Shown one piece after another: positions 1-64,000 of a stretch of 64,000 nt of DNA. The position numbers and the translations under genes are program-made. The DNA is from Albugo candida (lineage: Eukaryota): contig JBDOQK010000019.1 in assembly GCA_040437565.1 (NCBI GenBank), positions 310,001 to 374,000 on the forward strand, in the 5' to 3' direction. The notes below the pieces were generated by a model, which had not been told where the DNA came from, did not search any database, and was given only the letters and a program-made list of their open reading frames with translations. Numbering within the stretch: position 1 is the first letter of the stretch; every line of letters starts with the position of its first letter.

Positions 1-261
1 CTTGGTGCGTATTTGACGTGCTCAGGAGGCATTTGATCTTATATTGCATAGGGTGTTCATCATTATCGGTGTGAGCTTTTCAAGCAGGCAAAAGAGTCCT
101 TTCAGCAGGCAATTTCGCTAATTGGTCGGTCACCTCAGAATTGAGATGATGATACTACTGATCATGAACTAGATTGTCATCCATTCCTGAAGAAGCAATA
201 TGGATCAAGAATCAAGCAGCAACATCAGGCTATCATCGCAAAAATTGCACAACAATCGTAA
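1..261 (+). CDS. Possible 3' exons of a gene entering from the left (TPR-like helix)
   Basis: After acceptor-like 'gcatag' at ~51 the frame reads GVHHYRCELFKQAKESFQQAISLI. A second putative exon ends ...HQAIIAKIAQQS* at 259-261. Splicing inferred by eye. Confidence 0.25.
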
Positions 262-301
262 TAAAGCGCAAATTGCCTTTATTCCTATAAAGTTGATTTT
301 C

Positions 302-2376
302 TCAAGCTTCAAATATGTCGGATGGCGCCTGGTGACCAACGCCGATCACGTGAGCCTTTGTGGCGTCCAAGTAGGTATCAATGCTCGGTAGATTTCCAAA
401 CTTTTCACCTCTCAGCACTTGAGAGGCCCATTTTCTCTCAGCATATTCACATATCTACATACAAAAGAGCATCAGCCTGAGCACGCCGTAGTTTGCTTCT
501 TAATGGACCTCCTTTATAGCTCTGCAAGAAAGCCCTGCTGCAGCTGATGAAAGTTTCTCAAGTTCTTCCTTTGACAAATGTTTAGCGTATCTATCGGCGA
601 GAAGTATACATAAAGATATCAATGGTCGATAGTAAAAGAAGTATATGTACCGATTGAAGACAGCTGTTCGGGCGATTTGATCTGGCAAATCGTATCGAAT
701 GCAGAGATCGAAACGGCTAAGTAGGGCAGCATCAAGGTCCTCTTTTCTGAAGAAATACAAACGAAGTATGGCCGATGTTAGAGCGATGCATACACTCTCT
801 TACCGATTGGTTGCACAAATAACGGTAATTTTCTCAGCAGACGCAAAGCCTTCTACTTTCTGCAGCAATACCGACAAGATCCTTCTCGAAGCCTCATGAA
901 TACCACCAGACCGATCGCCGGCTAAAGCATCAATCTTGAAAAAGATATTGCTCCTCGTCAGTACAAGACAAAGAAAGCACTATCAAAACGACGGGAATAC
1001 CTCATCAATGAATATAATGGCTCCTTCTAGCTGTTCGCACGCATCGAAAATCGCTGACATTTTCTTCTCGCTTTCTCCGTACCACTTGGATACGACGGCT
1101 TCAACGGGAATATGAATCAATGGTATTCCCGCTTGCTGAGCGATGATTCGAGCAGTCAGTGTTTTTCCGGTTCCAGGAGGTCCTTCAAATAGGACGGCGC
1201 GAGGTCGATTACTTTCGTAACGGCAACGTGTATTTCTTGCAATTTGATCGTACAAGTCTGGATTTTGCAACGCCAACACAATAGTATCCTCGATTTCTTT
1301 TTTCACATCATTATAGCCAGCCTATGCGTAGCAAATTAGAGCTTGTATATATGTTCAAGATGATCATGGCCAAAGATCAAGGTACCAAGCTGTCCCAATT
1401 TAGCGCGCTTTCGTCTTCTGATTTCGAATTATAAACTTCGAGTCCAAGAGACTGCAATTGTTCAATAGCGCTTTCTTTCGACTTTAACCCAGATTCTTGC
1501 TTTTGATGTCGAGGATGCACTCTTGAACGTAACATCGACTCGCGCTTGAATGCTGCCACGTTTTGATCAGAGAACAATGCTTTATAGGCATCCACAACCG
1601 CATTAATTTCAGCACTGGACAAGAATTCGTCTCTGTAGAAAACAAAGGTAGATTCTAAAATTGTACCACTACGAATATTGGGAAGCATATGGAATGAACC
1701 ATTTCCATTACATAGAATGAAATTCAGAAATGGAGGATGTGAATTCTTCGCACTCCCATTTTCACTCGCTTGGACTTCAATTGAGATAGCCGCATCCGAA
1801 TTTTGCAATGATGCCACAAATTCTCCCAGTATCAAAGGTGTTTGTATGAAAGAGGGACAATTGAACGATATACGTAGGGTCGGAATACCGTTTGGTGCAT
1901 TCATCCGTGTAATACTAAGCTTTGGGATCGGATAATGAGGTGGAAGTTGGTCACTTTGTGACAACTTGTTTCGGAATTCTGTCAACTCGCTCCGTAACTG
2001 TTCTAGCGTTCTTACATATTTACTTTCCTGATATAGAAAGGTTAGGTCCGATTGGGAAACAAGATACACATGCACATGCCTTATCGTTATCGTCAGTGGG
2101 TGAGTAGGATTCCAAAAAAACGACGTTTTCTTGTTTCAAATTGTATATACTAACTCCAGCAACTGTGACAGCAGCTGTGATCGAGCTCAACCAGTAAGCT
2201 CGATGTTTGTTGAATGATATTGGTGTCAGCGCTAGATTGCATAATTTTTGATTCTAACAGAATATGAAAATAGCACAAACATATTTGATGATATTAAGCA
2301 ATGCAACTACCGCACGAAAGCAATGGCTACTGGATTGATGCAATCGCGACCAAAGAATTTGAGCTAAACTGCGCAT
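302..2376 (-). CDS. Multi-exon single-AAA-domain ATPase (CDC48/proteasome-related AAA family), possibly mitochondrial
   Basis: Walker A GPPGTGKT in RPRAVLFEGPPGTGKT, pore loop SKWYGESE, Walker B IIFIDE, SRH-like LDAALLSRFD. ORFs 1377-2075, 983-1306 and 500-760 join through GT-AG introns. Last exon ICEYAERKWAS...DIFEA* stops at 302. Putative start MRSLAQILWSRLHQSS (2376) resembles a transit peptide. Confidence 0.85.
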
Positions 2377-4384
2377 AATGTCTCGTAACGATATCGGTAC
2401 TTCAGTTCCTACCGGTAGACATTGTCATTACCCTGTTAGTCTCGATCGATTTGACAAGGTCTTAAACATTCACAATGATGCAAGTTCGTTTATCTTTGAT
2501 CAATATGGNNNNNNNNNNNNNNNNNNNNNNNNNNNNNNNNNNNNNNNNNNNNNNNNNNNNNNNNNNNNNNNNNNNNNNNNNNNNNNNNNNNNNNNNNNNN
2601 NNNNNNNNTTCGTTTATCTTTGATCAATATGGCTATAACAAAGAATTTTCTTGGAAGGCTACGACCACCATTTTTGCGATTTGCACTGCATTTAGTATAA
2701 GTAAAAGTCAGCTACAGCCGTTACTTTTGCAGTAGGATTCAAATTAGCTCCGATGTACACATTTGAGCATGCTTGGTTGCTCAAGCGCAAAAAGGCAAAG
2801 CACACTCATCCGGGGGTGAAGCCACGGATATTTAAAGACTGAGGAAAAAGTTTGTTAGACAAATTTAATGCATCGGCTTGTCTGGTCTGCAAATACAAGT
2901 CGATTGGTTATTCATACTGTCCTAATCTGAACTGATGCAACTCTTCCGATTTGTTACAAAAATAATATGCACTTGATCATCAACGTGGTCACCATTAGGA
3001 TTAGCACGTAGTAAATGCAAACTTCTGATAGGAGACTGCTTTTATATCCAAGTAGGAAAAACATATTCGTGATGCTTATAGTCCAAGTGGGCTTCCAACT
3101 TGAGCTAAATGATGATTTGCTGTACTCTCAAATACTATAACTGTCATTCGAGGTGCCGTTTAATTTGGGTGGAGCAAATTCGCTCAGCTTTCGTCGTTTG
3201 TAAGACACCATATCGCATATTAGGTATAAAACACACTCTAGAGAATCTGTTTACGATTATTATGATGCATGCGAGTTTTCTAGCCTTTATGAGATAAAAG
3301 GGATGCGTTGTCGTCATGCTTTCGACAGCGGTAGTACAATTGACGGATACATCTTGTTTTCGCGTTCTTCAATTCGCATACAGGAAAACTCACGATTCTG
3401 TATGGCTCAAGGAAGAATTGCTTGACAGGACACTCAAGATACCTATGTCGGTACTGCCAGTGCACGTAAAATAGTATCGATCATCTAAGGCGTCCGCGGA
3501 AACTTCTCCACACACTGCGTGCATGTTTGCTACTTCATGCTCGTTCGGTTGCCTGAAGTAACGCTGTGATAAGACGTCGGCTACGAGCCTTTATCGGTAG
3601 TACGTCGAACTTCTTGCAACTTGCACTGATGCTTGGTGCAAGGACGACACGAATTCTGTCGAGATAAAAATCTAATTGCGAGGAGAGTACTGACGATGTT
3701 AATGTAATAACAACTGTCGTCACTGTGAGTCACTACCACGTCCACTTCACACTGATCCTACAACCGAACTTGCTATGTCTAGTATTCTACTGTTGATTTT
3801 TTTGTGTACTACTAGTGTATTTCTTTTTCTTATTATCACACGAGGAGTGATATTACCTGACGTGATGTCACTCGAATCATAACGCCAAGAGATATTCAGA
3901 GCTTGAAAGTGCCTCTCGATAGGAGCTGACTATGAAGAAACTGGTTCACGATCTCGTGTTTGATACGATTGAAGACTTTTAGCCTAAAACCTTGAATCAT
4001 CGTGTTTTAGAGGCTGCAACAGCTCAATATCGCATAGATTATATATAGTTAGAACCGCATTTTAGTTAAGTCTTTGAGAGACTATAAGCTAGGTCGAGAA
4101 CATTGCCAGAGTCGACCAAGGCGAATATTCGGTTCATCACTTGAATCATACGAGAACTCTAGAAAACAATTTTTTCGTCTCCCAGGTAAATCTTGTCGTC
4201 GCGTGCCGATCGAAAATGTTAAATAATATGGGAGATAGTGAGAAGGAACCTGCGGGTGATTAAATAGGAGTATAGGGATAAGTATGGTAATGTAATGGGT
4301 GCTCTCACTATTTTTTAGAGCGACTGAGCTGATCCATACAAAGATTTCAAAAAAATCTCCTGAAATCGATATTAGTTTCATTCA

Positions 4385-5140
4385 AGACTGACAACGAGAT
4401 GGCGATAGCGATCTAGCAAATGCGAATAGTTCATCTCCACGCATGAATTGCCTTGGACCACAGCCTCAGTCGGTAATCAATTTGCTGTACACGGAAGGAT
4501 CAATATCCCAACCACGCATATCTAGACCGATCTTGTTGCTTACTAATGAGTAAAAAGTTTTTTTTAGAGTGCTAGTGCCTTGATCGAATTAGATTATACC
4601 ACAATTCGCTTAGGTGGAGCAAAATGTCTCCGTGAGATGACGGTCTATGTATCATCACGACAGGCGCCTCGTAGACATACAAAGCTTGGCGCTCGTCACG
4701 TGAAAAGAAGCGTATGTGAGTTTCATGAATTTTGAGACAGCTTATGACCGAGTCAATTCCGACGTGAATTCTTCATGTTTGAAAAAAATCAGCGTCAGGA
4801 AGTATTGTATCGCTTGGTACACCTTTTGGACACCCACACAACGGCGTAGTTGATAATTGAGGAAATTATCGAGCCGACCTTTGCATCACAACGTGATTGA
4901 AACAAAGCGATCCCTCTTTGAGCATTCGAATTTGTGGTAACGATCAAGCCTTTGAGATTTTTATCACGCCAGCATGAAGACACGGGATATAGATCAACAC
5001 CGACAATTCAGTAATTGAAGTGTTGATTTACGGACCATCCGACGCTGGCTTCGGAAACTCCAGATATAGTTTTGATGCGATACGAACTCGTCCGAGTCTC
5101 TTTTAGAGGATCTGGTGCCTGACTTGACTTGACCAAATCG
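4385..5140 (+). mobile_element. Heavily degenerate non-LTR (LINE, L1/Tx1-type) reverse transcriptase remnant
   Basis: Decayed RT motifs in canonical order: SVINLLYTEG, RPILLLTNE*KVFFRVL (~4524; cf. RPISLLN.DYK), NFETAYDRV (~4728; cf. DFEKAYDRV), LKQSDP (~4900; cf. RQGDPLS), FVVTIKPL, FTDHPTL (cf. FADD), GSGA*LDLTKS. Contains stops and frameshifts. Confidence 0.75.
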
Positions 5141-5505
5141 TCTTTGCTATCGTTGGATCAGATGTTTCATGTCCGTGAACATCTAGTCTGATCATGATGG
5201 GTCCGGACGATTAGGTCAAGTGCTTGAGCATAAATGAATTGAATCTTCAGTGCGACCTAATCAACCGCACTTCGTCTCTCAAGACCGCCATTATTGAATA
5301 GCTCCTCATCTCGTTTTCGTGTCGGATAGTGGTCAACAAAGGTGATGTCTACTATGGATGCGCCCATGTAACGTTTATGTCATACGTAACAGCTCCCTAG
5401 CGTCAACAGGTGCGCAGGAAGCACGGCAAAATTATCCAACATACATTATCCACTTTAGAGGGTCCTTTATTGCGACTCTGCCAGTACTTGTAGTATCCTC
5501 GCAAA

Positions 5506-5531
5506 ATGGTATCGATCATCACACATGCACA
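5506..5531 (+). CDS. UMP1: Start (ATG micro-exon plus beginning of intron 1) of a second UMP1/POMP copy running into the gap
   Basis: 'cctcgcaaaATG|gtatcgatcatcacacatgcaca' is the exact reverse complement of the UMP1 start at 24488. The remainder would lie in the N gap 5532-5631. Confidence 0.5.
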
Positions 5532-5746
5532 NNNNNNNNNNNNNNNNNNNNNNNNNNNNNNNNNNNNNNNNNNNNNNNNNNNNNNNNNNNNNNNNNNNNN
5601 NNNNNNNNNNNNNNNNNNNNNNNNNNNNNNNTACAGAAATGTCAGCTAGAGATTGGCGGACGAAAATTACTCGAGCGAAGCTTTTCGAGCGAGATTTTTC
5701 GTTCTCATGTCCATCATGCAAGACGCAGCATCGACAACAAAGACGG

Positions 5747-8700
5747 CTACGGTGATATTGCTTCTTTCAAAGCAAGACAATGCAGATCCTCATGGTTTTC
5801 GGAGGATGCACAAGTTGAAGCATCAACACCGTGGTCTTTTAAGAAACGCCGTATTCCATCCGTGGAGAGCAATGAACACAGTACATTGAGCTGCTCTTGT
5901 TCATTGTTTATGCTCTCAAGCTCAGAACGTTCTTGTTGCTTTCTTTTCAAAATTGGCTTGCGAGATGTAGTGGACTGCTTTGGTGCGCTGAAGGCTTCAT
6001 CAATTCTGCTATTGTCGCCGACACCAGCTTGACTCTCATAAGCTTCAAACATCCCCGCCACCGTTCGACGTGCTGACAGCTGCATAGTGGGATCGTTCGA
6101 GTCCAGTAATGTCTCCAGCTCATACGCATCTGTCTCCGTCAAATACCCACAATTTAGAAGATACTCAATCTGCGCATTCAATACCGACATACTGAACTCA
6201 GCCTGAGCGCCAGTGTCGCGATTAAGTGATTCTCTGCTCAAATCGACTGAAGATAAAGCCTTCTTGGAAACTAGCGCAGATGATTTGCCATCTCGTACCA
6301 GGTCGTCATCGGCTGCAGGTGGATCTCTCCTTCCGAGGAAATATGTAAAAGCCTGTGTGTATTGTTCCCACCATAAATCGCCAACATTTTCTGTTTGTTT
6401 TTGTGCGTTTTCTAACTCCATCCGCCGTAGTGATTTAATTGCTTCTGTGCTCACCCATTCCCAAAAAGACGCCCAAGATATATATTCATTCTCTTCCGAC
6501 TGCTGCAGCATAGATACCGCGCCTTCAAAGCCATCAGTTGACACCAAACGGGAAGCTTCATATAGTTTTGTCATGATCTTTATGCAATCCGAACGCTTGA
6601 TCAAACCAAGCTCTTGTGGGTCGTATTCATTGAAAAGAATTCGTGCGCCCATTTCTAATCGATTAATATGTTCTCGAGCCAGCTGCTGGTCCTGAAAGTA
6701 TTTACAGGTGTAATGCGAATAGACTTGAGAACCAGCCAGATAACCAAGCATGCCACCGATCACAGCAGCTCCTGTTGCGGCTACGAATCCAACTGGGCCG
6801 GTCAATCCGACTCCTGTCCATAGTGCCACTGAAGTAGAAATACCGTACGCCCCGATACCGGCTCCGGCAGCAGCAGAGGCACCACTGACGACATGTTGCC
6901 CAGTACGTAAGCGGAACTCATTCATAATAAGCTGCTCACTCGCTTCAGAAAGTATTCCCAATTGCTTCCGTTCCATGTGTTTTTGGCGATAATCATAGTA
7001 TTCTTTACCAACATCCACGAGTATGGAAGCAATTGCAAGAGGAGCAGCTGTACCGCGGAATGCGGACGTGCGTGCGACACCTTTGGCGAGTAGAATTCCT
7101 CCAGTAGCACGCAATCCACTATCGAGAGCGCCTAATTTTCCAGCTCCAACAAGATTCTTCAAAAGTTCGTGATTATCAGGTCCTTGACTAAGACCAAAAT
7201 GCTGAATCACTCGCTCGGATAGCAGCATTCGCTTACAGTCAAGCTTTTGAAAACATTTCGCTACTGCCGATTCTGCTCCTCGCGTCACAAAATGCTTGTG
7301 CACATACGCTACCGTATCGCCAAGCTCAAAAATTTGAATCTTCACGATCGATTTTGTGGTGATCCATTCCATGATTCGACCAAGCCCAAATGGGGTCGAT
7401 ACAGCAGCTCCTACAGGGAGTTCATTGCACGGTTGTGATGATTGAGTTGCTTTCTGTGGATTCTCTTCATCGAAATTAATGCAAACAGCCTCAGCGAGTG
7501 CTACACAATCGAAGAATTCTTCCTCTGCCATCGCTTCTTGCGTCGCACTTGTTAACGTTGTGGCGCAATCGTAGAATTCTTCAACCAAATGATCATCCGC
7601 TTCTTCCTCATCAAGATAGCATGAAGCCTCGGTCCGATCTAAACCCGTCTGAAGTTTTCCGCAGCCATCCTCATCACACAGCAACTTTCCACTATCTTCC
7701 AGAGTATCAGCGCTTGCAGCCGCAACTTTAGCCCCTCGAGGAGGCTGCCGCTGCTTAGTCAATCTGTTCTTTGCATCGTCAATAGCTAATTTTGCTCGTT
7801 TCTCTTGATGATGTTCCTGGAGCATACATATCAAGAATTCCGCTGGCATGGTCCGAACCGTTTCTGCTTGTTTGTAGCGCTTATAACTATCTGAGTAATG
7901 TGACCACGCATTCACTGCTAATGCAACACTTGCTCCAACGACAACAGCACCTCCAACGATAGAAGCCGTGCGAACTTTTGCACCCGAATTCAGTTTGGAC
8001 GGCGCTGCGACGTCACCTGGACGAATCTCATCTGGACGAATGTACATCACACGCTCCTGTTCGGTAATCTTGCGCACGATACGAATTCGACCGGGAGCAA
8101 AAATATTCCGATGATTATCAGCAATGAGCCCCTGACTGTGTTGCACTTTCGACTTTCTAACTAAATCAGCTCGCTGTCCTGCTGCAGTAGAACTTGATGC
8201 ATGGAGTTGGTTTGCGACTTTATTAAGTGCAGCGGAAGCGTTGTGATACACATTACGGAAAGTGTTGATTGCTTCGTCCAAAGTAACTCCATGAACAGTT
8301 CCATGACGCATAAATTCTTCCTTCAAACTCACCCCTTGGTCTAGATGTTCATCATACGCTTTTCTCGTGACCGGATCAGAAAGAACTTCGTACGATTCTG
8401 CCAAAAGCTTAAAAGCTTCTTCGGCGACTTGGCGATCTTGCGGGCGAAAGTTGGCTGCATTCCAGCGATCCGGATGCCATGTTAGTGCCAGAGAGCGGTA
8501 AGCTGAGCGGATTTGCCGACTTGACGCGTCGCGAGGCAGCTGTAGGCGTTCATAATAATTCATGCTTTTTTGAACACGTATGAAAGCTGTCCTTTTGGAT
8601 ATACTATCGAGGTAAGCGTTGATAGAGTGCTGAAGCACACAATCGCCGCTAAAAGGTGTCCTTGCGCTTTCGGATTCAAGTTCGTCGAGAATAATGGACG

Positions 8701-9886
8701 GAGAAGCACTGGAAAATGTCTTACTAGTATCTTTGCGAAGAAATATATACGTTCCACACGGTGCGTACTGATAGTCAGCACCAGCAATCAAATTGTGAGA
8801 CCGAAGTTTTTCGAACGTTGACTGAAGCAATCGGAAGCTCATGGTCAAGTATGCAGAAGTTGCCGTCGGCCCAAATTTTCCCCCGTTGTCTGCACTAGTG
8901 CTCAACAAGTACTGCATACGACCTGGTAGTAGTCGAAGTAGGCTTCCTGTTGCTTTGGCAATGGTGAGAAATCGCTCACTTGTCTTGCAGAGCATGGCAG
9001 CAGACTGAGCGATATTCAGTATGCTTGGAAGACAATCCATTTCGTTCACGAAGGTGATCGCATGACTGCTTGCGTTCAATGCTACTAAGAAATCATGAAG
9101 TTCGACTGAGCCGGCATAAGGGGATCCAAATCCGACTGAATACACATTTAGATCAGTGGCAGTCTCTCCAGTACTTTTTTGTGAAAAGGCTTTAAAAACA
9201 TCGCTGGTAGATGAAACTCTTCCAACTTCACGAGCGTTGCCAACTATATTCTTCTTTTTGGCTTCAGCGTCTAGTTCGGTAAGTGCGTTTCTGTGAGACC
9301 CATTCACGAGTGGATGTATCTGATACAGAAGCTCTGCAAGCATCAAATGCGCCATACTCCCGGCGACCGAATGACCGCAAATAATCAGCAATTTTTGATT
9401 GGCATGAGCTAAGGTATATGTATCCAGCAGCGTCTTGATTTGACTTTTAGCTTGTCTCCAGAATGGTAAATGAATTCTTGCGCCACCAAAGCGATAGATA
9501 TATGGAAAAGATAGCGGTACAGCAGATCCTAGTATAGTGTGCACCATTTCTCGACTAGTATACCTCATATGCATCACGAAGAAAAATGCTTCATCACTTT
9601 CGAAAATCATACAATTGGAATTCGACTGATACACTTTGAGCTTGCAATTGTCTGGTTTAATTGGAAGGCTTTCTAGTATCACGTCTACTTGCGGCTGCAA
9701 ACTTGTCGGATTGTCTGGTAGAAGTGTATCTTCGGTCGATAAAGAGCTGCTTATGCTACATGTAGCGGCAGCATGAAGAATGCATTTCTCGGGAAGGATG
9801 CAATTGATTGTATGCTCTTTTTTTCGTCGTGTAGACTTGACTTTCACTTCGGATTGCTCGGAAGCGGCTTCATGCTGAGATCCCAT
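5747..9886 (-). CDS. 1379-aa multidomain protein: class-3 lipase, J domain (DnaJ), FFAT-like motifs, Gly-rich hydrophobic segments, EF-hand-like pair
   Basis: Intronless ORF. Lipase GHSVAG, GFGSPYAG, FVNEMDCLP, QHSINAY. J domain NYYERLQL...LTWHPDR...YEVLSDPVTRKAYD. EEFYDC and EEEFFDC motifs. GxxxG-rich segments. LFNEYDPQELGLI...YISWASFWEW. Confidence 0.9.
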   Translation of the reverse strand: MGSQHEAASEQSEVKVKSTRRKKEHTINCILPEKCILHAAATCSISSSLSTEDTLLPDNPTSLQPQVDVILESLPIKPDNCKLKVYQSNSNCMIFESDEAFFFVMHMRYTSREMVHTILGSAVPLSFPYIYRFGGARIHLPFWRQAKSQIKTLLDTYTLAHANQKLLIICGHSVAGSMAHLMLAELLYQIHPLVNGSHRNALTELDAEAKKKNIVGNAREVGRVSSTSDVFKAFSQKSTGETATDLNVYSVGFGSPYAGSVELHDFLVALNASSHAITFVNEMDCLPSILNIAQSAAMLCKTSERFLTIAKATGSLLRLLPGRMQYLLSTSADNGGKFGPTATSAYLTMSFRLLQSTFEKLRSHNLIAGADYQYAPCGTYIFLRKDTSKTFSSASPSIILDELESESARTPFSGDCVLQHSINAYLDSISKRTAFIRVQKSMNYYERLQLPRDASSRQIRSAYRSLALTWHPDRWNAANFRPQDRQVAEEAFKLLAESYEVLSDPVTRKAYDEHLDQGVSLKEEFMRHGTVHGVTLDEAINTFRNVYHNASAALNKVANQLHASSSTAAGQRADLVRKSKVQHSQGLIADNHRNIFAPGRIRIVRKITEQERVMYIRPDEIRPGDVAAPSKLNSGAKVRTASIVGGAVVVGASVALAVNAWSHYSDSYKRYKQAETVRTMPAEFLICMLQEHHQEKRAKLAIDDAKNRLTKQRQPPRGAKVAAASADTLEDSGKLLCDEDGCGKLQTGLDRTEASCYLDEEEADDHLVEEFYDCATTLTSATQEAMAEEEFFDCVALAEAVCINFDEENPQKATQSSQPCNELPVGAAVSTPFGLGRIMEWITTKSIVKIQIFELGDTVAYVHKHFVTRGAESAVAKCFQKLDCKRMLLSERVIQHFGLSQGPDNHELLKNLVGAGKLGALDSGLRATGGILLAKGVARTSAFRGTAAPLAIASILVDVGKEYYDYRQKHMERKQLGILSEASEQLIMNEFRLRTGQHVVSGASAAAGAGIGAYGISTSVALWTGVGLTGPVGFVAATGAAVIGGMLGYLAGSQVYSHYTCKYFQDQQLAREHINRLEMGARILFNEYDPQELGLIKRSDCIKIMTKLYEASRLVSTDGFEGAVSMLQQSEENEYISWASFWEWVSTEAIKSLRRMELENAQKQTENVGDLWWEQYTQAFTYFLGRRDPPAADDDLVRDGKSSALVSKKALSSVDLSRESLNRDTGAQAEFSMSVLNAQIEYLLNCGYLTETDAYELETLLDSNDPTMQLSARRTVAGMFEAYESQAGVGDNSRIDEAFSAPKQSTTSRKPILKRKQQERSELESINNEQEQLNVLCSLLSTDGIRRFLKDHGVDASTCASSENHEDLHCLALKEAISP

Positions 9887-12800
9887 CCCTTCTCTTCTCA
9901 GAATAACTGATTAGCCTACCGGTATTAAAGGATTCAAATATACCGACGACGTCAATCGAAGTTATTTATCGTGCTTGGTCGGAATATGCTCATGGTCAAG
10001 CGCACGCTGATGACTTGCTTCTGTTAGTTTCTAAGATCCAGTCCATATCTCTTTCCTTGAAATATTCACACTCAATTATATAGCATACATCCGACGAAGA
10101 ATATTTTGTTTACCGCGTTATGGCAGTTATTCGACCAAATTGTCGATCAAACTCTCGTGTTCGAATTTGTCGTGGTTATATGCAAGGCAGAACCAGCTTA
10201 TTTGTATCTTTAAAGCTGGTCCCATCATTGTCAATGCCGCCTCCTGCCGTTTGTACTGAGAAGGTTAGAATTGCCACACCATTACCTTGCTGCGCATAAA
10301 AGGTCCTACCATTGATTTTGTCCCCGATGCTGCGTGTTTTGAATTTAACTATGAATCAGCATCTTAGTAAAAGCGCTCTCCTTTTTCAGCTTTCACCTAG
10401 CACTGCGTGGATGACGGGCTTTTTTCTAGGAGTGAGTACGTAGCTCCTGCGGCATGTAGGATCAAAGGCGCAATTGGTAACTCCACCTCGGAAATTCCTC
10501 AGCGCAGATAGTCTATATCCTATTGCTGAATTGTGCTGTAGACAACTGCATTAGTGACTATAAAATGCAGATTCATTTTCATCACTGCTTTCTTGCGCTG
10601 TAGAGCGAAACTTTGCGTTCATATCTTCACTCAGCTAATGTCAACGTCGTCTACGCAGCATTCTTAGCTGCCAGATATATACTCAGCTGTTCGTTAACAA
10701 TATTTGATTTGCGGACGTGTGTTGAATTTAGCCGATGTCAAACCCGGGCTAGTGAGACACCTTCAAGCTCTGTAGTTTGAAGCCATGAACTTGACGCGGT
10801 GATTTTATTGGCGAAAAGGAGTACTAAAATGCTGTTGCCGAAATTATTTGCCACGAATCTTAAAGTGATCCGGTGATAAAATCCAAACTTGTTGGCAGTT
10901 TTCTTCTGCCAAGGCAGCACGTACTTTTGCGTCCCTACAATAAATCGACCACGTTTGTCTGATATGTCAGCGCTGCACTTTATCGCTACGCTGACTCAAA
11001 TTTTGCTACTAGTCCCTGTTGATTGTCCAGTAACGCTGCGACAGAATTAAAGGGAGCGCGATGACGACCACAAAAGTAGAAGCAAAAGGTAAGTGTATTG
11101 TTTCTCTTTCACAAAAAAACCTACCGGTTTACCTAAGTACTAAAATGCTGTGTAGTCCATGCATCAATATGCAAAATAAAGCAACGGGTTCCATCTTCAT
11201 CGAACCGAGTTTCCAACAGTCCCGTTTCTCGAATTCATGCGTACTTCCATTTCTCGCATAGAACTTCTTACTGGCTACATTATTTAGTCATTTACAAGTC
11301 GTTCCGTTTTTAGGAAGTATTCTTCCTCCTCTTTTACCTTCATCGCTTGTAAAAATCCACTGACAGACGCAACAGGAAACCTTTGTCAAGCACATTCTCA
11401 TAGTACTGCTAAATCCTTAACTTACAACGCGCGTCCTGAATCGGATCGCGTAAGGAATGAGACGAAAATCCGGCAAACACGACGCTGATGATAAGTATCA
11501 TTAGCATTATATCATTCATCGAGGTACATTCGAACCTGTGGACCGCTCCTATCCGCGTTCAAGAGAGCATTACAAAGGCTATCTCAGGTATCATAGGCAT
11601 GTAAATGGCGACAGTGTCTCCTTTTCGCACACCAAAAAGCACACAAACAGACCTTTTCGCTGTCAGTCGACGCTAAGTGACAATATTATGACAAGCACGT
11701 GTGCATGCTGCACGAATTTCTCGGCCGTGATTGACCACGAAGATGAATGAGTGTTTTCTATTGGTCTTTTGGCGATGATGGTCTTGGAGATGGCGTTCAG
11801 GAGCGCTAAAGCGTTTTTTTTTACTAGTGTTGAGTAAAGGTAGGACTTCGTCTAGGTAGCAGTTTATGGGAAGGCCGAGTCCGCAGATGAATGCTGGGAA
11901 AGAAACAGCAGAATTGGTCCGTATAAAAGTCTCTGTTAAGAGTAGATGGCACAGGCAAGAGGGGTGGAAGGCTGGGGAAAACGATCATGTCAAGCTGATC
12001 TGATGTGAAAGCGAGGCAAAAGTAAGACTGGAAGGCCGCTTGTAGGAGGATTGTTGGGATGGGGAGTCAAGAAGATGAAAAGAAGGGAAATTGTAAAGCG
12101 GGAAGATCCAATGAGAGGGAGGAACAAGAATAAAAATCTGTGCAATAGTCAGCAAATTCGAAGTTACAGGCGCAGCAAAGGGGAGATTATCAAAGGCTAT
12201 GTAAGAAATGTATTAAAAGGTTTGTCTCTCTCACCATTCAGGCTTGGTTCCCCCGCACCATGCCTAGATCCCAACTACATGACGTCACTCCAATTGCAGC
12301 GCTGGATGGGGAATCGGTACCAGCGAGTCCGTCTTCAATGAAATAAAGGAAGCTATCATTTCGCACTAGACGGTCTATTTTTTATGTATTCTGTTGTCAG
12401 CAAAAGGATGACGAACACTTTGCATATTCTAACCAGCTTACTTTCTCTGAATTCGGCTGGAAATAGTTCGCGAGCGTGCGATGTGTAGATTACTACAATC
12501 CGACAGAACTGTTGTAGTGTCTAAAGAGAGTTTCTGTAGTAAGAAAGTTATTACTTAGAACATAAGGTCCATCCTTCCATAGGAGATAACCCTTCCAGCG
12601 AAATCATGGTCGGGACGAAGCATCTCTTATTGCGCTCGATTTTTTCATCAGTAAGGCCTCAATCATATTGAATGTTTTTTACGAATCTCATGTTCCTTCC
12701 TCTGTGTACTTCAGAGTTGATCAAATAGATCTTCTCTTTTCATGTTCGAGCATCAATCCAGGATTGAGTAACCATCGTGCCATGATTTCAGGATTGTTAT

Positions 12801-13146
12801 CGTTGTGCATATAAAGCTGTTCTTTGACCAAGCCGTACGAATCCGACTCAATTTTCGGCTTTTCTGCACGATGCAAAAAATGCCCATGAATTTTTTGATG
12901 TTGACTAAGGCTAGAAAGGAAAATGAGATAGCACATTTTTGTTGAGGGTTTGACGCATGTGAGCTTTTAATTCTTCAATATGTGGTTATTCTCCATAAAG
13001 AAGGTGATTCAGCCTACCGCAGATGAAGTGAATACTTGTGAGGTACCCAGTCTATTGCATTAGATCTGGTGCGATTTTCAATTTAAGCAAGTCACCCTTG
13101 CTCTCGCTGAATGAAACCATGCCATGTCTTCGTATTCCCAATTTGA

Positions 13147-14808
13147 CCAGAAACCAACTCATTCGATGGTTATTATAACTCTCGACCGTACTGGTTGCGT
13201 AATCGATGATTTTGTCACGTCTGTGGAATTACACTATGCACGTGAACATATCAGGAGAGAATATTCCAAGTGTTCATCGATGCAAAAGATAAAACCGATT
13301 TGTGCTTGGTCGAACAAACAAAAGATTTGAAGTACGTTCACCTAATCAGCAAAGCGTTTTTTATATATATTCAATTCCTCCAGCAGTTCGTATCCGATGC
13401 GTCGAAAATTATCCCTACACATTGAACATTTGCTTCGACGGGATGATTGCAATTTATCCAAACTTCCTTTGAACCACAAAAGCCGATAAACATATTCACC
13501 ATCGCACCCTATCAACACTGGAAATTGGCACAATAGAAGATTGCATCTTCTTGGTGGAAGCAAGCATTTGTAATTCGGCATTTAGATGGATTGGAACATT
13601 TCAGATTCAGATTTGAACGTTCTCCAACGCTGTCAGTACAGCATGGACCAACCGATGTGGTTCCGCTTCGAACAAGAATTACATTAAGAGGCTGCTACTC
13701 GTAATCCGAGTACGCAAAACGTTTGGCGCAATCTTGGCATGGTGGACGAGCCACATCGCACATTTCTGTAATCTTTTGCTACAGCTTTCGAGATTCAAGA
13801 CTTTTTTCGAGAAAGCAACACATGGCTCACAAAGGAAGCATTCGTCGACATCTATTACAATGACGAAGAGACGAAAACATCGAATAGATTGAGGAAAAGC
13901 TGCTGAGTCGACTTTACAATGAAGTCANNNNNNNNNNNNNNNNNNNNNNNNNNNNNNNNNNNNNNNNNNNNNNNNNNNNNNNNNNNNNNNNNNNNNNNNN
14001 NNNNNNNNNNNNNNNNNNNNNNNNNNNCCAGAAACCAACTCATTCGATGGTTATTATAACTCTCGACCGTACTGGTTGCGTAATCGATGATTTTGTCACG
14101 TCTGTGGAATTACACTATGCACGTGAACATATCAGGAGAGAATATTCCAAGTGTTCATCGATGCAAAAGATAAAACCGATTTGTGCTTGGTCGAACAAAC
14201 AAAAGATTTGAAGTACGTTCACCTAATCAGCAAAGCGTTTTTTATATATATTCAATTCCTCCAGCAGTTCGTATCCGATGCGTCGAAAATTATCCCTACA
14301 CATTGAACATTTGCTTCGACGGGATGATTGCAATTTATCCAAACTTCCTTTGAACCACAAAAGCCGATAAACATATTCACCATCGCACCCTATCAACACT
14401 GGAAATTGGCACAATAGAAGATTGCATCTTCTTGGTGGAAGCAAGCATTTGTAATTCGGCATTTAGATGGATTGGAACATTTCAGATTCAGATTTGAACG
14501 TTCTCCAACGCTGTCAGTACAGCATGGACCAACCGATGTGGTTCCGCTTCGAACAAGAATTACATTAAGAGGCTGCTACTCGTAATCCGAGTACGCAAAA
14601 CGTTTGGCGCAATCTTGGCATGGTGGACGAGCCACATCGCACATTTCTGTAATCTTTTGCTACAGCTTTCGAGATTCAAGACTTTTTTCGAGAAAGCAAC
14701 ACATGGCTCACAAAGGAAGCATTCGTCGACATCTATTACAATGACGAAGAGACGAAAACATCGAATAGATTGAGGAAAAGCTGCTGAGTCGACTTTACAA
14801 TGAAGTCA
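13147..14808. repeat. Gap-flanking near-exact duplication 13147-13927 / 14028-14808 (probable assembly overlap)
   Basis: Same ~780 bp on both sides of the 100-N gap, with identical ORFs 13342-13581 and 14223-14462. Confidence 0.9.
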
Positions 14809-16019
14809 TCATCATAAATTACAACGTATCCTCTTGACAATTGGTCTCGTTACTTGATCCAACCAAACACAAGTGGCAGATCGTTTCATATGGGAGTGCA
14901 CAGTAAAGAAAGATCGCATTATTTCCTATCTTCTTTAACGTCGTCAACTCTTAAGAATCACTTGTAAATCTGCCGAAACAACTAAGGGTCATCCGATGTG
15001 TACATTGGTCATCGCGGGATCGGTCAACGCAATGGATTCAGAACGAGTTGGAACATTTATGGCTACATCACGGCAACTTCAAAAACGTGTATTACCAATT
15101 TTCGAAAATTCACAGTTTCGTCTATTCTTTCGGATGTTGCCAATTTGATCTCGTTTTTAAATATTGAAAGATATTCATCCAACATTATATTGTGCACCCA
15201 GCCTTCGTGTGAGGCATCGGAATCCGATCAACAACTCATTCTCGAGTGCTATCACAAGGCACAATTATGGAGGGATGTACTTCCTTCTTGGGATCAGTTC
15301 GTCTCATCTAGACCACGCTGGACATATATTTCATGCGCAATTGTAGAAGCACTACGACATGCATGGAATTATCAGCAAAACAAATAATGTCCGAGTTATG
15401 GCTTGCAACGCAGGCGGTGGCTGTGCCTTCGTCTGGATCGATCATAGTCGTCATTTGTTCTATCAGGGATTAGCAAGTCTGATAGGTTCTGCACATTCCC
15501 TGATCTACATCGCGTTTAATGCGTACGTTCGGTACTTCAAAGACAGTGTTACGATCAAGACGAACGAATTCGGCTTGTAGAGAGGCTCCAGATACCCCAT
15601 TCTCCATAGTGAGCAACCATGCAGCAACGATCGCAGGATTTTCAACTAGAGTATGTTGAACGTTTGCATAAGTGCTTTCAGACGAAGGAATAAGCGTCGT
15701 TAGCTGCGAAAGGATCATTGGTGTGGGCACGGTACCGGCAAGTAAAAATGCAAGTGCAACTCCGATACTAGTCCTAGTTGGTAGGCTCTGTTCAGGCTAG
15801 TGTGGCGGACACCCATTCGCAAATTTTATAAGCTGGACACAGTCTGGTATTGTAGTGGTCTAAGACTACCGCAACAAAGGACTATGAACGAGAAAATATA
15901 AATAACATCTTTCCAGACACTGCCATAAAACGTACTTTATATGTATCGTTGTTATTTAAGATAGCCTAGGCAACTAGAGAAGTCACTTAGTCTAATTCTA
16001 GTAATATAAACACCTTCAA

Positions 16020-16295
16020 CTGGTCAGTTTCTTGCTTCATGAAGCGATGTAGGCTGGTCCGAATCCCGGCGGTGGCAAATGGGTAGCGGTGGCGCCTCCT
16101 GCAGAAATAGAGTTTCGTTCATGTAAATATCAACCTACTCATTGAAGCTACGAAATACCAAAAAGAACGCTGGAAACTACACCCAGAGAACAACGCCCAG
16201 GAGCTGGGCCAGGTTCTTTAGAGCGTTCTATACTAGTGATATCTAGCCACCAAATTGTAGTAACCAGAGGTTTCTTATATAAGATGACACCCTTA
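16020..16295 (+). mobile_element. tRNA-headed SINE-like repeat, diverged copy
   Basis: 'ggtccgaatcccggcggtggcaaa...gtaaatatcaacctactca...actacac(c)cagaga...agagcgtt.tatactagtgat...ccaccaaa.tgtagtaac...acaccctta' is colinear with the reverse complement of 63738-64000. Confidence 0.6.
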
Positions 16296-17274
16296 CCTAA
16301 GATCTACCAAGTGGGCTATAGGAGACTTTACACTTTGATGCTATCAGCTTCGTCATCAATAGGCTACTACTAGCCCGCCTATTCAGTAAATAGCTCGAAA
16401 ACAATAGTACAAGTCGAAATATCGACACAACCGTGGGTCTTAGCTTCTACTTGTGATGCCGGGGTGACCCTGCAAACCAATCCGGGATTGAGTGATTGTA
16501 TGATGATTGGTTAGTCGTCAACTTTGTGTGAGAAATACCCCACTCCTTGTTTGACGGTGCAAGTGGTGCATGTATTACATGCGATACCAATCCTCCCTTG
16601 TTACAGGGTAGTAAATAGGCAACTGCGGATGTCGCGGAGCAAAACGTCCCACTAAGGCAGAACTCATCAACTCGCAAAGATTCCATGCGCGAAGAGAAAG
16701 CTAGAGCAAAGAGTAATGAGGCGCGGAGATTCACAAAGCTAAAAGCCTCGGATATTGCTGCAATATTGGAGCTTTACCCCTCAGAGTATCCGAATTGGTC
16801 CACTGCTTTCCGGAAACGGGTCAGGCTTGCATTTCAAATAGAAAATCATTGATCTCTCTCCTCCGGAATCAAAGCAACCCGATGTTCCAGTCTCTCCTGG
16901 ATAGCCATCATATTGGACAGATGTCCAAGCTTCCAGCATGGAACGTGTGACTGTTGGTCAAATCCACGGATGCGTGTGAACAACTGGAATGCCGTTCGGG
17001 CACCGTTCTTGTGAACCCCTCTTCAAAGAGTACGACAACTTGGAACTCCGTGATAGACCACCGTAGGGGTTTCATTACCTCGTATTCAAGATCAGTATCA
17101 AGTTGGTTCGGAGAATAACGAAGGAAGGAAGGAGTTCGGAATTCAGCACTCCACCCAATATCACACCAATGGAATACTCAACAGTTCTTCCTGGACAACT
17201 TCCCTTATCCAGCTCGAGGAAATCGTATGAACACCCCGCTTGGACTATGGCGATATGATTATGCAGCTGGTTCG

Positions 17275-17661
17275 AGATGATACTATTGAATAGACAAGAT
17301 TTCTTCCCACTTACAGTATGTCAAGAGCTGAATTCTCACCAGTTAATTGCCATTTTGCAAATATGATGCGACATAGTTTGCGTTTTGCGTATCTGATCTC
17401 GCAATTGAATCACACGCTCAGACTCGCTATGACTTACGCCCATGTCGTATATTACATGCTTCAATAGGAGAGGACAACCGTCGCCTCCAAATAACACGAA
17501 AGTAAACAAATTATGACGAAATTTTCAATCACACAAACATTGAAACATCATGGAACTATTTCAGATTGAGAAGTTGACGCAAAATCGGCAACTTGCAACC
17601 TCTCTTTGTTGATGTCTCATAGTAAGCTCAAAAGATGTGAGTACGTCGTCTTCATCTGTCT
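17275..17661 (+). repeat. ~388-bp direct repeat, left copy, flanking the Gypsy remnant
   Basis: Diverged copy of 21289-21676 (agatgatactatt...cagtatgtcaagagctgaattct...gagtacgtcgtcttcat.tgtct). Not associated with a gap. Confidence 0.85.
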
Positions 17662-20600
17662 TTGCTTACAGTGTCATGTGCTTCATAGATGATTCGATAT
17701 TTTAACTACTCATCATGAGAAACAACGATACGAGGATTATCCTCCATACCCTTGCAGTAGCACAACAGGGCTTGATCGACGGAATATCGATGTAGCCTTG
17801 CACGTAAGCGTGCCGAAAATTCTTTTTCTGAGTATTTAAAGTACTCGCTTTCAAGCGCACGTAGCAACGCTACACACAGTTCGTCGTTGGCATAAGCCCC
17901 AGGAATTAAGTCAGTGACTGAAGACGACAGTTGCGTAACATGAGAAAGCCCATAGTGAGGCCGGCGGTACAACGCATCAGCCAAAGCATTCTGCTTGCCA
18001 GGCTTATGCTTCATCTCGAAGTTGTATTCGGCAAAGAATGAGAGCCAACGAGCCAATATCTGAGAGAGATGAGGCAACTGAGTCGCAGTGCGTAATGACG
18101 CATGATCCGTGTAAATCACATTAGGCTTGGAGAGTAGCAGCTGAACTCTATATTTGACTAGAGCCTACTTCATTGCAAGTAAGTCTTTGTCATGAACCGG
18201 TTAGTTCTTCTTTGCAGCCTTGAGTTGGCTGGTTTCATACGGGATAATGCGTTCATGACCATCAGTATCTACTTGGAGTAGAGCACAACCGATGGCAAAG
18301 TCAGATGCATGACAGACAACACTGAATGGCCGCTCTGGGTCTGGCAAAGCCAACACGGGGGTCTGAAGGAGACTCTTCTTAACTGCTTCAAAAGCAGCGC
18401 TCTGTGTGCTAGTCCAGCACCATTCCACATCCTTTTTAAGGAGATCAGACAACAGCCGAGCCATATCAGCGTAATTCTCTGTGTACTTATGCAAGTAGTT
18501 GGCGAGCCCAAGCCACTTCCGCAAATTCTTTGGTTCTTAAGAACCGGCCAATCGACTATGGCTTTCACCTTAGGGGGATCCGATCTAAGGCCTCTCTTCC
18601 CGATGAAGCACCCTTAGAAGGGAATCTCTTGCGCACCAAAGATGCATTTCGAGGTGTTGGCAAACGACTTGTTCGTGCGCATGCACCCGAGGACACCTCG
18701 TAAATGGTCAACGTGATTTTCCACATCAGACCGACCGTTCTTGGCACGACTATGGACAAAGATGTCATCAAAGTATGTTAGCGCGTAACCTCGATGAGGT
18801 CGGAACAGTTGCGTCACCAGACGATTGAACGTAGCCGGAGCATTGAATAGCCCTTGGGGCATGACAAGCCACTCCCATAACATACCATTCGGAGTACTAA
18901 CTGCGGTGAGTGGTATGTCACCAGCTCGCATGCGCAATTGGTATTAACCATCGACTAAGTCAAGTGCACTGAACATGGTACACCCTACTATAGCGTTCTG
19001 AAGCATATCCTTTCTAGGAATTGGCGTCGGAGCCGGAATGGTGGCTGCATTTAGCTTATTATAAGCGTGGACAATGCACTACTTTCCATTGGGCTTTCTG
19101 ACACAAAATGTTGGCGTGGAATGAGGAGATTTACTCTCACGCACCATTCCAGCCGCGTGTTTTGCACGAAGAGTCGTCAATAACGTCACACTGTTCCTTG
19201 GGTAAAGGCCACTGCCGTGCAACGCGGTATTTAGTTCCCGGCATCAAGTCAATTTCATGACGAGCACCTCTATCAGAAGGTAAGAGGGAAGGAGCAAATC
19301 TGACATACCACGTCTTGAAATTCCTTAACCAAAGGATNNNNNNNNNNNNNNNNNNNNNNNNNNNNNNNNNNNNNNNNNNNNNNNNNNNNNNNNNNNNNNN
19401 NNNNNNNNNNNNNNNNNNNNNNNNNNNNNNNNNNNNNCAATAACGTCACACTGTTCCTTGGGTAAAGGCCACTGCCGTGCAACGCGGTATTTAGTTCCCG
19501 GCATCAAGTCAATTTCATGACGAGCACCTCTATCAGAAGGTAAGAGGGAAGGAGCAAATCTGACATACCACGTCTTGAAATTCCTTAACCAAAGGATGGT
19601 ACGGATCCATAGGATCTTTCAGGATCGCTGATCCACTACGGGCACTAAGTGCTAAATTCTTGCCCTCAGGAACGGATTCGTCCATTAAGAGGATGAGTTC
19701 AACTTAACATCGGGTCGAATGACGACTAACTCGGATAAGTCGCCATCCTTCAAGTCATGTCCGAACTCATAATGAGACATTTCGTCTTGCTCTAGGATAG
19801 CTTTCAATGATGTGAGAGCCATAAGGTCAACTTGAACATCAACTAAACCAGTCACTCATTCACAATTGTGTACTGCTGCTCGCTGGTATCACCCTGTGAC
19901 ATAACAGACGCTTTGCTTCTCGCAATCGCCATCTGGCGCCGTTGCCGTGTCTCTTTGGAGACCATACACTTCATAGAGGCTGGAACATCCGTGTTCCCAA
20001 GGGCAGGTTGTTCTGCAACCTTACTTTGCTCTATACGAGAGCCGATGCCCCGACCGACATCCAATGAAGAGTCAGATAACTCGAGCTCATCATCCAGTGG
20101 CGAACGGTGGGGTCAAAGTCGAACTTGCAGGTTGTGGTAATCAGACTCCTTCTCTCGGGTGCAATTGGATCGTACATTTGGAATTGGATCAATTCGATCG
20201 AATGTGTAATTGAGTCACAGATAACAACTGCTGAAAATGAAGTCATTTCTTTCAAAAGCAAGTGCGTGGGAACGATGAGATCGTCAAACGCGGAACATTA
20301 CCGAGTCCGAGAGATGTTTCGCGCCTTTCCGGATTGCCAAATCAACACAAGTGTTCCCTGAACCTGTAAAACATGAATTAGCACACTATTTAGGAGAGAA
20401 TTGTCTCATGCTGTACCTGGAATTTTATCAAAGTTTCGTGTTCAATTGACAGGAAACAATATCATCGATGAGAATGTGTACCTCAGCCTTATTTACGTGT
20501 CTTTACACTCTCAACCTCAGCATCCGGGTCTTCTTTCCATAGGAAATGTGTCACTCCACGTGCATCAAACGGGCATAACACTGGATGCCTTGGCTTCTCG

Positions 20601-21288
20601 CCAACAATGTCATTAACGACATTCAGTGTGGTGCCATCTCGGCCAACCTCACTCTGTGGAATTTTACGGCCACTATGTTTGCCAAGCTTACTTCATTCAG
20701 TGGGAGAATACCTTGTGATCTTGCTTCCAAGCTGTTCACAAAACCCCCAAGACTTGCTTCATAGATGGTATGTCTCATTCTTAACAAATATTCAAATTCA
20801 CGGATTTTCCTATTTTCCAACTTTTCGAACAAGTCTGGGAAACCTTCTTTTGAGAAAGTGTTTAAGTACTTCTGTACGGCTTTGTCTGCTGGCGAACTGA
20901 AGAGTACAGTGGCACGATGGCTATTTGCCAGAGGAAGCTATCTGCTCAACGAGCAATTTAGTTCTTTGAATGAACTAGACTCAACGAGTCAACAAAGCTT
21001 TAAAGCTTAGGGTTCTTGTTCAAGGGACATAACGATTCCGGGAATCGACAACACAGCACAAAGTGCACAAGATCTGGGACGCCTGAAGCAGGCACGTGTC
21101 TCTAACTGATCTAAAGGGAGATTGTTCTTTATTTTTATCTCGTAGAGTACCTTACGCTAAACGTACCGAACCTCGGTACCAGCATTCGGTGGCTGACACG
21201 CGTTAGCTCCTGTAGCGAATAACCCAAAGCGTCCCAAATGTGTAACACACTGCATAACGGTTACTAACCGATGTGTTCGCCTGTTACA
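17662..21288 (-). mobile_element. Truncated, degenerate Ty3/Gypsy LTR retrotransposon (partial 5' LTR, protease, RT, RNase H, start of integrase)
   Basis: RT WLVMPQGLFNAPATF...YFDDIFVHS; LGLANY; RNase H VCHASDFAIG and IYTDHASL...RWLSFFAEYNF; integrase start RIIYEAHD at ~17680; protease-like VRLA-DGTT at ~20630. RT-RH-IN order is Gypsy. Multiple stops and frameshifts; gag not seen. Confidence 0.92.
20925..21288 (-). repeat. LTR of the Gypsy element (starts TGTAAC on minus strand; far end truncated)
   Basis: Homologous to the TG...CA-bounded LTR at 59026-59856. Confidence 0.85.
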
Positions 21289-21676
21289 AGATGATACTAT
21301 TAAAACGACAAGATGTCGTCCCACTCAGTATGTCAAGAGCTGAATTCTTACCAGTTGATTGCCATTTTGCAAACTTGATGCGACATAGTTTGCGTTTTGC
21401 GTATCTGATCTCGCAATTGACTCACACGCTCAGACTCGCAATGACTTACGCCACATGTCGTATATTACATGCTTTAATAACGAGAGGACAACTGTCGCCT
21501 CCAAAGAACACGAAAGTAAACAAATTATGACGAAATTTTCACTCACACAAACATTGAAACATCATGAAACTATTTCAGATTGAGAAGTTAGCGCAAAATC
21601 GGCAACTTGCAAACCTCTCTTTGTTGATGTCTCATAGTAAGCTCAACAGATGTGAGTACGTCGTCTTCATTTGTCT
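21289..21676 (+). repeat. ~388-bp direct repeat, right copy, abutting the LTR terminus
   Basis: Begins at the base immediately after ...tgttaca and matches 17275-17661. Confidence 0.85.
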
Positions 21677-22619
21677 CTGATCTTGGCTAGCCGTTTTATC
21701 TTTTTATCTTTTTTCTACGCGGTAGCCGCTGCGCTCGGATGTCTCGAGTGCAATGCTCTTATCAGTATTTCTGTGTCGGTACCCGTGTACAAATGCATAA
21801 AGTGAATGTAAACATAAAAGATCACATAGTAAGCACTCATCTGTTCATGTAACTTGGATCGTGTGCACATAAACCCAGATATTTTCTCCCTGGCACCGCA
21901 TGCCGTCTATAACGTCGTAGGTGCGCCATATTTTAGGAGAGCACGTAAGTAGTATAGCTGATGTCATGCAGGTGTGCTTTGTCGGCCGCTTAAGCCAAGC
22001 GACTCGTTCAACCAGCTAAAGGAAGCGCACCAAAGGATGAAAACAAGCTCATGCCTCAACTAAGCGCTTTTTGTGTGCAATCCAGTCGGCCTACGTGTAC
22101 GCGCTTGATTTTACGGACACTACAGTTCAAATCAGCTTGTCTTTGGCCTTTGCTGCACTTCCGTTCCTGGTACGACGAATCGGTCAATGTGACGTCCTTG
22201 TTTTTCTGCTGTCGTTCGCTGGCTGCCGTGGCGATTTCTTGTCTGCGGATGCAAAATCACCTACAAGGCCTTCACAAATCACTAAAAGATTGCTGCACAG
22301 CCACGGTAGTCGCTCCAGGAGGCAACTTTCGGCTCAAAGAGTCAGAATATCGTTCCAATCTTTGATCGAAAACTGTGCATTCTTAGGAAACTTTGTCTTT
22401 CAGCCATAATGGCAAATTTAGCACAAGGGCTGATGTCACAAATTGACTTTTTCTATAGGTATGTGAATGAGGTCAATCTCTTTGCGCCGCAATTGAATCC
22501 CAGTATCTCGAGCACTTGACAGGCTACAGTTCACACATTTCGCTACGAAGTGAGAGATGTTCCTGTTCATAATCAATGTACAGACGAAAACACTTCGCGG
22601 CCGAAAATGTCATTGTGGT

Positions 22620-23369
22620 GTTATCACACCTGTACATATTTTCAGGAGCCGCAGCTAGCTCGAAAACGCATTAATCGATTAGAAGTGGGTGATGGAGTTA
22701 GCAAACGCACAAAAACAAACAGAAAATATTGACGATTTATGGTGAGAACAATTCACACAGGCTTTTACATGTTTCCTTGGAAGGAGAGATCCAATTGCAG
22801 CCGATGACGACCTGGTACAAGATGGAGAAACGTCTGCGCTAGTTTCCAAGAAGGCTTTATCTTCACTCGATTTGAGCAGGGGGTCACTTGACCGTGGCAT
22901 TGGCGCTCAGGCTCAATTCAGTTTGTCGGTGCTGAATGGGCAGATTGAATATCTTTTAAATTGTGGGTATTTGACGGAGACAGATGCGTATGAGCTGGAG
23001 ACATTATTGGACTCGAACGATCCCACTATGCAGCTTTCGGCACGTCGAACGGTGGCGGGGATGTTTGAAGCTTATAATGAGAGTCAAGCTGGTGTCGGCG
23101 ACAATAGCGGAATTGATGAAGCCCTCAGCGCACCAAAGCAGTCCACTACATCTCGCAAGCCAATTTTGAAAAGAAAGCAACAAGAACGTTCTGAGCTTGA
23201 GAGCATAAACAATGAACAAGAGCAGCTAAATGTACTGTGTTCATTGCTCTCCACGGATGGAATACGGCGTTTCCTACAAGACCACGGTATTGATGCTTCA
23301 ACTTGTGCATCCTCCGAAAACCATGAGGATCTGCATTGTCTTGCTTTGAAAGAAGCAATATCACCGTAG
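22620..23369 (+). pseudogene. Inverted partial duplicate of the 3' end of the lipase-DnaJ gene
   Basis: ORF 22872-23369 nearly matches the C-terminus of 5747-9886. Upstream there is a ~220-bp deletion of the EF-hand region (RINRLE joined to MELANAQKQTEN) and a TGG>TGA change in DLWW. Confidence 0.85.
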
Positions 23370-23862
23370 CCGTCTTTGTTGTCGATGCTTCGTCTTGCAT
23401 GATGGACATGAGAACGAGAAATCTCGCTCGAAAAGCTTCGCTCGAGTAATTTTCGTCCGCCAATCTCTAGCTGACATTTCTGTANNNNNNNNNNNNNNNN
23501 NNNNNNNNNNNNNNNNNNNNNNNNNNNNNNNNNNNNNNNNNNNNNNNNNNNNNNNNNNNNNNNNNNNNNNNNNNNNNNNNNNNNTTGATGCTTCAACTTG
23601 TGCATCCTCCGAAAACCATGAGGATCTGCATTGTCTTGCTTTGATAGAAGCAATATCACCGTAGCCGTCTTTGTTGTCGATGCTTCGTCTTGCATGATGG
23701 ACATGAGAACGAGAAATCTCGCTCGAAAAGCTTCGCTCGAGTAATTTTCGTCCGCCAATCTCTAGCTGACATTTCTGTAGTAGCTCGTTTTGATTATATC
23801 GTAATCTGTGGAAAAATGTATTGCTCACAAGGCTTGATCTTTATTATATTCGAAAGCTTCTA

Positions 23863-24488
23863 TCAAAAAAGCGCAAGTTTCACTTCAATTGCTTCATGCA
23901 CTTTGAAGTGCTCGAAGGAGTGATCAGTGGCATCTGATAGTAAAAGTTAGGTCGATACATAATAATATGATGACGCAGTATGAGTACCGTTCAATATATC
24001 TTCCAAATCGACTTGCTCATCCATTCCTGTGATGGTGTCAATTCCAGCATTTGAGCTTGGTAGACCGGGTAATCTCTATGCGATAGCAACTCGATCAGTT
24101 TGACTGCAATGCGCTCGTGAGACTTTGCCAACCTTGAATTGTTCCAGTACAGCTTTCTCAGTGCGCAGGCGCATAGCAGCAGCTTTTCCATAGACTTGTT
24201 CTACTGTACACATCTTCAGCTCCCAGTTCATATCATGATTCTATGGTACATAACATAGAAATGGGTATCTACATCGCCTCATGCTACAAGAACTTCCGCA
24301 TACATGTGCTTGCAACTGCTGAACCGGGTGTACGGGCCGTACATCTGCAGCTGCTTTAGTAAATCCATGTCTTAAGGCATCCGGGGCAGCACGAAGTAGT
24401 GGAATTGACTTGGATTCCTATAATTCACGGTCATATTCTTAGCATGCTGCGGCAAAATTCCCTGTGCATGTGTGATGATCGATACCAT
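23863..24488 (-). CDS. UMP1: Proteasome maturation factor UMP1/POMP (5 exons)
   Basis: Exons 24488-24486, 24417-24304, 24240-24133, 24075-~23988 and ~23933-23863, all GT-AG, give M|ESKSIPLLRAAPDALRHGFTKAAADVRPVHPVQQLQAH|NHDMNWELKMCTVEQVYGKAAAMRLRTEKAVLEQFK|RLPGLPSSNAGIDTITGMDEQVDLEDILN|DATDHSFEHFKVHEAIEVKLALF*. UMP1 hallmarks: HP, YG...MRL..E, RLPGLPSS, G.DE....EDILN, H..E.KL. Confidence 0.92.
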
Positions 24489-24575
24489 TTTGCGAGGATA
24501 CTATAAGTACTGGTAGAGTCGCAATAAAGGACCCTCCAAAGTAGAATATGTATAATGGACAATATGCCGTGCTTC

Positions 24576-26821
24576 TTGTGCTCCTGTTGACGCTAGGGAG
24601 CTGTTACGATTGACAGAAACGCAATATGGTACTGATCTGGAGCATACATCAGCTGTGGGGATACTGTCACACACGAGAAAGCAAGGGAGAGTGTTTGATT
24701 TCAAAATTATATCATGGCATGTGGCAGAAACGAGGTGGTGTTGGAAAATGTTCAGTAAAAGCAATCTTTTGAGGTATTATGATTTATTAGACACGCTCAC
24801 AAGAAGTCTGTTATGAAGAAAACTGAAAATATATGCCGTGTCGATCTAAATCAATTAGGGGTTTCTGACGCGGTAAAATGACAAGATAGGAGATGTTTGC
24901 TCACACACTATGATGATACCTTATATGACAATTAATGTTTGGGATTGATCGAACTATTAAGAATCACTTCTTCGCTGTACTGGCAATGTGCTCGTAGCAC
25001 AGTCAAATTCACAACGTAATATTCTGCCTACCCTTTATACTTTGTTCTTTGTGGTACTCATGGCAATCAGAACCTTATCATTCAGACCAGGGCGCGGCAT
25101 AATGAGACAGCATTTCCTTTCATTTTTGCTTTGGTCTCGATTGACGCTCAAAAAAACTAAACTGTTTGTAGAGTATATTTTGATCAATGCCCAAAAGTTT
25201 TATGCGTAATCTACGAAAGCCACGACTGTAAACGAGCTTAGCAGCTCCTTCCACATGCTGGGTGATCTATACAAGTCTGAATAATCTTTATACGATAGCA
25301 TGATAGAGGAGCTTCTTTTCGTGGCTTTAAGCTGCAGCCATCATTATGGTCACCTGCATGCCCCAGAGAAAAAACATCGATATCCTTCGTTACACAATTG
25401 TATCGAGTCGGATCTTCAGACCTTCCTCAAATCCAATCAAACGAAAGCTCGAGTTCCCAATACATCGTAATAGATTGCTGTTGTTTATAATCGAATGTAC
25501 ATCCTTTATATCAGACCTAAATTCCTAAATTTTTCTCGAGTATTTGGCCCCACAATCAAAATGGAAATATAGCTGATAATAGAGTCGGAATTGCTGTTGT
25601 AGCACGGAAATGCTTGATAGTAAAATGCACCGCTCACATGCAGAATTTNNNNNNNNNNNNNNNNNNNNNNNNNNNNNNNNNNNNNNNNNNNNNNNNNNNN
25701 NNNNNNNNNNNNNNNNNNNNNNNNNNNNNNNNNNNNNNNNNNNNNNNNTTGTGCTCCTGTTGACGCTAGGGAGCTGTTACGATTGACAGAAACGCAATAT
25801 GGTACTGATCTGGAGCATACATCAGCTGTGGGGATACTGTCACACACGAGAAAGCAAGGGAGAGTGTTTGATTTCAAAATTATATCATGGCATGTGGCAG
25901 AAACGAGGTGGTGTTGGAAAATGTTCAGTAAAAGCAATCTTTTGAGGTATTATGATTTATTAGACACGCTCACAAGAAGTCTGTTATGAAGAAAACTGAA
26001 AATATATGCCGTGTCGATCTAAATCAATTAGGGGTTTCTGACGCGGTAAAATGACAAGATAGGAGATGTTTGCTCACACACTATGATGATACCTTATATG
26101 ACAATTAATGTTTGGGATTGATCGAACTATTAAGAATCACTTCTTCGCTGTACTGGCAATGTGCTCGTAGCACAGTCAAATTCACAACGTAATATTCTGC
26201 CTACCCTTTATACTTTGTTCTTTGTGGTACTCATGGCAATCAGAACCTTATCATTCAGACCAGGGCGCGGCATAATGAGACAGCATTTCCTTTCATTTTT
26301 GCTTTGGTCTCGATTGACGCTCAAAAAAACTAAACTGTTTGTAGAGTATATTTTGATCAATGCCCAAAAGTTTTATGCGTAATCTACGAAAGCCACGACT
26401 GTAAACGAGCTTAGCAGCTCCTTCCACATGCTGGGTGATCTATACAAGTCTGAATAATCTTTATACGATAGCATGATAGAGGAGCTTCTTTTCGTGGCTT
26501 TAAGCTGCAGCCATCATTATGGTCACCTGCATGCCCCAGAGAAAAAACATCGATATCCTTCGTTACACAATTGTATCGAGTCGGATCTTCAGACCTTCCT
26601 CAAATCCAATCAAACGAAAGCTCGAGTTCCCAATACATCGTAATAGATTGCTGTTGTTTATAATCGAATGTACATCCTTTATATCAGACCTAAATTCCTA
26701 AATTTTTCTCGAGTATTTGGCCCCACAATCAAAATGGAAATATAGCTGATAATAGAGTCGGAATTGCTGTTGTAGCACGGAAATGCTTGATAGTAAAATG
26801 CACCGCTCACATGCAGAATTT
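24576..26821. repeat. Gap-flanking duplication 24576-25648 / 25749-26821 (probable assembly overlap)
   Basis: Apparently identical ~1.07 kb on either side of the 100-N gap. Confidence 0.9.
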
Positions 26822-29800
26822 GAATGTAGCCGATATAGGACTGCAAACAGAGTCTTTGGAATAGCTTTTGGCCGCTCTTCCTTTTCTTGTGATGACGATC
26901 TTCTCTAACAATAAATAATTCCGCTGATGTCATCCTGTAAGCGAAGTCGTGTCCTTTGGTCAGTCCAACTTCCGACTTCTAGACCTATTTGGCTTGTGCC
27001 AAGCTACCCTCGGGAAAGGCTCATAGACCGATTGCTTCAACTCAGATCTCAGAGCGTTTACAATCTCTAATCTCGATGCTAATACGTCTGATGCTATTGA
27101 ATACGCCTTTTTCAGCTCAGTATACCTACCTGTACGTAAATGAAAACGATGCGAGGACGATGGACAGAATTTAGTTGTAAGGTCTAAGCAAATACAACGT
27201 ATCTTCGGCGCCGACACAAAGAATGGAGCAACCACGACAAATGACTGAAATTATTGCCGGCAGATTGTCTCTAAAACTTTTCGCATGTGACGAAGTCATT
27301 GTGAAAGACTTGTTTGGACTTGAATTGCACGCACATAGTTTATACATGCAGGTTTCTGTGCATATTCATATCATATCATTTCAACGCATTATTAGATTTT
27401 GCACAACTTTGGTAAAAGCCTAAATCAATTCAAATGATCTGAAACGCGATATACAAATGGAGAAACCAATCCGAAACAGAGCTTTGACTATCATCTACGA
27501 TCTTAAAAAGCATTACTACTACAGAAAGACATCTTCGCAACCCGGGTCTCAATTTGCCCAAAGAACATTTCTGTCTGTGTGTAAAAGCAAGCGGTGTGTT
27601 AAAAGTTGACCAAGAGGCTTTGCGAGCATTGTCAAGATTGCTAGATCACCATAATCTCTTCAATCTGACTTGTTCCGAGGTTAGGCCATTTGAAATGACA
27701 GCATGCTTGAGAAATATGACTTTGAGTGGAACTCCCGTAAAGAACGAGATATCTTTGACGGCAGCTCATAAGCAACAAGATCGATCTAATTCCTAGCGCT
27801 TGGACTCGTCAAAAGTCAACCTATCGTCAGGAATCTTTCTCATCGCAATTTGCAACGATATGTCTTCTACTTCATCAAATAATGATCGAGTCGCGCAGGA
27901 CGATGCAAGTATGGTATCGGTGTCACAGCGGGATCTAGCGAGAGGAGGCAATGTAGAAAAATGATGCCAACTGATGTGGGGTCTTTTTTAAGCAATCATC
28001 TTTACGTCAATTTTAGATTTGGTTGTCATGGACAAGTTATGTTTGTGATGAAGAGAAATAGGATCATTTCAATCGACTGCAAGTCCAAAAAAATGATTAT
28101 CCGGATGATGCCATCACATATGAACTGTGGCGCTCACTCAATCAGTTGCTTAAACTCATCAAATTTTGACGAAGAAGCGATTGAAATGATGAAATTTGTC
28201 TGCTAGGTATCATGCACTAAAAGTTTTTTTACTCGGCTTTGTCTGGATGACACAAAATCACGACAACTATATGGGACTGTGCTAAGACGATGGTTCCGAA
28301 TCGCAGAAAACAACAAAAGCCAAAGCTGGAAGTCATACAGCTACCATGGACTGCGATCGGTATTTATTATGTATTTGAGACGAAAAGAAAATTCAGAGCA
28401 GGTATGATAGCAAAGAGTTTCAGTCTGATTGATTTATTGAAGGAAGCGCGCATACTACTTGTAAAGATATGGCGAAATGTAGAATATTATGCGTCGTATT
28501 GAGTGTACGAATTATCTATCCGGGTCCCTCCTGAATGTCCAAGCGACAACTCCAAAGTCGCGTGTTGCCGTAAACTCCACCATCAGGCGCAAGAAGAAAA
28601 TGGTAACGACTGCGCAAGATATAGACTTTATTAGACAGCCATATCGCATCTGTTAGAGCCATCAGAGGGAATGTAAGTGACGCAGACAATGACATCAACA
28701 TAGGAGAAGGCGAAGAGGCTGACAGAGTCGAAGGTAGCGAATCATGGATAGAAAGGTGCTCATCGCAGCAACCCACAATCTAATTGAAATTGAGGGAGGA
28801 CGTGAAGGATAGAAACGTGAGATATTCCTGTGCATCCACGATCTTCCTAGATATCTGCCATACTATCGCTACGCAGGACGAAAGGGCAATCGCCATCAAT
28901 AATATACCAAACTCCTTACAGACTTGCGAGAGGTTTTTGCATGTGGGCAAATTGTTGTCTTCGACTCTAAGGCGTCTGGTACAGGTAATAGAAAGCGTGC
29001 AGTTCGCTACGCTGTTATAAAAAGAATATGTGTGATTATGCACCAGCTCTTCGACATGTTTGCTGTTGAATAAGAGGGATCTCTCAAACTGAGTTCCAAA
29101 TCGTACAATCCCATCTTTAAGTCTTGATGTCTAAGCTTGCAAGCACTTTTCGACTTCGGATGCCTTCGAGGATCAGCTTTGCGGAATAAAGGGCATGCTA
29201 CTCAGTAAAGCGGGACCTCCGACGCCAACTCCTCACAATGGTCACATGGAGTATCTTCGATACAGAATGCTCGTCCAGAAGAAGCATTAACAATCAACAG
29301 CTTTCCATCGTGAAAAGTGCATGTTATATAAGTACATCATTGGTGCTGGCCGCACGACTATCCAATATACTGAATCTCACTATGAACTGACCTTCACCAT
29401 ATTTTTCGGGCACTATGACAACGTATGCACGCATAAACATCATGTGTCTTGACCCAGTCCTATACTGATGGTATCAGTACGTTCTGTTATGGACATATAC
29501 CATGAAGGGTGACGAGTAATTCCGCCGAATATGCTGTCAATAGTAGCGCTGCCATCGAGTAGGCCGTTTGATATCCTGAATTGCCTTGCCGCTTAATACT
29601 ATCATTGCGAGGCAAAGCTATTTCTCATCGACTAAGCTACACACCTTGTAGTAGCATTATCGTTCGCAGCCTTAGTGACGGCCAGTCCAATCTAAAGAAA
29701 TCACTCCTTTTGCTCAAGTACCAGCAATTCAAAGGGAATCGCTTATCACGAGCGTGCTTCAAGAGAATTAGCATAATTGAAGCTAATTGTGGCCATCAAT

Positions 29801-30858
29801 ATCCTCGGAATCGCTTTTGCTTACACTTGTCCATTTGTGAATTTCAATGAGACACCACCGCGATGTTTCTTGACTTCAGTCTCTCAAACGTTTTGTGGAA
29901 TCTCGAAACTGCCTATAATGCACTATTCTTTTTTGCCAAACTATAGCGTTATATGAGATCCTTTTTTGTTCATGCACTGGTGAGAGACAAAAAAGAACAC
30001 TTCCAGGTATACACCAAAAAAGTACCAAGCGGATTTCATATTATCGTGCTTTGTCTTACTTGCTCGACGCCGTTGAGTCGCGCGTCCTGTATACCATCGC
30101 CCATCGAGAATTGTATTGTTGACCAGACCAACCGTTCGGCTTGAGAAATGATGCACTATTAGAACATTAAAGCATAGGAAGGCTCTAATCTAAAGATTCC
30201 ATTGTAGATCCATCGTCGTCAACATCTTCTATTATCGCGTGAGTAAATTTCGTCCGTGTGATGCTGTTCATCTCAGCGAGTCGGATGGTTTCGCATCTTT
30301 ATCGATGACCTACACGTATCCAAGCTGCTCGGTTAGATGACTTATCAGAATGGGACAGAATAGCCTCGTTGGGTGCAGCAAGGTCATCCACCATGCGCTT
30401 CGACTTCACTATTCCAACCAGACTGAGTGAGCATCCAAAGAATGTGTATCTGAGTATGTACGTATGGTATCGTTGGGACCAATCAGACTGAGTAAAGAAT
30501 CCATAGTATACACATCGACTGAGTGCAGGACATTGCACCATGAAACATTCTCATCAGTTGTGTTGGCAAAGTCTTTCTTTTAGCCTCGACAATGTGTATG
30601 CCTCTTAAGCATACTAGCAGCTGGAAAATACTCCGAACTGATAATTTTGTGGCGCCTTCCTTAGCGAGTTCAGTNNNNNNNNNNNNNNNNNNNNNNNNNN
30701 NNNNNNNNNNNNNNNNNNNNNNNNNNNNNNNNNNNNNNNNNNNNNNNNNNNNNNNNNNNNNNNNNNNNNNNNNNCCATGGACTTTATATGCTCCGCAAAT
30801 AATTACAGATGTGTCCCTTCCCGACAAATCTCAATCCATCGTCATTATTCAGCAGACC

Positions 30859-31464
30859 ATGTCCAAAGAAGGCTACCTTATTTATCACGAGAAAGCGCGT
30901 CAATATCAGATAGTCTTTTGTGTCTTGGAAGGAGGAAAACTACAGCTGTTTACGAGTCGTCAGAACCCAACGATCATCAAGGAAGTGAATCTATCGTGTA
31001 CTAGCGTCAGCACATTGTCAAATCCCGAATTGGACGAAAATTTGTGGCCTCATAGTTTCAAACTCCGAATCCAGCGATCAAAAGTATGCGCTGGACAAGT
31101 TGTAGGACTTTCATCGACGATAACTATGGTATTCGGCGCATCTTCCGCCGAGGAAAAAGAGGCATGGAAGTCATCGATTGCTGCATGGCGTCGCAAGTAT
31201 TGGGGGCACGCACAATCGAAAGAGGAGATTGCAAATAAAGAAGACGATTTCTTTGAGAGTCAATATCAAACGTTAAAGTGGACCATGCAAGTGGCTATAG
31301 CTGTGCGAAAAGAATCCTTATTCTTCCAGCTATTCCAGGGGGGACTTTCACTTCAAAACAAAGACAACAACAACAAAAACAAAGTTGGTCAATGGACCAA
31401 GCAATCTATCAAACCTCCAGCGATCCTACCGCAATCGCGAATCAGTATATGCAGCAATCCTTGA
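30859..31464 (+). CDS. PH-domain protein (~201 aa)
   Basis: MSKEGYLIY...FCVLEGGKLQLF...HSFKL...FGASSAEEKEAWKSSI is a canonical PH layout with the C-terminal Trp helix. Confidence 0.8.
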   Translation: MSKEGYLIYHEKARQYQIVFCVLEGGKLQLFTSRQNPTIIKEVNLSCTSVSTLSNPELDENLWPHSFKLRIQRSKVCAGQVVGLSSTITMVFGASSAEEKEAWKSSIAAWRRKYWGHAQSKEEIANKEDDFFESQYQTLKWTMQVAIAVRKESLFFQLFQGGLSLQNKDNNNKNKVGQWTKQSIKPPAILPQSRISICSNP

Positions 31465-31642
31465 TGGAATAGTATGAATAATGTATTGCATTGATGTCGA
31501 CATATATGTAAAAGTGAAGCAGGCTTCAAAGAATCCTTGCAGTCTTAAAATGCCTCGAATAATAAAGTACGAATCAATGTCAGTCAGTCAATCTTGCGTA
31601 CTCTGTCATTCATGTCATATTTCTGAACAATGCGTCGGGCGG

Positions 31643-33846
31643 AGACACAGCGCCGATACTATACGTTGTTACTCGAGAAAAACAGACAAATGATATGATT
31701 CTGCGATTGATTCAGGAAAAACTTTCATTTTGATTGTTGCGCTTTCGAATGCACGAATGAAGGAACTCAAGCCGAAGAAAATAAAAAAGCAAATATCGCG
31801 CTAAAAAGTATGCATGACAATTCACTTGTCTTCAACAAACGATTCTTCCTCTGTTTCGTCGTTAGATTCCGTTTCCAGGCTTCCTGAGACTGCTACCTCA
31901 CTCAAGTCGAAAAAGCTCAACGAACCGATGAAGGACGCAAATAAATCAGATGAACGAGGCTGCATTTGTTCGTCGTCAATTCCGCTTTCGAGAGTCTGTT
32001 CTTGCGGTTGTTCTGTTTTCCTCGAATGAAGGCGATTGCTCAACGAACGAAATTGATTCTTGACCGCAGAAACAATCTTCGACCAGAATTTCGCAGCGCG
32101 TGCGAACATCCTCAAGCGACAATCGCCTTCTTTCTCATACATATCGATCCCATTGATATCAGTCAAAATCTTTCATAGACTCTATACATCAATCGATGAT
32201 GTGAATGGAGGAAATAACCGGTAAGAATCAGAGTAAATGTCGATCACAGTGGCTGTAGATTCGTCGAATTGCTTACTATTTAGAAATACAGATTTAAACC
32301 AGTTTTTCTTTCATTTTTCTCAACGCAAATGATGCGATCAGAAACACGAAAACCAAAGCAATCTAGTGGCGATTCATTAATCATCAAAGCCTGAAACAAT
32401 GCGGATCACGTACTTCAAAGTACGCGACTTTAAATAGCGATTGAAATTGCTTTTGCGGAACACATGCTTGGTATCTTGTATAAAGCGAGTCCATATCGTG
32501 ACCACTTGGGCATAATAGCTCGTAGCGATGTCCTGTATCAGTACAATACACTTCTGACTGCGTGAGCGATTGTGTGAGTATGCCACTGATTCGATGTGAG
32601 CTTTCCTTCCGCTACCTGTTCTACAGGCTGACACGGCAAGCACTCTTCAACATACACACAGAAAAGACCGCTTTTTATGTCGTACACTCGATGAANNNNN
32701 NNNNNNNNNNNNNNNNNNNNNNNNNNNNNNNNNNNNNNNNNNNNNNNNNNNNNNNNNNNNNNNNNNNNNNNNNNNNNNNNNNNNNNNNNNNNNNNGACAC
32801 AGCGCCGATACTATACGTTGTTACTCGAGAAAAACAGACAAATGATATGATTCTGCGATTGATTCAGGAAAAACTTTCATTTTGATTGTTGCGCTTTCGA
32901 ATGCACGAATGAAGGAACTCAAGCCGAAGAAAATAAAAAAGCAAATATCGCGCTAAAAAGTATGCATGACAATTCACTTGTCTTCAACAAACGATTCTTC
33001 CTCTGTTTCGTCGTTAGATTCCGTTTCCAGGCTTCCTGAGACTGCTACCTCACTCAAGTCGAAAAAGCTCAACGAACCGATGAAGGACGCAAATAAATCA
33101 GATGAACGAGGCTGCATTTGTTCGTCGTCAATTCCGCTTTCGAGAGTCTGTTCTTGCGGTTGTTCTGTTTTCCTCGAATGAAGGCGATTGCTCAACGAAC
33201 GAAATTGATTCTTGACCGCAGAAACAATCTTCGACCAGAATTTCGCAGCGCGTGCGAACATCCTCAAGCGACAATCGCCTTCTTTCTCATACATATCGAT
33301 CCCATTGATATCAGTCAAAATCTTTCATAGACTCTATACATCAATCGATGATGTGAATGGAGGAAATAACCGGTAAGAATCAGAGTAAATGTCGATCACA
33401 GTGGCTGTAGATTCGTCGAATTGCTTACTATTTAGAAATACAGATTTAAACCAGTTTTTCTTTCATTTTTCTCAACGCAAATGATGCGATCAGAAACACG
33501 AAAACCAAAGCAATCTAGTGGCGATTCATTAATCATCAAAGCCTGAAACAATGCGGATCACGTACTTCAAAGTACGCGACTTTAAATAGCGATTGAAATT
33601 GCTTTTGCGGAACACATGCTTGGTATCTTGTATAAAGCGAGTCCATATCGTGACCACTTGGGCATAATAGCTCGTAGCGATGTCCTGTATCAGTACAATA
33701 CACTTCTGACTGCGTGAGCGATTGTGTGAGTATGCCACTGATTCGATGTGAGCTTTCCTTCCGCTACCTGTTCTACAGGCTGACACGGCAAGCACTCTTC
33801 AACATACACACAGAAAAGACCGCTTTTTATGTCGTACACTCGATGA
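31643..33846. repeat. Gap-flanking duplication 31643-32694 / 32795-33846 (probable assembly overlap)
   Basis: Identical ORFs on both sides of the 100-N gap. Confidence 0.9.
31822..32142 (-). CDS. Hypothetical acidic-tailed protein or last exon (repeated at 32974-33294)
   Basis: Open frame with an acidic C-terminus and no recognisable family. Confidence 0.3.
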   Translation of the reverse strand: MYEKEGDCRLRMFARAAKFWSKIVSAVKNQFRSLSNRLHSRKTEQPQEQTLESGIDDEQMQPRSSDLFASFIGSLSFFDLSEVAVSGSLETESNDETEEESFVEDK

Positions 33847-34220
33847 ATCGCGTGATCACGCGCTGGTCGCAAAGGATTCGCTTTGACCATCAGGCAGCCG
33901 TTGCCTGCTATGGATAGTGTTCACGCGCACGTAAGCGCACGTAATTTTAGGAAATACTCGACCTGCACAAGCCAACGCTAATGTACAGTGTATACTGATA
34001 ATGAGAAGGTCAAGTCATGATGTCTGATGATCAGGAGTGGAATCTGAGTGCGCGACTATTATTTCTTTCGGTAGAGGTGAAAAAATGCGAAGTGAGGCCC
34101 GTTTTAATAGATGTCGAGCCCTTCATGCTGTTTCATTTTGTGGTAGGTCACGGAGAGTAGCAAGGAACCAGAGTAATACTTTCAATTGCAATAATTCTTT
34201 CTTATGCACATGATATTCAC

Positions 34221-34518
34221 CTATGCTTCTGCCTTTACCTTGAAAGCCTTGGCCGTTTCAGAAATTGATTTGATGTCAACTGTTTTACAATCAATAAATA
34301 AGGTCTACAATCGATTAGTGAGCTTCCTGCTTACCTCGTGCTCCACGCTCTCCATCGGTCCATTTGAATCCCGCATATTCGATATGATTACGCGGCGCGA
34401 GTTTGCTTTTCAGAGGTTCTTTCAACGTTTCTCGCAAAATGCAAGCCGATTTATTGGTATACTGCATGTAGGACATGCCGGCAACACGCCAAAGAGAAGT
34501 TCCTTTTGCTGGGCTCAT
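34221..34518 (-). CDS. ATP15: Mitochondrial ATP synthase F1 epsilon subunit (2 exons)
   Basis: MSPAKGTSLWRVAGMSYMQYTNKSACILRETLKEP matches WR.AG.SY..Y....A...R..LKE. Intron gtaagc...aaacag, then VDIKSISETAKAFKVKAEA*. Confidence 0.88.
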
Positions 34519-34632
34519 TGTCAATGAAGTTGGATTTTATTGATTTCAAAGGAGAGCACGCCGTCAATTCATTATTGATTATACACAATTCAACTGACAA
34601 TTCATTTGAATTGTCACCGGAATCATTGGTTC

Positions 34633-36945
34633 ATGCAGTCGTCCTATTCTTCCGCATGGGTTTTCGCGGTCCCTATTGCTGCTCTTCTGCTCACAGCGGT
34701 GTCACTTCAGCTAACCGACACTTGGCATCCCAGTATTGAATTATTATGCAGCAAATTCGCTCAAAAAAGCCGACAAAAACCGACTAAAGCCAACAAAAAG
34801 AAGCTAAAAAAATCTACCATCTCTCGCAAGTCGCCACAAAAGCCGCATTCCGATGCTCCCAGAGCGATTCCCGTTCGCATTCTCTTTGGCACTCAAACAG
34901 GAACAGCTAAATGTATGTAAATCAATCGGAATTCCTTTTGTTTTGATACTATTGCGTGCATTTAGCGATGGCATTGGACCTAGAAAAGCGTTTGTTTGCA
35001 TGTAATGTGTCAGGATTCCATTTCCAACCCGAAGTCATAAACATGAACGAATATGACCAAGTAAGCAAGTAATTTCATGCTATTTCATGCTCATTTTTAA
35101 CAATAATTCGCTCCACAGGATCATTTAGAGCACGAATCAGTCGTGATTTTTATCCTATCAACGTGGACGGGAGGAATCGCACCCAAAGATGCAGAGACTT
35201 TTTGCTCGTGGCTGAAAGATATGGCGCTGGATTTTCGAGTGTCAAAGACATGGCTGTCGCATATCTTTCACGCAGTGTTTGGTCTAGGAAGCGCCGAGTA
35301 TGATGAGCATTACTGCACAGCAGCCAAGGAATTGAGCAAGCATTTAAAGCTGTTGGGGTCTTCCAGTTTGGTTGAGATCGGCTTTGGCGATGATAATATT
35401 GATCAAAATCAGCAATTTGAGCAGTGGAGTGACCAACTTATCGTGAAACTCTGCTCACAAAGCACAATGTCTCCTCCAGCAACCGAAGTACAAACGGTCA
35501 ATGAGGAAGAGAACGACGACGAAACAAAAGGATGGCTATCACAGAATCAACATCGTCGTCAGAAAAGAGCTGAAAAACAGCAAGATGCGCTCAGGTTGAA
35601 TCCTAAAGCGATGGAGTGGACGGAAGAAGATCTGATGAATGATCGACTTTTGACCGATGACACCCTTGAAATCAACCGAGATATCAGCACTACTAAACAA
35701 TCTTCTGAAGGAGAAAGTATCGTCGATGTGGAAGATATAGGAAACACGATGCGAGAATCACAAACCGCGAATGAGTCCCAAGAAATGGTGACGCCAATGC
35801 AACGAAAAGCTCTGACCAAAGAAGGGTATAAGATCATTGGGAGTCACAGTGCGGTCAAACTCTGTCGATGGACCAAACATCAACTACGAGGTCGTGGAGG
35901 GTGTTACAAACACACATTTTATGGTATCACGAGCTATCAATGCATGGAAACAACTCCAAGTCTCGCGTGTGCAAACAAATGCGTTTTTTGCTGGCGTCAT
36001 CACAAGAATCCTGTTGGTCGAGTATGGCGATGGAAAATCGATGAGCCAGAAGGTTTGATTGTAGGCTCGATCGAACGTCATCAAAACATGATCAAAGAGC
36101 TGAGAGGACTGCCAGGACTGAATCTAGAACGTTGGAAAGAAGCCTTCACCGTTCGTCATTGTGCGCTCTCGCTAGTCGGGGAGCCGATCATGTACCCGCA
36201 CATCAATACGTTCTGTCGAAAACTTCATCAGCGCCGTATTTCGTCGTTTCTCGTGACAAATGCTCAATTTCCCGAGAAAATCGCGGCTTTGGAACCGATC
36301 ACGCAATTGTATGTGAGCGTCGACGCTGCGACCAAAGATGCTTTGCAAGCTGTTGATCGACCGCTTTTCAAGGATTTCTGGGAAAGATTTCTCGCGTGTT
36401 TGAGAGAGCTGAGACGCAAAGGCCAACGCACAGTGTATCGTCTCACGCTCGTCAAGTCGTACAACATGCAAGATATCGAAAAGTACGCTGAGCTGATCGA
36501 AATTGGGCAGCCGGATTTCATCGAAGTCAAAGCAGTCACATATTGTGGCAAATCAGACGGATCCGATCTGACCATGAAGCACGTTCCGTGGCACGAGGAA
36601 GTCTGTGACTTTTGTACTGCGTTGGTCGAGAAAACAAACGGCGTATACGGTCTCGCTGCCCAACATGCACATTCGAATTGTGTCCTGCTCGCAAAGAAAA
36701 CATTCTGCATCGATGGACAGTGGCATACGTGGATTGATTATGAAAAGTTCCATGATCTGATGGATCGATACTACACGGACGGAACGATGTTCTCCTCGAG
36801 CGAGTACATCTCTCCGACGCCTTCATGGGCGACATTCGATGCACCTGAAAAAGGCTTTGATCCATGCGAGACGCGATTCTATCGAACGAAAAATGGGAAA
36901 ATTGCAGAAACATCGTATCAAAGCACCGAGTCAGGATGCGGCTAG
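34633..36945 (+). CDS. TYW1: S-adenosyl-L-methionine-dependent tRNA 4-demethylwyosine synthase (flavodoxin plus radical SAM)
   Basis: N-terminal hydrophobic segment; flavodoxin ILFGTQTGTAK and VFGLGS; HSAVKLCRWTK, CYKHTFYGI, CANKCVFCWR (CxxxCxxC), SLVGEP, VTNAQFP. Two introns upstream of ORF 35143. Confidence 0.96.
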
Positions 36946-36966
36946 CTCGAGATCTTACGTGAGCGC

Positions 36967-37370
36967 TTATTGACATTGGAGTAGTGAGTGGAAGAAAAAA
37001 CAGCTTTCGAGCACGCCATCTTCGCTGCAGTCTGTACAATGAATGCCATTGTCCAATTTCGAGCTTCCAAAACTTGCACGAAGTGAGTCTGGATACAGTG
37101 CTTGTGCGATTTCCACATCGAAAGGCCCACAGAATTCGCGAAAGCTGCTCACAATATCGCCATCACCACGGATCTCCAATGCTATGCAGATATTCGAGCT
37201 CATGTAGTTGATCATTTCCTAAGCAAAATACTTTCAGTATGCCTTTTCGAACGACGTCGCATTTACTTGATATTTGGGAACAACGAGTTTGTACGCTTGG
37301 AAGAATTCATCCGCTTGGCTGAGTGTCAAGTGAAAAGATCGCATCGCTGAAATCTCAAAAGACCGATTTT
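36967..37370 (-). CDS. NME7: 3' part of NME7, duplicate copy truncated by the gap
   Basis: Identical to 40046-40449. Confidence 0.6.
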
Positions 37371-37470
37371 NNNNNNNNNNNNNNNNNNNNNNNNNNNNNN
37401 NNNNNNNNNNNNNNNNNNNNNNNNNNNNNNNNNNNNNNNNNNNNNNNNNNNNNNNNNNNNNNNNNNNNNN

Positions 37471-37597
37471 GCGGCGCGAGTTTGCTTTTCAGAGGTTCTT
37501 TCAACGTTTCTCGCAAAATGCAAGCCGATTTATTGGTATACTGCATGTAGGACATGCCGGCAACACGCCAAAGAGAAGTTCCTTTTGCTGGGCTCAT
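37471..37597 (-). CDS. ATP15: 5' part of ATP synthase epsilon, duplicate copy truncated by the gap
   Basis: Identical to 34392-34518. Confidence 0.6.
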
Positions 37598-37711
37598 TGT
37601 CAATGAAGTTGGATTTTATTGATTTCAAAGGAGAGCACGCCGTCAATTCATTATTGATTATACACAATTCAACTGACAATTCATTTGAATTGTCACCGGA
37701 ATCATTGGTTC

Positions 37712-40024
37712 ATGCAGTCGTCCTATTCTTCCGCATGGGTTTTCGCGGTCCCTATTGCTGCTCTTCTGCTCACAGCGGTGTCACTTCAGCTAACCGACAC
37801 TTGGCATCCCAGTATTGAATTATTATGCAGCAAATTCGCTCAAAAAAGCCGACAAAAACCGACTAAAGCCAACAAAAAGAAGCTAAAAAAATCTACCATC
37901 TCTCGCAAGTCGCCACAAAAGCCGCATTCCGATGCTCCCAGAGCGATTCCCGTTCGCATTCTCTTTGGCACTCAAACAGGAACAGCTAAATGTATGTAAA
38001 TCAATCGGAATTCCTTTTGTTTTGATACTATTGCGTGCATTTAGCGATGGCATTGGACCTAGAAAAGCGTTTGTTTGCATGTAATGTGTCAGGATTCCAT
38101 TTCCAACCCGAAGTCATAAACATGAACGAATATGACCAAGTAAGCAAGTAATTTCATGCTATTTCATGCTCATTTTTAACAATAATTCGCTCCACAGGAT
38201 CATTTAGAGCACGAATCAGTCGTGATTTTTATCCTATCAACGTGGACGGGAGGAATCGCACCCAAAGATGCAGAGACTTTTTGCTCGTGGCTGAAAGATA
38301 TGGCGCTGGATTTTCGAGTGTCAAAGACATGGCTGTCGCATATCTTTCACGCAGTGTTTGGTCTAGGAAGCGCCGAGTATGATGAGCATTACTGCACAGC
38401 AGCCAAGGAATTGAGCAAGCATTTAAAGCTGTTGGGGTCTTCCAGTTTGGTTGAGATCGGCTTTGGCGATGATAATATTGATCAAAATCAGCAATTTGAG
38501 CAGTGGAGTGACCAACTTATCGTGAAACTCTGCTCACAAAGCACAATGTCTCCTCCAGCAACCGAAGTACAAACGGTCAATGAGGAAGAGAACGACGACG
38601 AAACAAAAGGATGGCTATCACAGAATCAACATCGTCGTCAGAAAAGAGCTGAAAAACAGCAAGATGCGCTCAGGTTGAATCCTAAAGCGATGGAGTGGAC
38701 GGAAGAAGATCTGATGAATGATCGACTTTTGACCGATGACACCCTTGAAATCAACCGAGATATCAGCACTACTAAACAATCTTCTGAAGGAGAAAGTATC
38801 GTCGATGTGGAAGATATAGGAAACACGATGCGAGAATCACAAACCGCGAATGAGTCCCAAGAAATGGTGACGCCAATGCAACGAAAAGCTCTGACCAAAG
38901 AAGGGTATAAGATCATTGGGAGTCACAGTGCGGTCAAACTCTGTCGATGGACCAAACATCAACTACGAGGTCGTGGAGGGTGTTACAAACACACATTTTA
39001 TGGTATCACGAGCTATCAATGCATGGAAACAACTCCAAGTCTCGCGTGTGCAAACAAATGCGTTTTTTGCTGGCGTCATCACAAGAATCCTGTTGGTCGA
39101 GTATGGCGATGGAAAATCGATGAGCCAGAAGGTTTGATTGTAGGCTCGATCGAACGTCATCAAAACATGATCAAAGAGCTGAGAGGACTGCCAGGACTGA
39201 ATCTAGAACGTTGGAAAGAAGCCTTCACCGTTCGTCATTGTGCGCTCTCGCTAGTCGGGGAGCCGATCATGTACCCGCACATCAATACGTTCTGTCGAAA
39301 ACTTCATCAGCGCCGTATTTCGTCGTTTCTCGTGACAAATGCTCAATTTCCCGAGAAAATCGCGGCTTTGGAACCGATCACGCAATTGTATGTGAGCGTC
39401 GACGCTGCGACCAAAGATGCTTTGCAAGCTGTTGATCGACCGCTTTTCAAGGATTTCTGGGAAAGATTTCTCGCGTGTTTGAGAGAGCTGAGACGCAAAG
39501 GCCAACGCACAGTGTATCGTCTCACGCTCGTCAAGTCGTACAACATGCAAGATATCGAAAAGTACGCTGAGCTGATCGAAATTGGGCAGCCGGATTTCAT
39601 CGAAGTCAAAGCAGTCACATATTGTGGCAAATCAGACGGATCCGATCTGACCATGAAGCACGTTCCGTGGCACGAGGAAGTCTGTGACTTTTGTACTGCG
39701 TTGGTCGAGAAAACAAACGGCGTATACGGTCTCGCTGCCCAACATGCACATTCGAATTGTGTCCTGCTCGCAAAGAAAACATTCTGCATCGATGGACAGT
39801 GGCATACGTGGATTGATTATGAAAAGTTCCATGATCTGATGGATCGATACTACACGGACGGAACGATGTTCTCCTCGAGCGAGTACATCTCTCCGACGCC
39901 TTCATGGGCGACATTCGATGCACCTGAAAAAGGCTTTGATCCATGCGAGACGCGATTCTATCGAACGAAAAATGGGAAAATTGCAGAAACATCGTATCAA
40001 AGCACCGAGTCAGGATGCGGCTAG
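37712..40024 (+). CDS. TYW1: TYW1, second identical copy (probable assembly artefact)
   Basis: Translation identical to 34633-36945. Confidence 0.9.
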
Positions 40025-40045
40025 CTCGAGATCTTACGTGAGCGC

Positions 40046-41277
40046 TTATTGACATTGGAGTAGTGAGTGGAAGAAAAAACAGCTTTCGAGCACGCCATCT
40101 TCGCTGCAGTCTGTACAATGAATGCCATTGTCCAATTTCGAGCTTCCAAAACTTGCACGAAGTGAGTCTGGATACAGTGCTTGTGCGATTTCCACATCGA
40201 AAGGCCCACAGAATTCGCGAAAGCTGCTCACAATATCGCCATCACCACGGATCTCCAATGCTATGCAGATATTCGAGCTCATGTAGTTGATCATTTCCTA
40301 AGCAAAATACTTTCAGTATGCCTTTTCGAACGACGTCGCATTTACTTGATATTTGGGAACAACGAGTTTGTACGCTTGGAAGAATTCATCCGCTTGGCTG
40401 AGTGTCAAGTGAAAAGATCGCATCGCTGAAATCTCAAAAGACCGATTTTGTAAAATCCGACGCACGACATCGCCAAGCCGTCCTGAGACAATTTGAGCTG
40501 CGTTTGTGACAAATATGGCGATCACATACCTTCCTGAACGACTCGAGGCCGAAGGATGCAAAGTGTGCAGCAATCAAAAATTGCTGTGGTGCGAGGTCGG
40601 GTCTCTGTGCTGAGTGACTGGAGAAAGCTTCCAGTATCTGAGGCTTCTCGACACAAGAGTATGGAACCATCGTGGTCCCATCCACGTTCTCTCACGCGAT
40701 CGAGGTAGGAGGCCTCCGTGGAATTTTGTTTTGTTTGCAGGAGTACGAGGACGGATACGCTATCTTCAGAATGAGAAACGATCTGATCGATCAGATTTGC
40801 CACACACGATCGATGCACCTTTCATCGCTTGAGCCTGCTGCTGGGTTATGTGCATCATCTCCAGGTGCAGTAAAGTGCCTGCAGCTTGTATGACTTGAAG
40901 GATATCGCCCATCCGATTGTACGCCTTGGGAGGGATGACACAGATCATTTTATCCGATGTGATTCCGTACGCCAATTGCTGGCGAGTAAAGTCATTTGCG
41001 GTGGCAATGATGCGAAATTGACGACTATACACTGTGACGGTAGCACCCACATTGATATCTGAAGTCGATACGGTCGGAATTCGGATTTTTTTGAGAAAAA
41101 TTCGCTTGTTTTGCCGTTCTATCTGTATAGCATGCACAGTGAGCTTCTTCTGCAGAGTTCTAAGAGCCTTACCAATTCTAATGTCTGATCCGGGAAACAA
41201 TTGAGAATGTACTGCTTATCCTGATCGCTCTGTGGATCGTGCCATTCCGCAAAGTAGGATAATTTCTGCTCCGACAT
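40046..41277 (-). CDS. NME7: Nucleoside diphosphate kinase 7-like (DM10 plus two NDK domains), multi-exon
   Basis: DM10 start MSEQKLSYFAEWHDPQ...RIFLKK...VGATVTVYSRQFRII; CVIPPKAYNRMGDIL; C-terminal NDK FREFCGPFDVEIAQALYPDSLRASFG...NGIHCTDCSEDGVLESCFFF. Confidence 0.88.
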
Positions 41278-41298
41278 GCTATAAATACGATTGTCGGG

Positions 41299-42961
41299 TC
41301 AGAAGGCCGCATGCAGCGATAACAATGTGCAGGCAGTGACAGTTGCAGCTGTCGGGCTGTTTTGAGTACTATCGTCTCCGATTACCATTTGCACTGTTGC
41401 TTGAAATCGTGAATTGGGATGGACGATGGCATTCAGACAGGAAGCAACTCGCCATTTTGCATCGAGACAATTGGGGATAGATGACCTCGTGTCGATAAGT
41501 AGACTTGCGTTGATATTTCCGGCTACGTGCTGGATCACAGGGTCTTGGGCGGTGACATTGAAGACCTGAAGCTTATTATCATGGAGTCCCTGGAGTCGCA
41601 TTGTGACGGCCCGGTACCTCCAGAGACATGCTTTATCGTGTTCCTCGGTTGCGCTCGAGTCGATTTCATCAAATGTGAGTATTGAAGTCGTTCTTTTACG
41701 ATTTTTTTTCTGTATTCTGCATTGACGCTTTGGACACGACATGTACAGATTGGGAATGACTTTAGCATTGAATCTCGGCAGCGTTTCTTGACAAAATCGG
41801 CAATAGCTCTCGACCAAAAGTGGTGTGAATGGAGGCCTCACACGGGAAGTGGATCCTAACGGCTGCCCAAAATCGACGCGTTCGACCCGAACATCCTCCA
41901 AGACGATAAGTTCACCATATTTGTTACCACTATCCGGTCGCATTTGTGAAGTTTCTATTGATTTACATATTACTCCTTTTTTCTCACTGATTCCCGTCTG
42001 AATTTTCGACAGAATTGAAGGATGACTCGTCCTGCACCTCACGAATTGGGTCATTGAGCTCGAATGTGCGAGCAGAGATTTTGTAGCGTCATCGAGTGCT
42101 ATGATAAGATTCAGTATCTCAAAAGGTCCATCATGCGCCAGAAGAGACTCAGAATGCTTTTTGTGAGCCTGTTGATCCCATAGACAGAGTCGTACAGCCT
42201 GTGCTTCGCCCAATGTGTCATCAGTCATCTCAACATCTCGCCGGTAAGCTCCAAAAGTGGTCGCCAGTCTATCCACTACGCCGGTCTTTTCTTCTTTCTT
42301 TTCTTTTGGCTCTCGCAAGCGACAACGAACATGAACGATTGTTTCTGGCTGCAAATCGCAAAGCTTGGTGAACGATTTATCCGTAGGATATGATTTTGGA
42401 TCAGATTCTATCGACCTTCTTCCCCTTTGAGCTTGAGGCTTCTCAACTTGCTCTGGATGATCCTTCATCCATTGTATTAAATGGAGTGTTTCCTTCATAC
42501 TAATATCGGCTGATCCACAATGCCGACCATTGCGTACCAGAAGATCGATGCGAGAGCTTGTGTTGGAGTAATGAGCTTCCATCGAACCACAAAAGCTTCG
42601 AAGGCGACAGCTGCTTACGCAAGGTGAGAAGTATACGTTTTTTTAGTAGGATGACGTACTTTGAGAAAAGAACAATGTCGCCGACTTGCACGGCTGTGTT
42701 TCGAAGCTCAAATTGATTGCATAAAGTGTATTTTGGCTGGTCATGACCCCAGAAAAGAACTTTAAAAAATGTATACGTATGATCTGCAACGTATATTATA
42801 TTAACAACTCGGCTTTCTCGGCCATTGCGAAGCTTTCTTTCCCGTCGACACATTTGCTGCACAACTGCAATAAAATCTTTCTGCATACCGTCTTGGAGTG
42901 TACAAAGAAAAGCTCTGTTTGCTGATTCCTCGCATTTTAACATGGATGCGCAATTTGACAT
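41299..42961 (-). CDS. Triple-OB-fold ssDNA-binding protein with Cys4 zinc motif, SHLD2/FAM35A (shieldin subunit 2)-like
   Basis: Two exons (intron 42659-42611, gtacgt...taagcag). OB-A: YVADHTYTFFKVLFWG...VGDIVLFSN. OB-B: LCDLQPETIVHVRCRL...LCLWD. OB-C: YCRFC...YMSC...C...YRAVTM...IQHVAGNINASLL. The SHLD2 resemblance is from recalled human sequence; the start codon is uncertain. Confidence 0.65.
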
Positions 42962-43347
42962 GGATATCCTAGATTTACGTGTCAAACAGCTTCAAATTGC
43001 GACATCAAATTCCTGGAACGACTGCAGGAAATCTGATCTTGCAATTCTTTGAGAAAAAACTTGTTCGTTACAAAAACACTGCATCTCTTTTCGCTGTAAT
43101 TACAAATAGTGACGCTTCTCGACTGAATAGACAGCTCCAACGTCTATTTGTGTTAGACGGAACGCTTTATTCGGCACAATTGCAAGCACAAAAATTTATC
43201 AGAAAGACGTATCTCCGTGACGACACCCTTTCGAATCAGCAAACTCCATTCTCCACCTCACTTGTCGAAAGGTTTGTTTACGAATCCCTTACTTTTTGAG
43301 TCGATTTCGCTTCCTCAAAGCACGATGAGCTAATGCACTCAAGAGTC

Positions 43348-43363
43348 GCTCATTTCCAGCTTT
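43348..43363 (+). promoter_or_regulatory. Candidate oomycete Initiator/FPR-like element upstream of Rab8
   Basis: GCTCATTTCCAGCTTT resembles the oomycete core promoter GCYCATTYYNNAWTTT, ~30 bp before the ATG. It could instead lie in a 5'-UTR intron. Confidence 0.3.
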
Positions 43364-43390
43364 GTTTGCCGATAGAATACGACTTAAAGA

Positions 43391-44111
43391 ATGGCACGAC
43401 ATGAAAACCCATTTGATATGCAAATCAAATTGCTTATGATTGGCGATAGCGGTAATTCTTTACTCAATTGCAGAATTTATGATACAATGCTAAATAAATA
43501 CTGCAAGGTGTCGGGAAGACGTGTCTTTTGCTTCGATATGCGAATGATTCATTCTCTCCAACGTTCATCACGACGATTGGCATCGATTTCAAGATAAAAA
43601 ACATTGAATTGGATGGCAAAAAAATTAAGTTACAGGTCTCAAGTGAACTCGTTCTGATAATAAGTTTGTGTAAGCGGATTTCTTACGTTAGATTTGGGAC
43701 ACAGCAGGACAGGAACGATTTCGGACAATCACAACGTCGTATTTCCGTGGAGCCCAAGGAATTTTACTGGTGTATGATGTCACAGATAGGACATCCTTTC
43801 AAAGTATACGAAATTGGGTTGGTCAGATACAACAACATGCCGACGTACATGTGAACAAGATTCTTATTGGGAATAAATGCGATATGACGGATGACAAAGT
43901 AATCAGTACGGAAGAGGGGCAGGCACTTGCCGATGAGTATGGGGTCAGATTTTATGAGACCAGTGCTAAGAACAACATCAATGTGGAAGGAGGTTTCATC
44001 GATATTGCCCGAGAAGTAAAAAATAGACTGATGGAAGAAGGTGGATCGCACAAAAAAGAGAGTATAAATCTCAGCGCGAAGGCAATTCCACCAAAGAAAG
44101 GCTGTTGTTAA
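43391..44111 (+). CDS. RAB8: Rab8/RabE/Sec4-family small GTPase (3 exons)
   Basis: [62 protein letters not shown]-terminal GCC prenylation motif. Confidence 0.95.
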
Positions 44112-44663
44112 TTCCTCCGATTTTCAGGACCAATACATCGCTTGTTGGATCCTTAAATCAGCATTTTCTTGTACTTGTAGAGAAGGAAGATACCAAATCT
44201 CGCCACCTTGTGTCTAGTTCGGCTTGGAAGTAGAAGTAAACACATTGTTACTAATGCCATTCTCGTTATCTACAACTGTAAAAATAGTCGTAAAAGACGT
44301 ACACCATCTCAAATGCAATCACCGCTATGTTAGCGGTGCGAAGTTGCACGTTTTTAGGACTTGCCATTTACGTGCTTTTCTTCCTGCTGGAATGCATGAC
44401 AATNNNNNNNNNNNNNNNNNNNNNNNNNNNNNNNNNNNNNNNNNNNNNNNNNNNNNNNNNNNNNNNNNNNNNNNNNNNNNNNNNNNNNNNNNNNNNNNNN
44501 NNNTTTCTTCCTGCTGGAATGCATGACAATATGGCAAAGATTTTCATAATATGGCGTTTTGATTGGGCAGATAACGGAATTAAATCATTGTATTGGCTGA
44601 AATGTAGCTTTTGGTGCATGATTATGGATGCAAAAAATGACGCCAAACATAATGATGCTGTGC

Positions 44664-44690
44664 GATCGAATGGATCGAATGGATCGAATG
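44664..44690 (+). repeat. 9-bp tandem repeat (GATCGAATG)x3 upstream of VPS36
   Basis: Directly visible. Confidence 0.8.
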
Positions 44691-44719
44691 GCTTAAACTC
44701 AATTTCTTTAATCGATCTG

Positions 44720-46164
44720 ATGCAGCGTATGAATGAATATGTATCAGATACGCTAATTCCTATCCTTTACTCACATATTTATTGGTGATTCTTAGCGCTC
44801 ACATTGACACCTGCAGGTCGCCCGGCTCTGTATCCAAGCGAAGTCGAGGTATACAGCCAAGATAATGTCAGTCTGTATGACCACGAGGAAAAAACAGCTT
44901 ATAAATATGGTCGCTGTGTGATCACAACGCACCGCTTACTTTACGTACAAGAACAAGTCACACCAAATATTGCCCTGTGCCTCTCGCTTTCATTGATCAT
45001 AAAAGTGACCAAAGAAGCCGGATTTCTGTCACGTTCTGGTTTGCATTTGTCTTTAAATACTAATGGAAATCTCATATATATTTGTATCAGCAAAACTTCG
45101 GCTGGATTTAGATGCGGTAGACTCGGGAGATATCACAGCGCACATGAAGCTGTCCTTCAAATGCGGAGGAAGAGACGAGTTTTATGGTCCGCTTCGTACT
45201 GCTCTTGAACGAAAAGCTTGGGTTAAGTCAAAAACCAGTCAACTTGTTGATCGTCGAGTGCAAAATCGACCATTTAGGACCTGTGATGCAGGAATTGCTG
45301 GTATCTTACGAAGACAACAAGAAGAACAGAAAAAATCTGTCGAATTGACGGCGACCGCCTTTTCTGATTTAACAAATTTGATGTTAAGAGCCAAAGATCT
45401 GGTCAGTATACAATTCAAATGCTACTCGGTCTCCTCTCAATATGAGTGCATTAGGTCGAGATGATGGAGCGATACTCGGTAAAAGTCAAGTCGATGGAGA
45501 AGAGTTCCGAGAAAGAGGGAGACGCCGATGAAATTTCACTTCTCAATTCGCTCATGCTGGACATGGGAATCATCAGTCCAGTCACGCGAGAGAATGCTGG
45601 AAGTGCATATTATCATCAATTGGCTCGCCAACTTGCCGAGTTCTTGACTACTTGCATGCCTAATTATGGAGGTATTATGACACTATCGGATATCTACTGT
45701 CTCTTCAATCGTGCTCGTGGAGTCGAGCTGGTCTCTCCAGATGACTTGTTTGAGGCCTGTCATTTGCAGCAAGTACTGCAGCTGGGCTTTCACATGCGAA
45801 AATTTGCAAGTGGCTTGATTGTACTGCAAGCAGGTGCTTTTTCCTTCGTCTCGTAAGACCTTCATCATGTTGATATGCTGCTGTAGATTCTTTTCGAGAA
45901 GATCGAATGGCGAAGAGACTGAGACAAATGGCTGAGAAATCAAGCTTGGGATACCTAACTATCACAGAAGTGTCCATAGAACTGCAGATTTCATACCCAC
46001 TGGCTCAAGATTATCTCAAGGTTGGCCCATGATTGAATGATAATGGTGGGGACTGACTTTACATGCAGGCAGCAGAGGAGTTGCAAGAGCTTTGCCGCGA
46101 TGACACATTTGAAGGGATCAATTTTTACCCAAATTACTTCGACTCCTACATCCGTGTTCTGTGA
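44720..46164 (+). CDS. VPS36: ESCRT-II subunit VPS36/EAP45 (GLUE plus winged helices), multi-exon
   Basis: MQP|LTLTPAGRPALYPSE, GRCVITTHRLLY, KLSFKCGG, AGIAGI, AFSDLTNLM, MGIISPVTRE, YCLFNRARGVELVSPDD, LCRDDTFEGINFYPNYF; stop at 46162-46164. Confidence 0.93.
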
Positions 46165-46206
46165 ATGACGTTAGCTCTAATCAAATGCAAACACTCTATG
46201 GCTCTA

Positions 46207-46557
46207 TTATGCTAATTTGCCCAATTTCTGCTTTTGCTGCATGTAGCGCACCGTGACAAGCGTTCCGCACACCTGATATCAAAGTAAAGGCATTGTGTCA
46301 TACAAATTGGATAGAACACATACTCTGCAATCATAAGCGTCTGCCTCCAAGTCTTCCAGCTCTATCATTTTTGAGTCACAATCAAGCTCACTCATCTCTT
46401 TCTCGTCCTCCATACGCTGATTATCTTCGTCTTCATCAAAACAATCGACTAATTTAAGCATTTTCGACTCTAAAATGCTTTGTCGTAATCGTTTATCTGC
46501 CTTAGATCGATGCTGCGCTGACTGAGGCATTGATGTGAGATGACTGATTTCTCTCAT
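46207..46557 (-). CDS. Small hypothetical acidic protein (2 exons)
   Basis: ORF MREISH...AYDCR|VCGTLVTVRYMQQKQKLGKLA* through a gtatgt...atcag intron. No family recognised. Confidence 0.4.
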
Positions 46558-46718
46558 TACAGCGGTTACACGGCCGCCATCATTATGTATTTATAAGCAA
46601 AACGTAGCTAAAATCCCACGCAGAAGAATCAAGTTAGAAGCACATGCACTTGGAATAAATGCTATTTATTGTTTTGCCTAGTTCTTGGGATGACACTATA
46701 AACCAGAACTAAATCAGG

Positions 46719-48008
46719 ATGCGATTGCTGGGTAGAATTAGGAGAGATTTTAGCGTATGTCACCGACATTTTGTGACGGGTAGCAAAGCAAGCGATCGTG
46801 TGGATGCAATTGCTCCGCTGGAGTTTCGCAAATTGCTTCACGATATTGATGCTTGTCTTGACTCGAAATGCCGCGAGGTAGCTGGAGAGTATCCGCTTGC
46901 TGTAGCTCTTTCTGGTGGTGCAGACAGCCTGACGCTTACTTTCTTACTCGATGAGTATTTACGGAAATGGGAGCAGGAGAAGACTGTATCACTTTTAGCA
47001 ATCACTGTCGATCATCAATTGCGAATCGAAAGCCGAGAGGAAGCCGAATATGTTTGTAGAATTTGTAAAGAGCGAGCTATTGCTCATGTTATTGCATCAA
47101 GTGATTGGAGTGCGGTCGACCCGAGACAGCTGGTCGATGGGAAGCCAAAGAAAAGTCGCATGCAAGTACAAGCGAGGAATTATCGCTATGCATCACTGAA
47201 ACAGATGTGTCAGAAGTTTGGTGTCAAATATCTATTTGTTGGACATACATTAGATGATCAAGAAGAGACGATTCTGCTTCGATTAGCTCGGGGAAGTGGA
47301 CTCAATGGGCTGGCCGGTATGGAGGCACTCACCAAATGGTTCTGGAACGAAGAGATTGGCGACCATACTTACTTGGTGAGACCTCTCCTTTCCGTTTCGA
47401 AATCAAGACTTCAGCAGACCTGCACCCAAAGGTTTCATCAAGATTGGGTTGAGGATCCATCCAATCACTCTGATGTATTTGATCGAGTTCGAATACGAAA
47501 GGTACACATCTTTTTGTCACCAATTCAAAGGCACTAATCGTCAAAATGCGTACAGGCGATGGCTAAGATTCGGAGTGAAAAAGGCGAAGGAGCTTTCGAT
47601 TGTCTTTTGCCACTCCACCAAATCGCTTCGGAAGCCAAAAAAGAATTTAAAGAATTAGGTTTTTATCTTGTGATTTGAGACTCGCACGGTCTAAACAACT
47701 TCTTTTCCCAAGAAAAAGATGTATTGGAAAAGCATACTATGAAATGGAGCTCTTCTCAAGTGTTGCTCGATGCAGCGTTTCGGAACGAGTACCAAGAGCT
47801 CAGCTATCGCGTTCTCATAAGAATTCTCAATTTTGTTGGGCAAAGGGAGCATCCACCAAGACTTTCTTCTGTATCTAAATTACTACGTGAACTAGATCAA
47901 CTCACTTGTGGAAGGAAGGTCACTATTCACGGCTGCAGCGTCAAGAAGGTCGAAAAAGGTCGCATTCTATCCTTTGAACCAGAGCATCCGCATTTCAATG
48001 GATCATAA
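46719..48008 (+). CDS. tilS: tRNA(Ile)-lysidine synthase (TilS/MesJ, PP-loop), probably mitochondrial (3 exons)
   Basis: VALSGGADS, TVDHQLR, ARNYRY, GHTLDDQEET, RLARGSG...GLAGM, VRPLL, WVEDPSN, DRVRIR. Arg-rich N-terminus MRLLGRIRRDFSVCHRHF. Confidence 0.93.
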
Positions 48009-48091
48009 TCGTAATATAGAAAACTACTACTACCATTAAGCTATTTCTTCACTCATCGCTCGAAACTTTTGATCCCATCCTTTCGTCCAAA

Positions 48092-49035
48092 ATGACAGGC
48101 AGTTTCGTGGGCGTAGCTTCTCAGCTTTTAGTCATTTCTCCTATGACGTCGTACATTTTACGGATGAAAAGATTCTCCAAACGCGTGCGTGTGACGCTCG
48201 CAATTGTATTTTTAATATCTGTCGCTGCGTTTTCTATTGTAAGCTGCCAAAAACGCAATTTTTATGGATAGGACCACTCATTTTTGCTCTTTAGATAAGT
48301 GAACAGACAAATCCGGCATCGAATTTATATTCGCTTATGGGTATAAGGCGAGACGCGAGCCCAAATGATATCAAACGCGCGTTTCGATTACGTTCAGTGG
48401 AACTGCATCCTGACAAAAACCCATCGGAAAATGCAGAGGAAGAATTCAATCGCTTACGTGCAGCATTCGATATTCTGAGCAATGCTGAAAAAAGGCGTCT
48501 TTATGACTGTTTTGGAGAAGACGCTATTGCGAAGGACCAAATGACGCTAATGATCGAAACGGGTCTGAAAAGCTTTAGTTTCTATGCCATTTGGGCTGTC
48601 ATGGTATACTTTTTCACGCTCAAAGAGGAAAACAAGCAAGCACGAAGTTGGGTGTATTGTGGAGAGGTCATGTTGCTCATTTTCGAAACTAATTTGCTGT
48701 TTGGAAGAAGAGATTTTGACCTTCCTTTCAGTTTATTTTCATTCGTCACAATTCATGAATTTGTGACTGCAATTCATTCCGCATTTCCGTTTTTTATGAA
48801 TGGATGTCGAGCGATTTCGACGTTCTATTATCGTGACATCATGCAGGAGAATTTGACGCTTGGATTCGAATTACTGAAGAGCAATAAGGTATGTTGAGCT
48901 ATCGTGATGCGTAGAGAGATTGGCTGAACTGGGATTTATAGCAAATTGCCCTCGGAATTCGGGAATTGAAGGCGGAAGTCACATCAATGCAACGTCGCCC
49001 TATCCGAGACGCTGGTGGCTCCACCGCTACTATCG
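48092..49035 (+). CDS. Membrane J-domain protein, copy truncated by the gap
   Basis: Identical to 50455-51398. Confidence 0.7.
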
Positions 49036-49135
49036 NNNNNNNNNNNNNNNNNNNNNNNNNNNNNNNNNNNNNNNNNNNNNNNNNNNNNNNNNNNNNNNNN
49101 NNNNNNNNNNNNNNNNNNNNNNNNNNNNNNNNNNN

Positions 49136-50371
49136 GTGACGGGTAGCAAAGCAAGCGATCGTGTGGATGCAATTGCTCCGCTGGAGTTTCGCAAATTGCT
49201 TCACGATATTGATGCTTGTCTTGACTCGAAATGCCGCGAGGTAGCTGGAGAGTATCCGCTTGCTGTAGCTCTTTCTGGTGGTGCAGACAGCCTGACGCTT
49301 ACTTTCTTACTCGATGAGTATTTACGGAAATGGGAGCAGGAGAAGACTGTATCACTTTTAGCAATCACTGTCGATCATCAATTGCGAATCGAAAGCCGAG
49401 AGGAAGCCGAATATGTTTGTAGAATTTGTAAAGAGCGAGCTATTGCTCATGTTATTGCATCAAGTGATTGGAGTGCGGTCGACCCGAGACAGCTGGTCGA
49501 TGGGAAGCCAAAGAAAAGTCGCATGCAAGTACAAGCGAGGAATTATCGCTATGCATCACTGAAACAGATGTGTCAGAAGTTTGGTGTCAAATATCTATTT
49601 GTTGGACATACATTAGATGATCAAGAAGAGACGATTCTGCTTCGATTAGCTCGGGGAAGTGGACTCAATGGGCTGGCCGGTATGGAGGCACTCACCAAAT
49701 GGTTCTGGAACGAAGAGATTGGCGACCATACTTACTTGGTGAGACCTCTCCTTTCCGTTTCGAAATCAAGACTTCAGCAGACCTGCACCCAAAGGTTTCA
49801 TCAAGATTGGGTTGAGGATCCATCCAATCACTCTGATGTATTTGATCGAGTTCGAATACGAAAGGTACACATCTTTTTGTCACCAATTCAAAGGCACTAA
49901 TCGTCAAAATGCGTACAGGCGATGGCTAAGATTCGGAGTGAAAAAGGCGAAGGAGCTTTCGATTGTCTTTTGCCACTCCACCAAATCGCTTCGGAAGCCA
50001 AAAAAGAATTTAAAGAATTAGGTTTTTATCTTGTGATTTGAGACTCGCACGGTCTAAACAACTTCTTTTCCCAAGAAAAAGATGTATTGGAAAAGCATAC
50101 TATGAAATGGAGCTCTTCTCAAGTGTTGCTCGATGCAGCGTTTCGGAACGAGTACCAAGAGCTCAGCTATCGCGTTCTCATAAGAATTCTCAATTTTGTT
50201 GGGCAAAGGGAGCATCCACCAAGACTTTCTTCTGTATCTAAATTACTACGTGAACTAGATCAACTCACTTGTGGAAGGAAGGTCACTATTCACGGCTGCA
50301 GCGTCAAGAAGGTCGAAAAAGGTCGCATTCTATCCTTTGAACCAGAGCATCCGCATTTCAATGGATCATAA
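49136..50371 (+). CDS. tilS: tilS duplicate copy lacking its first codons (gap)
   Basis: Identical to 46773-48008. Confidence 0.75.
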
Positions 50372-50454
50372 TCGTAATATAGAAAACTACTACTACCATT
50401 AAGCTATTTCTTCACTCATCGCTCGAAACTTTTGATCCCATCCTTTCGTCCAAA

Positions 50455-51598
50455 ATGACAGGCAGTTTCGTGGGCGTAGCTTCTCAGCTTTTAGTCATTT
50501 CTCCTATGACGTCGTACATTTTACGGATGAAAAGATTCTCCAAACGCGTGCGTGTGACGCTCGCAATTGTATTTTTAATATCTGTCGCTGCGTTTTCTAT
50601 TGTAAGCTGCCAAAAACGCAATTTTTATGGATAGGACCACTCATTTTTGCTCTTTAGATAAGTGAACAGACAAATCCGGCATCGAATTTATATTCGCTTA
50701 TGGGTATAAGGCGAGACGCGAGCCCAAATGATATCAAACGCGCGTTTCGATTACGTTCAGTGGAACTGCATCCTGACAAAAACCCATCGGAAAATGCAGA
50801 GGAAGAATTCAATCGCTTACGTGCAGCATTCGATATTCTGAGCAATGCTGAAAAAAGGCGTCTTTATGACTGTTTTGGAGAAGACGCTATTGCGAAGGAC
50901 CAAATGACGCTAATGATCGAAACGGGTCTGAAAAGCTTTAGTTTCTATGCCATTTGGGCTGTCATGGTATACTTTTTCACGCTCAAAGAGGAAAACAAGC
51001 AAGCACGAAGTTGGGTGTATTGTGGAGAGGTCATGTTGCTCATTTTCGAAACTAATTTGCTGTTTGGAAGAAGAGATTTTGACCTTCCTTTCAGTTTATT
51101 TTCATTCGTCACAATTCATGAATTTGTGACTGCAATTCATTCCGCATTTCCGTTTTTTATGAATGGATGTCGAGCGATTTCGACGTTCTATTATCGTGAC
51201 ATCATGCAGGAGAATTTGACGCTTGGATTCGAATTACTGAAGAGCAATAAGGTATGTTGAGCTATCGTGATGCGTAGAGAGATTGGCTGAACTGGGATTT
51301 ATAGCAAATTGCCCTCGGAATTCGGGAATTGAAGGCGGAAGTCACATCAATGCAACGTCGCCCTATCCGAGACGCTGGTGGCTCCACCGCTACTATCGAA
51401 TCAGAATCCGATACAAATCTCACCAAGCGAAGTAAATTGACAAAAAGTATTGCCAAACCGATCGAAAAAGATCTATTTGCAAAAGAGAAAGAATTGGCGA
51501 CTCCTACACCTCAGGTACCAGCCCCACGAAAAATCAAAATTCCGCTGTATGCGGTCGCCATCGCCGTACTTGTGATCGCAAAGTACCTACTCATGTAG
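50455..51598 (+). CDS. Multi-pass membrane DnaJ/Hsp40 J-domain protein (3 exons)
   Basis: N-terminal hydrophobic segment; NLYSLMGIRRDASPNDIKRAFR...LHPDKN...ILSNAEKRRLYD; further TM-like segments; C-terminal tail anchor PLYAVAIAVLVIAKYLLM. Confidence 0.88.
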
Positions 51599-51717
51599 CT
51601 TTTCGCTGGCAATTGAGCATTTCGAGTACAGAAGCAGTCTTCAAAGCTGGTTCACTCAAGATAGACGATTGCACCAATACAGAAAAAAAATACTGAACAC
51701 GTGTTTAATTCACAAAG

Positions 51718-53168
51718 CTAATTTGATACTGTTGTGATCGGTGGGAATGGCTGCGCTTTGCTCACAACCAGAATCTTTTTCTGATGCGACATATATCCTT
51801 TGATATATCCTTTGAAGATGAGGTTCGCGAGTATGCATTCCAATTCGTTCATGTCCATTGCTTCGTCGGTCACAAACGAACACGCCAACTGCAAGTCGCT
51901 GAATCGAAGCTGATGGGACTGGCGGATGAGATATCTATAACATCTATCAACAAGCCGAGCAATTTTCCGCTTCTAAAGAACGTACACTTTTTTCAAGAGA
52001 TTCCGAAATACCACCAGACGAAGCTTTTCAATGAGAAGGAAAACTCCTTGCTGGATGTATTTATCCTGATACCGCTCCAGATACGTGTTGAATGATCGCA
52101 AATCTCCGCATCGGATGGCTTCTGTCAAGCCGTTGTATTCGTCCAAAGCATAAGAGCTCATGAGCTGAGGCGAAGGCATTATTCCAAGCAGTAATTTGAC
52201 TGGTACGAGAAATTGCAGGATCATTCTGCTCAGAGATACCTCAGAAACCTCGGTACTCGCTGTCCGATCTCGTACCTTTTGTTCCGGACGTGAGTCTTAT
52301 GACAATGTTCCCAAGCATAATCCAAGCATTTCTCCGCTTTGTGATACTGATCTTCAAACATTGAGATACNNNNNNNNNNNNNNNNNNNNNNNNNNNNNNN
52401 NNNNNNNNNNNNNNNNNNNNNNNNNNNNNNNNNNNNNNNNNNNNNNNNNNNNNNNNNNNNNNNNNNNNNTTCTTTAGTTTTATACTTTGCTGAAACCCGT
52501 GATGTGGAACACGCGCGATAAATTGCTCACTGACCACGGACTTGCTGGATGGTGAAGAGAAAACCAGCACTTTGGACATTTTGGCTCGAGCAGATCGAGT
52601 TCCGGAGCTTGGGGTGTATGCTGCTCTTCAACTCAGACCCAACCGATTAAAAGCTGCAATTTCAAAGTTCCAATTGTGAGCGATGTGATGGCATTAGATG
52701 GCCAAAAAGCGGTTGGAAGTCTCGATATTGCAGCGTACATGGAAGAATATGGCGCTTTAATCTCGTGTCTAATAAGTAAGTACTCTGGGAGACTGTACCT
52801 GTCGCTTTTTGCTGAGCGCATTCTGTAGCGCTCAAGGCGAAAGCTTATTTTCACCGAAAAGATCAAACGGACTCAGTCGCTCATCAGAGAAAAGGCACCT
52901 TTATCGTGCGGTCCGACGACCCTGAGCTTCAAAGCGCACTTGATGATCACAGTCTGACACGAGAATGTTCCCAAGCATAATCCAAGCATTTCTCCGCTTT
53001 GTGATACTGATCTTCAAACATTGAGATACGTCCAACGTAATACTGATACGTGACTTTATCGGCTCTGCTGAATCGCTCAAAAGCCGGGAATGCCGGACCT
53101 TCAACGGCTCGTATCAAATTTCGACACAAATGAATCGTATTGAGCTGCACAGAACGAGTTTACCGCAC
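51718..53168 (-). CDS. PCID2: PCI-domain protein 2 (PCID2/CSN12/Thp1), 3' half; broken by a gap and a repeat, 5' half missing
   Basis: LNTIHLCRNLIRAV, VTYQYYVGR, LDYAWEHC...NKRMILQFLVPVKLLLG, GVFLLIEKL...RNLLKKV, ECILANLIFKGYIKGYMSHQ...VVSKAQPFP. Confidence 0.88.
52470..52969 (+). repeat. Diverged copy of 54860-55360 (multicopy degenerate gene family) inside the PCID2 locus
   Basis: Colinear with 54860-55360 with scattered substitutions, and more distantly with ~62650-62920. Confidence 0.8.
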
Positions 53169-55507
53169 NNNNNNNNNNNNNNNNNNNNNNNNNNNNNNNN
53201 NNNNNNNNNNNNNNNNNNNNNNNNNNNNNNNNNNNNNNNNNNNNNNNNNNNNNNNNNNNNNNNNNNNNGAGGAAGCATTTGATTCCATTCATGCAACACT
53301 GAAGAATAAGCAACAGGTTTCATCAGATGATTGATAATCAAGCAGTCCAGCTGGTTCTGTTCTCCATCATATTCGAGATGAGAAGTCTTTACTCAAATGA
53401 CAAAGGTAACGAATTCCGCTCTATCCGTTCCTCCCTTTGATCACTCAGAGGTTATGCTATCAGTCCGGGTTGACGAAAATATCAGGCAAATGTCACCAAA
53501 GAAGATCATCCTATCGAACACTTCTTGCAAATACGCCAAATGACTCTGCCGCAGATGATAAAAGACCAATTACACGTCACGATTATTGGTCGCAAAGCAT
53601 CGAGTGGGTTCTTGCACTGCACAAGTTTCCTTGATAACTGGCCGGTTTTGATCTGATCTTTTTTAGGGATGAAGTCCAGTGCACGAAATTCATCGGAGAA
53701 GCTATTTTCTTGCTGAAGTATCTGTTCTCCGCAAAACTTATATTGTTGTGGTGCGATAAATTGTGACGCGATATTTGCGTCGCATCATGCAAGTTTTCAT
53801 TCTAGTCTAACTGGTTTTGTTGTTTTATATCGTCTTGATTCAGCATTGCGCGATGAAGCTCTAATACGCATCATCATGGGCCTGAGCGTTACGTCAGAAG
53901 CGTAGAAAAATAATCGGATTGAAACGTTCATGAATGTTTCGAAGTTGAAGGATGGATCCAACTATAGCAAAGACGTACGCACAACTTGAGGCAAATTGAC
54001 TTGAAGCATTGAGAGAATAATTTCGATTGGATGTTAGGTTTTTGACACAGCGTCGCCTCATTTCATTAGTGATCTAATTGATGGGGTGCCACTGGTACGA
54101 GAACGACTGAAAATCAATTATATCAAGACTTGACGTGGAAGTTTCCATGCCATTTTGGGTTTGAAATAAAGTGTCAAGATGCAAAGTACGTGCTTGCATG
54201 TTGCATACTTGAAAAACAGAGACTTTTATTCAATGGGAGAAGATTATCGTCACAAAGCTTTAAGCTGAAAGCACGCGGTCCGTTTACAGCTCATCGTTTG
54301 CATCGGAGCTTTACTGCGGGAAGCGAATTAACACACATTTACTGTACTGTTCGCACAAGGAAGAATCACCCAGATCAGCCACTTGTACTTGAGAGTGGCA
54401 AAAGCAGTTTGAGACTAAAGACGCTCGTGTTCTTCGCGGCATGGTCGAGTCTTACTTACAAACAGAGAAACAGAAACTGGCCTCATGTGAACGAATTAAA
54501 TATGGAATGATCGTCTTCAACTGATGCATGGGATAGGACACTACCGTGAATGTCCTGTGCAGGCTCGCGGATGTCTTGGAAAACAACAAAGAAGTTTGCG
54601 TTGAAGAAATGATTNNNNNNNNNNNNNNNNNNNNNNNNNNNNNNNNNNNNNNNNNNNNNNNNNNNNNNNNNNNNNNNNNNNNNNNNNNNNNNNNNNNNNN
54701 NNNNNNNNNNNNNNATGTAACACGGTTAGAATGACACAAGGAATTAATGCATGGAATATATTTACAAATTTGATCGCAGTCTATTTGCAAAAGTGCAACT
54801 TGTACGAAGTTCAATCCAGGAGCTTGACGACATTCGGTACAGGTCGCCTTCTATTCTATTCTTTAGTTTTATACTTTGCTGAAACCCGTGATGTGGAACA
54901 CGCGCGATAAATTGCTCACTGACCACGGACTTGCTGGATGGTGAAGAGAAAACCAGCACTTTGGACATTTTGGCTCGAGCAGATCAAGTTCCGGAGCTTG
55001 GGGTGGATGCTGCTCTTCAGCTCAGATACAACCGATTAAAAGCTGCAATTTCAAAGTTCCAATTTTGAGCGATGTAATGGTATTAGATGGCCAAAAAGCG
55101 GTTGGAAGTCTCGATATTGCAGCGTACATGGAAGAATATGGCGCTGTGAATCTCGTGTCTAATAAGTAAGTACTCTAGGAGACTGTACCTGTCGCTATTT
55201 GCTGAGCGCATTCTGTAGCGCTCAAGACAAAAGCTTATTTTCACCGAAAAGATCAAACGGAGTCAGTCGTTCATGAAAGAAAAGGCACTTTTATCGTGTG
55301 GTCCGACGACCCTGAGCTCCAAAGCGCACTTGATGATTAAAGTCTGACACGAGAATGTTCGAGCCCAACAAAGATGACGTACGGAAAAGTGGAAGAGATC
55401 GAACCGNNNNNNNNNNNNNNNNNNNNNNNNNNNNNNNNNNNNNNNNNNNNNNNNNNNNNNNNNNNNNNNNNNNNNNNNNNNNNNNNNNNNNNNNNNNNNN
55501 NNNNNNT

Positions 55508-56390
55508 TATGCTTGTGTCTTCCATTATTGCTGTCGGAGCTTGTATATCATCATAAGTGGAGGTACCCAGGGATCCTAAGAATCCCTTTCCGTAGGAATA
55601 AACGGAAGCAGTGCCACGATTTTGAGTTGAGAAATGATGCACAAAAGGTATTGAATACACGGCAGTAATTGAGGGAGCTTTAGGAGCCGTATCACCTCTT
55701 TTTACCAATGATAATCGATACTTGAGCGCATAATAAGCACCAAATTTCGCTGGCATTTCCACCAGATGAGCAATCCTAAAGCAAGGTACTACCCAAATTT
55801 ACTCTACTGCTGCTACGCTAGGACATACGAAGTACGCATAAATGCCAGGAGCCTTTAATGGATGAGTTTGAAGTAGCAATTTAGCAAAATACTTTATATG
55901 AATTACAATTATGGGTTAATACTTGAACTGTTTGCAGCTGAACAGCTACTTCATACATCCACAATCTTCAAGCTTCGTTTGTATCGCTTGCATCCATAAT
56001 GACGTAATGAGGTCATCGCATAGAGGCATCTGCTATCCATGCAATCTCGAGTAATGACGTCATGGGGTCATTCATTGCATGGATGCATGCGATACAAACG
56101 AAGCTTGAACAATGACGTCATGGGGTCATCGCATGGATGCATCTGATGCCCATGGAACCTCGGTGCACTAGCAGTTCTTGAGTTTCAATTCCAGTATGTT
56201 CACCTGCATCCTCAATGACGTGATGAGGTCAATGGTGGGATGCGCTTGATGTTCACACGCTGCCGGTCTTTGATAGGAGTTGGCAGTTTCAGCTGCTTCG
56301 GTTGCGACTGCACCTATTCAGTGGCGTTCTTTGCCCGCTTTGACCGCGTTCAAGTATGCCAGCTTAGTCTCTATACAATGCCTGAAGTCT
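55508..56390. repeat. Dispersed/tandem repeat block, paralogous to 57340-58400
   Basis: Colinear diverged copies including 'aatgacgtcatggggtcatcgcatggatgcatctgat' units and the 3' end of the coiled-coil gene. Confidence 0.85.
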
Positions 56391-56399
56391 TCAAATTGT

Positions 56400-57320
56400 C
56401 GGGAATAAACAGCTAGGCAACGCGATGGCCTTGGCTGGATTGCAATGCGCCATCCCTGTCATTACCGTCGCCGGTGATTCACCTCCCAAGACGGTGAAAC
56501 AGACTGGTTAAGAACGTATTGCACCAAGAAAACCAATCGTGGCCAGTCGCACAAATGAATGCGTAATTTACTCGCGAGGGCACGAAAAACACGAAGGAGA
56601 TCTTTGTTTACCACTTCAACAATCCCGTTTGCCCATGGGCATCGTGCAGTCGTAATGTGATGGTAGGCTCCCAGGGAATCACGAAGGTCCTCGATCACTT
56701 CATTCTTGAAATGAGATCCGTGATCGCTAACCCACGGTGACATATCCCAAATGATGCAATCGAATCCAGCAATACCTCGCGTGTGTTTATGGCGTCTGCA
56801 TCGGCCACGGCTTTTAGCCACACATACTTAGAGGCATCGTCTTTGAACACTAGAATGTAGCGCTGTCCCGTTTTGAATTCCAATATACAAATAGTCCCAG
56901 TGTAACAAGTCGTTCGGCTTCGTACCCTGGAGCCCTTCTCCAGGAACTTGCAGAACTGTTCCTTCCGTTGCACTACAGCGCAAACATTGCCTGACAAACA
57001 TCCGAACATCTTGCTTCAATGTTTTCCAATCGTAAATTTCGGCCACGTTTTGAGTCGTCACATCGACTCCGTGATGGCTACCAATACCAAAATGGGCCAC
57101 GATACACAGTCTGACCTGAAGCTCGGACGCCTCGTCTGGGATCCATATTTTCCCCGATTCCGTACGGCACACTCCATCAAGCTGTTGATCCAACTGAGTT
57201 TTTGCTGCTTGCTGAGTTTTCACTATTTCACCAATGGTCGGCCAAACAAAATCCGATTCCAAACTTAGAGACAGTGGGCGGGGCTTTAGGTAGATCGCGC
57301 AGACTGTTTGAACCACCATT
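56400..57320 (-). mobile_element. Degenerate Ty3/Gypsy integrase fragment
   Basis: HHCC: AHFGIGSHHG...CLRC. DDE core: LHWDYL, LVFKDDASKY, WVSDHGSHFKN, PWANGIVEVVN. Frameshifted across three ORFs. Confidence 0.88.
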
Positions 57321-58332
57321 CTGAAGAAATGCTTTCAATGCTCGTGTCTCCCATTATTGCTGTTGAAGCTTGTACATCATCATAAGTGGAGGTACCAAGA
57401 GATCCCAAGAACCCCTATCCGTGGGAATAAACGGAAGCAGTGTCGAAATGATGCACAAAAGGAATTGAATACACATTCATAAATGATTGCGCTTTGGGAA
57501 CCGTATTGCGCCTCTTTAGCAATGATGATTGATACTGGAGCGCATTTCCAAAACTGAATTTCGCTGGCATTTCCACCAGATGAACAATCACAAAGCAAGG
57601 TGCTACCTCAAATCTACTCTACGCTGCTACTACGCTAAGACATACGAAGTACGCATAAATGCCAGGAGCCTTTAATGGATGAGTTCAAAGTAGTAATTTA
57701 GCAAAAAAGTTTATATTAATTACAATTATGGGTTAATACTTGACCTAGTTGCAGCTGAACAGCTACTTCATACATCCACAATCTTCAAGCTTCGTTTCTA
57801 TCGCATGCATCCATAATGACGTAATGAGGTCATCGCATAGATGCATCTGATATCCATGGAATCTCGAGTAATGACGTCATGGGGTCATCGCATGGATGCA
57901 TCTGATGCCCATGGAACCTCGGTGCACTAGCAGTCCTTGAGTTCAGTTCCAGTATGTTCACCTGCATCCTCAATGACGTGATGAGGTCAATGGTGGGATG
58001 CGCTTGATGTTCACACGCTGCCGGTCTTTGATAGGAGTTGGCAGTTTCAGCTGCTTCGGTTGCGACTGCACCTATTCAGTGGCGTTCTTTGCCCGCTTTG
58101 ACCGCGTTCAAGNNNNNNNNNNNNNNNNNNNNNNNNNNNNNNNNNNNNNNNNNNNNNNNNNNNNNNNNNNNNNNNNNNNNNNNNNNNNNNNNNNNNNNNN
58201 NNNNNNNNNNNNGTTCACCTGCATCCTCAATGACGTGATGAGGTCAATGGTGGGATGCGCTTGATGTTCACACGCTGCCGGTCTTTGATAGGAGTTGGCA
58301 GTTTCAGCTGCTTCGGTTGCGACTGCACCTAT

Positions 58333-60240
58333 TCAGTGGCGTTCTTTGCCCGCTTTGACCGCGTTCAAGAATGCCAGCTGAGTCTCCAAACAATGCCTGA
58401 AGTTTTGAAGTATCGATCTTGACTTGAGTGCCTCCGTTTTCAGCTCCAGCTTTTCCTTAATCATATCCTTCATCTTGGTTTCATCCTCTTCGTGCTGTAA
58501 TCGGTACAAGCGCCCCCTCGAGTTGCTTTGGTTTCCCGTGGCCGTTGTTTGAGCTCCAGTTGAGACGAAAGTCTTGGTACCACGCGTCTTCTGCATGTTG
58601 TCCAGTTTTGTTTGTTGCGCTTCCATAAAAACCTTCAGGTCCTGAATCATTGTCTCTGACTTCAGCAAATCCAACTTGAGCTCATTCTGACGATCCGTAA
58701 GCTGCTTTAACTGAGATTCATCTTCTTCGTGCACCTTCATCGTTGCGTCCAGCTTGCTTCGACACATAATGTTGCGTTGTCGACTAGCGTCCAACCTTTG
58801 TTCAAGTTCTTCGACATCCGTCTTGAGCTTGCACACTTGTTCAGTGGTATCTTGAAACTTGGTCGTTTTATCTATCAATGTGCGAGAAAGCTGAGTTTTA
58901 TCTTCGTATAGCTGCGCATTGTCGTCCTTCAGACGTGCATTCTCATCCAGACGCTCTGGAGTTACCTTAGCTGGACGGGTGACGGAAGTTCGGGTCATCG
59001 TTGGTCCCACATCCACAGCTGCACCTGTAGCGGAGCTACTCTAGCTCCTTGCCAGAGGAAGGCTATCTGCGCAACGAGCAATTTAGTTCTTTGAAAGAAC
59101 TAGACTCAACGAGTCAAGAAGCTTTAAAGCTTAAGGTCCTTGTTCATGGGACCTAACGATTCCGGGAATCGACAACATAGCACAAGTGCACAAGATCTGA
59201 GACGCCTGAAGCAGGTACGTGTCTCTAACAGATCTAAAGGGGAATTGTTCTTTATTTATTTTTATTTCGAAGAGTACCTTACGCTAAACGTACCTAACCT
59301 AGGTACCAATATCCGATGGCTGACACGCGTCAGCTCCTACAGCGAATAACCCAAAGCGTCTCAAATGTGTACCACACTGCATNNNNNNNNNNNNNNNNNN
59401 NNNNNNNNNNNNNNNNNNNNNNNNNNNNNNNNNNNNNNNNNNNNNNNNNNNNNNNNNNNNNNNNNNNNNNNNNNNNNNNNNNTAGCTCCTTGCCAGAGGA
59501 AGGCTATCTGCGCAACGAGCAATTTAGTTCTTTGAAAGAACTAGACTCAACGAGTCAAGAAGCTTTAAAGCTTAAGGTCCTTGTTCATGGGACCTAACGA
59601 TTCCGGGAATCGACAACATAGCACAAGTGCACAAGATCTGAGACGCCTGAAGCAGGTACGTGTCTCTAACAGATCTAAAGGGGAATTGTTCTTTATTTAT
59701 TTTTATTTCGAAGAGTACCTTACGCTAAACGTACCTAACCTAGGTACCAATATCCGATGGCTGACACGCGTCAGCTCCTACAGCGAATAACCCAAAGCGT
59801 CTCAAATGTGTACCACACTGCATAACGGTTACTAACCGACGTGTAACCCCGTTACAGCACCCATCCTACGGACGGAATAAGTGTCACGAATCATCACCGG
59901 AGATGCTCGTCTTGTTGCAGTAGCCCGTGCTGCATTTGTCCCGGAAACGCGGGTCACGATCGGCGTTTGTCCAATTGAATTTGTTCGTGTTGCATTTGTC
60001 GTCGAGATGCGAGCTGTGGTCGATGCCGTGTCTAGTCGTTGTGTGTTTGCTCGCGCCGTTCGTGTCGTTGTTGGTGCTGGTGTTGGTCGAGCCGCGCGCT
60101 GTCGTGTTGGTGTCCACGCGGACGTCTCTGTTGCATCCGCTCGTACCACATACCCGGCCGACACTCTTCATCATCGACGGTGTCAAATTCCTCGCTGGTG
60201 TAACCATATTCGTTGTCGCAGTCTGTCGCACTCGCTGCAT
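58333..60240 (-). pseudogene. Thr/Arg-rich plus coiled-coil protein gene interrupted by an LTR
   Basis: Removing the LTR and one TSD joins ...DTYSVRRMGA (ORF 59832-60164) in frame to AVDVGPTMTRTS... (ORF 58333-59016, heptad-like coiled coil). Possible additional frameshift near 60165. Confidence 0.7.
59026..59856 (-). mobile_element. Gypsy LTR (~390 bp; solo LTR or collapsed full element) with 5-bp TSD GCACC
   Basis: Termini TGTAGCGG...CCGTTACA; GCACC at 59021-59025 and 59857-59861. The LTR sequence is repeated across the gap 59383-59482. Same family as 20925-21288. Confidence 0.92.
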
Positions 60241-60409
60241 TCGTAAAGTGACTAGTTGACTTGGAACGAGTATGAAATGAGAAAAGCAGGAAGTACACAT
60301 ATTCCCCTAACCTCCCAAATATCTTAGCATGATGCTGCATGCTGATTGGAGTTATCACCTCATGATACTTGCCGATTTCTGAGGGAACGGAGGCGATATC
60401 GGCGTTGGC

Positions 60410-63045
60410 GCATGGGGGACATATCGATCGGTGTATTTTATTCTATGTGTTCTTTTGCATGGAATGATCGATGCGAAGGACACACATAGAATGACATATA
60501 CCCATCGATATGTGCAACTGATGCATTTGGGTTGGGCATTGGCGCCGCTATTTTTAGATAATGCGGCGTCACGATGTACCTATTATTCCAAAATTGTGGC
60601 TTGCACATGCGAATGCTTTGTAGATGGACCTGTTGTATTGTTGTTTTAGTATGTAGAAGTGTAATGATAATGAAATCAGTTCAGTTATCTAAGACGGTTT
60701 GAATGACACAAGGAATTAATGCAAGAATATATTTACAAATTTGATCGCAGTCTATTAGCAAAAGTGCAACTTGTACGAGGTTCAATCCACGGGCCTGATG
60801 CGTTCATCCTCTGATTCGTCGCGAGCGAGCCACGAATCCCCATCATAAAGCAAAGCTGTGTCCATCCATAGACAAGAAAGACATAAAGAAAAAATAACGT
60901 GTGTTTGGTTTGATAGTATGAGTACTCTTCAGCACAACCTTTTTTCACCGTTTTCCAACACATCCGCGACATTGCGCAGACGTCCACAATGTTTACACTC
61001 AGTTGAAGCGTAGTGTGATATTGCCATCTCAACTAATCCCCTCGCATACAACTGATTCGTTGCTTCGTTCAGAAACGCGTTCACATCTTTTCATCAATTC
61101 TGAAAGGTCTCGGGCCGCCCGCAAGTCTCTGTTGTACTGTAGTTGTGCATCCAATTGAGTCTGCATCATTTACGATCTTTTCCATACGACCGTTGTGTTT
61201 GCTTTCCCACCCAACCAACACACGCACGATGAAAAGATCACATCGCAACCCAGTTGGAGATTCTGAAATGCTTTGCTGCACAAATTGTGACGATGCATTC
61301 ATAAGAACAGAGAAGAATACATGTCGTATTGATTGCGGCATTCCCTTCGTGTATAGAAAAGGATGAACTCGACGATCAAAGAAGTGAGACTTGAACGCGA
61401 ATGGAGGGCATGTATACTGTACTGTCACTTGAACGATGAAGAATATTCACCGACGCCTTATCTTCTGAGCGGAGAACACTCCCAGTTTGCACTTATATTC
61501 TGGAATCCAAGATCGTTGTCTGTGCGACGCACGAAGTAGATATGTGGTATTCTTTCACAGTTATAGGTCCAGTGCGAGGCTAAACACATTCTCTAGCGCT
61601 GCAAGGTGATCCTGGCGATACGCTTTACCTCGCACGATTCGCTGGAATACATAAAAAAATGCAGAAAGCCGGCGCTACAGCGATTCTATTTCGGTCATTC
61701 ACCCACACTGACGCATTTATGGATCATAAATACCCTACGATTTCTTCTATCAAAGATAATTCAAGATAAGAAACTCAAGAAACGATTTGCGTCAATTCTT
61801 ACAAAATCAGAAACTGGTCATTTACCTCTGTGATGAAAAGTAACTTCTTGATGACGCACAATCAGCATTTCTGAGTTATTCACTCAATCAATGTTTTCAT
61901 CAAAATTGTCAATATCGAGGTATCGTGTCACGTGAGGAAACAACGAGAAATGCATCTCCGAAAGCGATCGATCTTTTGGAGAGCTTGACGGAATACATTC
62001 GATGTCTGGAACTGACTTGAAGTGTCGGCAAACTTTCGATGCTGAGCCACGCAATATAGTGAATTTTCCGGGACGCTTTCCTCGAAAACGCTTTTAGAAT
62101 CAGAAGAGTGAATAGGCTCTTGCTCCTTGCAATGTATAGCATTGAGAAACCAACGAACAATATAGAAAAAACGAGCGAGACGAAGCTTTCGACTTTGTTC
62201 ATCGTGGTAATGTCTACGACACACCAACAAGCCGCAGTTTCCATTTGTTTATTGCGTGTGAATCAGTACAGCTTGGCCCAGATTCATTATTCTGCATCAT
62301 ATTCGAGATGAGGAATTCTGTACTCGTCTTCGACGGAGGTGTGAAATTTCGCTGCATGTGCATCTCGCTTTGCGCATTTAAAGAGTATACTTTCAGGTCA
62401 GAATTGAAGCAAATATCGGAGAAATGTCACCACCAAAGATCATCTTATTGATACCTATTGCAAATATACCGCTACTTTATCGCAAGAGACTTCATCAGAA
62501 ATGGCCAAAGAACACTTACGCGTCACGATCAACGCGAATCAAATAATGCGCATCAATTCATCTACGCGTTCAAAAGCTTCAATCTGAAACTCTGCGATCG
62601 TGAATGATGTCGTGAAAACAATTGGACATAAAGTGGTGGAGAGCATCGATATAACAGCGTACATCGAAGAGCGTGATGCTTTGGATTTTGTATCTAACAA
62701 GTAATTGTTTTCGGAAACTTCACTTGTTGTTCAATATTTGCTCAATGCATCCTCCAGCGCTCAAGTTGGAAAATCTCTCACCAAATCAGCTTCGAAAGCA
62801 AAAAACGGAATATGTCGCGCATCAAACAAAGGATCACTTCTATTGTGTGGCCTCAAGACCCTGAGCTACATACAGTACACCATCGATGCGAAGAGCCAGA
62901 CACGAGAGATTACGACTCCAACAAACAAGATGAACGACAAAGTGAAAGAATTAAAGCTGGTGGCATCTTTAAAAGGGATATCGCGACGGTGAATAGCTCT
63001 TCCGAAGACTCAGTTACCAAGTTGAAGTCTCCGCCGCATGAGTAG
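60410..63045 (+). pseudogene. Degenerate member of a lineage-specific multicopy gene family (related pieces at 53269-53590, 54715-54820, 54860-55406, 52470-52969)
   Basis: Shared blocks: 'atatttacaaatttgatcgcagtct' (54758/60729), 'catcatattcgagatgag' (53366/62296), 'aaatgtcacca..aagatcatc', 'cagcgtacat.gaaga', 'gaccctgagct'. No long ORF; boundaries approximate. Confidence 0.4.
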
Positions 63046-63737
63046 GTCTCAAAGGTCAAGGCTAAAGGGATTATGGACTTATCGAATTGAAGCAGTATCT
63101 ACTTGATCAGCATCACGAATTGGTGCAGGCAAAACAGAGGCACAACACGTTGGAGGACTAAAAGAATAGGATTAAAGTGCTGGAGTAACTATTGGCAAAG
63201 AAGTCGTGTTTCAAACTCAAACGCCAACTACGGTCCTCGTTGGTGAAGCTCAAAGCAAGAAGTATCAATTTGAGACGGAAATCAATGACCATGAACGAAG
63301 TAATCAGTCAGACCACAATATAATCGGCTTTCTGGCAAACAGCTGAATGTTGAACGGCAGAATACAGCAGTAGTGGACAAACAGGGTCCGTACCCAGCTC
63401 AGTTTTAAGGGTGTTCGCCCGTAGTACTTTTATTTAGACACCTTTATGTTACTACAGTTTGGTGGTTATCNNNNNNNNNNNNNNNNNNNNNNNNNNNNNN
63501 NNNNNNNNNNNNNNNNNNNNNNNNNNNNNNNNNNNNNNNNNNNNNNNNNNNNNNNNNNNNNNNNNNNNNNGTTGGTGAAGCTCAAAGCAAGAAGTATCAA
63601 TTTGAGACGGAAATCAATGACCATGAACGAAGTAATCAGTCAGACCACAATATAATCGGCTTTCTGGCAAACAGCTGAATGTTGAACGGCAGAATACAGC
63701 AGTAGTGGACAAACAGGGTCCGTACCCAGCTCAGTTT

Positions 63738-64000
63738 TAAGGGTGTTCGCCCGTAGTACTTTTATTTAGACACCTTTATGTTACTACAGTTTGGTGGTTA
63801 TCTACTCTATTCTAATCACTAGTATGTAACGCTCTGAAGAGCCCGGTCCAACTCCTATGCAGTTATTTTCTGGTGTAGTTGCCAGCGGTCTTGACACGTC
63901 CATATCTTCATTGAGTAGGTTGATATTTACGTGGAGGAATCTTTGCCTCCGCCGAGGGGCCCCATCGCAGCCCTTTTGCCACCGCCGGGATTCGAACCGG
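63738..64000 (-). mobile_element. tRNA-headed SINE-like repeat (head runs off the window edge)
   Basis: Minus strand begins ccGGTTCGAATCCcggcggtggca (Pol III B box, tRNA T-arm/acceptor-like), followed by a ~240-bp body shared with 16054-16295. Confidence 0.6.

What the first reader, a model, noticed from the sequence alone, without database searches (positions are those of the whole stretch)
41299..42961. Candidate shieldin-2 (SHLD2/FAM35A) homolog in a non-animal, oomycete-like genome
Seen: the spliced product has three OB-fold-like blocks and a CxxC...Cx4C zinc motif. Recalled, not searched: human SHLD2 segments resembling VFLGDIILLTD, LEHLQPDVLVHAVLRV, LVLWG...WEFKYL...LELHTTPWS, GCAKC...IYKQC...YYRPALM and IEKILLNISADCL line up in the same order with VQVGDIVLFSN, LCDLQPETIVHVRCRL, LCLWD...FEILNL...LLAHSSSMT, YCRFC...LYMSC...RYRAVTM and IQHVAGNINASLL. 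The long N-terminal REV7/SHLD3-binding arm appears absent. Shieldin is usually described as a recent, vertebrate-centred end-protection complex. A stand-alone OB module in a stramenopile would point to an older DNA-end or telomere protection role with different partners (inference).
Basis: partly seen in the sequence, partly recalled or inferred. Interest (0 to 1): 0.8.

Follow-up and report, generated by a model that had tools for sequence, protein, structure and literature searches.

The report
Oomycete RPA-like three-OB DNA-binding protein
This expressed two-exon gene of a white-rust oomycete encodes an unnamed protein built like the DNA-binding core of replication protein A; its last domain faintly resembles human shieldin subunit SHLD2, but that kinship is not proven.

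Summary
Window 42961-41299 (minus strand) is a two-exon gene. RNA contigs from three runs confirm its single 49-nt GT..AG intron. The 537-aa product matches an HMM of its relatives at E 3e-92. AlphaFold models show three OB folds, with a Cys4 zinc ribbon between strands 1 and 2 of the last one.

The family is oomycete-wide (Albugo, Phytophthora, Pythium, Lagenidium and others). Sources mostly call it "hypothetical", and no member carries a precomputed Pfam domain in this part.

Among solved structures, the RPA70 DBD-A/B/C trio is the best match, then CTC1, Teb1, POT1 and RADX. No SHLD2 or MEIOB OB structure appeared among the listed matches.

The SHLD2 reading is partly supported:
- The only recurrent Pfam match to the last OB is SHLD2_C, in 3 of 44 relatives. 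The best is E 2.3e-5 at 24.3 bits, under the 27-bit cut-off. All three are in the same register.
- One relative has an SHLD2_OB1 hint.
- The window protein itself matches nothing.
- There is no N-terminal arm.
- I could not run a reciprocal profile test, because no SHLD2 sequence was obtainable.

Verdict: a new, unnamed RPA1-like three-OB family. I put specific SHLD2 kinship at about 30%.

The parts
42660..42961 (-). Exon 1 (ATG 42961-42959; 302 nt; codes residues 1-100 plus two bases of codon 101)
   Evidence: ORF and first ATG. Exon end fixed by the RNA contig joint 42660|42610 in runs X1, X4 and X6. The N-terminal part aligns with full-length relatives.
42611..42659 (-). Intron, 49 nt, GTACGT...AAGCAG on the minus strand
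   Evidence: Skipped in contigs of 3 of the 4 laid runs; the fourth does not cover it. Ends checked.
41299..42610 (-). Exon 2 with the TGA stop (41301-41299); no further intron
   Evidence: The X1 contig covers 41200-42610 colinearly, with no other joint. Open frame.
42535..42883 (-). OB fold 1 (about residues 27-126, spanning the intron), RPA DBD-A-like
   Evidence: Placed by alignment to P0006 OB1 16-115 in the model; the boundaries are approximate. REPA_OB_2 sub-threshold hits cover this OB in relatives.
42445..42498 (-). Conserved helix after OB1 (family motif LYPMIEWYKxHR; LHLIQWMKDH in the window)
   Evidence: Helix 39-56 of the exon-2 model and helix 127-144 of the P0006 model. A Trp here is nearly invariant.
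42016..42378 (-). OB fold 2 (exon-2 residues 79-199), with the nearly invariant NLWDQxA motif (LCLWDQQA in the window)
41302..41979 (-). OB fold 3 (exon-2 residues 212-437), RPA70 DBD-C / Teb1 OB-C type, ending in a conserved C-terminal strand
41719..41802 (-). Cys4 zinc ribbon, CRFC...CPKRQC (exon-2 residues C271, C274, C293, C298), inserted between strands 1 and 2 of OB3
   Evidence: Sequence. Three of the four Cys are nearly invariant columns. Motif scan of the family. Position in the models.

Best explanation
The gene encodes a 537-aa single-stranded-DNA-binding protein of the RPA70 (RPA1-like) superfamily. It has three tandem OB folds arranged like RPA70 DBD-A, -B and -C, with a Cys4 zinc ribbon inserted in the last one. 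It has no N-terminal recruitment domain or disordered arm. It belongs to an oomycete-wide, unnamed family that is a separate lineage from canonical RPA1. Inferred mechanism: OB1 and OB2 grip ssDNA in tandem through the conserved aromatic groove positions (the ..CWG.. and NLWDQ motifs). OB3, with its zinc ribbon and conserved C-terminal strand, adds DNA contacts and serves as the docking platform for one or more small partner proteins, as RPA70-C does for RPA32/14, CTC1 for STN1, MEIOB for SPATA22 and SHLD2 for SHLD1. The likely job is to bind and protect 3' ssDNA at breaks, recombination intermediates or telomeres. Among named families, the last OB is closest in sequence to SHLD2_C, so SHLD2 is the best single guess for its nearest named relative, but this is not established. 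Shown: the gene model, its expression and splicing, the family and its range, the fold and architecture, and the zinc-motif conservation. Inferred: DNA binding, partner docking, cellular role and the SHLD2 kinship.
Against: No DNA-binding or partner data exist. The window protein itself hits no Pfam model at E<=10. All Pfam matches in relatives are below the curated cut-offs. The most frequent is the generic REPA_OB_2, in 11 of 45 rows. 41 of 44 relatives show no SHLD2_C match, and OB_SHLD2_2nd never appears. Atlas feature neighbours are POT1 (0.95), MEIOB (0.94), an unnamed plant cluster (0.94), hold'em, and a CTC1 cluster in which 15% of members carry SHLD2_C. For the window's own protein every score is under 0.9. 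The Atlas structure hit to SHLD2 has TM 0.33 and is marked under the bar. Whole-model TM scores to PDB chains are low (0.2-0.27) because the relative domain orientations are not fixed. The zinc spacing here, C-x2-C-x17-30-C-x2-4-C, differs from that quoted for RPA1 and MEIOB in PMC4830875.
Confidence: 0.8

Rival explanations
1. It is a true SHLD2 orthologue or co-orthologue: the stand-alone ancestral form of the shieldin DNA-binding module. Shieldin-type end protection would then predate vertebrates, and the REV7/SHLD3-binding arm would be a later addition.
For: SHLD2_C is the only recurrent Pfam match to OB3. It occurs in 3 of 44 relatives in one register, best E 2.3e-5, which stays about 1e-3 after correcting for roughly 46 proteins scanned. 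There is an SHLD2_OB1 hint at OB1 in P0009. The SHLD2 cluster is row 1 of the Atlas structure search. It shares the architecture, the ribbon position and the helix after OB-A that PMC6003645 describes.
Against: All scores are below the curated cut-offs, and the window protein matches nothing. The middle-OB model never matches. No N-terminal arm is present, and no longer forms were found (weak evidence). [quoted passage not shown] The presence of REV7, SHLD1, SHLD3 and RIF1 could not be tested because no genome is held.
Confidence: 0.3
2. It is a MEIOB-like meiotic RPA1 paralogue that handles ssDNA in meiotic recombination together with a SPATA22-like partner.
For: It has the same overall design as MEIOB: about 450-540 aa, three OB folds, no N-terminal domain, and a zinc motif that begins CxxC in the last OB (PMC4830875). 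MEIOB and hold'em clusters account for 6 of the 30 nearest Atlas feature hits for P0006, at 0.93-0.94.
Against: OB_MEIOB_N, carried by 94-99% of members of the MEIOB clusters listed by the Atlas, matches only 1 of 44 relatives, at E 0.12 and on the wrong OB. The cysteine spacing differs (C-x2-C-x10-C-x2-C in MEIOB). MEIOB is described as an opisthokont invention (PMC4830875 section 10). Pfam has no model of MEIOB's last OB, so the comparison is incomplete.
Confidence: 0.15
3. It is a telomere-end or CST-type large subunit (CTC1, Teb1, TEBP-alpha or POT1-like) that caps or processes the telomeric 3' overhang.
For: CTC1, TEBP-alpha, POT1, Teb1 and Tetrahymena p75 chains are all strong structural matches, and Teb1 OB-B gives the best Z, 13.0. 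Source databases auto-name single members 'CST complex subunit CTC1' and 'Telomeric single stranded DNA binding...'. A POT1-bearing cluster is the top Atlas feature hit.
Against: The Pfam CTC1 and POT1 models never match. POT1PC matches only 2 of 44 relatives, at E about 0.2. RPA70 outranks all telomere proteins in Foldseek. The automatic names disagree with one another.
Confidence: 0.2
4. It is merely a fast-evolving, lineage-specific duplicate of oomycete RPA1 with no special kinship to any animal family, and the SHLD2_C hits reflect generic DBD-C similarity.
For: RPA70 is the best solved-structure match for both models. REPA_OB_2 is the most frequent Pfam hint, in 11 of 45 rows. All the compared families belong to one OB superfamily.
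Against: If the similarity were generic, the broad Rep_fac-A_C model should match at least as often as SHLD2_C, yet it matches none of the 44 relatives at E<=1. The family profile finds no RPA chain in PDB sequences. The zinc spacing differs from RPA1.
Confidence: 0.3

Closest known systems
RPA70 / RPA1 DNA-binding core (DBD-A, -B, -C; e.g. PDB 4gop_C, 9pd4_N, 8rk2_A)
   Different: There is no N-terminal DBD-F. No Pfam RPA model reaches its cut-off, and Rep_fac-A_C never matches. The cysteine spacing is different. The family profile finds no RPA sequence in the PDB.
SHLD2 / FAM35A C-terminal OB module (Pfam PF21669, PF22779, PF15793)
   Same: Three RPA1-like OB folds, a Cys4 ribbon in OB-C, and a helix after OB-A (PMC6003645). 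SHLD2_C is the best and only recurrent Pfam hint for OB3. There is one SHLD2_OB1 hint at OB1. It is the top row of the Atlas structure search.
   Different: All matches are below the cut-offs and are absent for the window protein. There is no roughly 420-residue disordered N-terminal arm and no REV7/SHLD3-binding motif. The middle-OB model never matches. SHLD2 is known only from vertebrates.
MEIOB / Drosophila hold'em
   Same: Similar size, three OB folds with no N-terminal domain, a zinc motif beginning CxxC in the last OB. These clusters are near neighbours by language-model features.
   Different: OB_MEIOB_N does not match in any meaningful way. The cysteine spacing differs. MEIOB's known range is opisthokonts (PMC4830875).
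Telomere OB proteins: Teb1, CTC1, TEBP-alpha, POT1
   Different: There is no sequence-profile support. CTC1 and POT1 are much larger or have different domain counts.

Membership tests
SHLD2 (shieldin subunit 2) | Pfam SHLD2_C (PF15793) match at or above the curated cut-off (27 bits) | tested here: not met
   Window pieces: no hit at E<=10. Relatives: 3 of 44 match, the best at 24.3 bits and E 2.3e-5 (P0006), the others at 14.1 and 13.3 bits.
SHLD2 (shieldin subunit 2) | Pfam SHLD2_OB1 (PF21669) and OB_SHLD2_2nd (PF22779) matches | tested here: not met
   SHLD2_OB1 matches 1 of 44 relatives, at 13.1 bits against a cut-off of 26 (P0009). OB_SHLD2_2nd appears in no per-protein table.
SHLD2 (shieldin subunit 2) | Three C-terminal RPA1-like OB folds with a Cys4 zinc ribbon in a loop of OB-C | tested here: met
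   Models; structure matches; cysteine conservation.
SHLD2 (shieldin subunit 2) | Long disordered N-terminal half carrying the REV7/SHLD3-binding motif | tested here: not met
   OB1 starts about 25 residues after the first Met. No family member of 948-2705 aa was found (weak evidence).
SHLD2 (shieldin subunit 2) | Reciprocal best profile or structure match to SHLD2 rather than to RPA1, MEIOB or CTC1 | not testable with these tools
   No SHLD2, MEIOB or RPA1 sequence could be obtained, no AlphaFold DB library is on hand, and no SHLD2 OB structure appeared in the PDB searches.
SHLD2 (shieldin subunit 2) | Partners REV7, SHLD1, SHLD3 and upstream 53BP1/RIF1 present in the same genome | not testable with these tools
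   No whole genome is held for this window.
RPA70 / RPA1 | DBD-A/B/C three-OB arrangement with a zinc ribbon in DBD-C | tested here: met
RPA70 / RPA1 | Pfam Rep_fac-A_C (DBD-C), the N-terminal Rep-A_N domain, and RPA1-type cysteine spacing C-x4-C-x13-C-x2-C | tested here: not met
   Neither model appears for any of the 44 relatives or the window pieces. The spacing here is C-x2-C-x17-30-C-x2-4-C. The RPA1 spacing is quoted from PMC4830875.
MEIOB | Pfam OB_MEIOB_N on the first OB | tested here: not met
   It matches 1 of 44 relatives, at E 0.12 and 12.1 bits, on residues 153-192 of an N-truncated model, which is not the first OB.
MEIOB | Meiosis-specific expression and a SPATA22-like partner | not testable with these tools
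   The RNA contigs show that the gene is transcribed and spliced, but not at which stage.
CTC1 / POT1 / Teb1 telomere proteins | Family-specific Pfam models (CTC1 PF15489, POT1 PF02765, POT1PC PF16686) | tested here: not met
   CTC1 and POT1 never match. POT1PC matches 2 of 44 relatives, at E 0.18 and 0.21.
CTC1 / POT1 / Teb1 telomere proteins | Closest structural match among OB proteins | tested here: inconclusive

The most novel reading that the evidence does not exclude
The oomycete family is the stand-alone, ancestral-type form of the SHLD2 DNA-binding module. On this reading, a shieldin-like three-OB end-protection factor existed before the split of stramenopiles and animals. Vertebrates later bolted on the REV7/SHLD3-recruitment arm, and most other lineages lost the protein or let it diverge beyond recognition. 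The unnamed plant cluster of about 400 aa that sits next to it in both Atlas searches could be a further member.
Probability: 0.27. Interest if true: 0.8.

Novelty: new member of a known kind. Interest (0 to 1): 0.5.

Why it matters
Oomycetes include major crop pathogens, and their DNA-repair and telomere machinery is barely charted. This work defines a conserved, expressed, unnamed RPA-like ssDNA-binding protein found across the group. Public databases label it inconsistently (CTC1, POT1/Cdc13, RPA OB) or not at all. If the faint SHLD2 signal is real, the DNA-binding heart of shieldin, which the papers I read treat as vertebrate-restricted, would be ancient. That would make the origin of 53BP1-shieldin end protection testable in a distant eukaryote. 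If it is not real, the family is still a clean example of how often the RPA70 A-B-C module has been re-used for specialised ssDNA tasks.

Tried and rejected
1. Pfam on the two window pieces gave no hit at E<=10.

2. A PDB sequence search with the window ORF gave one chance-level hit (2k4k_A, E 0.37). The same search with the family profile gave two chance-level hits (E 0.61 and 0.69) and no RPA or SHLD2 chain.

3. My first acceptor guess (a 46-nt intron ending at 42614) was wrong by 3 nt. RNA contigs put the intron at 42611-42659. The alignments and fold that used window:41302-42612 therefore carry one extra N-terminal Ser, which has no effect on the results.

4. Two in-frame stretches that looked like possible short introns, around 41945-41980 and in the Albugo-specific insert of the zinc-ribbon region, are retained in the X1 contig and conserved in A. 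laibachii. I treat them as coding.

5. No whole genome is held, so REV7, SHLD1/3, RIF1, CST, SPATA22 and canonical RPA1 could not be sought.

6. The look-up of sequencing runs listed no holder on record as RNA. The spliced contigs show that at least some of these runs contain RNA. Stage, strand and expression level cannot be read from contigs.

7. A search for longer or fused family members (948-2705 aa) found none. The only fusions are gene models joined to the neighbouring NDK7-like gene, in A. laibachii and Lagenidium.

8. The Atlas look-up of the window's own 399-aa form gave only scores under 0.9 and no structure search.

9. Literature searches:
   - 'SHLD2' + 'Phytophthora' found 0 papers.
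   - Four locus tags of family members found 0 papers.
   - 'MEIOB' + 'oomycetes' returned only meiobenthos papers.
   - 'CTC1' + 'Phytophthora' returned 2 irrelevant papers.
   - The Setiaputra & Durocher 2019 review was not held.

10. Earlier notes of this scan held nothing relevant.

11. Complex prediction was not used, because no partner candidate is known.

Full report
WHAT IS THERE

The finding's coordinates are exactly a protein-coding gene on the minus strand, with ATG at 42961-42959 and TGA at 41301-41299. RNA-derived contigs from three public runs (X1, X4, X6) join 42610 to 42660. The 49 nt they skip read GTACGT...AAGCAG on the minus strand. My own first guess for the acceptor was 3 nt off.

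The X1 contig is otherwise colinear over 41200-42956, so exon 2 has no further intron. The spliced CDS is 1614 nt, giving 537 aa plus the stop. Against an HMM built from relatives only, it scores E 3e-92 over HMM positions 14-484 of 518.

WHOSE GENE, AND HOW WIDESPREAD

The nearest named relative is an Albugo laibachii Nc14 protein at 66% identity, so the window comes from another Albugo. In that A. laibachii record the gene model is fused to the neighbouring nucleoside-diphosphate-kinase gene.

- An exhaustive phmmer search of 1.84 billion representatives gave 17 hits at E<=0.001, of which 14 were at <=1e-10.
- A profile search gave 40 hits at E<=1 among 8000 scored candidates.
- Every organism name that a source gives is an oomycete: Phytophthora, Peronospora, Hyaloperonospora, Bremia, Nothophytophthora, Globisporangium, Pythium or Lagenidium.
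- No hit carries a precomputed Pfam domain in this part of the protein.
- Sources call them hypothetical or uncharacterised, apart from three mutually inconsistent automatic names: 'CST complex subunit CTC1', 'Telomeric single stranded DNA bin...' and 'Replication protein A OB domain-con...'.
- Full-length members are about 500-575 aa. No member of 948-2705 aa was found (weak evidence).

FOLD AND ARCHITECTURE

I folded two proteins.

- The full-length relative P0006 (Pythium oligandrum; 18-sequence alignment; mean pLDDT 76.8) has OB1 at 16-115, a long helix at 127-144, OB2 at 183-284 and OB3 at 314-508. The CxxC...CxxxC/H ribbon lies between the first two strands of OB3.
- The window's own exon 2 (44-sequence alignment; mean pLDDT 75.1) folds with OB2 and OB3 at pLDDT about 90.

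Foldseek against the PDB puts RPA70 on top for both models. For P0006 the best hits are 9pd4_N (1.4e-14) and 4gop_C (9e-13). For the window model the same chains score 4.3e-8 and 7.1e-8. CTC1, Oxytricha TEBP-alpha, POT1, RADX and Tetrahymena p75 follow.

VIA-align against 48,161 representative chains gives per-domain matches:

|---|---|---|---|
| OB2 | Teb1 OB-B | 13.0 (rmsd 3.0) | 97 |
| OB3 | Teb1 OB-C | 10.3 | 150 |
| OB3 | RPA70 DBD-C (8rk2_A) | 10.2 | 151 |
| OB3 | Pot1 C-terminal | 10.2 | 133 |

So the 'three OB blocks plus zinc motif' observation is confirmed, and the architecture is that of the RPA70 DBD-A/B/C core. In the window the cysteines are C-x2-C-x18-C-x4-C. Across the family the pattern is C-x2-C-x17-30-C-x2-4-C, and three of the four Cys are nearly invariant columns.

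IS IT SHLD2?

This is the crux, and it could only be tested in part.

Evidence for:
- I scanned 44 relatives one by one against all of Pfam. The only model that repeatedly matches the last OB is SHLD2_C (PF15793):
  - P0006, residues 369-468 on profile positions 57-147, E 2.3e-5, 24.3 bits (cut-off 27)
  - P0033, residues 428-496 on positions 73-139, E 0.032
  - P0017, residues 396-489 on positions 72-163, E 0.055
- The three matches share one register.
- The best E-value stays near 1e-3 after correcting for the roughly 46 proteins scanned.
- One relative (P0009) has an SHLD2_OB1 hint on the first OB (28-118 on profile positions 30-111, E 0.081).
- The rival models Rep_fac-A_C, CDC24_OB3, CTC1, POT1 and DUF4503 (SPIDR) appear in none of the per-protein tables.
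- The Atlas structure search for P0006 lists the SHLD2 cluster first, aligned on SHLD2_C, with score 1434 against 874 for the next best. Its TM is only 0.33, and the tool marks it as under its bar.
- Tomida et al. 2018 (PMC6003645, passages read) note a helix after OB-A in SHLD2 that RPA1 lacks. The models here also have a long conserved helix after OB1.

Evidence against:
- The window protein itself matches nothing in Pfam.
- 41 of 44 relatives show no SHLD2_C match.
- OB_SHLD2_2nd never matches.
- The commonest Pfam hint is the generic REPA_OB_2, in 11 of 45 rows, best E 5.5e-4, on OB1 or OB2.
- Language-model neighbours are a POT1-bearing cluster (0.95), MEIOB (0.94), an unnamed plant cluster (0.94), hold'em, a CTC1 cluster in which 15% of members carry SHLD2_C, plant CDC24-OB proteins and SPIDR-type DUF4503.
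- For the window's own 399-aa form, all Atlas scores are under 0.9.
- There is no N-terminal arm.
- SHLD2 is reported from vertebrates but not invertebrates or plants (PMC6003645). A later paper cites a review for the absence of shieldin orthologues in yeast, fly and worm, among others (PMC11616998, passages). Orthology therefore implies a very patchy history.

What could not be done:
- No SHLD2, MEIOB or RPA1 sequence could be obtained.
- No AlphaFold DB library is on hand.
- No SHLD2 or MEIOB OB structure appeared in the PDB searches.

RPA70 being the best solved structure does not decide it, because Tomida et al. report 4GOP as the best template for SHLD2 itself.

MEIOB AND TELOMERE-PROTEIN RIVALS

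MEIOB has the same stand-alone three-OB design and a zinc motif that begins CxxC (PMC4830875, passages and section 10). However, OB_MEIOB_N marks 94-99% of the members of the MEIOB clusters shown by the Atlas, and it matches only one relative here, at E 0.12 and on the wrong OB. Pfam has no model of MEIOB's last OB, so that comparison is incomplete.

Telomere proteins (Teb1, CTC1, POT1, TEBP-alpha) match well in structure but have no sequence-profile support.

MOST LIKELY MECHANISM (INFERRED)

OB1 and OB2 probably bind ssDNA in tandem, as RPA70 DBD-A/B do. The nearly invariant NLWDQ.A motif of OB2 and the ..CWG.. motif of OB1 sit where, from my recollection of RPA70, the '..LWG..A' aromatic contacts lie.

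OB3, with its zinc ribbon and the conserved C-terminal strand that follows a low-complexity linker, would add DNA contacts and provide the surface for small partner subunits. RPA70-C, CTC1, MEIOB and SHLD2 are all described as working this way.

The cellular role would be protection or processing of 3' ssDNA at breaks, recombination intermediates or telomeres. Nothing here tells which of these.

NOVELTY AND SCORE

The family appears in no paper I could search:
- 'SHLD2' + 'Phytophthora' found 0 papers.
- Four locus tags found 0 papers.
- The broader searches gave nothing on point.

It is also not catalogued under any SHLD2 Pfam model. I file it as a new, unnamed member of the known RPA1-like three-OB kind.

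- RPA-like ssDNA-binding reading: confidence 0.8
- Specific SHLD2 kinship: about 0.3
- Interest: 0.5, rising to about 0.8 if the SHLD2 link were proven

Noticed in passing
window 41275-41301 and downstream to about 40300 (minus strand): Only 21 nt separate the TGA of the OB gene (41301-41299) from the ATG (41277-41275) of the next gene on the same strand. That gene is NDK7-like, with PH_NDK7_N/DM10 plus a nucleoside diphosphate kinase domain. One RNA contig of 4980 nt (X1) runs across both genes. Public gene models fuse the two genes in Albugo laibachii (735 aa) and Lagenidium giganteum (854 aa). The adjacency is therefore conserved across distant oomycetes. Whether they share a transcript is open.
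   Followed up: partly
window 41675-41748 (plus strand): One contig of run X4 skips 74 nt whose ends are GT..AG on the PLUS strand (GTGAGT...ACAG), antisense to the OB gene and over its zinc-ribbon region. The skip is not a multiple of 3 and is absent from the X1 contig. This suggests a spliced antisense RNA. It rests on a single low-depth contig.
   Followed up: partly
window 34392-37370 and 37471-40449, gap 37371-37470: Two 100% identical copies of 2,979 bp flank a run of about 100 N. Each carries a 612-aa TYW1-like ORF (flavodoxin + radical SAM + wyosine-formation domains). This is most likely an assembly or scaffolding artefact rather than a real tandem duplication.
   Followed up: yes
window 43388-44111 (plus strand): A Rab/Ras-family small GTPase gene with several short introns lies upstream of the OB gene and is transcribed divergently from it.
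   Followed up: partly
window 41620-41720 (exon-2 residues about 298-330): The two Albugo proteins carry an insert of about 20-25 residues (..KKNRKRTTSILTFDEIDSSATEEHDK..) just after the second cysteine pair of the zinc ribbon. All other family members lack it. It is retained in the RNA contig and is modelled at low confidence.
   Followed up: partly
Atlas results for P0006, not in the window: An unnamed Streptophyta cluster of about 400-421 aa, with no Pfam family, sits among the nearest neighbours in both the feature and structure searches. It may be a plant counterpart of this oomycete family. Its sequences could not be retrieved.
   Followed up: no
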